DNA of 64,000 bases. Source: Salpingoeca rosetta. Its lineage: Eukaryota > Protista > Choanoflagellata. Location: assembly GCA_033442325.1 (NCBI GenBank), contig JAWQFM010000023.1, positions 876,410 to 940,409 of the forward strand, in the 5' to 3' direction. Both the position numbers and the translations under genes were made by a program. Below, piece after piece: positions 1 through 64,000 of this stretch. Positions within the stretch are counted from its first letter, which is position 1. Each line of letters begins with the position of its first letter. Below the pieces are notes generated by a model, which was given only the letters and a program-made list of their open reading frames with translations, searched no databases and was not told the DNA's origin.

Positions 1-34
1 CACACAACCACACACGTATGCAGGCACGTATTAC

Positions 35-2056
35 CTGCGGCAGGAGACGCGGCACTGGTAGAAGCGCCAGCGGCGGTCACGGAAGGTGTAGCTGAAGTCG
101 GACTGCACACCGCGGATCACATACTTGCTGTTTGCCGTGAAGCTGGTACTGCAAGGGTCAGGCGCAGGCGCGGGCAGGAGGAAGAGGAGGAGGAGGACGG
201 TCATGCGAGTTGAGTGGAAGAGCTTGTGTCACATGGGATTGTGGGGCAGCGACACAAAGAAGGCGTTCACATGTGCACACATGCATGCACAGTACAAACG
301 ACAGGCAAGCACAAGCAGCGTGTCTTACGTGGTAGTAGTAGAAGGGGTAGTAGAAGTAGTAGAAGTACTACACCACAAGCAAGCATCGCACAAACGCATG
401 GTGAGTTGGTCCAGACAGGTCATGAACATTCACACAGCTAAGCGTGTATATGTATGTGTGTGTGGTGAGAACGTATGCCCATGTAGTCATGATCACAGCC
501 TCCCTTGCACGATTGTCCACCCCCTGCCCCGAACACACATAACCCCATTAACTCCTTACGTAGTAGAAGTAGTATGGGTAGTAGCTGGGCCAGTTGTTGG
601 TCCATCCACTCCACGAGCAGCTGCTGTGGTACGGGCCGTTGTTGTTCGTTGTTGTTTGTGTGGTCTGCACAGCCAATGCGCCAACGACTGTGTGTGTGTG
701 TGGGGGGACAGCAGCAGACGATCGTGGTGTGCACGTTAATCAGCATGTGTACAGGGTGCAATGCACAGATGGACCAGCAACTTGGGTCAGCAGTTTGCTG
801 ACACGCTGATCACATAAGAGCAAGCACACACAGTGACCGAAGCGTGGCTGCAGCAATAACAAGGGATACACAGGTGTACCAAACGGCCCAGACACACACA
901 CACACACACTCTCTCTCACCGATCGCGGTAGCCATCGGAGTGGCCAGCCTGAATGCGGTAGATGGCCTGACCGTTGGGGCATGTCTTTGTGAACCCGCCA
1001 TAGTAGCTGTTCTCATAGCCACCAAAGCTGCGGTACGTGATGGAGTTGACTGAAGGCAGGAGGGAAAACCAGGTGAGGTAAGAAGGTGGCGTGATGGTGC
1101 GTTCGTATGGAAGCAGGCATGTGGCCGCACCCATGCACACGCACACACAAAGGCACATCTTCGCTGTCATGTCTCACCGTTGGTGCATCGGAAAGAGTAG
1201 CGACGGTCAACTGTCACGCGGATGCACATCAACACACAGAGATACATGTTGGTGAGATGCTGATTCAACAAGCACGCAGGACAAACAAACAAACAGGACG
1301 GCACAATTGCAATCTATCACAACAAGCAAACCCCAAGCAGGCACTTACGACGGCTGTTGCTGAAGACGCCATACCAGCCGTCAAGGACCTGGTTGGAAGG
1401 GCAGGTGAAACTCAGATAGCCACCAAAGTTGTTGGCCCTGTAAACAGACACAAATCATGCACGAGTTTGTTTTGTGTTGGCGTTTGCATGTAAGACAGGG
1501 CAGAAGAAGGAAGGTGAACGTGTGCACTTGTCCAATGTGCAGCAAGCAGTGTGCAGCGGTGGTGTTTGCCATGGGAAAACTGTTCAGGCAGGCAGACTGC
1601 GCCACGGGAACACACGCTGCCAAGACACAGAGGACACTGCTGCAGGCCGATACATGCGTGACCACCACCACCACCACCACCCTCCACGTCAGCACACGCA
1701 CGCACCAGCCATGAAAGCCGGACGGCTGTCCAGTGGCCACCTACAAACAGCAACAACAAAACCATCGTGCAGACATCATGCAGTCAGAGGGTCGTTTGGG
1801 CTCGGTCAATGCTGTGCCAAAGCAGCGGAGAAGCCACCAAAGGGGGATGATGACGACGGTCACCCCCTTAAACCCAAACAAACGCATTGGTTCCCACGCC
1901 AACAAAAGCAACGCAAACACAGAAAGAAAACACAGCGAAACAACAGCGCGACGCGCCCCACAAACCTCCACCAACAACCACCCGGCACACCCCACACCCA
2001 TCCACACGTACCAGCAGTGTTGACGCAAAGGTCAACAATGCGAGGAAGCGTGCCAT
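35..2056 (-). CDS. Secreted dermatopontin (DERM)-repeat protein; 3' end runs off the window; frameshifted as assembled
   Basis: GT-AG exons 2056-2012, 1740-1706, 1437-1349, 1210-1178, 1049-920, 687-560, 367-329, ~148-35. Signal peptide MARFLALLTFASTLLVATG, then three repeats: WANNFGGYLSFTCPSNQ..SRLDRRYSFRC; YENSYYGGFTKTCPNGQAIYRIQAGHSDGYRDRRWRIGC; CSWSGWTNNW..YVIRGVQSDFSYTFRDRRWRFYQC. These match the dermatopontin N..F.F.CP..I..S..DR.W.F.C pattern. Confidence 0.8.
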
Positions 2057-2549
2057 TTGGCGTGGTCACTCGAGGAGGATACCAGATGGGGCACACCACT
2101 CACACACACTCACGAACGGACACCAGAAGGAGGAGAAGACAGAGTGCACACGGCGCACACACAACCAAAAGGCGCAGAAGCGGGTGAAATGATTTTCTTT
2201 CGTGTCTTCACAGCGAGGGGAGTGGCGTGGTGTGTGTGGAGTGCTGAGCAAGCGTCACATCACAAACAACACCCGCGCTAGCAAGCCACCACAAGCCAGC
2301 ATTGCAAAAAACCGGGCATTCCCCACGGTCTTTGTGACGTCACAACCGCAGAAGACTTCTTTCGTGAAATGAGGAAAGAAATCCGTGGTGCTTTTGCCAA
2401 TTGCAACATCAATTTTGAAAAGCAACCATCTGCCGCGATATTCAAACCACGGAAGTTAAAGACGCAAAACCAAAGACGACGCTCCACACCCCCAACACAT
2501 ACGCTGTCTTGTCTTCCACCCCAACACCCACGTCCAAGCAGCAAGCACC

Positions 2550-5500
2550 ATGGCGATTGTGAGCTTCTTCTCGGAGCTGCGTGCACTCGCTGCGTGCACT
2601 CGCCGAGCACATTGAGAGCGATTGCAATGATCTCAAGCAACACATCCTCCAGCCTGCAGGCGTCGCACACACCAGCGCCTCGGCCTGTGCGTTGTGGCAT
2701 GGCGTGTGTCTGTGTCTATGTCTGTGTGTGTGTGTCTGTGTGTGCAGCGCTCGTTGTGTGTCGTGTGCAGCGCTCGTTGTGTGTCGTGCGCGTGGTGCAC
2801 CGTGTGGTTGTTGTTCGCTTTTGTAAACAGCGTGTTGTTGTACCGATTTGTTGTAGATGAGCCACTCATTCGTTATCAACCCACACCCAAACACACACAC
2901 GCGCGCACACACACACTGCGACAAACACATCCAAACGAACATCCACCACCACAACAACAGCCATTGAAGACACGCTTGTGGATTTGCAGACAGAGGCAGC
3001 GAGCTTGGATGATGCCCTTGCCAAGCTCGTGGCCAAACAACAAACTGCGTCTCCAACCCGTTCCCTCGTCAGCGCCCTGCACACCATCGTCCAGGTCCGT
3101 GACGATTGTCTTGCGTCTCGTTCATGGCTGGTTTTGCTTTGTGTTGTGTTTGTGCATGTGTGTTTGTGTGTGTGTGTGTATGCTACATGCTGTGGGTTTG
3201 TGTGGCGTGCGAGACGCCGTGGGCGGCTGTGTGCACCCGTGCGCTTGCTTCTGACTCAGTTTCTTGAACATGAATGCGCACCAGTATGCGTTTGTCCCAT
3301 GTCGACCTTCAAACAGTGAAAAAAGTGTTGCATTCACACAAAGCAAACAGCACCACAGCGCAACACGTCCAACAACTCCGTCTCAGCCACAAGCTTCACC
3401 GCATATAACGTACATAACATATGCGCATCAATCACATTATTAGAACAACCACGAGGTGCTTGACACAGTCGAGTCGAAGCTGAGCAAGTATGGATTCGCG
3501 CCTGCTGATCCCTTGCCGTCGCTGGATGACTTGCTGCTCAGCTGCAAGGATCCAGAGGGAGACAACCAGGACAACACGTTCTGCATTGACAGCGACACGT
3601 CCCAGCACGCCTCCGACAGCTACACCATCTCCGCAGACACATGGCACGATGACGACGTGTTTGCGCAGCAGGCGGCCAAGGGCTGTGCTGCAGACACGCC
3701 CGCTCATCAAGGTGATTCCAGCGTGGATGGCACTGTCTCGGGAATTGCATCCCCTGCGCATACCAACAACAGCAGCCAAGAGGCAGGTGCGTACGATGGA
3801 GAAGCACAGGGCGAGGTGTCATCGCTCTCGGAACCGCCACAGTCCCCGCACACGTGTGCGCCAGAGCCTCCTATGCCCAGCCCGTCCCCGCCCATGCTCA
3901 GCCGCACCAAGATCAAACTGTCCGCCACAACGATGGAAGCGCTCAAGCGAGCAGACAGCCTCTCACCACCACCAGCCATGCAGATGACAACCGGCATGAC
4001 GGAACGCGATGCCAAGTACCGCAACAGCTTTGACTCGGACATGTCCCCGCTGCCCATGTCCACCAGTCTGCCGCGGGCGTCCTCCACGACTGCCCATACG
4101 AGCAGCGCCAGCACCGACACTCACAGCAGTGAAAAGGCAGTGCGTGATGGCGACGAACACGGTGTAGGGGAAGGTTCGTTTACTGACCACATCGCCAGGA
4201 CCTGCCCGAGCAGCAGCGACAAGGATGCTGCTCACCTTGACTTTGGCCTCGGCCATCTTGCGTCGTTTGGCAGTGCGCATGACGAGCATGCAGAGCAATC
4301 CACGCACCACAGCACACAGGCAGAGACACCTCATGCCACCACTGCTACCGCGGACACGAACCCACTCGACCTGTCTGCGCTGTCACCGCCCCCTTTCAAC
4401 ATGAACAGTGATTTTCGCGCCAAGTACGCCCGAACGCAGCCGAACAACACCACCAACATGAGCAGCAAGGACGTCTGTGAGGAGGAACAAGCACGCGCAG
4501 ACGCAGCACCCACACCTGTCACTGAAGCTGAGGAGGTCGTCCACGCAGATAGTGATGGCGATGATGGCGATGGCGTTGTTGACGAGTATGGCGATGATCG
4601 TGATGTGTCCACATTGCCTCAGGCAGTGGAGGACAACAGCGGCCATGCAAGCACGCACAACACGCAGGAAACCGTGAGCGCCGGCGAGCCTGTGGATGAC
4701 ACGTGCCAGTCTGTGTACGCAGACGATATGAATGACAGTCTGACCGCGCACGTGCATGAGATCCTGCGCGATCTGTCGTCGACAGAATTCTCCTCGCTGC
4801 CCTCCTTTGTCCAAGCGCAGGTAAAGCATGAAATTGTGCACTTTGGGTGGTTGCTTGCTTGCTTCTGTGTTTGGGTGTGTGCGCGCGCGTTTGTTTGTTT
4901 GTTTTGTTTGTTTGTTTGCTTGTTTGTGTTTGTTTGTTTGTTTGTTTGTTTGTTTGTTTGTTTGCTTGTTTGTTTGTTTGTTTGTTTGTTTGTTTGTTTG
5001 TTTGTTTGTTTGTTTGTTTGTTTGTTTGTTTGTTTGTTTGTTTGTTTGTTTGTTTGTTTGTTTGTTTGTTTGTTTGTTTGTTTGTTTGTTTGTTTGCTCG
5101 TTTGTGAGTGTTTGTTTTGTTTGTGCTTGTGTGTTTGTGTGTGTGTGTGTGTGTTTCGGACCTGCATCGTTCTGATTCGGCGCCTGTCACAACCATGAGC
5201 GCGTGAGCACGCAAGTGCACTAACTGACTCCATGCTCAACCTGCCATTATCTGTTGCGTGTGCTGCGGCAGGTGTCGGTGGAGGAGTTGAACGAGGTCAT
5301 TCTGGCGCTGCGCGAATGCCTCAAGAACGTGGGCTCTGTTGAAGTGACGCTGAGCGAATCACAGCTCAGGTTGGTGTGGCACACGCTGGATAGGAGTGCG
5401 TGGTTGTGTGTGGCTGTGTGGCTTTGTGTGTGTGTGTGTGTGTGTGTGGTTGAGTGTGTGTGTGTGTGTGTGGTTGAGTGAGTGTGTGTGTGTGTGTGTG

Positions 5501-5901
5501 TGTGGTTGAGTGTGTATGTGCACGGTTGCGTGCGTGCAAGTCTCTGCGTGTGTGTTGTACTCTGCGCATTCACTTCCATTGATAATACACCCACACTCGC
5601 ACACATGGGGGGCGCAGGGACGATTTGTGTCTTGGATCCAAGACCAAGGCGTGCATTCTTGCTCTCATCAAGACAGGGCGGATGAAGGTGTGTCTGCCTG
5701 CCTGTCTGTCTGTCTGTCTGTCTGTCTGCCTCTACACGAGTTGCCTCCCTGCCTCCACCACCCATCCACCCCCTCCGGATTGTTGATCTTGGTATCAATT
5801 TGGGCGCACCATGACACCAGTTCACGCCACCATTGGTCCACAACACAACACAGTCCCAGGGCATGGCGGATGGCACGACCGTTTATGGGTTTGTCAACTA
5901 A
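2550..5901 (+). CDS. SKA3: Spindle and kinetochore-associated protein 3 (Ska3); exon 1 frameshifted by a 13-bp duplication as assembled
   Basis: Exons 2550-2686, 2961-3094, 3444-4820, 5272-5369, 5618-5687, 5854-5901, with phases consistent. N-term SFFSELRALAEHIESDCNDL resembles human SFCGKLRSLASTLDCE; LSKYGFAP resembles FQKYGYSP. Long S/T/P-rich linker, then a Ska1-like C-term (EFSSLPSFVQAQVSVEELN..LGSKTKACILALIKTGRM). Confidence 0.8.
4890..5100. repeat. (TTTG)n microsatellite in a SKA3 intron
   Basis: Seen directly. Confidence 0.95.
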
Positions 5902-6249
5902 GAAGCACAAGGACGCACAAAGAAAGGACAACGGGGGTCAATGATACGCTTATCCATTGTGCTCGCGACAGAATACAAGCAACAGAACGAAGGGGCGCTC
6001 AACAACACCTACAGCAGCACACAGACCGGTCAATAACAATCGGGTCTTCCTCTTACAACATGACACCGATTCTTTTCTCCTCACGTACACATGCACTCTT
6101 ACTTACTTACCTACACACATACATACAAAGCACCCGCGCACGCGCACGCGCACACCCGCACCTCTTACACGCACAGCAAGGCGAACGCTGCCGTTTCATG
6201 AGCAATACACGTACCAGCCAACAATGCACCGTCATGATGAGAGCTGTGT

Positions 6250-6291
<42 letters not shown>

Positions 6292-6328
6292 TGTGTGTGG
6301 TGTGTGTGTGTGTGGTGTGGTGTGTGTG

Positions 6329-6809
6329 TCAGGTCCATAACGCGTGGAGCTGGTGGTGCTCATCGTGCTTGTTTGGCCAAGCGAAGGCGATGGTTGTGCC
6401 CTTGTGGACATCTGTGCGGATGTTGCAAGGGTTTGAGACTGGCGCCTGGATGCGCCACGAGGACGGCGAGAGCGGGACGTGGTTACCGCGAACGGCTACG
6501 TGCACGTCCTCCAAGATGATGCTGGACTGGGGCAGCTCGTCGCACGTGGAGGGTGCGTGCTCCATGACGAAGAACAGGCGCGAGAACACGGTGCCCTCAG
6601 GGACGCTCACGGTGTTGTTCACCGATGTGTTGGCCAGGCTGTTGCACAGGAGAAGGTTGTAGCCCGTCGGTGTCTGCTCCACGCTGAAGGTGACGGTGTC
6701 GCCAGGCAGGACGTGGCCAGGTGCGCTCTGCCACCAGTATCGCGACGCAGGGCACGCCCGCTCCTGGAACACGGTGAACTGCGGACGGTCCACGCTCCTG
6801 CGGGTGGAA

Positions 6810-6873
<64 letters not shown>

Positions 6874-7367
6874 TTGCATGTTGGGGACGCGTGTAAGCGT
6901 CGCTCGTAGCTATCGTCACACACACACACACACATACACACACATACACACAATTGTGCTTGCTGCACGTACCATGCGAGCACGAGACACACACACACAC
7001 ACACACGCGCACACACACACACACACACATACACACGCACACACACACACACATACACACACGCACGCGCGCACCGACCGCCACAAGAGCATGCTGCGTA
7101 CAGGTTTGATGGGGAGTCTGGCACGCGCACAGTAAAGTTGGCAAAGGTGACGGGATGACGTTGTTCCTTGCTGTGTGATCGCTGTGACTCTCTGAGCTCG
7201 GCATAGGTGACCCAGGACGCGGCCGGAAACGACGCTGCCGCCACATCCTCTGCTATCGCGGCGAAACCCTCTTCATCTCCGCCACCGCCACCGCCAACGA
7301 CACTGCCGCAGCCACAGCAACAGCACGCCACCACAAACACCACCACAACCACAACGCGCTGCTTCAT
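6329..7367 (-). CDS. Uncharacterised secreted protein, probable beta-sandwich (weak resemblance to G1/A4 peptidase-like fold)
   Basis: Two exons (~7367-7074, ~6798-6329) joined at a phase-2 GT-AG intron. Hydrophobic N-term MKQRVVVVVVFVVACC; motifs NFTVRVP, VLPGDTVTFSV, FVMEHAPSTCDELP. Confidence 0.55.
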
Positions 7368-8046
7368 TGTTGTTTGGTTGTTTTGTGCGGAATATATGGT
7401 TTCGGTGAGATGCAGTTCGCTTCTTGAGTCGGCATTCATTTCATTAAGGACACCTGGACACACTGACACACACACAGTGGCACTGGGATGGCGCGACAGG
7501 GCGTGGCTGCGTGTGCATACGCCAGGGCAAATGGGCGGAGACAGCACACAGCACACTCAAGCACAGAAACGCGGCACACTCAAGCACAGAAACGAGGCAC
7601 AGAGTAGACAGGCATGTTCTGCAATGAACGGCGAATCTGCGAATGGGAGGGGGAGGAAAGGAGAGGACTGAAGGAGGAGGGGAATAACGAAGAATAACAC
7701 CGCCCCATCACCGCTCATTCGCGCCATGAACACAAGAACTCAGGGTATGAGACACAGACAAATCGCAGACACAGCAGGGCAGTCGAGAACAGAGCGGAGG
7801 AGGGCTTCTTACTTATGAAGCAAGTACCATGGAACAGTGAGACACAAAAACACTAACAGACAAAGAGACAAAGAGACAAGGGGAGAAAAGAGAGACAAGA
7901 GAGACAGACAGACAGACAAGAGAGACAGACAGACAGACAGACAGCTGGATGCAAGGAAAGATGGAGATGTGTGTATGTTTGTTTGCGCTGTGTGCTCTGT
8001 GGTGTAGGACTGGCACGCAACAGCGCAACGGGGTGGGTTCATGGGC

Positions 8047-9575
8047 TCATGCGCTGCGCACGCAGGCCGCGCAGAAGGAGCTGATGAAGAAGACGACGAG
8101 GGCGGCAAACATGAGGAAGGACGCGGCACCAACGCCGTACGGCCCACACAGCGTGAAGTAGTCCATGCCTGCGGTGGGGTCGGTGCACCTGAGACCGCAC
8201 TGGCCCTCCTCCGTGCCGGCCGGGCAGCGGTCATCGAGGTAGATGAACCCCAAAGGAAAGAGAATGGAGGCGATGAGGAAGAAGATGCTGGTGATGCTCA
8301 TGGACAGCTTGGCCAGCGCCGCCACCCAGCCGTTTGCCCGAATGGTGGCCACAAGCGCCAGCACAATCGTCATTGACAGGAAGATGACCCTAATTAACGA
8401 GGAGTGTTTGGGGACAACGGTGGCGTTGGAAGAGTGTGGTGAGAACACGGGACCCTCAGGTAGGGCAGTGGTAGGGTGTAAGGGTGTATGTATTCCTGAA
8501 TGGTTGGTTGCATGGGTTGTTGGTTGGTTGTAGTTGGCTGATTGTATGGTTGGCTGGTTGGTTGGCTGGTTGAGCACAAGAAGACCAAAAAGAACAACGC
8601 CGATGCCGGGATAACGCACCCGATGACGAAGAGGACGCCAGCAGCATACCACGCGTCAATGTTTGACTTGTTGAAGCCTGTGCTGAAGCAGCGCTCTGCG
8701 CCAAACCCAGTCACCACGTTATCGTTGAGCGGTGTGTACTGTTCGCATTGCCGGAACAACCCAACCTGCAAGCAAAATGAACCAAAGAACGCCGAAACAA
8801 GGAGATAGGGAGATGTACGAGTTCAGTCAGTTGTTCAAGCCAAACATGTGTGTGTGTATGTGTGTGTGTGTGCGTAGGTGGCGCATGTGCGCTGTCTCGC
8901 CTTCACACACACACAAGCAGATAAGCATACACGCCATCCACGCACGGTCAAGTACCGCCCGGCTACAACACAACACACACACACACACACACAACATGCG
9001 CACCTGGCGGTCAAGGAAAGGAAAGTCGGGGTCGTCTGTGGGTTCTGTGCCTTCCACCCAATCGGGGAGCGTGAATGCCACAACCAGCAAGATCTACAAA
9101 GGGAACAAACAACACAGGGGTTGGAGAAGCATTACCACAAGTGCACACACACACACGTCCAAAGAGACTGAAGTAACTTCCGTTGAACAACTCACTCACT
9201 CACGCGTACGCACACGCGTTCACCCGTACGCCCATCATCGTCATCTCACGATCTGCACAAACCTGGATGCCACACACACTCACGCGTACGCACACGCGCA
9301 CGCAGGCACTCAGCACGCACTCTCACACTGCCTCATGCATACGCACGCGTACACACGCATACGCACGCATACGCACACACCCAGGTGACGACGAGGAGAA
9401 ATGTCCAGATGAGGAGGAGGATGCGGGAGATGACGGGCTCGTACTCTGGTGTGGTGACTTGCAAGGTCACGGCGGTGCTTCTGCGCATGGTGCTGGTCGG
9501 GGTTGTGGTCATGGTTGTGGTGGTGCTTGTGTTGACCTTGCTGTGTCGGTCATCGCGCAACGTAGACGATGGCAT
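8047..9575 (-). CDS. Claudin-superfamily four-TM protein, MOSMO (Atthog)/LHFPL-like
   Basis: Four exons (~9575-9380, 9094-9004, 8765-8620, 8389-8047). TM1-PDW, VGLFRQC, ILFPLGFIY and VGAASFLM parallel recalled MOSMO motifs NPDW, VGLVRQC, IFPIGFY and VGSSYVL. Confidence 0.7.
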
Positions 9576-10128
9576 GGTCGTTTGGTCGTTTGGGCGTTGG
9601 TGAAGAAGAGCAACACAGATTGTACACAAGTCAATCCGCAACAAGGGAAGATGCAGCAGGAACAACAACAGAAACGGTGAACAGGAGGCGAGGAGAGATC
9701 ACGGCGTTAGCGGCGTCGCTGGCTCTGAGAAGAATGCTATGGCAATCAATATGTGATGATGGATGCACTTGGTTCTTCTCCCACAAACAGCAGCAGCAGG
9801 GAGAGAGAAAGACTGAAAGACAACAAAGGAGAGGCGCGAGCAGGGAAGGGAAGAAGGCAGGTGGCACGATGAGCAGAGGCTGGCGGGGGTGATGATGGTG
9901 TGATGGTGTGATGATTGCATTGCATTATTACTTTGTTGGTCGGTGTGTGAGAGAGCGGTTCGTGCTACGCCTTCGCCTGCTTTGTCTTCGCCTTTCTTCT
10001 TCTGGTTCGCTGGGGGGGGGGGGGCTTGGTGGCAGTTGCCCAGCAGCAAGGCGCGTTGCAGTCCTGCGAGAAAAGCAGCACTGTTGCTTGCGAGCAAGAA
10101 TTTGTGACGACAGCATAAAAAAAGCAGC

Positions 10129-11103
10129 ATGGATGTGGTGCTGGGCGAGTTGGCTGCGGAACGCGATGCAGGGTGTGCTTTGGAGGCGGAGAGGCGGCTG
10201 TGGAACGTGCTTGCGCTCCTGTCCCCGCACGTCACAACAATCACAACAATCACAGCAGCAGCAACAGCAAGGACACCAGCATCAATAGGTATGGGACCTG
10301 CTTGCTTGGTGCTGCTGGCGATGGTGCTGCTGGTGATGGTGCTGGTGGCGATGTGGTGGTAGTTGCGCACGCACAAACGCACCACGACCAGCTGTACGCG
10401 AGCAACGATCACGCAAAGGCAGGGGGGGGGGGCAAAGTTCCCAAATCATGTTTGTTCGTGCGCTGTATGTGGGTGTGCGTGTGTGCGTATGTGTGTGAGG
10501 TGAACTCAGTGGTTTCTCTGACTCACGTACCATGAACACGCACACACACACGCACACTACACACACACACACACACTGCACACGCACACACACTGCACAC
10601 ACACACACACACACACTGCACACACACTGCACACGCACACACTGCACACACTCAACAGCAAAGGTAAAGTGGTGCGCGCAGGCCATTGCACGTGCTTTCG
10701 TGTACCTGCTGCCATACCTTCGCGGTAAGACCAGTGGCGGTGGTGCTGGTAGTGTTCATGACAGTTTGGCAGACGAGGCGTCGCTGAAAACCGCCTGGAG
10801 AGTTCCTCACAGAACCAACTTCACGCACACCGACATGGATATCTACACACACGCACACGTGTGCTCACACACACACACACGCGCGCGCGCGCACGCACTT
10901 GCTTTGCTTCCTGGTTTGTGCACCGGCATAGTGCGCCAAACGCTTGCTGAGGAGTACTTTGGCCTCTTCTGCCAACGCCGCAGCGGCGGTGATGCAGCCT
11001 CAAATGCCCCTCTACCACTGGTACGCAACCACCTGACTCTATCAGCCAGCTCGCCAGCGTGTGCGCCCTCTCCTCCTTGTGTGTCACGTCTCGCGCTTGT
11101 CTT

Positions 11104-11141
<38 letters not shown>

Positions 11142-12055
11142 TCACACGCACACCCGTCTCGCACACTGCTCTCCATTGACACGTGCAGCGCCTCGGCATC
11201 GTTGGCATCCTGCTCACGTTTCAGCCGGCGCTGCTGTCCGCGCTTCGACGCCAATGTACATGTTGATGCAGTGTGTTGATGACGTGTGTTGATGCGTGTT
11301 CAATGATGGTGTTGTGTTGATGACGCGTGTTGCTTTGCTGCTTGGGGATGCTGTGTTGAGTTGCTTCGTGCGATGCTGCATATGTGCGTGCGTGGGTAAT
11401 GGTGCACACCCCAGCAACCACCAGCACCACGTCACTCACCTCCACCTCCACCTCCAACACAGGCCGCAGGGTGGCTGTGCTGCGAGATTTTGACGTGAGA
11501 GCTGTGCTGCACGATGTGGAACTGCTGCTTCGCATCGTCAGCCCTGGATTTGTCTCTGTTGTACACGCGTGCCTCGGCCTACGCTTTGCACCACCAGCGG
11601 CGAAAGCAGCAGCAGCAGCACAGGGAGCACGCCACCACTTACAGGCGCCACCAGCACAGTCGCAGCAGCAGCAGCAGCAACAACAACAACAACAACCACA
11701 GTCGCTGCGACAGCTGCTGCTGGCTGCCGTGCTCGCAAAAACCGTTGCGGGTGTGCTGAAGGGCGTGATGAAGTGGCGCCGGCGCACGCTCGCCCAACGC
11801 GCTCGTGCCCACCTCCTCCTCGCCGCACCTGCCCATGCTGATGGCGGGAGCGGTGGTGGTGACACGCAATCAGCTGAGGAGCAGGCATCATCTTCGCCCA
11901 CATGTTTGCTCTGTTTAGGGTGAGCACGGTGCACTTGTTTGTGCTGGGTTGTGTTTGTGTTGGTTTGTGTTGGTTTGTGTGTGTGTGTGCGTGTGCGTGC
12001 GTTTGTGTGTGTGTGTGCGTGTGCGTGCGTTTGTGTGTGTGTGTGCGTGTGCGTG

Positions 12056-12100
<45 letters not shown>

Positions 12101-12479
12101 GTATGTCTATGAATCGTGTATGCACGACTTAATGACAAGAGGAAAGAGGATGTGCGAACCCCCACGACCAGCCAGTAGAGAGATCCCCTATCCCGTGCGT
12201 TCAATCATATTCTTAAAGAAAAAAACAGTACTTTATAATTTTTTTTATTTTTTGACTTATTTTTTATGTGGATTAACAGAGTAGTACTGAGATCAAAAGA
12301 TAAGAAGAATGCATATATGGCATGATCATAGTGTGAATTGCTATGTAGCCAATGTATTATAATGACGATACTCTGCGAANNNNNNNNNNNNNNNNNNNNN
12401 NNNNNNNNNNNNNNNNNNNNNNNNNNNNNNNNNNNNNNNNNNNNNNNNNNNNNNNNNNNNNNNNNNNNNNNNNNNNNNN

Positions 12480-12561
<82 letters not shown>

Positions 12562-13083
12562 TGTGTGTGTGCGTTTGTTTGTGGTTCTATGATGTGTTGC
12601 GTGATGAACACAGTGCCGTTGCGTGTATCCCCGCCCTCACTGTCGGGTTCCCTGCCGTCCCGTCCATGTGTGCATTCGTTCATCAGACCAAGACGACACA
12701 CAACGTGTACGGCTTGCGGGCATGTTGCTTGCTGGCAATGTCTCGTGACCTGGGTGCAGCAAGAGGTGTGCACACATGCATGCTACTGCGAGCAACTGAC
12801 AACCGTTGCTTGATAGTGCTGGACAGTGTCGCTGCTGTTCTTGCTGCTGTTGTTACTGTTGTTGCTGTTACTATTGCTTCGTCTGTTGTTGCCTCGCAAC
12901 ATCTTGTCGACTTCTCATCCCCATGCCCACACACACTCACACGCTCACGCACTCACACACACTCACGCTCACACACACACACACACACACTCAAACGTAT
13001 TAAAACGCATTCACAGCGGTGCTGTCCGCTGTGTCGCCAGCAGCTACGCATGAACCAGTTGTATCCCATCCTCAACCTAGCAT

Positions 13084-13085
<2 letters not shown>
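10129..13085 (+). CDS. PEX10: Peroxisomal RING peroxin PEX10
   Basis: [11 protein letters not shown] matches the PEX10 QTLGEEY motif. Spliced C3HC4 RING: [39 protein letters not shown]. The gene spans the N-gap within an intron. Confidence 0.8.
12380..12479. other. Assembly gap (100 N)
   Basis: N run. Confidence 1.
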
Positions 13086-13134
<49 letters not shown>

Positions 13135-13455
13135 CTGTGTAGCCTCGTGCCAACATACACAGCAACAACAGCATCCCATTGCCCCCCTTCCTCCCCTCCA
13201 TCTCTCCAGCCAGCCATCCAGGTGTGCGTGTGCGTGTGTGTGATGTTGTGTCATCGTGGAGGACGCGTTAACATAGACGACGCACGCACGCACGTGAATC
13301 GCTAAAAGGATCGTTAATTAAATTAATGTAAACAAACAAGATATGTAACAAAGGCAATCAGATTGCAACAGTTTTTAAAAGGGGAAAGCGCGTGCGTGTT
13401 GTGTGTACATAGGGACCAAAGGCGTGGACATACGCGTGTGTACAAGTGTACGACT

Positions 13456-13521
<66 letters not shown>

Positions 13522-13564
13522 TGTGTGTGTGCTTGTGTAGCACGTGCGACTGCACCCGTGTGTG

Positions 13565-14890
13565 TCAGAGCGTTGTTTCCCGGTACAGCATGGCAAATCG
13601 GCTCACTTCCTCCCGGTTGATTGCCGACAGCGCAGGGAAGCACACCACAAACTCCACTGCCAGTGTGTGCGTGTGTGTGTGTGTGTGTGAAAATGGGATG
13701 CGAGAGAAGAAAGGTGGGGAGGAGCAGGAGGAGGAGCAGGACGCAACAGAAAAGGATGCAGGTGACCACACAGAGATGTAGAGTGAGGTCGGGCGAGTAT
13801 GTTGGGGTGTGGCTGTTGCCGCAAGTGACAGGCAATGCCACCACGGACTCTGCTCACCACGATTTACCATGGTCTGTCACCACCACAAACCGCCATCGCC
13901 ACCACTATCGCTTATTCACGACCATCAACATAACCACCATCTGTCAACGTACCGAGGATGAACGTGACAAACAGGATATTCCCGCCATACTCGAGTGGTC
14001 TTGGCTCATACACAAAGACGACCACCCAGATGATGGTCGACTGCACAAACGTCAACAGCTCAAACGCAACCAACAGCAGCACCTACGCAATATGTGTTTG
14101 TGTGTGTTTGTGTGTAGAGATGAGAGCACGTGAGTGAGTGAGTGATTGTGCGTGTATTTGTGCTGTGTTGTGTTGTGTGTGTGTTGTGTGTTTGCCGGCG
14201 GAAACGACGCCTGCGTTTACATAATCGTGATCGTGACGCATACACGAATACAACAACCATCGCAAATGCGCAGCCTCACACATACGCACGCACACGCGTG
14301 CACACACACATACACACACGCACACACATGCACACATGAACTGCGCGCGCACACACATACACACACGCACACACATGCACACATGAACTGCGCGCGCACC
14401 TTCTCGCGCTTGTTGCCGGCGTTTCCCAGGAGCAATCGCACCACCTCCAGACTGAGCAGCAGGAAATAGATGATGGCTCGCACCATTTGACCACTCAACC
14501 CACCCTAAAACCGATACAGTGTGGTGCGTTGGCATGAATCAACAGTGCATGGCACACAGGATCTCAAATGGACACATGCACACAAAACTCACAAACCTCA
14601 CAGTGCGCAGACGAACTGCACACACACACACACGCATACAATCCCCTGCTCACAAAACATACACACACACACACACACAAAAGACAGACAATCCCCCCAA
14701 CACCCACAATCCCCCTCCCGCCCAACACCCAAACATTTTCACGTACGGGGCGCATGGCTGTGGTGATGATGGCAAAGAGGCCCCACACAACGTCAAAGCA
14801 AGACTGGTAGTAAATGCATGCTTGGAGATGCGCGCTGCCCACGCGCGCGGGTCCCCGGAACGCGGAGAACGCTGCCAGTGGACCCCGCAT
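13565..14890 (-). CDS. TMEM17: Ciliary transition-zone membrane protein, TMEM17/TMEM216 family (TMEM17-like)
   Basis: Spliced product SAHLQACIYYQSCFDVVW..LEVVRLLLGNAGNKREKV..PRPLEYGGNILF..EVSRF matches TMEM17 LQMSLYFN..EAIRLYLGYVGNLQEKV..PLE. Start codon uncertain. Confidence 0.75.
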
Positions 14891-15175
14891 CACACCAAGG
14901 GGAGCGGGAAAGCGCGCAACACGGAGAGCGTGGCTGAGACGTGCCTGCACACATTGTGCGGGAAGGGGGATCAGCAAAACCGACGCACACAATGCAAGGC
15001 ATGAGAAAAGGCGAGATGTAGACAAAGTGACCGATGATGGACAAAGCGAGATATGGAAGAACAAATAGATGGACATACAAGCAATCAGGCAATCAAGCAG
15101 GGCAGGTAATCAGGTAATCAAGCAGGGCAGGGCAGGCAGGCAGGCAGGCAGGCAACTTTTCACACAGACACACAG

Positions 15176-15209
<34 letters not shown>

Positions 15210-15238
15210 ACACATTCACACACACACACATTCACACA

Positions 15239-15324
<86 letters not shown>

Positions 15325-16679
15325 TCGCGGTTCAGCAGCGTCCGCCGAACCAGAGGGTTTGCGACAGCACAATTAATTCACACCACGAAAAATCTAAACA
15401 CGATTTCCGTGTTTTGCAGCAATCGTCCACGTGGTCACGGACATCTTTCGAGAACCGTCGAAAGATGTCCGCAGATCAGTTGTTCGCCAAAAATCGTCGA
15501 CAACGCAAACGCACAGAAAACAGCAGAAGCAACACCACCAACATGCATGAAAAACGGCCGGTTTTTTTGGCGGGCCGAGCAACGCACACACAGAGAGACG
15601 AGACACACACAGAACAGAACAAAACAAACCACACACAAGCAAGCACAAACAGCAACGGCCGCCGCACATCCTTGTTGTGAATGGAGCATTGCTCATTTTC
15701 CAACCTGCCCGCGAAACAAACAAAAGCCCTCACAACCGCTGCAAGCGTGTCCGCCTTTTGCCTTTTGCGCTTTTGCTTGTTTATTTTTTTTTTCGCACTT
15801 TTTTTTTTCCTTCTCACGCACGTTGGCTGCAACTCGCGCAAGGACCTGCAACACCCACTCGCTCACCCACACAACCGCGCCTCGTTTGAGCCAGCAAGAA
15901 GCAGCCCAGCCCTCAACTCTTTGTCACACACACACTCTCTCCCACTCTTGTGCTCACGTCAGCCAGCCTGCCAGTGGGTGTCCCCATCAGTCAGCCAGCA
16001 AAGGCAAGTGCAAGCGCACGAGCACGAGCACGAGCGAGCGGGGTCATCACCACCACCACACACACACACACACACACAGCCAGCCAGGCACAGCCACCGT
16101 GTTGTGTGCCGCTGCAACTGTCACCCACACCACCACCACCATTGCCAACCACAGCCACTCCTCTTTCGTGTTCTCTCTGTTGCACGTTTTCCTTTAGCCC
16201 TCTTGGAAGCGCACACCACCAACCACCACCTGCGAGCATGATTGCTTGAGAGTGATGGAGGCCTGAAGGGGTGCACAGCACACACACACATACACACACA
16301 TACACACACATACACACACGACCACGGCCACCAACAACAACCCCCTCTCCGACGCCATCTCTCCCCCCCCCTCACACACACACACACACACCCAGCTTCT
16401 ATCTTTCTTTTCCTTGTTTGGTGGCGGCTGTGTGTGTGTTGACCTACACCATGCATGCATGCGGATGATGTCATTGGTGTGCTGCAAACACGCAAGAGCT
16501 GATTCTCTCTTTCCCCCTCCTTGCCCCATGCACACACGCGCACGCACGCACTCGTTCCCATCCACCCTCCACCGCATACCCCCGTATGCTGGCCATCGTC
16601 GCCGCCGTGGCTGTCGCTGTGCCTTGTTTCGCCTGACGCACACCCAACCAAAACTACACAGGGCCAGTCGGCCGAGTTC

Positions 16680-19600
16680 ATGACGCTCACAGCCATGGAC
16701 CCTTCCACCTTGCCCACCTCGTCTGCGGACACGGGGCCTGGCTTGACAAGCACCACCGACAACCCAACCACCACCACCGCTGCTGCGTCTTCCGCACCAC
16801 AAGCAGCAGTATCAACCACCACCTCTGCAGACACAACCGACAACAACAAATTGCTATCCGAGCCAGCAACCAACACCGCCAACAACAAAGCCCGCGTGGA
16901 TGACACCAACAACGCAGCCACAAATGACACCAGCCAAGACACACCAACGACACACACACAGCAGCAAGAGCACCAACACCAATCGTCGGCGTCAACGCCT
17001 GCACCGCACTCGCCACAATCAACCACATCGACGGCCGCGGCCGCAGAGCAGCACCTGCCGTCGACAGAGCCAGCGAGAACAGACTCCACGGCGCTATCGG
17101 AACAGCCACAGCCGTCACCGATTGTTGTGTCCTCAACCCCGAGCGATGCGCCCAGTCCAGCGCCCGCAACGCCCTCTGCGTCCTCGTCTGCAACAAAGCC
17201 GCGTGGCAGGTGGACGAACCAGCTCAAGTTTATGCAGGATGTCGTGCTGAAACGCCTGTCCGCACTCGACTCGAAGCACTGGTTTGCGCAGCCTGTCGAT
17301 TGGAAGGCCCTCAACATCCCTGTACGTTATCTCCAGCCCCTGCCTGCTCTTGCTTGCATGCACGCAAACGGTAACGTTGCTGCTGTGTGCTACTGCTGCT
17401 GTTGCTGTACCGTTAGTCTTTGTTCGCGCTGCTGCTGCGAGCGACCGCGCGAACGACCACACGCACGCATCACCTCGTGATTTCTCCGACTCTGGGCCTC
17501 TGGCCTCTGCGACACCGTGTTTCTCATCATCATCATCATCATCATCATCATGTGTTTCCCCCACCACCACCACCACCACTACCAGGACTACCCGACCATT
17601 ATCAAGCAGCCCATGGATCTTGGCACCGTGAGCAAGAAGCTGAAGGAGAGGACGTACACATCTGCTCAGGAATGCATCGATGACATTCACCTCATGCTCA
17701 ACAACTGCTTCGTCTACAACCCAGCAACCAACGTAAAGCTCAACATCCAGCTTGCTTGGCGTGTGTTGTGTGTGTTGTGTGTTTGTTCGGTTTCTGGTGT
17801 CTTGTGTTTCTACTGTTGGGCCCTTTTTCGAGTGCCTCATTCATTCCCATCCCCACGCTTCCTCATCCATCCATCCCCCACCACATTGCACCACTCTCCC
17901 CTCCACATCCCTTGAACTGTCGCAGCCTGTACATATCAAGGCGCGCGAGTTGGAGACTGCATTTGAGCGCTGTCTGCACCGCCTCCCGCAGCCGGAGATG
18001 GACGTGTCACTTGCTGCGACGATGCTGCCCAAGCAGACGCCGCGGCCTGCGCCCTTCACCCCGGGCAACGGCGTGTATGCGCGCCGCCACTCGCGTCGCA
18101 CCGTCCGCCCGCCAACCCGTGACCTGCCAAGCCCAGCCAACCACCCGCAGACCAAGGCCCTGCGCGAGTGCCGCAAGATCATCTCGGAGCTGTTTAGCAA
18201 AAAGCACGCCGAGTACGCGTGGCCGTTTTACGAGCCCGTCAAGGCGGACGAGCTCGGGCTCTCGGACTACCGCGACTTTGTGGACACGCCCATGGACCTG
18301 GGCACGGTGAAGAAGCGCATCGAGTCGGGCCACTACTCGGACGTCGACTCGTTTATCGCGGACGTCAGGCTCGTGTTTTCAAATTGCTACAAGTACAACC
18401 CGAGCACAGACCCCGTCTTTGGCATGGCAACAAAGCTCCACAACGTACGTGTAGCAGTGCGAATGTGTGTGGTTGCCCGCTGCCATTTATTTGTTCGTTG
18501 TCGTCCGCCACTGCTGTCCCCTCCTTTGCTCTCGTGCATCGTTGTTGCTGTGGTTTGCCGTTTCCGGATTACACGAATCCTCCATGCCTTTTTCACTTTG
18601 CGTCATCCCCACTCGTTTATCACTTCCCCACATCACCCGCCAACACCGCTCACATGTCTCACACCACTTGCTTTCATCGCCCTTCCCCTCTCCTTCCCTT
18701 GTTCACGATCACAATGATCCTCAGGTGTTTGAGTACAGCCTTGCCTCTGCGCAGCTGGACGAGCCCTCCACCGGCAGTCGCCGCGGGTCTGCGGCCGCCA
18801 CCCCAGCAGCAACGCGAAAGGCGTCGGCCGCGCCAACGCCACTCAGCGGTGGCACAGCCACAACCACAGGCACGGGCGCAGGTGCCGGCGGTCGGGGCAA
18901 GCGCCGTCGCAGGCGCGGGCGTGACGACGACACGAGCGACAGCGACGAGGACTACGATGCCGAGGGCGACTCGGCAGCGGAGGAGGAAGATGTGGAGGAA
19001 GCAAAGCCCAAGCGCACAGCATCCGCAGCGAAGGCACCGGCCAAGCGCGCAAAGACAACGACATCAACTGCTGCAGCAACGGCAGGGAAAGGCAAGACAA
19101 GCAAGGCCAAGGCAGGCGCGGCGGCGTCAAAGGCCAAGGGCGGCAAGGCAGGCGCTGGTGGCGGCGGCGGCTCGGGCAAGCGCAAGCCCACGGCGTCGGC
19201 AACAAAGAAGCGGCAGCGGAAGAAGGCTAAGCAGGTGGACACGTCTGATTCTGACGACAGCGATGCCTCGTCGTCTGAATCCGAGTCTGACTCGGACCTC
19301 GACCTGGACAGCGTGGACCCGCTGGTGCTCCTGGCCAACATGTACAAGGACCGCCTCTCCAAAAAGAAGAAGAAGAAGCAGATGAAGAAGAAAAAGAAGC
19401 AGCAGCAGTCGACAAGCAAGAAGGCCGGGGCGAGCTCCCGCGCCTCAAAGTCAAAGAAGACCACCAAGGCCAGCGGCGGCAAGGGCGGCGCATCATCAGC
19501 GTCGTCATCGTCCGCTGCGGCGTCCAGCACCGCTGCTGCGGCGTCTGCGCTGGCGAATTTGACGCCGGAGCAGCTGCAGGCCATCACGGCTGCGGTCGGG

Positions 19601-22022
19601 TCGGGCGTGTTCAACCTGCCCCAGGGCGGTGCTGCGGGCGCCAAGAGCGACGACACGGGCACGAGCGGCGCCGAGACAGAGGCGTCGACGCCGGCAAAGG
19701 GCGGACGCAAGGCCCCGGCAGGCGGTGGCGGCGGTGGCGCTGCTGCCAAGGCGAAGCAAAAGCCAAAGGCAAAACCAAAGCCAAAGCCAAAGCCAAAGGC
19801 CAAGCCCGCGGCAAAGCCAAAGCCAAAAGCGGCGCCGCCACAGCGGTCTGTGACAGCCATGTCAGACAGCGACTCTGGCTCATCGTCATCGTCAGAGGAT
19901 GAGGAGGACGACGACACCCCGTTCACATACGACCAGAAACGACAGCTCAGCCTCGATATCAACAACGTAAGCGGGGAGGGGGAGCATGAGCGTGTGGGTG
20001 AACAGAGGATATTTTGCACTGTTTGTTGTGCACTTGTACGTGACATGACTGCGAACAAGTTATGATTGTTCAAGTGTTGATGAATGTCTTCAACGCGATG
20101 AATGTCTTGAACGCACAACGCATGTCACACACTCAATGAACCACTCACTAACTTGTATTCTTCCACCTTCTCCCTCTCCCTCTCCCTCTCCCTCCCCCCC
20201 CACCCCCACCACACACACACACACTCACGCTCACGCCCGCGTTCCTCCTTCCTTCCACTTGTTCCACTTGCACGTGACAGTTGCCGATGGAGAAGCTGCC
20301 GCGCGTGGTGCAGATTATCAAGAACTACGAGCCATCCCTCACCCACACCAACCCGGACGAGATTGAGATTGACTTTGACAAGCTGCGGCCCCGCACCCTG
20401 CGCGAACTCGAGCGCTACGTGCGCAACTGCCTTAAAGGTGTGGCATAATCCCATCCATCCACCCACCCATCCATGGCCCGCCCCTCGCGGCTCTGTGAAC
20501 ACTGACACTTGTGTTGTTGTCGTCGTCCTCGTTGTGTCTGAGCGGTGTGGGTGACTGTTGTTTGCCGGAGAGAAGATCCTTTCCCTCCTACATGGTTACG
20601 ATTTTTTGTTGGTGTGAACGTGAACCACTGTGCGTAGGTAGTTCACGTGGTGTGTCCCTTCCCCTCCACCAAACCCGCAGCTTTCTTTTCTCCTTCTCTC
20701 TCTATCTGTGTTATTTCTGGGTTGCGGTGCACGCCTTGCCCCCCCCCCGTCCTTCTCCGGACCCCATTCTTTGTTGTTCTCAAGTCACGTGTCGATTGAT
20801 GGCGTGTGCTCGACGTCCAACATGACATTTCTCTCCCAGCCTAGCTTTATTTCCTCTTTTTGCCTCTGGTTAATATTTTGCTTGGCTTTGCAGCCGTGTT
20901 CGCCACCCAGTCGTTGCTCTGCACACGCGCGCACGTGCGTGCCTTTTCTCCCCCTCTTCTCTCCTCCTTTCTCCTCGTCCTCTCCCCCGCTCCATGTCCT
21001 TCTTTGCATGCATTGATCGGCACTGTCCCATCTGACGTGTGTCATCAACACTGCGTGTGCACTGCGTTGCCTGTCAACAGCTTGAAGCCTCCCCCCCCTC
21101 CACAGTCCCTCATGGGTGTGCTGTCGTGTTGAGGACGAGTGTGCGCCTTCTTGCATGCACCGGCGTCATCTTTCCGCCCAATCACAACAGAGACAGGCTT
21201 GCTCGCTGGCTCTCCTCAGCCTCTCTTGTTCCCTTTTCGCTTTGCCATCTCGCTCGATTTGTTCTTCCCTCTCGTATGTTTCTGGTGGCTGGTCTCTCTT
21301 CTTTCCTCGCTTGTGTACACATCTCTCTGTGTGTAGCTTTTCGTTTGGGGGCCACATCTCTCCGTCGTTGCTTTTCTCGATGTCGTCATTGTTCTGTGCA
21401 TAATTCTTTGGCGGCTACCGTCTCCCTTTGTACTTCCTCCCTTGTACTTCCTTCCTTCCTTCTCTTGCTTGTGGGCCGCATGCCACGTCCATGGTGTGTC
21501 GTGTTGTGTGTCCCCAGCCCAATCCCTCGCCTTTCTTTTTCGCTCCCCCTTTTTCTGCCCCCCATTAAATGATAGCATATTTGAGCAACCTCTATACCTT
21601 GTCAGCCATCAAGTGCTTGCTTCCCAACGTGTCAACAAGAGAGAGGCCTTTTGTTTCTCGTGTTTTCTCTTCCTGAAAGGATCTTCTCTCCACGTCCGGT
21701 GTGTGCGTGTGATGTGGTGTGTGGTTCATTGTCGTTCTGTGCACGAGCACTCACCAGCATCACTCGTTGTGTCTTCCATGCGCGTGTTCTTGGTTCCTTT
21801 GCTGCGTGTGTGTAGCGCCAACCAAGCGGGCGTCGACGCACCACCGCCGGCCCAGCAAGAAGGAGGAGCCCAAACAGGAGGAACAACCTCATCACGACGC
21901 AGAGGAGGAGGAAGACACGACACAAGAGAAGGACTTTTCACTCGTACAGGCGTCCAGCGCCATCAAAGAACACGACATTGCCGCATCCACCGACGCAAGG
22001 TTGGTGTGCGTGTGAGTGCTTG

Positions 22023-22094
<72 letters not shown>

Positions 22095-22495
22095 ATGTTT
22101 GTGGGGGGGGTATGCTTGAAGCGTGTGTGTGTGCGTGTGTGTGGATGTGTGTGTTGCATTTCAGCCATGTGCGTCACGTCTCCTGTGCTTACATTGTCCA
22201 CACTGCTGCAACAAATGCCGTTCAATCCATGCAGCGGGTGGGTGATGGACGATGACGAGGATGACGAGGAGGCGACCGACACACACAAATCTGACGACGC
22301 GCTGGCTGCCGACCTGGCCAAGTTTGAGCAGCACAAGGCCGCTGAGGAAGAGCGCCAGCGGATGGCCCGCGAGGCGGCTGCACGCATGCGCCAGCAGGAG
22401 GAACAGGCCCGCCAGCAGGAGGAAGAGGAGAAGCGGCGCCAGTCTGAGGAGGAAGCAAGGTAAAAAAGGGCATTTGGGGTGTTTGTGGGGGAAAG

Positions 22496-22549
<54 letters not shown>

Positions 22550-23131
22550 CGTAAGCCCGTGTGTGCGTGCGTTTGCTGCCCAAGCACGCTCATCAATACA
22601 CCCCCTTTTTCCTCACACGCAACCACGCATTTATGTTTGTTTGTATTGCGTGTGTTGCTGAGCAGGCGGCGAGAGGAGGAGGCACGGCGGCGTGCGGAGC
22701 GAGAGCAGCAGCAGCAGGAAGAAGAGGCGCAGCGCCGCGAGCAGGAACTGCAGGAGCGTGAACGCCTCCGCGAGGAAGAGAGAGAGCGACGTAAACAGGT
22801 TTGTTGGCTGCTGACACAGCCAAGGGCACGGGTGTGAGGGTAAAACCGAATCACTCACAAACACACATATATACATACATACATACATACATACATACAT
22901 ACATACATACATACATACATACATACATACATACATACATACATACATACATACATACATACATACATACATACATACATACATACATACATACATACAT
23001 ACATACATACACGGACGCACACACGCATACTCACTCCCTCGCTCGCTCGCTCACACCAACAGATGGAAGCGCAAGCGACAAGCGCGGACGCAAACGACGA
23101 TCTGGAAGACCTTGATGCCATGTTTGACTGA
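16680..23131 (+). CDS. BET-family double-bromodomain protein (BD1, BD2, ET domain, charged C-terminal tail)
   Basis: [45 protein letters not shown]; [30 protein letters not shown]; ET domain [36 protein letters not shown]; E/R/Q-rich tail ending DLDAMFD. Confidence 0.93.
22873..23010. repeat. (CATA)n microsatellite in the last BET intron
   Basis: Seen directly. Confidence 0.95.
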
Positions 23132-23265
23132 AATCAGTCTCCTTGTTACCGACACTATTAATTGAAGTGAAGTAAACCTCTTGTCTCTCTCTCTCTTGTG
23201 CTGTCGTTTGTCATCATTTTCCGTCCTTTTTCCAAGCGCAAAGAAGGCAATACAGCGTGTGCACG

Positions 23266-24619
23266 ATGGCCACGAGATTGGGTGTGCGAGGCGGGTTGCT
23301 GCGAGTGTGCGCTGCTGCACTGCAAGGTGGCAGAAGCAATGCAAAGCACGTGACGAGGACAACAAACAGGGCGGGGATGGTGATGACGATGAACAGTGGA
23401 AGGCACGTGCGATCACTTGCAACCGGTGGTGGTGGGCCAGCGACGAAGCCTGCCGTGAAGGTTGGCGTGATCCTGGAGCGCTACCCTCTCTCGGAGCCGG
23501 CACTGACCCCGTTTGAGAAGAAGTTCCAGGAGTTTTCCCGGCAGATGGATGAGGAGAAGTCCGCTGTGTCCTTTGAGGAGTACCTGCAGATGTTGGTGGA
23601 GCAAGAGGGCGGAAGCAAGAAGAAGAAAAAGAGCAAGAAGTCAAACCAGAAACAGGAACAGGGCGAAGAGCAAGACTCCTCCGCCGCAACAGCCACCGAG
23701 CAAGCCGCTGTGTAAGTGCAAACATGTGTCTGCGTCTGTGTGGGTGTGTGGGTGTGGGTGGTGGGGTTGTATCTGTATGTGTGTGTGTCTTCTGTCTGTC
23801 TGCGTGCTTGTGCACCTGAGAACCGCTCAGCTTTGCTGACCCCCCAACAACAACACACGCACACGCATGCACGCACGCACGCACGCACACACACAACTCC
23901 CCAACAGCGATGCAAGTGACACTGCACCTGTGGAGTTTGAGCCTGCGCCTCTGGAGACTGAGGATGACCGCGCGCACAACACAAAGTCCCTCAACAGGTG
24001 TCTGTCATCGAAGCTCTACCTCCTCATCAAGACGAAGCAGAGCGATGTCTGGCACTTTCCACAACTGCCGCTGACCAACGAGGAATCCATTCGTGCGGTA
24101 TGTCACTTTCCATGCCCTGCCGCCCGCAGCGTGCTCGGCCACTGGCTCGTTCTCGCACTGTTGAGGAACAACCCAGCTGCGCTCACATTGGGGCCGTGCC
24201 CCTGTCATGCCCTCACCTTTCCCGTGTTCGTTCACTGCACAGTGCGCGGAGAATGCCATGGCCACAGTTAACGGCGATACCACGGGCGACTTTGAGACGT
24301 ACTTCATTGGCAACGCGCCATGCTACCACACCGTTAGTGAACGCTATCAAAACACAAACATACGTGGTTGAAAATGGCACCCCCGCACGCATGGTTATCA
24401 TCGAAAGTGTGCCGCGTTTTGTGTTGTTGCTTCATGGTGTACACTGTTGTGCGCATGTGCTGACATGCGTTGACATGTATGTGCACCCTCTGAACCTTTG
24501 GGAACTGACTTGCAGGTGAACAAGTCTTCAAACGACGCGCCAGACGAATACGTACGCAGCCCCCACAACTCTGTTCGCTCCCGTGTCGTGTGTGTGAATG
24601 TATTTGTGTGTATGTGTCT

Positions 24620-24670
<51 letters not shown>

Positions 24671-24918
24671 CGAACGAGCCTTTGTGGTACATCCTTGCTT
24701 GCCTGTCCAGCAACAGCATCTGACGGTGTTCTAACGTGCGCATGCACTCACACACACGCACATCACTTCACGTGCAGACGTTCTACTTGCGGTGCATGCT
24801 GGTGCAAGGGGCGTACGCGCCAACGGCAGACGTCACCGACTACGCGTGGGTGCCGGAGACAGAGTTGCAAGACTACATTGATAACGCAGACAAGTTCAAG
24901 CACTGCCTCTTTGGTTGA
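23266..24918 (+). CDS. MRPL46: Mitochondrial ribosomal protein mL46
   Basis: Arg-rich presequence; VGVILERYPLSEPALTPFEKKF; ETEDDRAHNTKSLNRCLSSKLYLLIK..WHFPQ; YFIGNAPC; DYAWVPETEL. Confidence 0.88.
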
Positions 24919-25159
24919 CCTCGTTTCGCTGACCCACGCGCGCACGCATATATGCGTGCGCGTGTGCGTGCCCGTGTGTGTGCACATACGTCTGTGAGTG
25001 TGTGCCTTGTGCGTATCTCTGTGCAGTGTGCATGTGGTGCAGTCATCACCTGTTTAAAACCTCTTTCTTGGTCCGCGCTTCAAAGCAGTGCACCAACCAA
25101 ACAACAACCATCACTGAAATCGCGCACTCGCCACAACACCAACAAACACCCTTCACGCA

Positions 25160-29234
<4,075 letters not shown>

Positions 29235-29510
29235 GCGAATGACAGACGCGACGATGATGATGTGGTGATGTGATGATGCGTCCACTGGTATGACTGACAG
29301 TGTATTTGTGTTCCGAGAAGAGGAAGGAGAAGGGCGGGAACATGATGGAAAGCATGGGAGGAAACAGAGATGAAGGAAAAAGTGCGCCGCACCAAAGGCG
29401 CAGCTGCCAATGGGAAAACATCGCAAGCAAACGCATCGTTACATCTCCGAGTGTCTTCGAATATGTGTGTGCGAATGTCTGTCGTTGTGAATGTTTGTGC
29501 GCGCTTGGGA

Positions 29511-29998
29511 TTAGGCGGAGGCGACGAAGGAGGTGGCAGCGTTAATGATGCGTTGTGCCGTCTGGGAGTTTTGAGCGCAACATCGACATGCAGGATAGAG
29601 AGAAGCAGTCGTGCGTTTGTGTGTTCGTTAGCACAGGTGGTGTTGGGTTGCTGTACATATGGCTGGTTATTTTGTACCGACCAACTTGGTTGTGTCACGT
29701 TACACGCGTGCGCTTGCGCGCACATCAGCGCACAATAAACGAAGCTTGCAAAGCGACACAACACGCCATCACCCTGCCACCACTCCTCACAACGAACAGC
29801 AAGAAGAACCAAGAGACTCCAGTGCGCCTGGTGCATTGATAAACACTCACGGCTGTGTCTGGAGCGAGGCCTGGGCCAACCAGCATATCCGCTGTTGCGT
29901 CGACCAGGAACGATGGGTCCTCGTAACCTGACAACATATATGTGTGTGTGTTGGGTGTGGATGGGTGAGCGTGTGTGTTGTGTGTGTGTATGTGCGTG

Positions 29999-30085
<87 letters not shown>

Positions 30086-32654
30086 AAGTGAGTGAGAGAC
30101 AGAGAGACAGAGAGAGAGAGAGATTGTGTGTAAGTGAGTGCGGGTGGGAGAGAGACAGAGAGATGTTGGGGCATCAAGATAAACACACCAAGGAAAGAGC
30201 TCAAGTACAAGCACTGCACACAAGACAAGCGTGAGGACCCAAACACAGTGAAGCGCACACGATAGCAAGCGTACCCTGCTGCTTCAATGGGTTGGCAAAC
30301 TCGGCCAGCCCCTGCAGAGACAGGCAGGCGATGAGCTGTCGCAGGCCATCGTCCGTCGGTTGCGGTGCGAGACTGCCAAGCAGTCCCATCGCATTCTGCA
30401 GCAGCGCTTCCTCTGCCGCGCAATTTGAAAACCGCGAGTGGAATAGCAAGCAAGAGAGCGAGCGCATACGGGAGTGTGAATGGTGCATCCTCAAGTCACC
30501 AGCACGTGCGTGTCCACGAATACACAAGCGCACAAGCGCACGCGGACAAACAAACAAACAAACACAAGCACACACAAGTACAAGCATGCGCACACACGAG
30601 CTACATCCACGCTCTGTACGCTCCACAATGTTCTCCACAAGCGCACCTTTCTTCGGCAGCGCTGCGTATGTGTCTGCTGGCATCTGTGCAACGGGCCGCG
30701 GTCCTCCATACGCTGGTGTCCGCTGCTCATCGACGTCCGTGTAGATCTAAACACATGTGACGAGATCATTCATGGGGTGCGGGACAATATGGAAGGGGTG
30801 AGGACATTGTGTTGTGTGTGTGTGTGTCTGTCTGTCTGTGTGTTGTGTGTGTCTGTGTGTGTGTCTGTCTGTGTGTGTGTGTGTCTGTGTCTGTGTGTGT
30901 CTGTGTGTGTGTCTGTGTTTGTGTGCATGCGTGCAATAAGTTTTGGCGTGCTTTGTCAACACAAAGTGATGACCGATACAACAACTGCAAATGGGTAAAA
31001 AACCAACATCGTCCTCAGGCGCGTGCATGTGTGCCGGCTGCTGCTGTGCCGTGGTTGCGGCTGATGTGCCCGCATATGGCGGAGGCAGCGGTGGCGGTGC
31101 GCGGGCTGCAGCGATCTGTGACTGCAAATTGTCCCCATCATCGTACAACAGGTCCTCCTGCTCTTGTGCCGCCTGACGATGGTGGTGGTGATGATTGTGG
31201 TGATGGCGGTGATGGCGGTGGTGAAGAGTGAGGAGCGTGTTGAGTTGGTCAAACATGGTGAACAAAGCATACAAAATTCGCAAGCACGCTGCATCCGATG
31301 CACTCACACAGACACGCACTGCCAAACCATCAATTCACGCCCAAACACAACCACATGCACACATAAAACGCACTGGCTGTGCGGGCTCTGCGTCGCATTC
31401 CGCGTAAATTGCTCCCTGATCCAAAATCGGCTCAGGCTGCTGCTGTTGCTGCTGCTGTTGTTGCTGCTGTTGTTGCTGCTGCTGTTGTTGCTGCTGTTGT
31501 TGCTGCTGCTGTGGCGCTTGGGGCTGCTGCTGTTGCTGCTGTCCCTCACTGCGAAGACGCAATCAGTTCCGCACAGTAACCAAAAGGGGTGTGCCCATGT
31601 GGTGTAAGACAACAGGGTGAATGCCAAGCGATAAATCTGCATACAAACGACACCAACGGTCACACACGGTCACACACGGTCACACACGGTCACACACGCA
31701 CACACGCACACGCAGCAGACACCAAACACATCATCAGCACCCCGGGCACCACGAGATTATGACTGACGTGTTCTGCGAGAATGCCTTGAGTTGTGCAGCC
31801 ATATCCTGCATGCTTATGGTGCCAGCCTTGACCTTCGCCATCAGACTCACGCGCAGCGTCTCAGGGACAGACGCAATCATCCCAGGTGTTATCTGCAAGC
31901 AGGGAGAGTGAGTGAGTGACTGTGTGACTGTGTGTCTGTGTGTCTGTATGTCTGTGTATGTGTGTCTGTGTCTGTGAACACTTTGATGTGCAGAAGTTCA
32001 ATCGGCGGCAACATGGTCACACAGCCACGGGTCGTTTGTTTGTGCGTGTGAGCTCCATCAAGGTGCGTGTCAACCCACCGAGCCCCCGCGTGCGCGATGT
32101 CCTTCTGGTGATTGGGCATCAGCCTGGTAACCGTGCAAGCAAAGCAAAGTGCATGTGAGTGCGCGTGAGCGTGAGGGAGATGTGACTGTGCATGTATGTG
32201 TCTGTGCGTGTATGTGTCTGTGTCTGTATGTGTGCGTGTATGTGTCTGTGCGTGTATGTGTCTGTGTCTGTATGTGTGTGAGGTTGTGTCTGTGTGTGAG
32301 GGTGTGTCTGTGTGAGGGAGTGCTATTTTGCAAATGTTTGCGGCGGCTGCTGCTCACCTGCTGTTGTGCACTGTCCTGTGCCGGCATTGGTGGGCGTGGC
32401 GGCAGCTCGGGCGCTGAATAATACACACACACACAAAAACACATACAAACATGGAAAAATGCATACACACGCACGATCAGGACCGTGGTCACATAGATTG
32501 GCATTGAGGCCATGAAGTGAGAACGTGTACAGTTGGGAAAGTTGACTTGATGTTCAACGGACAACACAATATGGCGCAGTCTATGCATGCTGTCGGAACG
32601 CACCCAGGTTTGGTGGTGGCAGGCCACGCTTCAGAGTGCCCGTTTTCTGTTGAG

Positions 32655-32693
<39 letters not shown>

Positions 32694-33397
32694 CGCACAC
32701 GAAGGCGGTTGGAAGTGACGGTGTCAACCCATGCAAATCAGGGGCAAGCAGTCATAGCAATGCAAAACAAAACCGCAGCATGAATTGGGACAGTACCCGC
32801 GAACACATGTATCCACGAACAAACACATGTATCCACGAACAAACACATGTATTCACGAACAAACACATGTATCCACGAACAAACACATGTATCCACGAAC
32901 AAACACATGTATCCAGCGTCACTCGGCAGCAGCACGAGAGGAGCAACGCACCGGTGCATCGCCAACGTTGAACGGGACAGCATAGATGTCGCCTTCAGGC
33001 TGCTGTTGTGGTGGCTGCTGCTGTGGTTTTGGCTGCTGTGGTCGCTGCGGCGGCTGTTGCTGCTGTTGTTGCGCCATCGGTGACGGCCGCGGTGGCGCAG
33101 CAGAGGACACGGCAGACTCGTCCACCTTCCCGTAGAAGGCAGCATCTTCCTGTGGCTGTGGCTGCTGTGGCTGTTGTTGCTGCTGTTGTTGCTGTTGTGG
33201 TGGCTGTTGTGGTGGCTGCTGTTGTGGTCGAAACGCCTGATCAACCAGCGACGCTGGCGCCTCCCCCTGAACACACACGCGCATGCAACGAGGACCGAAG
33301 AACGAAGGATGGATACACGTGAGAATCAGCATACAATGTGATCAACATACCTGGGACAATAAATACAAGCATGTGTGTGCTTGTCTGTGTGTATGCT

Positions 33398-33447
<50 letters not shown>

Positions 33448-33700
33448 CGTCGTCATGCGCCCTGTCTGCATGTGCATGTGCAAACAATCACTTCCGCTCC
33501 CCCCCCCGCTCCCCTCCACCTGGCGGTGGTGGTGGTGCGAATGGTGTACCAGCGCGGAGAGCTCGACGATGAGGGTGCCGAGGAGCTGGGCCTTGAGCGC
33601 CTGGGGAAGATGACTCGCCGCAATCTGCAGCGAGGGACGTGACGCGTGTTGAGCGGTGGGCACATAAGGCCACAAGTGCAGGTACAAGTACAGCAGGCAG

Positions 33701-33753
<53 letters not shown>

Positions 33754-34177
33754 TACACAAACACAAACAAACAAACAAACAAACAAACAAACAAACAAAC
33801 AAACAAACAAACAAACAAACAAACAAACAAACAAACAAACAAACAAACAAACAAACAAACAAACAAACAAACACACAAACAAACAAACAAACAAACAAAC
33901 AACGCACGCACACCAACATGCTCGCCCGCGCACCTCGTTCATCTTCATGAGGAGCTCTTCGCGTGTCGGACGGGACTGCTGTGCACCTGCGAGCGGATTT
34001 GAAGTGTCAGCGGCAGATGCAGTAGTGGCTGCACCCCCCTCTTCCTGTCCCTCTTGTTCTTCTTCCTCTTCGTCTTCCTCGGCAACAGCCTCCAGAAGCG
34101 CCTTCTCTTTGCTCTCCTCCTCCGCTTGCTTCGTCGCTGTGTGCAGATGCACGAGGCATGGACGTGAGAGAACGTGT

Positions 34178-34233
<56 letters not shown>

Positions 34234-34645
34234 CGGGTGGATGGAGAACACGTCCACACACGACAAGTACATGCATGATGTAACATATAACATACAACAC
34301 GGCACACAACCCACACAACACAGCACAACACGCAGCACGCATTGCCAAACACAGCAGGTGCCGTACCAATCTCGAGCAGCTGTGTCTCCATCTGGGCAAC
34401 GGTGATTTCGCCAGCCCGCACCTTCATCATCAGCTCCGTTCGCTTCTCCTCGGGCACGCGCGCAATCGCAGTTGGATCAACTGCAACACACACACACACA
34501 CGCGCATGAATAATACATACAAACAGACATGCGCACATGTGCACACACATACACACACGGAGCACCATCGCGAGAAATAACGTGAGAAAGAGCGTGAGCG
34601 GTTTTGGGCGTCAACTTGTGCACACATCCGCGTGTGCGTGTGTGT

Positions 34646-34692
<47 letters not shown>

Positions 34693-34708
34693 TGTGTGTG
34701 TGTGCGTG

Positions 34709-34755
<47 letters not shown>

Positions 34756-35328
34756 ACTGCCAAGAGCTCTATACTGCACTTCGCAGGACCAGTGAAAGGC
34801 GTTCTTCCATCGCTGTAATGCCCTCGCTTTCCTATGGCTCCCTCTGTCGCAGATCCGCCCTACACCGATGGACACCTCATCCAGATTACAAGTTGACTGT
34901 ACGTATCTAGTGAAGTCGAGCAAGCGCGTAAAATGAGGACCGACGTGGCTGGTCAGGACGAACTATACACAAAAGTCTAGTACAGTATAAAAACGGTGAT
35001 ATCAGGGGTTCTCCTGTTGTAGCCGTGTCACTAGCTTGCTGTTGCTTTTTCGACGGCCCCTGCATGGTACTTCAGCTTGATTTCTACTGGTGTGGTGATA
35101 TTCTAGTTAGACTGTTGGTTGATTACACCTGTGGAACAGGTCCTAATGTGTTAGGGTAGCATGCATCTACATAATCAAGAGCACGGTCTGGGGGTCGAGA
35201 ATAGTGTAGATAGCGAGAGATTGCTTGCTTACTCTTTGACCCCGGCCGAGCGTTGCTGCGTGCTCAGCAGTTGTAACGACGCTCTTAAGGATAAATAACA
35301 TTGGGGTTTGGACTCGACAGGTGAAACT

Positions 35329-35398
<70 letters not shown>

Positions 35399-37825
35399 AC
35401 GCAACTCCTCACCCGGTTGCCGCCGTCTCCTTGACGTTCTCGCGAATGCTGTCCATCGTCATCGCAGCCAGCGACCCGGCGCGCAGCTGGAATGAGTGTG
35501 TGTGTGTGTGGGTGGGTGTGGTTGGGTGTGGGTGGGTGTGGGTGGGTGTGGGTGGGTGTGGGTGGGTGTGGGTGGGTGTGGGTGGGTGTGGGTGGGTGGG
35601 TGTGTGGGTGGGTGTGTGGGGGGGTGTCAGAGAGAGGCGAACAAACAGGCATGGGAACAACCCGCGAAAGATGAAGGTGGGTAAGAAACCACAAACAGCA
35701 CGGGTGGGTCCAACCCCAACACACACGCGCACGCTCGCCGAGAACACAACAACCCAAACCCCACACCACGCCAACCATTGGTCATGCTCACCCTGGTCTG
35801 TCCCGTCACGTGCTGCACAATCTCCTTGATGTCCTCGTGCATGTCTTCGGGCGCAACGCCATACAGCGCCTGCTCGCCCGCTTGGGCCGTCGCGCCTGCC
35901 GCTGTTGGTGTTGCTGTTGGCGTTGCTGTTGGTGTTGCTGTTGGGTTTGCTGTTGGGTTTGCTGTTGGGTTTGCTGTTGGGTTTGCAGATGGAGCGCTTG
36001 CCGCATCAGCGGTGACGTTCGTGTACACTTCCTCGGGTGGGGCGAGGGGTGTGGTTGGTTGTGGCTGCTCTTGTGGCTGCGGGACGCGTGGTGGAAGTGA
36101 CGGCTTGGCCTCAGCCATGCTCGCTGCCATCTCTGGCGTGACATTGGTGTACACTTCCTCGGGTGGCGCAAGCGGCGTGGTCGGTTGTGCCGGCTGTTGC
36201 TGCTGCGGTGCGCGGGGTGGGAGCGACGGTGTGTCGGAAGCAGTCGCACCTGCCATCTCTGGCGTGATATTGGTGTACACTTCCTCGGGCGGTGCGAGAG
36301 GCGTTGTTGGTTGTGGCTGTTGCTGTGGCAGTGGCGCACGCGGTGGCAGGGACGGCGTTTGCTCGCCCTCGCTTCCAGATGCATGCTGTGCTGCGACGTC
36401 GCTGTTCTGGTAGATGTCCTCACCAGCCGGCAGCAGTGTTGGCTGCTGCTGCTGCTGCGGAACAGGGGCACGTGGGGGAAGCGATGGTGTTGATGCGGAT
36501 GTGGATGTGGATGTGGTGGCTGCTGCCATCTCTGGCGTGATGTTCGTGTAGACCTCTTCGGGTGGGGCGAGAGGGGTGGTGGGCTGGGGCTGTTGTTGCT
36601 GCGGCACGGGTGCGCGAGGAGGGAGGGATGGTGTTGCCTCTCCTCCTGTTGCTGCTGTTGCTGCTGCATCGCTGCCGACCACTTGCTTCACCACCTCTTC
36701 GTTCTGATACAGGTCCTCGTCTGGCGGCAGCAGCGTCGTGGGTGGCTGCTGCGGCTGCTGCTGGTGCACGGGGCCACGTGGGGCGAGTGGCGGCGTGGCA
36801 GCCGTGGTGTCCGCACCCAAGGTTGCCTTCACCACGTCATCGTTTTGATACACATCCTCGCCCGGCGGCAGCAGCGTCGTGGCAGCGGCAGTGGATGCTG
36901 CCGACGATGGGGTGGATGAAGCGAGCTTTGGCTTGCTTGTTGCACTTGGTGCAGCGGGGGCGATGTTGCCGTAGAGCTCGTGCTCGGGCACACCGTAGTC
37001 GACGGGCTGTGGCGGGACAGCCGCTGCCGGGTTTGGCTCGCGGGGCGGCAGAGACGGCGTTGTGGGCGCGGCAGTGGCAGCGGGTGTTGTTCTGACAGGC
37101 GGTGCTGCGGTTGGTGCAGAAATGGGTGGGGCCTTCGTGCTGATGGAGCTCTGGCGGCGTGGCGGCGCCTCTGCCGGCGGCTGCTCGAGCGTGGGTTTCT
37201 GCGGGTGCTCCACGTTCTGGTAGATGTCCTCGTCGGCACCCTGGAGTGGTGTGGACGGCGCCGGGCTGGCCAGGGGCACGGGCTCGCGCGGCAGGATGGG
37301 TGGAGAGGACTCTGTGAGCAGGAAGTCTGGTGGCGGCGGAAGTGCGCCTCCTTCACTGGTGGCTGCAGGTGGTGCGGGCTTGGCTGGCTTGCTTGGGGGC
37401 GGTGGCTGTGCCGGTGCATTGGGCTTGCTGGATGGCGGCGCTGGCTTTGCCGGCTTTGCCGGCTTTGCCGATGGCGGTGCGGGCTTTGCCGGCTTTGCCG
37501 CTGGCGGTGCGGGCTTTGCCGGCTTTGCCGCTGGCGGTGCGGGCTTTGCTGGCTTTGCTGGGGCGGGTGGCTTGGCTGCTGGGGCCGGCTTCGGTTTGGG
37601 CTTTGGCTGTGGCTGCCCTGTGGGTTTGGCTGGTGCGGGCGGAGGTGCTGGCTTGCTGGCTGGGGGCGCTGGGGGCGCTGGCTTTGGTGGTGGCGCAGCA
37701 GGTGGCGGCTTGCTTGCGCCTGGCTTGGGTGCAACTGGGGCTGGCTTGGATGCAGGCTTGGGGGCCACTGGCACAGGCTTTGCCGGCTTGCGCGCTGGCG
37801 GCGGTGGTCCTGGTCTGCTCGCCAT
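29511..37825 (-). CDS. Large Pro-rich tyrosine-motif docking/scaffold protein with C-terminal SAM domain
   Basis: Multi-exon model starting MASRPGPPPPARKP. Many acidic Y motifs and PSLPPR repeats. The last three exons splice in phase to LSLQGLAEFANPLKQQGYEDPSFLVDATADMLVGPGLAPDTATAQRIINAA (SAM pattern). Confidence 0.75.
32801..32915. repeat. Intronic 20-bp minisatellite (acatgtatccacgaacaaac), about 5.5 copies
   Basis: Seen directly; head-to-tail with no spacers. Confidence 0.92.
33765..33903. repeat. (AAAC)n microsatellite
   Basis: Seen directly. Confidence 0.95.
35508..35622. repeat. (GTGGGTGGGT)n G-rich intronic repeat with G-quadruplex potential
   Basis: Repeated GGG runs separated by 1-3 nt. 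Confidence 0.85.
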
Positions 37826-38860
37826 CTTGTGTGTGTGTGTCGTGTGTCTTGTGGTTTGTTTGCTGGTTTGTTTGTGCCAAGTTGGCTTGGCGCGGTGCTT
37901 GGATATGACAGGCCAGTTTTTTTTTTTTTTTTTGTTTGTTTTTTCTTTTGGTGTGTGCTCTGTGCTGTGTGGGGGGGGGCCGGAGGGGAGGGGGCTCTGC
38001 CTGTCTGCTTGCTGTCTTGCTGCTCCTGTGTTCGTCTTGTTTGGTGCCTCTACACCTGGCGTGATTTGTGCCTTTCGTCCTTCTTGTGACACGTTGTGTC
38101 TTGTGGATGCCTGGGGATGCTGGAGATGTGTCTGTGAAAGCAGGAAAGCGAAAGCACAATGCCCTAATGCCAGCATGTAAAAGAAGTGTGGATGTCTACA
38201 CTACACATAGTACAGAGTACACATGCTCCAACACACACTTCTCCTTGATGAATCATCATCAACTACATAGTCAGCCGTCAATGCTTGCTTCTTACAACCA
38301 TTTTCTTGTGATGGTGGCTCTGTTATTGCTTTCAGCCGCATGCCTTCGTGCTTTCGTGCTTTCGTGCAAGGGACCGATCCAACAAAAGAACAAAGACCAA
38401 GAGGAGAAGAGGAGAAGAGGATGAGCAACTCCACCCCCCTCCTGAGTGTGCACCAAGCAGGTTGTATGCTTTTCGGCCTTGCTTGGTCTTTGATGGTGGC
38501 TTGCTTTCTTTTCATCAGAACACGGACAAAGAACCAAGAGGCAAGTGCTCTGCAGTAAGCACCGAGTGCACGCAAGCAACGTACATCGTTGGTGAAAGAG
38601 AGTAACATAATGTAATGTAACAGAAAGACTCAATGACGAAGCAGCGACTGTCGACTGAAGGAAGAAGTGGAAACTTAACAGCGCAGGAGGAGGTGCATAC
38701 TCGATCCCAGCAATCACACCACGACCACAGTGGAAGCCAACAACCATGATCACACCACACTGGCGCGGAAGGGGGGGGGGAAGCACAGGCCGGCGCACAA
38801 GACCAGCACACAAGGCCAACGAGGAAAGCGGATGGGATGGCAGCTGTGCACTGGAGAAAC

Positions 38861-39125
38861 TCAAAGGGACGCCAGCAGGTCGTTGATGCGCGCATGCACC
38901 GCATCGATGTCCAGTGGTGTTGGCATGCCGTCGTTCGGCAGCACGGGGAGCGTGAGCCTGGTTGAGGAGTTGGGTTGGCAGGTGGTGATGGTGCCGGTGA
39001 TGGTAATGGTGGCAGATGTTGGTGATGGTGATGGTGGTGTGGTGTGTGAGTGGATGTTGACGCGGAAAGCACACAGTAAGTTGAAACAAGACGCCCCAAC
39101 GACACACCCATCAGCATCCACATCG

Positions 39126-39171
<46 letters not shown>

Positions 39172-39796
39172 GAGGCGCAAGTGCACACCTAGATGGGTAT
39201 GCTGGTCCCGTGTAGATGGTGTTGGCTGCAGGGATGGAGGCAGTGGAGTTGTTGGCGAGCGGGCGGCCTGTGTTCGGGTTTGCGCTGAAGCGCGGATAGT
39301 TGGACGAGCTGATGTCCACGCGGATGCGGTGGCCTGCGTTGAAGATGTACGCCGTCGTCCACACACTCACCTGGCGCACACGTGTGTGTGTGCGTGTGCG
39401 TGTGTGCGTGTGCGTGCGTGTGTGTGTGTGTGTGAGTGAGTGTGGTGAAAGTGCTTGAGCAACAAGCAAGGGACGAACACGCCTTTCCTCAACGTTCCAC
39501 ACTTGACTGGATGTGCGTGTGTGTATACCTCAGCCATGTAGACTTTGCCGGGCGTGAGGAGGTGCGGGGCGCGGGTGTCGTTCGCCCAGCGCATGCGCAC
39601 GATGCCATCCTGCAGCATCATGGACGTGCCGTTGGGGTAGACGTCAAGCACCTTCACCGTAAAGTCCGTGTCACTGCCGCCAGCGAAGAACACGCAGTGG
39701 GTGTGTGAGCTGCTGGAGTCGATGGCTTGGGATGCAGTCATGCAATGCAGCACCCCAAGCAAGCAAGCAAGCAAGCAAGCACGCAATGCAGCACCC

Positions 39797-39883
<87 letters not shown>

Positions 39884-41808
39884 ACACGCACACGCACACA
39901 CGCGTACGGGAGACGCACGTGCAGTTTGTGCTGACGAAGAGCTGTGCAGTCATCTCGCCGCTGACAATGACGGGCGACTCAAGAGCGACAGACGTGAACG
40001 AGGCAACATCGCCCCGCTTCTCCAGCTGGCGCTGGTCGTAAGGGCCGCACTGGGGCAGGAGGAGGTTGTTACCGCCGAGCGTGGGCACGGGGTCGCTCGG
40101 GTCGTACACATAGCTCACCTTGGCTGAGAGTTTGGAAGGGAAATGGGGAAGGGGAGAGGCCAAAGAGAATAAGCAGGCAAGATGAGATGGGGAGAGAACG
40201 TGGGAACGAGGAATTAACAAGCATTTGCACCACGCTTGGTGCTCAAATCCTCCACACAGACAGACACAGACACAGACAGACACAGACAGAGACACACAGA
40301 CACAGACACACACAAACGTAGACAGACACAGACAGAGACACAAACATAGACACAGACACAGACACACACACAAACGTAGACAGACACAGGCAGAGCCACA
40401 CAGACACAGACACACACACACAAACGTAGACAGACACAGACACAGACAGACACAGACACAAACCTTACCGCCCTCGACGGGAGTGCCTTTGATGAGCAGC
40501 TCGGACGTGCCGTTGAGATAGAACTTGGTCGCCTTGCCGACGGGCAGCGCATCCGCCTCTGCCCAGTAGTTGCCAAAGGGGCCCGCCCCCTTACCCGGGG
40601 CGCTGCTCGCACCCGCAGGGCCCATGACGTAATACTGCACAACAGGCGCATTTGCCTGACGCAAGACAGCAGCTGTACGCGCGTGGACGTCGTTGATGAG
40701 TGCCGTCTGCTGCGATGTGGAGAGCTTCGCCCAGGCGACGCCGTCGACACCAAACACACCGCCATTGGCGCGTTCGACTTGGTCCGCAGCAGCGGCGAGC
40801 GTCTTGAACAGCGCAACGGCCAGCGCCTCAGCAACAGCGATGCCATTCACGCCATTCGGCCACGGCACCTGCAGCAGACAATTGGAGCGGGTGTGTGTGT
40901 GTGTTTGGGCAGGCGAGTGGGGCGGGAGTGTGAAGCAGTCAATGATGATGGTCATGATGATGATGATGACGATGATGATGACGAGAAGGAAAGGGTGCTC
41001 GTGGGTGCAAATTGTGTGGAAACAAGATGGCGCTCAGTCAAGTATTCTCGCAATGGTGGCGGGCATAGGAAATAACATCAGACAGTTGGACACGTACCTC
41101 GCCCCCTGGGCAGTGGCCTGTGGGCACGACGACAAGGAAGTTGAGGCCACGACCAATGGTGCTCTGCGTCTGATAGCCTTCGTATGCGCGCAGTTGCTCC
41201 TGCAAAACGGCACGTGGACAACGGTGGTGCGGAACAACGTGTCGTTGCGTCGTGTGAGAGCAGGGGTGGTTTGCGCTGTCCCCGCGATGAAATCAAACGA
41301 AACGAAACCAAACCAAACAAGCAAGCACGCACGCACGCACGCACGCACACAAGCAAAGTCAGCAACTAAGCACGCAAGCAAGCAAGCATGTTAGCACGCA
41401 CGACCCCTCCCCCACGCCCACCACCCTCCCGTTCCACTTACGTGGTTGAAGATGTCATACCAGCCCGTGAGGTGGACAGCAGGGGCAGTGACATCCTTCC
41501 ACTTGTCGGTCATGGAGACAGGCTCGTAGAAGGAGCTGAAGGCCTCGTTGTCGACAAAGTTGTGCTCAAAGCTCAGTTCCTTGATGCCGTCGAGCCAGCC
41601 ATGGATGAGCGAGTAGCGATACGCTGAAGGAAAAGGCGAACAACGGGGGAAGGGGAATGTCAGTAGCGGTGAGGGTTGAAGGGAAGACGGAGATGTAGAG
41701 ATATGGAGTGGCAGGCAACAGCCACACCGACAACGAATGAGCAAACACGAAACACAAGCCCAAGCATGCAGACCCCCTTGTCTCATGCAGGGACATGCGC
41801 CATCGTGC

Positions 41809-41899
<91 letters not shown>

Positions 41900-43508
41900 T
41901 TCGTGTCCAGCTCCCATCTCTCCTGTGTCGCTCATGCATCCCATGTGTGTGTGTGTGCTCACCTCCGCCTTGGAAGATGGTGCGGTGGAGCTCTGCGGTG
42001 GCGACGACGACATACTGCCCGAGCAGCACCTCCACAACAGAGGGATCCGCCTCCTCCAAATACGCTGCAATGCCGTTAGCGCTCACACCTGTGCAGTGGG
42101 AAGGTCGCACATGCATGTGCGTGGGGGTGTGAGTGCATGTGTGTGAGCGCGCGCGCGCGTGTGTGCGTATTGCGTGAATATTGCGCGTGAGCATGCAGTG
42201 CGCGTTCTAAGATTGTATGTGTGTGTATGTGTTTGAAAAGTTGACCATGCCGACTGCGTGCTTCCCGCTTCGTGCTGTGCGTCTCACCTTGTGCGAAGAC
42301 GCGCTTGTTTGACCACGACTGCTTCTTAATCCAGCTGTTGAAAGCGAGAAAAGCACATTGCAGTGTGAACTAAACAATTGTATGAACTTGAGGTTTGTTT
42401 ACGACAACTACAGCAAGCACACACAGACACACAGACATACGCACACACGCACAGACACACACACACACAAAGTGTGAGCTCACTGGATTGTGTCGGCTCC
42501 ATCGCTGGTGGCATTGAACCAGCACATAAAGTCGCCCTTGCTCTGGTAACGACCACGAAAGTCCTGCATGACAGCCACAAACCCTTGATCCACTGCAGCA
42601 GCAAGCATGTGCAGCAGTGGTTTGTCGACATGTTGAGTACACTCACCACGCGACATGAAACCTTCAACGACCGCACAGACAGACAGACACAGACACAGGA
42701 ACAGACACAGGCAGACAGACAGACACCCACACCCCCCCCCCACACAAACACAAACACCCAACCACACACCCACCCACCCACCCACACACAAACACGTGTG
42801 CAGTGGGCCGTACCCCACATCTCGCCGAGGCCTTTCAAGCCAGTGGCGCCGTAAGGCGTACGCATGAGCACTGCGGCCTTGTGCTTGCCAATGTCTTTGA
42901 CAGGCTCAAACACGATGGTGTGCAGCTTTGTGCCGTCACGCATCTCCACCATGTGGGTGGTGGTGACATACGGTGTCTTGCCCACGGTGCCATTGCTTTG
43001 CCCTGCACGGCAAGGCGAATCAGGGGCGGGGGGTGGGAGGCAAGTCATCTGAGCGCAAACAGGGGACCAGCACAAACTGCCACATCAGCGAACCCACATG
43101 TACTTTATTCGCCTGCAAGCAGTGCCACAACCAAACATCACCACATGCATGCGTTTCACCTACACAAACACAGACACAGAGACACACACACACACACAGA
43201 TACACAGACAGAGAGAGAGCGAGAGAGAGAGACACACACACACAGACACACACACACACAGACACAGACACAGGCACAGGCACAGACACAGACACAGACA
43301 CAGACACACAGACAGACACACACACACACAGACACACAGACAGACACACAGACAGACACACACACACACAGACACACAGACACACAGACTCACCAACGAG
43401 GTGGTGAGGAAACAGCTGTTGTGCGTGGGCACTGCCTGTGGCAACAACAACCAACACCGCCACCAGCAGTGCCGGCAGTGCCAGTGATCGAGTCGTCAAC
43501 AGCAACAT
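38861..43508 (-). CDS. Secreted CocE/NonD (peptidase S15) family alpha/beta hydrolase
   Basis: Signal peptide; [11 protein letters not shown]; LMRTPYG; [14 protein letters not shown]; nucleophile GVSANG; GWYDIF; PTGHC; C-term [50 protein letters not shown]. Confidence 0.9.
39756..39883. repeat. (GCAA)n microsatellite
   Basis: Seen directly. Confidence 0.95.
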
Positions 43509-43623
43509 GCTCACGTCACACAAAGACTTACAAGGAAGGAGGTAAATCAAAACAAGAAGCAAAACAAACAAAAAAGGTTGCATTTCGTCATCGCTTGAAA
43601 AGACACCATAAGTTGTAGTCAAG

Positions 43624-43776
43624 ATGCCGGAAGACGGGGGAGAGCGCAACAGCAGCAGTCGGCTGCCGCTGAGCGAAGACGAGATTCGCGCAAAGGTGCG
43701 CACGCACTGCTGACCTGGCATGTTCGAGGATGCCGTGTTGTCTGGCTCACCCACTCATTACTCATTCGACACCACC

Positions 43777-43808
<32 letters not shown>

Positions 43809-44130
43809 ACAACACCACGACGAACAGAAATATGACCCGCAGCTGTTCTTGGAAAATGCACGGAACTTCCAGCTGACCAAAGTGCCTTGCGCCAAGGACA
43901 GCCTGTTCCAAGGCGCCCTCGGCGGAGCAACAGTTGGCGTCGTCAGATTCATCCGCACAAGTGCGTGTGTTGGGTGGTGGAACTGCAGTGTGTTCATCTG
44001 CATGCGTACAGCTGTGCACGTGTCTATTGCTTTGCCCTTCCCCCCCACACACACATACACACAGAGAGACACACGCACACAGACACAGACACAGACACAG
44101 ACACACACAGAGAGACACACGCACACAGAC

Positions 44131-44177
<47 letters not shown>

Positions 44178-44608
44178 GACACACACACAGACATACACAC
44201 ACACGCCTCCATCCCTGCACAAGTTCACAATCACCATGCTGTGCACGTTTTCACTGAAACAGAATACATTGGCTCTGCTGTGAGCTGGTCTATTGGTGGC
44301 TTTGTAGCATCATCCCTCATCAGCCTGTGAGTGTCTTCATCATGTGAATTGTCTGGTCTTCAACACAATCACACCATTGCCCGCACGTGGTTCACATCAC
44401 CGTTGAGCCATGCTTTCCTGCCCACCTCACCCCACAGACCACCTCACCTCGCCCAACCACTTACTTCTGCAGAGAGATTTGCCGTCGGACACGGGAGAAC
44501 CACGAAGCCAAGCTCCGGGAAGCAAAACAGGCCATGCAGCAGTTTCGCGAAACACAATCTGGGAAACAGCTCCCATACTCACAGGACCGCGGCATCTCTC
44601 ACGAGTAG
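43624..44608 (+). CDS. COX20: Cytochrome c oxidase assembly factor COX20
   Basis: Four exons giving [49 protein letters not shown]; two TMs flanked by the PC and CR motifs. Confidence 0.82.
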
Positions 44609-44990
44609 CCTCCGCGCAAGCAAGCAAGGCCCAGGAAAGGGGAAGGTGGGGCGCTTGGGGAAGCAGCTGGCGGTGTGTAACTGAGCGTGTGTCAGTCAAT
44701 AAGTCAAGGGGACAGCTCTGGTGATTGTGGGAGTGGGACTTGGCCGCGAGGCGAGCTGTTGTGCTGTGGTGCGAGGCGAGTTCTGTTGCGCCTTTTTGTT
44801 GTTGTGTATTCGCAGCCTATTCTTTCACCACTTTTCGTCTCTCGACTGTTAGTTATCATGCACATAAATTTCTAATTTCAAGCACCGCGAAAATTCAAAC
44901 GCCATCAACCAAGCACACCACTTCCCACCCACAACACAAACCACAACAGAGCAGACCACAACACCAACAGACAACCAGACGCAGCCGACC

Positions 44991-47591
44991 ATGTTTCAGA
45001 GCAAGCAAGGCTTGCTCGACTTTGCCGAGATTGGCATGGGCATCCTCAAGGATGCAAAGTCCCTCAAGCACATCAAGACTGTGAAGAAGTTCGTCCAGGA
45101 GCGTGAGTCGTGTTGTCCACATGCTGCTGTTGCTGCGGATCCAGCACTTTGTTGCGTCTATTGTTTCATCAGTCAACACGCTCATGTCCACACACAGGTG
45201 CAGAACACACACACACACACACACACACATACACACACAGACACACACAGACACACACATACACACACAGACACACACAGACACACGTGCGCGCGCACAC
45301 ACACACACACACACAGAGACACACACACAGACATACACACGATCAAAATCAAATCGCTCACCCACATGCATTCACGCCCACACAATTACAACCACAACCA
45401 CAACCCCGCAACGCACATACAGATGCGGACGAGTGGACAGAGGCACAGGTGGTGAGGCCACGCCTTGCAGATTTCAGTGTCAAGGCGGAACTGGACAAAG
45501 GCCACTTTGGAAAGGTGTGCCTGGTCAAGAACAAGGCAGACGGCGCCATCTTTGCAATGAAAACCATGTGCAAAGACGTCAACCTCAAGGACAAGGTGTG
45601 TAATTGTGTGTAATTGTGTGTGTATGTGTGTGTCTGTCTGTGTCTGTCTGTGTGGGCATGTGTGTGTGTGTGTCTGTCTGTGTTTGTGTGTGTGTTTGTG
45701 TGTGCGTGTGTGTGTGAAGTTGTGGGGAAAGCATTGAGCATGCGCAGTCGATGCAGGTCGTCAACGCGCAAGTTGCAAAGGCAGAAGTCATACATGCTTC
45801 TGTCTTGCTTTCGTGCATCTCATTGCTTTTTCTTGTGTATGCATCTGACCGACAGGCCCGCTTCCGTGAGGAGCGAGAGTTGATGGCTACCACCACCAGC
45901 CCTTGGCTCACACGTGAGTAAAAGTTGTGCTTGCAGCTGTAGTAGTAGTTGTTGTTGTTGTGGTCGTCGCAGTGGTCGTCGCAGTGGTCGTTGTTGTTGT
46001 TGTTACAGCACACGCAACTGCTAGAAGCTCGTGTGTCGCCCGCGCTTGCTGATTTTGCAATCTTCTGTGCGCCGCTTCCATTATTCCAACCAACACACCA
46101 CGTCTCTCTCTCTCTCTCTACAACGTACCACCACGCCATCAGAGCTGCACTATGCCTTCCACGACGACACCAACCTGTACCTGGTGATGGACTACCACCC
46201 TGGCGGGAACTTGTGGACTCTGCTCGGCCGCCCAGAGATATTTGGCCTTGGCGAAGAAGATTGCCGCTTCCCGGTTCGTTCCACGTGTTCATTGTTGCAC
46301 TTGCACGTGGTGTTTGAAAATGCTGGTGTCGACGAAATCGTCTTGAGTGTGTTTTGGGCTGGGTTTCGTTGGGCATGCTTGGTTGATTCAGTTTGGAGAT
46401 CGAGTTGCCTGTTGCCACGCTTGGGCTTTGAGCTGCTGCTGTCCTCCATGCGTGTCAGTGTGTGCATGTGTTTGTCTTTGTCAACACGCTCATCTCTCGC
46501 TGCTGCTCATGCATTTTCCTCCTGCCACACAACCCATATTCACATGTTTGCACAGGAGCGAGCAGCCATGTTCTATGCCACCGAGATTGCCCTCGCCATC
46601 CAGGCTGTCCACGACATGGGATTCGTCCACAGGTGTGTACGTGTGTACTTGCATGTGCGTATGTGTGTGCATGTGTGTGCGTGTGTGCGTGCCTGTGTGT
46701 GTGCGCGTGTGTGCGTGTGTGTGCGCGTGTGTATGCGGTCTTTCCTCAAGCAATAGGCCTGAACGGGTTGATGTCATGCTTGCACCGTGGCTATCAGCGG
46801 AAGAAGTCCTTCCAACTGACTTTATCTGATTGTCAACTCTGTCACTGTACTTCTTCTATGCGTTGGTGCATGCACTCATTGCCCTCACTGCACCACACGG
46901 CTTGTTCATGCAGAGATATCAAGACTGACAACATTGTCATCAACGCAGCCGGCCACGTGCGCTTGGTGGATTTTGGTTCCAGTGCAAAGATGGACCCCGC
47001 TGGTAAAGTGTACGGCCGGGCTGTTGGCACGCCCCAGTACATTGCTCCCGAGCTCCTGGTTCGTGTTGCGAATTGTGGCATGTGGTGACGCGTGTTTGTT
47101 TTGTGCTACAGCGAGTGGAGGGCTGGATATGTGTGTGTGTGTGTGTACACGCATGTGTACGTGTGTGTACACCTGTGTGCATGTGTGTGTACACACCTGT
47201 GTGCACGCATGTGTGCACGCATGTGTTTGCGTATTTCGTGTGTGCGTGTGTGTGTTGCTGTCTTGTATGCTTCGTGTCCCTCTCAACTCCTGTTCTCGCA
47301 TCCTCCAGCATGCGTGCAATACTGCATCACCCTCATTTCCCGATAATAATCTCACGTCTTCCCATCCTTCACTTCTCCCATTTCCACACTTTCCCCAGGA
47401 GGGCTTGAGCGTGCACGGCAAGGAAGTTGACTGGTGGTCGTTTGGCGTTGTTGTGTATGAGATGCTCACAGGCCGCGTTCCCTTTGATGGCGATTCCGAG
47501 ATTGAGATTTACGGCGCCATCAGCCAGTTTGAGGTGCGCACGTTGCATGGGTTTCGTGCGTGAATGCGTGAAAGGGTGCGAGAGTGCGCCC

Positions 47592-47662
<71 letters not shown>

Positions 47663-50600
47663 TGTGTGTGTGTGTGTGTGTATGTGTGTGTGTGTGTGCG
47701 TGTGTGTGCGTGTGTGTGTTTGTATGGGCATGTGTGTCAGCGTTTCAGTAACCACACGCCATATCCTCACATGCGATTGATCATGCACTCTTGCATGACC
47801 ACCCCCTCCTTTCATTCTCGTCATCATCGCCCCCACCGCCACCACCATCGCCACTACTGCTTCCGCAGGAGCTGGTGCCATCGCTGGAGTACCCCGCGTG
47901 CGTGTCCAAGCCCGCTCGCGCGCTCGTTGCTGGTCTTCTCCGCAAGTGCAGTTCCCGCCTAGACGCACGTGCCATTCTCTCGCACGAGGCCATGCGTGTT
48001 TGGACAGAAGCAAAGGACAAGGACGGCTGCCCAGCCAACATGGAGGGGCAGGAGCCGCCATATGTACCTGTGCTGGCGCATGCCGAAGACACGTCCCACT
48101 TCCCACAGGACGACGGCGACAAGACGCCGTTTGCTGAGCGGCAGCGCATCTCGCTCGCCACCAATACCATGGCCGCCATTGAGCACGGCTTTGATGTCTC
48201 CAAGCTCGACTACGCTGGCTTTACGTTTGTGCGAGAGAGTGAGGCTGAGGAACAGGACGCCAGCGCCGACGACGAAGAAAGAGAGAAGACAGCTAGCAAG
48301 GACACTGCTGCTGCCACCACGGGCTCGGCCGTTGCTGCCAACAGCAAGCCCCAGCTTCGACAACAACAAGAGCAGGAGAACATGTCACCTTTGGGACAGC
48401 GCAACGTGCGTGCAAGCATGCGCGCCCGCCAGGACCACAAGGTGACGGCTCTGAAGCGCGAGAACAAGTGCCTGAACGACGAAGTGCAGCAGCTCAAGCG
48501 GCAGGCAAGCATTGCCCAGCGCGAGCTTCGCCACCTGAAGCAGAAGGTGCGGCGGTCCACGGACTCGGCTGCTGTCTCCGTGAACCAACTGGAGGCAACG
48601 CAGGAGAAGGAGCAGCGGCTGCAGCGGCGCGTGCAGCAGCTTGAAGCGGATTTGGAGCGCGCGCGTGCCGTATCTAAACAGGCGCAGGCCGATGCCAAGC
48701 GTATTGCTGCGCTTGAGGAAGCCGAGGCGATGGCAAAGAAACAGCTTGCGCGCACGCAAGCCGACAACGCCAGTCTTGAGGAGCAAGTGCAGGCGCTCAT
48801 GCGTGAGACAGATACGCTTCGCCTTGAGTTGGCTGCGGCATCCAAGGAGAAGAAGGACATGCGGCGGGCTGCGACTGTGACATCCGTGTCCACGTCTGCT
48901 GAGGTTGATGCTGCACGCAGCCAAGTCCGTAAGCACAAGGCCACCATTGATGAGCTGCAGCAGCAACTCCTCGACCGCACACAGGAGGTGAGCAGTTGGG
49001 TGTGTGTGCGTGTGTGTGTGAGCGTGTGTGAGCGTGTGTGTGTGAGCGTGTGGGTGTGCATTTGATTGCTTCTGTACACTTGGGCGTGAGTGTGCATGTG
49101 CCTTTGTGGGTGTGCATGAGATATTGTATGTTGTGTGTCTGTGTTTGTTTGAATATTTGTACGTATTTGATGAACATGTTGTTGAATTTGTTCGAGCCGA
49201 ATCCACGACGCATTTGAGAACCTGAATTGATATGTGCCTGCGACGACTCTTCTGTTGTCCATGGAACAGGTGCAAGCACTTGGCTGTTTGCTGAAGACCA
49301 CGACTGAGGAGCGCGATTCGCTCAACAAGGAGAAAGCTGAGCATCAGAGCACGGTTCGTTTGTTGTGTTGGTCTGCATCTCGTTCCGATTGCCATGAACT
49401 GTCCAAAAATCTGCGTTCTCCACATGCAGACACACGCACACACACACACAGGCACAAGCACATAGACAAAAGCCTACACACCCAGAAACACACACACACA
49501 CACACACACTTACTCACGGAACTGTTTTGCTGTGTCGTCTCTCACTCCCACCCTTCCTCAAATCACCCACACAACGACAACAACACCGCCACCACCCTCA
49601 CAACAGATTGCCGACCTTGAGGAGAGGTTGCGCAAGCTGAACGTGTCGACATGCAACATGATGGAAGGGTTCTACACGGACCTGCAGGAGGCGACTGAAA
49701 TGGCGTCCAAGTACGAGTCGCAGTGGGTGGAGGCGGAGAGCGCAGCCAAGCGCGCCCGCGAAGCACGTGCGGCACTGGAGGAAGAGCTGCAGATGCGCGA
49801 TCAGCAGCTGCACAAGCAGACGGCCCAGCTTAACGACGCCTTTCGCCAGCTTGACAAGGAGCGGCAGCACTTTACAGAGAAGGTTCGCTTGCTGGAGGAA
49901 GAGGTGAATGGCATGGCAACCGACAACCTGCGGTTGGAGGCAGTTAAGGCGCAGCACGGCAAGCTGCTCGACACCATTCTCACCAACGCCGCCTCTGGCA
50001 ACCACCAGCACGCGCACATGCGACCAAAGCTGAAGCTGCGCCTGTTCCGCGGCAAGCAGCGCCACAAGTTTGCTGCCCGGCCCATCCCGGCCCTGCCCAA
50101 GCTGCTTCAGGAGCACCTGCAGCAACAGCAACAGCAGCAGAGCCCGAAGGGTGACGCAACAGCCACCGTCACCGCCGCCACCGCCATCGATCATGATGAC
50201 GATGGCGATGATGTGCCCGGGGAATCTTGCCGCTACTGCACGGCCATGAAGAGCGAGCTTCGTCTGGCCAAGCGTCGCTTGCATGACACGGTGCTGCAGC
50301 TGCAGCGCATGCAAGCCGAGCTGGATGAAGGGCACAGACCTGCAGCCCTGTCAGCAGGCTCTTTCACGCAGTCGCCCACCTCTGCATCTGCCAACGCCAG
50401 CGCCGTGTCGAGCGGCATCGTGCCCCTCACGCGCATGATGTCTCGTATGAGCGCCCTGCGCAACAAGCAGCTGTACAAGTCGCAGATGAAGCCAGCTGCC
50501 TCTGCTGCTGTTGTCGTTGCACCCGCGAAAGAAAAGAAGGAGTGCGCCAGCGCTACTACCGCCATCCCTGGTGACGATTGCAGCAAGGCGGATAAGGGCG

Positions 50601-53086
50601 ACAGCGCCCCCTCCACTCCGTGCCTGCAGGCAATGCATCGCGCCCAAACGCCAGATGTGGACAACCGCAGTGGGTGCGAAGTGGGCGTCACGGATCTGGA
50701 CATGACCGGTCCGCTTGCTGTGACGTCATCGCAGGTGGTGACGCCACAGATGCCACGCTCACGCTACGAGCGCTTTGCCAACGTGCGCGAAGCCCTCGAG
50801 CAACAAGAGCAGCAGCCGCACGAGGATGGGTCCCAGTCGCCCGAGTATGCCATGGGCAAGCGTTCTTGTGACGCGGTTTGCTCACACAACAACACCGGCA
50901 TCAACATCAACATCACCTCCGCCAGCACTGGCGCTGCGCCCTCGCTGCGTCGCCGCCGCGCTCTTGGCGCGCTTGACGGCAACGTGCTTGCGTCCAACGG
51001 CGGCACGCCTCTGAAGAACAAGGTGCACACAGCTGGGTTCGGCAACGCCAGCAGGCAGCAGAACCTCGACTCATCGCTGCTGACCTCCATTGTTGGCGGG
51101 GATGACAGCGTTGGTGTTGCTGGTGCCGTCACTGGCGATGAGAACACCAAGCCATCTGCCCGCCCCGTGCGCGTGCTGCTGCTGAGTGAGGGCTCACAGC
51201 AGTGGGCGCACGCCGTGTTGGAGCTGCGCGAGAGCATGTTGTCGCTCCGTGCCGTTTCCGACGACAGTCAGGGGCACGAGGATGGCGAGGTGCTGACTTT
51301 CTTCGATCTTCGCCGCTGCCCATCGGCGTTTGTTGTCAGCACGCACCTGTCCAGCGAGCTGTCTGTGCTTGAGGCCGGCGGCGAGATTGCGCAGGATTCT
51401 GTCGTGTATGTGTCGCACCACCCGCCTTGCTGGGTGGGGCAGGAGGTGCTGATTGAGACGGACAGCACCGCCTCTGCCCAGCGGCTTGCGCGCACCCTCA
51501 AGGCCACAGTGCAGCGCTATGCTGCTCGCGTCACGACAGACGACGCAAAGTGGCAGCCGCATCGTGTGTGCGCGCTCAATGCCCCACCGCTTGTGCTGCA
51601 GGCTGCACGCGAACGCAGGGGCTCTGCCAGCAGCGACGACGACGGCGCTCAACAACAGCAGCAGCAGCTGCTGTTGTGTGATGGTGTCGTTGCTGGGCCC
51701 GGCCTGACCGTCCTCAAGATGGTGACGCTCCTCGACGGCTCGCAGCTGCTCGTGAGTGAGGAGGGCCTGTATTGGACGCAGACAAGCGGCGTGGGCGCAG
51801 AGGAGCAGCTTCAGGTTGTGTTTGATGCGCCCGCATTTGTGTGCAAGGACACCATCCATGATGCCGAGTGCGTGCGGGAGCTGGGTGTGCTGGTGCTGGT
51901 GGTGGGCGAGCAACGGCGCATGTGCGTGCTGAAGCTGTCTGCACTGCACCGCAGCTCCTCTGGCATTGCCGTTGCTGACAACAGCGAGAGTGTGCGGTCC
52001 CACGGTGTGCGGACGCAGGCCAGCACGACGTCGTCTGCAACCACCGTCTCTGCCAGGTCGGGCGCCACAGCTCGTGCTGAGCGGCAGCGCAAGACCAGTG
52101 AGGCGAGCCAGGGCAGCCAAGGCAGCAGCAGCAGCAGCAGCAGCAGCGGCAGTGGTGAGGAGGATGTGTCTTTGGAAGCAGCGCGCGAGCGCGGGCAGAA
52201 GAAGCTGAAGGAGATTGAGCAGAGCCACAACACGCTTGCGTTCGCCGTGGGCACGGTTGTCGCTGGACGCACGTTCCTGTTCTCCGCACACACGGACTGC
52301 ATGGCGCTGTTTGAGTGGCGGGCCCGTGAGCGCGCGTTTGTGCTTTCTAAGCAGGCGCACGGCCCACGCTACACCGACCCGACGACGTGCCTCAAGTACG
52401 TGGCGTCGCTGCGTCGCTTTGTGTGGGGGTCGTCACGCTTCTCCATGCTGGAACCGCTTGAGCTGGACATTGAAGATCTGCTTGACGTCGATGACAGCAA
52501 CCTTGCCATGCACCTGAGCAACGAGGAGCGCGGGAACGTGTTTCCGATTGACGTGTTTGAGCTTGGGCACGACAAGCTGCTGCTGTGCTTCAGCCGCTAC
52601 GGCCTCGTGGTGAACCTCGAGGGTCGCGTTGTGTCGACCGAGCCGAGTCTTGAGTGGCACGTGAACGTGCCGCAGGCATTTGCCCTGGTTGGCGAGCAGC
52701 AGCTTTGTGTTGTCGGTCGTCAGAGTGTCGAGCTTCAAGACCTTGGCAACCGCCGTAGCCGCGTCGTGTCGCTGGCGAACTGCGGTGTGCTTGGCACGGC
52801 GAGCGCACATGCCTACCTGGTGCAGAGCAAGGAGACGCACACGTATCTGCTGAAGCTTGAGAAGCCAAGCGCGACCATCCGCGCGTCGTTTGTGTCGGCA
52901 TTCTCCAGCCTCATCAATGCAGACCCGCGCGAAGTGTTGAGCAAGCACGTGCTCGGGCAGAGCCATCTTGGCCCCGCAACACGCGGCGTGTCCCCTGCCA
53001 AGGAGCTGACAACCAGTGCGTTCTCTGAGCGCTTCCGCAACGAAATTGCCGCGCTTGATGACGTTCTTGGAGCGTTTGATCTTTGA
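44991..53086 (+). CDS. CIT: Citron-like AGC kinase (kinase, coiled coil, PH-like, CNH)
   Basis: [56 protein letters not shown] closely follows Citron. AGC tail (PPYVP, YAGFTF), long coiled coil and C-terminal CNH-like region ([24 protein letters not shown]). Confidence 0.8.
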
Positions 53087-53731
53087 ATTGTGCTGCGTGT
53101 GTGTGTTGTGTGTGTGTGTGTTTTTTGTGTGTGTTGTGTGTGTGTGTGTGCGCACGCATGTGTGAAGCTGTTGGCTGCGCAACGCAGCATTGCATTACAC
53201 ACCAACGCACCCATACGCATACGCTTGCACACAGGGAGTGGTGTTGTTGTGCGGTTTTATGTCATTATCAGAAAGCCTGAACGGCTTATGTTGGCTCGCT
53301 TTTCCAGCTTCTTCTGCAGTTGCTTTCTGGTGTTTGCTTTGCTTTCTTCCTTTGTCTTATGTGTGTGTGTGTGAGTGTACGAGCCTGTTGTCTCGTGCCA
53401 ACATGTTGTTGTTGGGCGAGCTATTATATCGTGTGGGCTGATACACAGATGGAAGCAGCAGCAGCAATGTAACAATGTAGCACAAGCAGATGCAGCCGCA
53501 GGGGCAGAGGGAGGCAAGTTGTAACGAAACAGAAGCGTAACAATGAAAGAGTGAGAGTGATGTGATGTGACATGAAATGACACAATTTAAAAGATGCAAC
53601 GGAAGAAGTAGCATGACAAATATGTCGCATGAGGCGGGTGACCAGGAACAAAAACAACCGGTGCAAGCACCAGCCGCAGTGACATGTAGCAACAGTAGCA
53701 ACAGCAGCAGTACAACATCAGCGCCACTCCC

Positions 53732-54114
53732 TCATGCGGTGCTCATAAGCGTTGTGACAGCATTGCCAATGACAATGGTGGCGGGCGCAGAGATGTTGTT
53801 GGCCTTTGCCAGGCAAGGCAGCAGCTCCAAGGTGGTGCTGAGCTGGCACTGCGTTCGCATGCTTGCCTCCTGCACGATGCACGCTGGTGTTGATGGCGGG
53901 AACTTGTGGAAAGCAATGAGGCGCTTCGTCAGCTGCTCCACGCGGCGCACGCCCATGAGAAACACAAACGTGCAGGCTGGATCAAACATCGGGTAGCGGG
54001 GATCTGCAGGTTGAAGGTGACGGAGCAAGCGAGTGCGTAACACGCGTGAGTGGGTGTGAGAGTAGGCAGCACAGAAGGCAGACAGGCGGAGAGACAGACA
54101 GACAGACAAACGGG

Positions 54115-54160
<46 letters not shown>

Positions 54161-55468
54161 CACACACGCACACACGCACACAGACACACACGCACACACA
54201 TACAGACACACACGCACACGCACACACACAGACACACAGACACACACACGCACAGACACACAGACACACACACCTGAGTCCTGTTGGCCGTGTGCGGTGC
54301 AGACGAGGAAACGATCAGCAACGCCACGCGTGGTGAGTGGCACGCCCGACAGCAACGGCGCAGCCGTGCAGCTGGAGATGCCGGGGATCACAATGGGTTC
54401 ATAACCGTGCTGGCGGAAGCGCAGCACCTCCTCTGCGCCGCGCCCAAACACAAACGGATCACCGCCCTTCAGCCGAACAACGCGCTTGCCTTGCGCCAGC
54501 GCACGGAGGCAGGCAGCATAGATGGCTTCCTGGCCGGCGTCGGCGGTGCCGTGTCGCTTGGTGGTGACCACCACCTGCCCACGTGCAAGCCTGCGGATGG
54601 CGTCTGGCACCAGGCGGTCGCATACCACGACGTCCGCCTCCTTGATGGCACGCATGGCCGCAATCGTGAGCAGATTCACGCTGCCGGGACCAGCACCGAC
54701 CAGCATGATGCTGCCACGGGCAGTGTGCGGCTGGCTTGGCGCTTGAAGCAGCTCTGGCCGTGTTGCCGCAGCAACCAAGCCTGCGGTGGTGGTTGCCGTT
54801 GGTGGTTGTTGGCCTGACCTGATGTTGTTGCTGTTGGCGTTGTTGTTGTTGTTGTTGTTGTTGTTGGTGGTGGTGATGCCCGCTGCTTCCTGCTCTCGTC
54901 GCTCCTTGCGTCGCCGATATGCGTCCCGCATGCTCTTGTACCAGTCGGGGAGCACCACGGAGAGGATGGCGATGAAGGCGCAGGTGGCCGCGCCAAGAGC
55001 AAAGGCGATCGTCAGCGCCGGGGTGTTGCAGCCGAGCCAGCCCATGGTTGCCTGTGCTGTTGCCGATGCGGTGTGAGAGTCTGTGGCAGTCGGTGATGCA
55101 GGGAGTGATGCTGAAAACGACGTTGCTGCTGATGAGAGGGGCGGTGGTGGCGAGGAAACGAAAGGTGGCGGCTTTGTTTCGGAGAACACGAGGTTGAAGA
55201 GCGCGTCGAGGATCAGGGATGGCACGGAGCTCCAGGGTGATGGCTGGGGACGGAAGGGATCAGCTGTATTTGACAAATGCAAGCCATGTTGAGACGCATT
55301 GTTGTAGTTGTAGCTGTGGTGGTTGGTGTGGCTATTCTGGAAGCACACCAAGGGGTGGTGGTGGTGGCCGAGGTCGTGTGTTTCGTTCCACGCGGCTGGT
55401 GCTGCTTGCAGTGGAGGTGGTGCGAATCTATTGTTGTTTGTGTTGCCAGCCAGCTGGCACCCCACCAT
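53732..55468 (-). CDS. Uroporphyrinogen-III C-methyltransferase (SUMT/CobA/Met1-type) with N-terminal TM extension
   Basis: IMLVGAGPGSVNLLTIAA..ADVVVCDRLV..VVRLKGGDPFVFGRGAEE..VIPGISS..PLTTRG..FLMG. One in-frame intron at ~54006-54272. Start at 55468 or 55045. Confidence 0.9.
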
Positions 55469-55598
55469 GATGGTGCGTTATTTTTTGCGACGGGCGAAGA
55501 AGACAGAGATGAGGGGGGGGGGGAGCGTGTGTTGTGGGAACGAAACACACACCAGCACCACACACACACACACACACACACACGTGCAGGGTGTAACG

Positions 55599-55698
55599 NN
55601 NNNNNNNNNNNNNNNNNNNNNNNNNNNNNNNNNNNNNNNNNNNNNNNNNNNNNNNNNNNNNNNNNNNNNNNNNNNNNNNNNNNNNNNNNNNNNNNNNN
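55599..55698. other. Assembly gap (100 N), probably containing the MKS1 3' end
   Basis: N run; the MKS1 model has no stop before it. Confidence 0.9.
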
Positions 55699-55892
55699 GA
55701 TATCGATGGAGTATCGAAGAAACTGGAAGTGGCAAACGTGTGGGGTTATGCCGAACTGTCCAAGCACAAAACTTCCATTACCCGGCGGAGGAACCCCTCA
55801 TGCCATCGGCCAGCAATCTGAAATGATCAGCGCCACATCCCAGACGAAGGCAATGTAATTTTGGCGTTCAAGTCCTACCGGTTGTCCCCCCG

Positions 55893-55943
<51 letters not shown>

Positions 55944-55970
55944 CACACGCACGCACAACCACATAAAGAC

Positions 55971-56493
55971 CTTGTCTTTGGTGTGTGTGGCTGGTTGGCC
56001 GCCGATGAACGTGTCGTCCTCCAATTCAATGCCACCGCCAAGAAAGAAACAACTGTGTGCCGTCAACATGTGTGGCCGCAACAGTAAGGCAATGATCAAT
56101 CGAATAACGGCAAATGAACCAAGGGTCACAACGCAACCAGGCATGCAACAGCAATTGGCGGCGACAGTAGCACGTGGAACGTACTCGCGCTCCTGCTGCA
56201 AGGTGCCCTTTGGCCTCCACGTTGGAAGTGCATACTCGCGCATGCCACAGATGGCTGGCAGCGCCAGACTCGCATATCCCTTGATATTCCCGCGGGCGGG
56301 GGTTTGGCGCATTGAGAGGAAGACGTCAGGGTGTTAGAGAAGGGGAGGGGAAAAAGGAGAACAGGACACGGAGGAGAGGGACGAAGTGAAGTCAGGAAGT
56401 GAGGAAGTGAGGAAGTGAGGAAGTGAAGGAAAAAGCACAAACACACACACACTCTCTCAAACACTCAAACACACACACACACACTCAAACACT

Positions 56494-56578
<85 letters not shown>

Positions 56579-58065
56579 CGACTCGTCTGCAGTTGAATGT
56601 GTCAAAGGAGTTGACTTGAAAGTACAGATTGCCAAGCGAGGACGGGGTGGCATCATTGGGAATATCCTTCTCCAGCTCAAGACACAACCCATAGTGTGCA
56701 ACACCTGGCAGTCGAAATGATAGCGCGCGTGCGTGTCAAAGTGTGTGCAGGTGTGTGCAGTTGTGCGTGCAGGTGAGAGTGAAAAGGACTGTGCATGCAA
56801 GGGGGTATTGTCAAAAAAAAAAAAAGAAAAAAAAAAAAGAAGAAAGCAAGCGGAGGACGGCACAGTGGGCATCTTGATTGTCGTACCGTCGCGTGTCGTG
56901 CAGCGCTGAGTGCGATATGTTCTGCAAAAACACGGAAAACGTGAAATGAGAATCGGCAAAACTAAGCAGGAGCGGCGTTATCGAAGTACGTTCCAACATG
57001 TACACAAAACGCACGCAGAACAAACGCACACATGTTCGCCTGCACAGTGCAAGCGCTTCCCAATCCTCCTCCTCCTCCTCCTCCTCGTTGCGGGTTGACA
57101 ATGACGTACAGTTCATCTGGATCGGTGCTGCTCTCGTTGGTGTTGGTCGTCTCCATATCCGCTGCTGTCAGCACACAGAAGCACCCGCCCCCAAACCCGC
57201 GCGTCGCACGCACCTCCACCCCAACGTGGTACCGCTGTGCGTATGTGTCAGTGGATGTGAGCGAGTGAGTGAGTGAGCGAGTGAAAGTGGGTGAGCGAGT
57301 GAAAGTGAGTGAGTGAGTGAGTGAGGTTAGAAATGTGGAGCTGTTGGTTGCACAGCATTGCATGATGGGCAGCACAGCACAGCAGCACAGCAGCACAGAA
57401 GCAGTAGCACAGCAGTAGCAGAAGCAGTAGCACAGCACGCCTTGCAGTGCACCCCTAGGTCGCTTACAGTCGTGTGTGGCGGCGGCTTTTCAAACACATA
57501 TCCAATCTGCGTGCGCAGACTCTGAGCAGCGTGCTGCCTCCACTCTGAGACGGCCGAGTACAGGGAGTGTGTGCGAGAGAGGGAATGGGTGGTGGCGGAG
57601 GTGGTGCTCAAGTCCACGGGCCAAGAACAAGAACACAGACAGACAGGCGGGCGGAAAAGCGGACACACACAAACGCACACACCGTTACAGATACACGGAC
57701 GGACAGACGAACGAACGAGCAAACAAACAAACAAAAAACAAACAAACAAACAAACAAACAAACAAACAAACAAACAAACAAACAAAGCAACACACAGCTG
57801 TTTGTCTCACCGCGGGCAAACGCGCGCTCCTGAACCTGCTCCTCAAATGACATCTCCTCGGACACGTGGTGGAGGGTGAAGTGGTAAAGCAGGCCACCCG
57901 GTGTGCGTACGCGGTGGGGCGAAGGCAGCAGTTCGCTCGTAAAGTCCGGCGCAACAGACAGTCGCCCGTGCTCCTCAAACTGGCGGTGGTGGTGTGTAGA
58001 TGTGAGTGAGTGAGAGGGAGTGCGTGTATGTTTGAATGCACGAACGCGAGCGTGAGAGAGAGTGC

Positions 58066-58133
<68 letters not shown>

Positions 58134-58565
58134 NNNNNNNNNNNNNNNNNNNNNNNNNNNNNNNNNNNNNNNNNNNNNNNNNNNNNNNNNNNNNNNNNNN
58201 NNNNNNNNNNNNNNNNNNNNNNNNNNNNNNNNNNNNNNNNNNNNNNNNNNNNNNNNNNNNNNNNNNNNNNNNNNNNNNNNNNNNNNNNNNNNNNNNNNNN
58301 NNNNNNNNNNNNNNNNNNNNNNNNNNNNNNNNNNNNNNNNNNNNNNNNNNNNNNNNNNNNNNNNNNNNNNNNNNNNNNNNNNNNNNNNNNNNNNNNNNNN
58401 NNNNNNNNNNNNNNNNNNNNNNNNNNNNNNNNNNNNNNNNNNNNNNNNNNNNNNNNNNNNNNNNNNNNNNNNNNNNNNNNNNNNNNNNNNNNNNNNNNNN
58501 NNNNNNNNNNNNNNNNNNNNNNNNNNNNNNNNNNNNNNNNNNNNNNNNNNNNNNNNNNNNNNNNN

Positions 58566-58650
<85 letters not shown>

Positions 58651-59807
58651 ACCACACACACACACACACACACACGTACACCCACATAAACACACACACA
58701 CATACGCAGATACGTACACAACGAGTCAACTGCACCTGGGGTGTGGCCTTGGTAGCCTGGATGTTATCGAATCCTGTCTGCGTGGACGTGATCAGCCACG
58801 CGCGCAGACGGTCCAAGAGTGATAGCTGCTCATCTTCAGACACGAGCACAGTTGACGACGATGATGATGCCGTCGTAGTTGAGGTGGCGGGTACCCTTGT
58901 CTGGCGCAGTGCTGCCCTCCATCGCGCTGGGGCTGAGCTGCCAGGTTGCCGGCCACCGCGTGCCCCAAACGGCAGCTGTTCCTGCGTACGCCGCTGGCGC
59001 TGTGCGCGCAGCTCCTCAATCTTGGACTGGCACGCGCTGTGGTCCAGCAGGTCATCGCGATCCACGATTGTGGAGATGGTAGTGTTCTGCGGTGGGTCCA
59101 TGTGGCGCACGACGTCGCGGTAGTGGCGCTCACGCGGCGTCAATGCTGCCTCATCCTTGCGCCTCAACCGACGAAAGTGCTCAAACTCTGCTCGGCTGAA
59201 CAGCTTTTGCTGCCATGCGATAGTCACCTCCGTAAACTCGCTCTCATCGTCTGATCCCATCCGATTGCACAGCAAGGACGAGTGTCGGACGCATGAGGTG
59301 GTGGGCAGGAAGCGGGTACAAGCGGGGCGGGGGCGGGGCAAGAATGGGGTCAGAGAAGGACGGCCAGACAAACAGACAGACAGAAGACACAAACAGACAG
59401 ACAGATAGACAGGCAGGAAGACATGCAGATAGACAGAAAGACAAACACAGACACACAGACACACACATACAGCACATACACAGCACAGACACACAGACAC
59501 ACACACAGACACAGACACAGACACACAGATACACAGCACATATACAGACACAGGCACACAGATACACAGCACAGACACACACACACAGCACAGACACACA
59601 CAGCACAGACACACACACACACAGACACAGACACACACAGACACACACACACACACAGACACAGACACACACACACATCAACGACCAACCGTTGTCGAGG
59701 GCAAGCACATCATCGATGCGTCGGTAGCGGAGGCAAATGCGCAGGTTCTTCACAGAGTCTGGCGTGCGATAGCACCCCACCTGCCCCGCATCCAGCGCGC
59801 TGCTCAT
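55971..59807 (-). CDS. MKS1: Meckel syndrome type 1 B9-domain protein (partial; one exon displaced, 3' end in gap)
   Basis: [12 protein letters not shown]; [11 protein letters not shown]; GRLSVAPDF; B9 domain [49 protein letters not shown]. Confidence 0.9.
58134..58565. other. Assembly gap (432 N) inside MKS1
   Basis: N run flanked by (GA)n and (CA)n. Confidence 1.
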
Positions 59808-60049
59808 CGTTCCAAGTCATCAACGTCCACAACGGTCGAAAAACAATGGAAACCATTCACCAATCGCCAAGACTTGCAACTGTGGTGTTGGCTGTTGTTG
59901 CTGTGTTTGAGCACCGCTTCTCGTTTTCTCGTCATCGTCTCGCTTGTGTCTCTGCGCCTCCCCTCTCTTTCTTTGCCTCTTCCTCTCGTCTACCGTTCAC
60001 CTCGCTCGGTGTGTGTGTGTGTGTGTGAGTGGCTTCACAACAATACGCC

Positions 60050-61503
60050 ATGCCACCCAAGTTTCGCCGTGTGGGCATGGTGGACGACCCCAACGAAGCT
60101 GCCCGGAGGTTGGTGTGCGTGTGTTCTTGTCGCAGTTGAATCTGTGCGTGTGCCTGTGCGTGCTTGTATCCATGCATGCTTGTGCTTGTGCTTGTGCATG
60201 AGCCTGTACCTGCGTTCACGACGCCGTTGTGCTGCTCCTCCGTGTTGCCACCGTCGTCATCCTCCCTAGCGTGCTCATCTTGCTTGCCGGCAATTGAGCC
60301 GTGTACGCTGCATCCAGGTCACTGTTGGATGACGATTCGGATGAGGACATCTTCGATATCCACGATCACACTCGAGGCGCGTCATCAAGGCGAGGCGCTC
60401 AGCCAGCGGGACACGATGACACGGCGCTAAGAACGTGAGAACCTGTCATTCATGTGTGTGTGTGTGCGGGTGCGTGTGCACGTGTGCACATATGCACGTG
60501 TGCACATATGCACGTGTAGGCATTGCGTGTATGAGCTTGTGTGTGTGTGCGTGTGTGCGTGCGTGTATGAGCTTGTGTGCGTGTGCGTGTGCGTGTGCGT
60601 GTTTTGTTTGCATGAACCCTTTGAGAGGTAACCTTCAACATGTCTCGTGCTCACAGCGCTGCCAAACGCACGCCTCCGTCGTATTGACATTACGTCATTG
60701 TTTGTTTTTCTTCTCGACCAGTGCACAACGAGAGGTAGATGAGGCTGTGGATGTGATGAAGCAGAACATCGGCAAAGTGCTGGAACGCGGCGGCAAACTT
60801 GACGACTTGGAAGACAAGTGAGCGGCACCATGTGGCTCGTGCGTGTTGTATGCGCATGTGTGTACTCATGTGTGCACATGTGTGTACTCATGTGTGTGTT
60901 CGCATTGCATGGTGTGTTTGCATTGGACGGATGCGTGTGTTGAAAGTCGGCGTGCCGTGATACCAGCGCTCGATTTCGTCAACCACTCCAATTGACATGC
61001 CTTTACAATGTCATTGCTGCCGTGTGTGTTGCCACTGTAAGATCGGAGGTGCTGATGCAGGGGTCGTTTGCCTTCCAGCGAGGATCGCGGAGACTAACAC
61101 GCGAACTCTGGTGGAAGCGAACGCGGGTAAGGCGGAGCTTGAGAGAAGGAAGAGAAGGGGGGGAATGCGTATGTGCGTTTGTTCGTGTATGTGTGTGTGT
61201 ATTTGTGCGTGTGGTTGTGTGTGTGTGTTTGTGGTTGTGTGGTTGTGTGTGTGTATTTGTGTGTGTGTGTGGTTGTGTGCATATGTGTTTGCGTGGTTGT
61301 GTGTGTTTATTTGTGTATGTGTCTCTTATCATCGATGTAGTAGTTGCAGTAGTTGTCCTGGGTGTACACGTCATCGTCTTTCATAGTCAGCTGTGCACAT
61401 TTCTTTCCTCTGCTCACGTGCGATTACACCGTATCTCTTTCACTTTCAGGCGCGAATCATCATCGGTCTCATCGTCGCCGCCATTCTCGCCATCATCATC
61501 TGT

Positions 61504-61554
<51 letters not shown>

Positions 61555-62255
61555 GAGCAAGCGGGAGACAATCGAAAAATCTCCATAGCTGGTTCATATA
61601 GCAACCAGCAGCACACGTTGAAGCAGCAGCACGGTGTGATGATTGGTGTTCGACTTTACAATCAGTGTACAGAGCACAACAGGAGCTGCGTCGGTGGCAC
61701 CATCATCATCATCACCGCTGTCTTCGCTGTCATCATCTTCACCATCATCATCACCATCATCACTACTGTCTCCACCACGTTGCCGACGACGACGACGACG
61801 ACGACGACTTCTTCGCTGATGTCTCCTGTCTTCGCTCGCATTCAATACAACTTGCATGACCTGCGCACCAAGCCGAGGCAGGCAATGAGAGGTGAGAACG
61901 GTTTGACAGCGAAGGCAAGCGTCAATCCAGGAAAACGCGAGGCGAAGATGTGGGCCGTGGCGGATGTAACCAGGACGCAGCAGCTCAAACGCAATGACAG
62001 GCCGACGGGCAGAACTATCATGCATGCAGACACAAGAGAGACATGATACGGACACAGGCACAAATGGACACACACACACACACACAGAGGCAGCCACAAG
62101 CACACACACAGACACACAGACACACACACACACATNNNNNNNNNNNNNNNNNNNNNNNNNNNNNNNNNNNNNNNNNNNNNNNNNNNNNNNNNNNNNNNNN
62201 NNNNNNNNNNNNNNNNNNNNNNNNNNNNNNNNNNNGTGTGTGTCGTGTGTGTGTG

Positions 62256-62293
<38 letters not shown>

Positions 62294-62417
62294 ATGCGTG
62301 CGTGTGCGTGTGTGCGTGTGCGCTGTTTCCATCATCGCACGCCCGGTCTCCACCTCACGTTGCTGCATGCATATTCGCACTTTTGCAGTGGTGTTTGTGC
62401 TGAAAAAGAAGAAGTAG
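60050..62417 (+). CDS. VAMP4: R-SNARE VAMP4
   Basis: MPPKFRR..RRSLLDDDSDEDIF (VAMP4 dileucine and acidic cluster); VDEAVDVMKQNIGKVLERGGKLDDLEDKSE..LWWK; C-terminal TM ending LVFVLKKKK. Confidence 0.92.
61660..61860 (-). CDS. MKS1: Orphan 201-nt exon of MKS1 lying inside a VAMP4 intron
   Basis: cag|GTCATGCAA...ACACTGATT|gtaaag, phase 0-0. Encodes VMQVVLNAS...APVVLCTLI, matching MKS1 QTMYIMADL...HVLCTL. Confidence 0.78.
62136..62235. other. Assembly gap (100 N)
   Basis: N run. Confidence 1.
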
Positions 62418-63089
62418 TAGTGGTAGCAACTCAAGGAACGAGAGGGGAGAGCATACGTGAGCAGCAACCAATCCAGCTCTACAATCATCATCAAATCACC
62501 ACCACCAACAACGACAACAACGACAACAACAACAACAACAACCACAACAGTTTCGGATTAGAATCAGGGGCGCAACAGCACCACATTGCGTGTTTGCTTG
62601 GAGGCCCAGCAGTGCCAGTGCCACGCAACAGGGACAAGCAGTGTGTCTGCCTGCATATTCACCATGCAGCTGGCTGTACCAGCAAGCAAGCGAGCGGAGA
62701 GGATGGGAGAAGTGGGGTTGCGAACATGCGTAGTTCATTGCGTTCAGTCATACACCATGTTCATGCGCGATTGTGTGGGCGTTTGTTATTTGTGTGTTTC
62801 CGAGTTACGATGCAACACAACCGTTCATGTGCACACAGAAGAAGAAGACCAGCACGCAAATGGGGACTGGGAGCCAAAGATGACGAGAATTGGCAGCACT
62901 GCACACGCGCGATGCACAGTTGTTCAGGCACAACACACACAGGGACTGGCGACCAACACGAGCAATACTCGAAGAAGCGCCAGCATCAATCAGCAGCATC
63001 AGCATGTGTTTGTGTGAATGTATGCAAATGCGCATGTGCGTGTGTGCATATGTGTGTGTGTGTGCGCGTGAGTGAGTGTGTGTGTGTGA

Positions 63090-63821
63090 TCACGACGACT
63101 CCATGAGCATGGTGATGGTCATCCAGTGCTCGTCTTGCGTCCACGCCGCCGCCGCAGACTCGTCGCCATCGCGGACAGCGCGCAGCAGCGACGGCAGTGA
63201 CTCCTGACCCAGCAGACGACCACAATTGGCGATTTGGGGAGAGGGGGGGGGGAGAGGAAGGATGTATGGGTGTGTTTTGGTGAGTGAGTGGGTGGGTGAG
63301 CGAGACTGTATGTGCGTGTGTGTGAGTGTGATTCTGCGTACGAGCGTTCCTGTGGTCAATGGCGAAGCACACGCGTGTGCATGTGCATGTGCATGTGCAT
63401 GTGCGTGTGCATGCGCGTGTGCATGTGCGCGGTGCAGGATGCCTCACCTTGAGGGAGACGAACATGTCATCGGTCATGAGGTACACCAGCAGATGGAAGT
63501 CGGACACCTGTGTATCGCCAGCACCACGGCATGAAGGACGGGTGGAAGAACGGAGCATGTGAGTAGTGAGGAGGGCGTGGATCAATCAAGCAGACACACA
63601 AACACACAAAACAGACACACAGACACACACAAACAGACACAGACACACACATAGACACACATAGACACACAAACACAATCACACAAGGCGACCTTTTGCA
63701 GGAAGGATTTTGAAGTGTCCTGGAGGTGCTGCTTGAGGGCAGAGAGGGAGGCAGGGGCACCAAGCGCCTCGCGATTCTCAATGGGGAACGAAACGCTAAA
63801 CGTGGTGGACGTCGCGTCCAT
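63090..63821 (-). CDS. NPLOC4: NPL4 (p97/Cdc48 cofactor), last three exons; 5' part lies outside the window
   Basis: FPIENREALG..FLQKVSDFHLLVYL..LLRAVRDGDE..WTQDEHWMTI matches the NPL4 C-terminus. Confidence 0.9.
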
Positions 63822-64000
63822 CTAAACGAAATGTACAGCAGGGTAAACAAGAGCAGCGGAAGTGAACAAGACAGAGAGGGGTCATCGGCGCAGCAAAACA
63901 CAGAGCAATACACAGAGCAAGTGTGAGAACTTCATCACGAACCACCTCCACCACCACTTGGTAATCATCTCAATTGCCGCCACCACACACAATAACCGCC

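Follow-up and report, generated by a model that had tools for sequence, protein, structure and literature searches.

What kind of protein is encoded by a Salpingoeca rosetta locus in which repeated tyrosine and proline motifs stand close together, and do its exons belong to one gene? Within the 64,000-nt stretch of DNA analysed (the window), the gene occupies 29511..37825 on the minus strand (ATG at 37825, TAA at 29513-29511) and has 16 exons, 15 inside the window and one of 86 nt that the window lacks, giving a spliced coding sequence of 3,831 nt and a protein of 1,276 residues. Exons were modelled on GT..AG borders and a continuous frame, and were checked against RNA-seq junctions and colinear orthologues. 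Both join the exons into a single spliced, expressed gene, and the possibility of separate genes raised in the preliminary description therefore falls away. Its 14-exon model had missed exon 6b (32604-32646), without which exons 6 and 7 would not be in frame, and the 86-nt exon e2b; exon 1, placed at about 35790-37240, in fact extends from 35792 (3') to 37825 (5').

RNA-seq depth was 30-45 over the exons and strand-specific, and the junctions e1-e2, e3-e4 and e4-e5 were seen. At e1-e2 the loose end at 35792 corresponds to the first 30 nt of exon 2 (22 and 13 reads), and this junction is also present in contigs from two further RNA-seq runs. At e4-e5 the loose end at 33934 matches the opening 30 nt of exon 5, with orthologue P0032 continuous over the junction and colinear with exon 4. 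RNA-type runs contained a fraction of 0.39-0.40 of the sampled words, a share that requires transcription of exon 1. Transcript contigs hold 156 letters between 35792 and 34484, thus e2b is part of the transcripts, and an orthologous exon occurs in the relative L002. The last 30 nt of e2b were not found in the window and the exon is absent from this assembly; its expected interval instead holds a unique 567-nt stretch (34764-35330) with (CA)n on both flanks and no RNA-seq coverage.

Table 1 Features of the S. rosetta gene (window positions; residues of the spliced product).
Feature	Position	Strand	Residues	Description
Exon 1	35792..37825	-	678 aa	starts MASRPG; phase 0 end at donor AGG/GTGAGC
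Polybasic Pro/Ala/Lys region	37331..37825	-	1-165	PAKP/KPAPP repeats
Eight bipartite modules	36017..37303	-	175-603	P-x-[LIV]-x-P-R, 20-23 residues, [DE][DE][ILV]-Y-x-N
YxN EDIYQN	37222 (Tyr codon start)	-	202	
YxN ELYGN	36973 (Tyr codon start)	-	285	
YxN EDVYQN	36850 (Tyr codon start)	-	326	without Pro-Arg partner
YxN EDLYQN	36709 (Tyr codon start)	-	373	
YxN EEVYTN	36550 (Tyr codon start)	-	426	
YxN EDIYQN	36412 (Tyr codon start)	-	472	
YxN EEVYTN	36277 (Tyr codon start)	-	517	
YxN EEVYTN	36151 (Tyr codon start)	-	559	
YxN EEVYTN	36025 (Tyr codon start)	-	601	
Exon 2	35413..35486	-		LRAGSLAAMTMDSIRENVKETAATG; with exon 1 end, conserved helical block
e2b interval	34481..35412	-		expected place of 86-nt exon e2b
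Exon 3	34367..34480	-		helical hairpin unit 1 (VDPTAIARVPEEKRTELMMKVRAGEITVAQMETQLLEI); RNA depth 30-45, joint 34136/34367
Exon 4	33934..34136	-		acidic linker and first helix of hairpin unit 2 (REELLMKMNE); RNA depth, joints
Exon 5	33550..33624	-		hairpin unit 2, second half
Exon 6	32952..33266	-		Q/P-rich; conserved tyrosines in FYGKVDE, DIYAVPF
Exon 6b	32604..32646	-		KTGTLKRGLPPPNL; 43 nt, borders acag/../gtgcgt; located via orthologue P0032
Exon 7	32358..32413	-		APELPPRPPMPAQDSAQQQ; extra PxxPxR site kept in P0032 and L002
Exon 8	31768..31892	-		helical hairpin unit 3
Exon 9	31374..31548	-		polyQ and conserved AIYAECD
Exon 10	31008..31172	-		conserved LLYDDGD; PPPY (WW-ligand type) motif
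Exon 11	30647..30746	-		DIYTDV and conserved Y-A-A-L-P
Exon 12	30275-30412	-		exons 12-14 (29511..30412): C-terminal helix EALLQNAMGLLGSL, then SAM-like segment of ~70 residues, stop codon
Exon 13	29851-29927	-		within C-terminal helix/SAM-like region
Exon 14	29511-29561	-		end of SAM-like region and stop codon

The exon 1 translation contains exactly nine acidic-aliphatic Y-x-N sites and exactly six PSLPPR motifs (residues 257, 399, 447, 491, 533 and 575), as first described, together with two degenerate Pro-Arg copies previously uncounted, PPILPR (175) and PPLAPR (345). When residues 171-678 were shuffled 20,000 times, YxN averaged 0.30 (maximum 4) and PxxPxR 0.49 (maximum 5), and no shuffle reached the observed nine or six. 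The two motif sets do alternate, but they are more than interleaved, forming pairs of fixed spacing: eight of the nine YxN sites stand 20-23 residues C-terminal of P-x-[LIV]-x-P-R, and 8/9 P-x-[LIVA]-x-P-R motifs have a YxN at +20 to +23. Equally, the six PSLPPR copies described as class II PxxPxR ligands are real, but the family-wide motif P-x-[LIV]-x-P-R is PxxxPR, with Pro at -1 of Arg. An aliphatic residue precedes 14 of the 20 tyrosines (2.8 expected), and acidic-aliphatic-Y contexts exceed every shuffle in S. rosetta, Monosiga and Choanoeca alike; nearly all tyrosines appear to lie in acidic/aliphatic contexts typical of tyrosine-kinase substrates. Phosphorylated YxN is the Grb2 SH2 consensus, and YTNI, which four of the sites spell, is the context of the Grb2-binding Tyr542 in human SHP2.

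Could this pattern lack any specific function and have arisen simply because a low-complexity segment was recently duplicated in tandem? The modules do form a tandem array that repeats every 126 nt in the DNA, and copy number varies across species; the copies, however, are just 75-80% identical in DNA, the gene is expressed, and the same motif pair occurs in orthologues that lack the array. In the repeat alignment the conserved columns (P, L, R, E, Y, N) are encoded by 2-4 synonymous codons, whereas the spacers have diverged and their columns are unconserved; the YxN and Pro-Arg residues are kept by selection within the repeats. This explanation is largely refuted by the codon pattern, the motif pairing and the YxN enrichment of orthologues, and we regard it as extremely unlikely.

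Low-complexity sequence lacking a domain match makes up about 80% of the protein. The N-terminal PAKP-type repeats are real, and residues 1-165 have a pI of 11.6, 42% Pro and 27 K/R against one D/E. YGVP (Y277), YAVP (Y957), PPPY (1130-1133) and DIYTDV (1155-1160) were all found in the spliced model. No transmembrane segment was seen (top Kyte-Doolittle 19-residue mean of 1.35), a Pfam search of every exon detected no domain, kinase and SH2 included, and no informative fold match was found. The protein has three short helical hairpins, of which unit 1 (exon 3) and unit 3 (exon 8) are 46% identical; in the AlphaFold model of the Choanoeca orthologue, 614 of 933 residues fall below pLDDT 50 and the three hairpins score 94-98. 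The hairpin unit is also present in P0022, between PTEN-C2 and CAP-Gly domains, and it is similar to the segment at the tail of plakin repeat domains. The block formed by the exon 1 end and exon 2 is kept in Monosiga and Choanoeca (SLAASLAT..R.Q) and in L002, and is helical in the predicted Choanoeca model. The SAM domain reported earlier was not confirmed, its exon pieces giving no Pfam, PDB or Atlas match; the SAM-like segment is split over three exons (12-14), all kept in the close relative L002, and no counterpart was detected in the orthologues from Monosiga and Choanoeca.

To find relatives, we searched with a profile of the duplicated 37-residue helical hairpin, which gave orthologues in two other choanoflagellate genera, Monosiga brevicollis MONBRDRAFT_33923 (UniProt A9V8H9) and Choanoeca flexa EukProt EP00730_P001712, as well as environmental relatives. 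Since it was found in choanoflagellates only, the family looks lineage-specific and not the ancestral, pre-animal hub first proposed. The two proteins are true homologues of the S. rosetta protein. A Monosiga-Choanoeca profile scored only 35.6 and 9.5 bits, both on the hairpins, and homology beyond these rests on short colinear motifs. Shared features are a basic K/P-rich N-terminus, P-P-[LV]-x-P-R before each YxN, the SLAASLAT helix, the 37-residue hairpins, a C-terminal amphipathic helix and, in unchanged order, LYGV, IYDDG/V and EY-x-x-LP. At least one orthologue retains each of LYGV, DIYA-x-P, LLYDDG, YAALP and PPxY. Monosiga and environmental relatives again carry LIYDDG/V and P-x-P-Y, the first of which Choanoeca has too, and Y-A-A-L-P takes the forms EYAALP (Monosiga), EYSVLP (Choanoeca), AYAALP (L003) and LYASLP (L002). 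The orthologues differ in being shorter (904 and 933 residues), in carrying lysine runs at places that are acidic in S. rosetta, in ending without the SAM-like segment, and in having two Pro-Arg/YxN pairs each instead of eight, with a spacing of 9-34 against 21 residues. All are enriched in YxN: whole-protein counts in the three full-length members were 9, 4 and 4 against shuffled means of 0.41, 0.37 and 0.70 (p about 2e-4 and 3e-3 for the two shorter proteins, respectively). In Monosiga and Choanoeca the next tyrosine after P-x-[LIVA]-x-P-R belongs to a YxN in 4/4 cases (+18, +9, +9, +34). Neither orthologue has a Pfam match or a literature record that we could find, both being uncharacterised; our literature search found no paper on the family, and the S. 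rosetta product itself was absent from all protein sets searched.

This comparison bears on a nuclear or chromatin role, in which polyQ and Pro-rich activation-type regions and a polymerising SAM would act in transcription and the tyrosines would be incidental. The 36-residue polyQ tract and Q/P-rich exons, the orthologues' lysine runs, which resemble nuclear localisation signals, and the possible SAM-like C-terminus would also fit such a protein. However, the domain search found no DNA-binding or chromatin domain, and the polyQ and SAM-like end are not common to Monosiga and Choanoeca, whereas the tyrosine and proline motifs are; we consider a nuclear role very unlikely.

Most probably the product serves as a platform on which SH2/SH3 signalling adaptors dock, and with moderate confidence we read it as a lineage-specific, cytoplasmic and mostly disordered multisite phosphotyrosine scaffold. 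Choanoflagellate tyrosine kinases would phosphorylate its tyrosines, the pYxN sites would recruit a Grb2-type SH2 domain, and the adjoining Pro-Arg motif would engage an SH3 domain, either on that adaptor or on another one, so that each module would be a bipartite SH3 and SH2 landing pad. As many as eight adaptors could gather on a single chain, one per module, while the basic N-terminus would keep it at acidic membranes or the cytoskeleton and the hairpins and SAM-like end would serve self-association or partner binding. The outcome may be stoichiometric docking or a condensate gated by phosphorylation. Both Salpingoeca and Monosiga are reported to have homologues of Grb2 and Shp2 (PMC7260276). 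The accessible part of the supplements to one S. rosetta phosphoproteome paper contained no peptide of this protein, which may have been unsearchable there because it is apparently absent from public protein sets. Several features count against the docking reading: PPLMPR, PPVLPR and PSLLPR, instances of the family-wide motif, have Pro at -1 of Arg and are not canonical Grb2 class II sites, module number and spacing differ strongly between species, homology beyond the hairpins rests on short motifs, and the polyQ, lysine runs and possible SAM would suit a nuclear protein too.

The protein could instead be a proline-rich cytoskeletal or endocytic linker independent of tyrosine phosphorylation, its Pro-Arg, polyproline and PPxY motifs recruiting SH3, WW or profilin-type partners, its tyrosines acting either in YxxPhi sorting signals or through hydrophobic contacts, and its N-terminus binding actin, microtubules or membranes. 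The basic, 42% proline N-terminus, the conserved PPxY motif and the hairpin's setting in P0022 and plakin-like appearance agree with this, YTNI, YTNV, YQNV and YGNI also match YxxPhi, and PxxxPR is the CIN85/CD2AP-type SH3 motif that SLP65 employs constitutively (PMC3181483). Left unexplained, however, are the Asn found strictly at +2 of all nine sites, which recurs in orthologues, and the acidic -2/-3 and aliphatic -1 context of most tyrosines; moreover, YxxPhi signals work on membrane cargo tails, whereas this protein has no transmembrane segment. We judge a linker role quite unlikely.

For the docking scaffold, several known systems offer partial parallels. Large disordered docking proteins such as Gab1/DOS and GAREM bind Grb2 via pYxN (SH2) and proline-rich motifs (SH3), and GAREM ends in a SAM domain; they have one or two Grb2 sites against the eight-fold array here, and neither the N-terminal PH domain of Gab nor the N-terminal CABIT domain of GAREM was detected in the S. 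rosetta protein. The p130Cas (BCAR1) substrate and Src-binding regions are likewise a disordered array of repeated tyrosine motifs, in which a proline motif and a tyrosine about 20 residues apart jointly bind the Src SH3 and SH2 domains, with helical bundles following; p130Cas, however, has its own N-terminal SH3, YxxP rather than YxN repeats and a single bipartite site, and shares no sequence homology. Position 3 of the CIN85 motif is preferentially Pro or Ala, whereas this family has Leu, Ile or Val there, although P-x-[LIV]-x-P-R fits the SLP65-type PxxxPR. SLP65/BLNK, a disordered adaptor that also bears phosphotyrosine docking sites, has several PxxxPR motifs as ligands for multi-SH3 CIN85, with which it forms condensates (PMC3181483; doi 10.1101/2023.07.31.551239), but differs in having an SH2 domain at its C-terminus and a lipid-binding region at its N-terminus. 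In vertebrate T cells, LAT-Grb2-SOS1 combines several pYxN for the Grb2 SH2 with several PxxPxR for its SH3 domains, and this multivalency leads to clustering or condensates (PMC6624021). There the motif sets lie on two proteins, whereas S. rosetta has both on one soluble chain at fixed spacing; LAT is palmitoylated and transmembrane, the S. rosetta protein has neither a transmembrane segment nor a RasGEF domain, and the systems share no sequence homology.

Such precedents, LAT-Grb2-Sos1 (PMC6624021) and SLP65-CIN85 (doi 10.1101/2023.07.31.551239), in which pY/SH2 and PRM/SH3 multivalency drives condensation, lend themselves to a further reading: a phosphorylation-gated hub in which Grb2-like adaptors link the pYxN of one chain to the PSLPPR of another, scaffold and adaptor forming a two-component network that phase-separates, aided by SAM polymerisation. 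Both motif types are present at high valency on one chain and a Grb2 homologue exists in the lineage. Yet the SAM is unconfirmed, no such domain being detected in the Monosiga or Choanoeca orthologues, and high valency is not a family trait because these have only two pairs each; we think this hub reading unlikely. The fixed 20-23-residue pairing supports bivalent docking in cis, where every unit binds a single SH3-SH2 protein, no less than it supports cross-linking, and such binding by a single adaptor would cap valency without joining chains.

The gene on the minus strand encodes an expressed, conserved, disordered protein in which selection maintains paired Pro-Arg and acidic YxN motifs, together with conserved tyrosine and PPxY motifs. 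To establish its structure, RNA-seq data (raw reads of two RNA runs, with transcript contigs from two others) were mapped to positions 33874-35855. Exons 3 and 4 and the last part of exon 1 were covered strand-specifically at 30-45x, a canonical splice joint was seen at 34136/34367, and loose ends of the RNA proved the e1-e2 and e4-e5 junctions. The 14-exon model of the preliminary description had GT..AG borders throughout, yet contained two frame breaks, which were resolved by two small exons that it had missed, e2b and e6b. Evidence for e2b came from a transcript contig carrying 156 letters between 35792 and 34484, 74 of which are exon 2; the others, with four shared with the acceptor, make up an 86-nt exon, with which exon 3 is again entered in phase 1. 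An orthologous exon was found between e2 and e3 in L002, a genomic contig of a close relative, whilst the last 30 nt of e2b have no copy anywhere in the 64-kb window. Exon e6b was pointed to by P0032, an environmental orthologous protein which reads ...GTLKRGLPP...APELPPRP. From exon 5 onward, junctions were placed without reads, by means of GT..AG borders, a closed frame and colinear orthologues.

The preliminary description had allowed that the exons might belong to separate genes, and this possibility fails against the RNA junctions and the relatives. P0032 is colinear with residues 780-1120 (E = 1e-46), L002 preserves the order of e2, e2b, e3-e8 and e10-e14 in its orthologous exons, and colinearity of the gene product with the full-length Monosiga and Choanoeca proteins extends from the N-terminus through the C-terminal helix. 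Of the words sampled from the locus, RNA-type runs also contain a fraction of 0.39-0.40, so the 2-kb exon 1 must be in transcripts. No Rfam match was found in 29300-38300.

Features of the gene and its surroundings, in window coordinates
Feature	Position	Strand	Observation
Gene	29511-37825	minus	16 exons; with e2b and e6b, CDS of 3,831 nt, single stop, 1,276 aa
Open frame	35627-38176	minus	849 codons; encloses exon 1
Exon 1 start	37825	minus	MASRPG
Exon 1 donor (e1-e2 junction)	35792	minus	Consensus AGG/GTGAGC, after codon 678
e4-e5 junction	33934	minus	Proved by RNA loose ends
Exon e6b	32604-32646	minus	43 nt, good splice sites
Introns 1-2	34481-35791		Assembly and RNA in conflict; 86-nt transcript exon missing from assembly
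Read departure	35719		Intron-retaining reads pass into sequence absent from the window
Read connection	35738 to 34486		Some reads join these via 24 GT-rich letters
Unique stretch	34764-35330		567 nt, 49% GC, between two (CA)n tracts, at expected e2b site; zero RNA coverage, no Rfam match
Intron 3 position	34323		A in 5/5 covering pre-mRNA reads (X20 n = 3, X21 n = 2); window G
Intron 6 repeat	32800-32915		Six tandem 20-nt units (GGATACATGTGTTTGTTCGT)
Intron 4 repeat	33763-33873		(GTTT)n, about 110 nt
Neighbour gene	28662-29234	plus	Convergent; encodes FYVE-type zinc finger (…CPFCKSEFSFFFRKHHCRQCGKV)

A recount of exon 1 (678 residues) confirmed the nine Y-x-N sites (EDIYQN, ELYGN, EDVYQN, EDLYQN, EEVYTN, EDIYQN and EEVYTN three times) and six PSLPPR motifs that had been read from the sequence, and the PAKP repeats said to precede them were likewise recovered, as a basic tract of PAKP/KPAPP type in residues 1-165 with a pI of 11.6. 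Ten of the 11 tyrosines fall within YxN or YGVP. When residues 171-678 were shuffled, the means were 0.30 for YxN and 0.49 for PxxPxR, and no shuffle (0/20,000) reached nine or six. Both motifs are thus present as described, but they are not simply interleaved: in eight cases out of nine, the YxN tyrosine follows at 20-23 residues from the Arg of P-x-[LIV]-x-P-R, with the degenerate PPILPR and PPLAPR counted. An alignment of seven units showed little or no variation in P-S-L-P-P-R-x-P, T-T-x-L-x-P and E-[ED]-[ILV]-Y-x-N. Conserved residues of the unit use two to four synonymous codons, the 12-15-residue spacers are unconserved, and the DNA-level array (period 126 nt) has an identity of only 75-80%; together these argue that the repeats are old and that their motifs are under purifying selection. 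We judge it somewhat probable that the protein is a docking scaffold, and three other readings share the probability that this and its condensate version leave, one of which is that the array is a functionless repeat.

Exons 3 and 8 are two copies of a 37-residue unit (46% identical) with the hairpin pattern I-A-x-V-P-E-x-x-R-x-x-L-M-x-K-V-x-x-G-x-I/L-T/S-x-x-x-M. A profile built from the two units and searched against 1.84 billion representative proteins matched Choanoeca (5e-21), Monosiga (8e-8) and several environmental or Logan fragments (environmental ones at up to 5e-13); BLASTP gave 48-54% identity over 46 residues. The orthologues are EP00730_P001712 of Choanoeca flexa (933 aa) and MONBRDRAFT_33923 / A9V8H9 of Monosiga brevicollis (904 aa, "uncharacterized"). 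Common to the choanoflagellate proteins, in colinear order, are a K/P-rich basic N-terminus, Pro-Arg then YxN, a SLAASLAT helix, the hairpins, LYGV, (E/G)DIY-x-x-P/T, L(L/I)YDDG/V, E-Y-x-x-L-P and a C-terminal amphipathic helix; P-x-P-Y is found in Monosiga and environmental relatives, with none seen in Choanoeca. With both the hairpin unit and this colinear motif set present, the gene belongs to an unnamed choanoflagellate A9V8H9-like family whose database entries are solely "uncharacterized". Neither nine exon translations nor the orthologues gave a Pfam match, and no mention of accession A9V8H9 was found in the literature. The gene's own product was not recovered by word searches with exon 1 and its non-repetitive end or by the exhaustive hairpin-profile search, and a word search with the Monosiga and Choanoeca alignment was swamped by low-complexity words; public protein sets probably lack the product or carry it in a wrong model.

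The full-length orthologues each hold four YxN sites against 0.37 and 0.70 in shuffles, and acidic-aliphatic-Tyr contexts exceeded every shuffle in 3/3 species. In Monosiga and Choanoeca the next tyrosine past every P-x-[LIVA]-x-P-R is a YxN, and the pairing is therefore a family trait; the eight-fold amplification is specific to the S. rosetta lineage.

The hairpin unit also resembles a conserved segment (IPEEKRQELLELYRAGILT...) after each plakin-repeat domain of vertebrate epiplakin/plectin-type proteins (epiplakin-like P0001, P0004, P0024), the two being alike in their helix-Gly-helix pattern. P0022, a JGI metagenome protein of 796 aa, has two such units, placed between its PTEN-type phosphatase/C2 and CAP-Gly domains. 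Both P0022 and the epiplakin/plectin-type proteins were among the matches of the hairpin profile. Identification of the hairpin as a WH2 motif was rejected (it lacks the LKKV part, and its Gly residues are spaced differently), as was an EF-hand or SHOCT, which showed a likeness in pattern without a profile match.

Acidic residues at -2 to -4 with Ile, Val or Leu at -1 of tyrosine are typical tyrosine-kinase substrate contexts, and the consensus of the Grb2 SH2 domain is pY-x-N. In SHP2, Tyr542, a Grb2 site, lies in a YTNI sequence, and PSLPPR fits class II P-x-Phi-P-x-R as do the SOS1 motifs. The Asn at +2 in the nine exon 1 sites is the residue of a Grb2 SH2 ligand, a class here predicted from sequence. 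Grb2 and Shp2 homologues have been reported for Salpingoeca and Monosiga (PMC7260276). By the class II criterion of Pro at -2 and -5 of the Arg, the six PSLPPR and PELPPR of S. rosetta fit, but PPILPR and PPLAPR and the orthologues' PPLMPR, PPVLPR, PSLLPR and PALAPR depart from it and fit P-x-x-x-P-R. The family consensus is PxxxPR, with Pro at -1 of the Arg, and PxxxPR on SLP65 is bound by CIN85/CD2AP-type SH3 domains (PMC3181483); the SH3 partner could therefore be of Grb2 or of CIN85/CD2AP type. No peptide of the gene product was found in the supplements of the S. rosetta phosphoproteome (PMC11984502). Its apparent absence from public protein sets implies absence from proteomics search databases too. 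That the chain is a phosphorylation-independent proline-rich linker is the second of the three readings sharing the remaining probability.

In an AlphaFold model of the Choanoeca orthologue, computed with the family alignment, pLDDT was below 50 in 614/933 residues, whilst three hairpins reached 94-98 and the SLAA block and the two C-terminal helices 70-87. Exhaustive fold comparison of this model returned generic helical hairpins only (Z <= 6.2), and we therefore assign no fold. Searches of the ESM Atlas by features of the repeat region, exon 12 and the Monosiga middle region gave no usable match, and its structure matches had TM <= 0.26. From the pLDDT profile and these uninformative comparisons, the protein is one long disordered chain in which short linear motifs and a small number of minor helical modules are set. 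A nuclear low-complexity protein is the third reading with a share in what the docking scaffold and its condensate version leave. A secreted glycoprotein with NxT sequons was rejected, there being neither a signal peptide nor a TM segment.

The C-terminal SAM domain read earlier from the sequence was not confirmed by searches with its exon pieces. Judged by eye, the hydrophobic residues of the C-terminus spliced from exons 12-14 are placed as in a SAM domain, and all three exons are conserved in L002 (53-64% identity); on this pattern and conservation, which are the entire basis of the estimate, a SAM fold is quite probable. The exon pieces of the split segment had no Pfam match to SAM (PF00536/PF07647) at E<=1, the pieces including exon 12 returned nothing from PDB sequence and profile searches at E<=10 or from the Atlas, and two metagenome scans found no intron-free orthologous C-terminus. 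The Monosiga and Choanoeca proteins stop directly past the conserved helix, with no SAM match in Pfam; SAM is not a feature of the family.

The protein would work in the manner of LAT/SOS, Gab/GAREM, Cas and SLP65, with homology in sequence absent. LAT and other transmembrane adaptors have an N-terminal TM helix and a juxtamembrane palmitoylated Cys, whereas here, as the preliminary description had it, a TM segment is absent (maximum 19-residue Kyte-Doolittle mean 1.35), and exon 1 has zero Cys before its splice site. Gab/DOS/IRS proteins begin with a PH (or PTB) domain and GAREM with CABIT; exon 1 and the full-length orthologues lack any Pfam family, and by Pfam CABIT is missing from the S. 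rosetta protein and its orthologues. The C-terminal SH2 of SLP-76/BLNK is likewise missing from all S. rosetta exons and the orthologues by Pfam, in agreement with the earlier reading that there is no SH2 domain. Unlike the Cas family (p130Cas), the protein has neither an N-terminal SH3 nor a C-terminal FAT-like domain (Pfam; Choanoeca fold search).

The fixed Pro-Arg/YxN spacing suggests that each module could be a two-part docking site for a single protein whose SH3 and SH2 domains lie side by side, as in the similar arrangement of the Src-binding region of p130Cas, and one chain might then dock up to eight adaptors with high avidity. Such docking of one protein per module, in cis at fixed spacing, would compete with the cross-linking between chains that a condensate requires, and the version of the scaffold that forms condensates is unlikely. 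A more far-reaching reading, which we hold to be improbable, has choanoflagellates evolving their own single-chain equivalent of the animal LAT/SOS (or SLP65/CIN85) systems, a convergent, motif-only phosphotyrosine hub. In it, an unannotated scaffold with eight bipartite Pro-Arg/pYxN modules would enable one Grb2-like adaptor to convert tyrosine-kinase activity into a membrane-proximal signalling cluster or condensate. If true, surveys of premetazoan signalling that go by domains would miss the hub.

For the docking scaffold itself, multivalent pY/SH2 and PRM/SH3 scaffolding would have an origin separate from that of LAT, Gab, Cas and SLP proteins in animals, provided that the protein is a substrate and adaptor platform. 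The known surveys of premetazoan phosphotyrosine signalling have chiefly tallied kinase, phosphatase, SH2 and PTB domains. Docking proteins built only of motifs slip past them, which keeps the targets of the numerous tyrosine kinases and SH2 proteins of choanoflagellates out of view. This gene, expressed, conserved in three choanoflagellate genera and with motifs visibly under selection, offers a concrete, testable candidate substrate and adaptor platform in a genetically tractable species, and a candidate for premetazoan tyrosine signalling overlooked by domain surveys and, apparently, by public annotation.

The conflict between RNA and assembly in introns 1-2 suggests that CA/GT microsatellites led to a mis-assembly, or that the strains differ; microsatellites of CA/GT type occur in nearly all introns of the gene. 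The variant in intron 3 is probably a strain SNP. The FYVE-finger neighbour also lies next to the orthologous gene in L002, in the orientation seen in the window, and local synteny is therefore conserved. In Tara metagenome scaffolds of a marine relative (L005-L010), a single ORF of 180 codons runs without interruption through the equivalent of exons 6-8, so the intron density of the gene varies strongly between choanoflagellate lineages.
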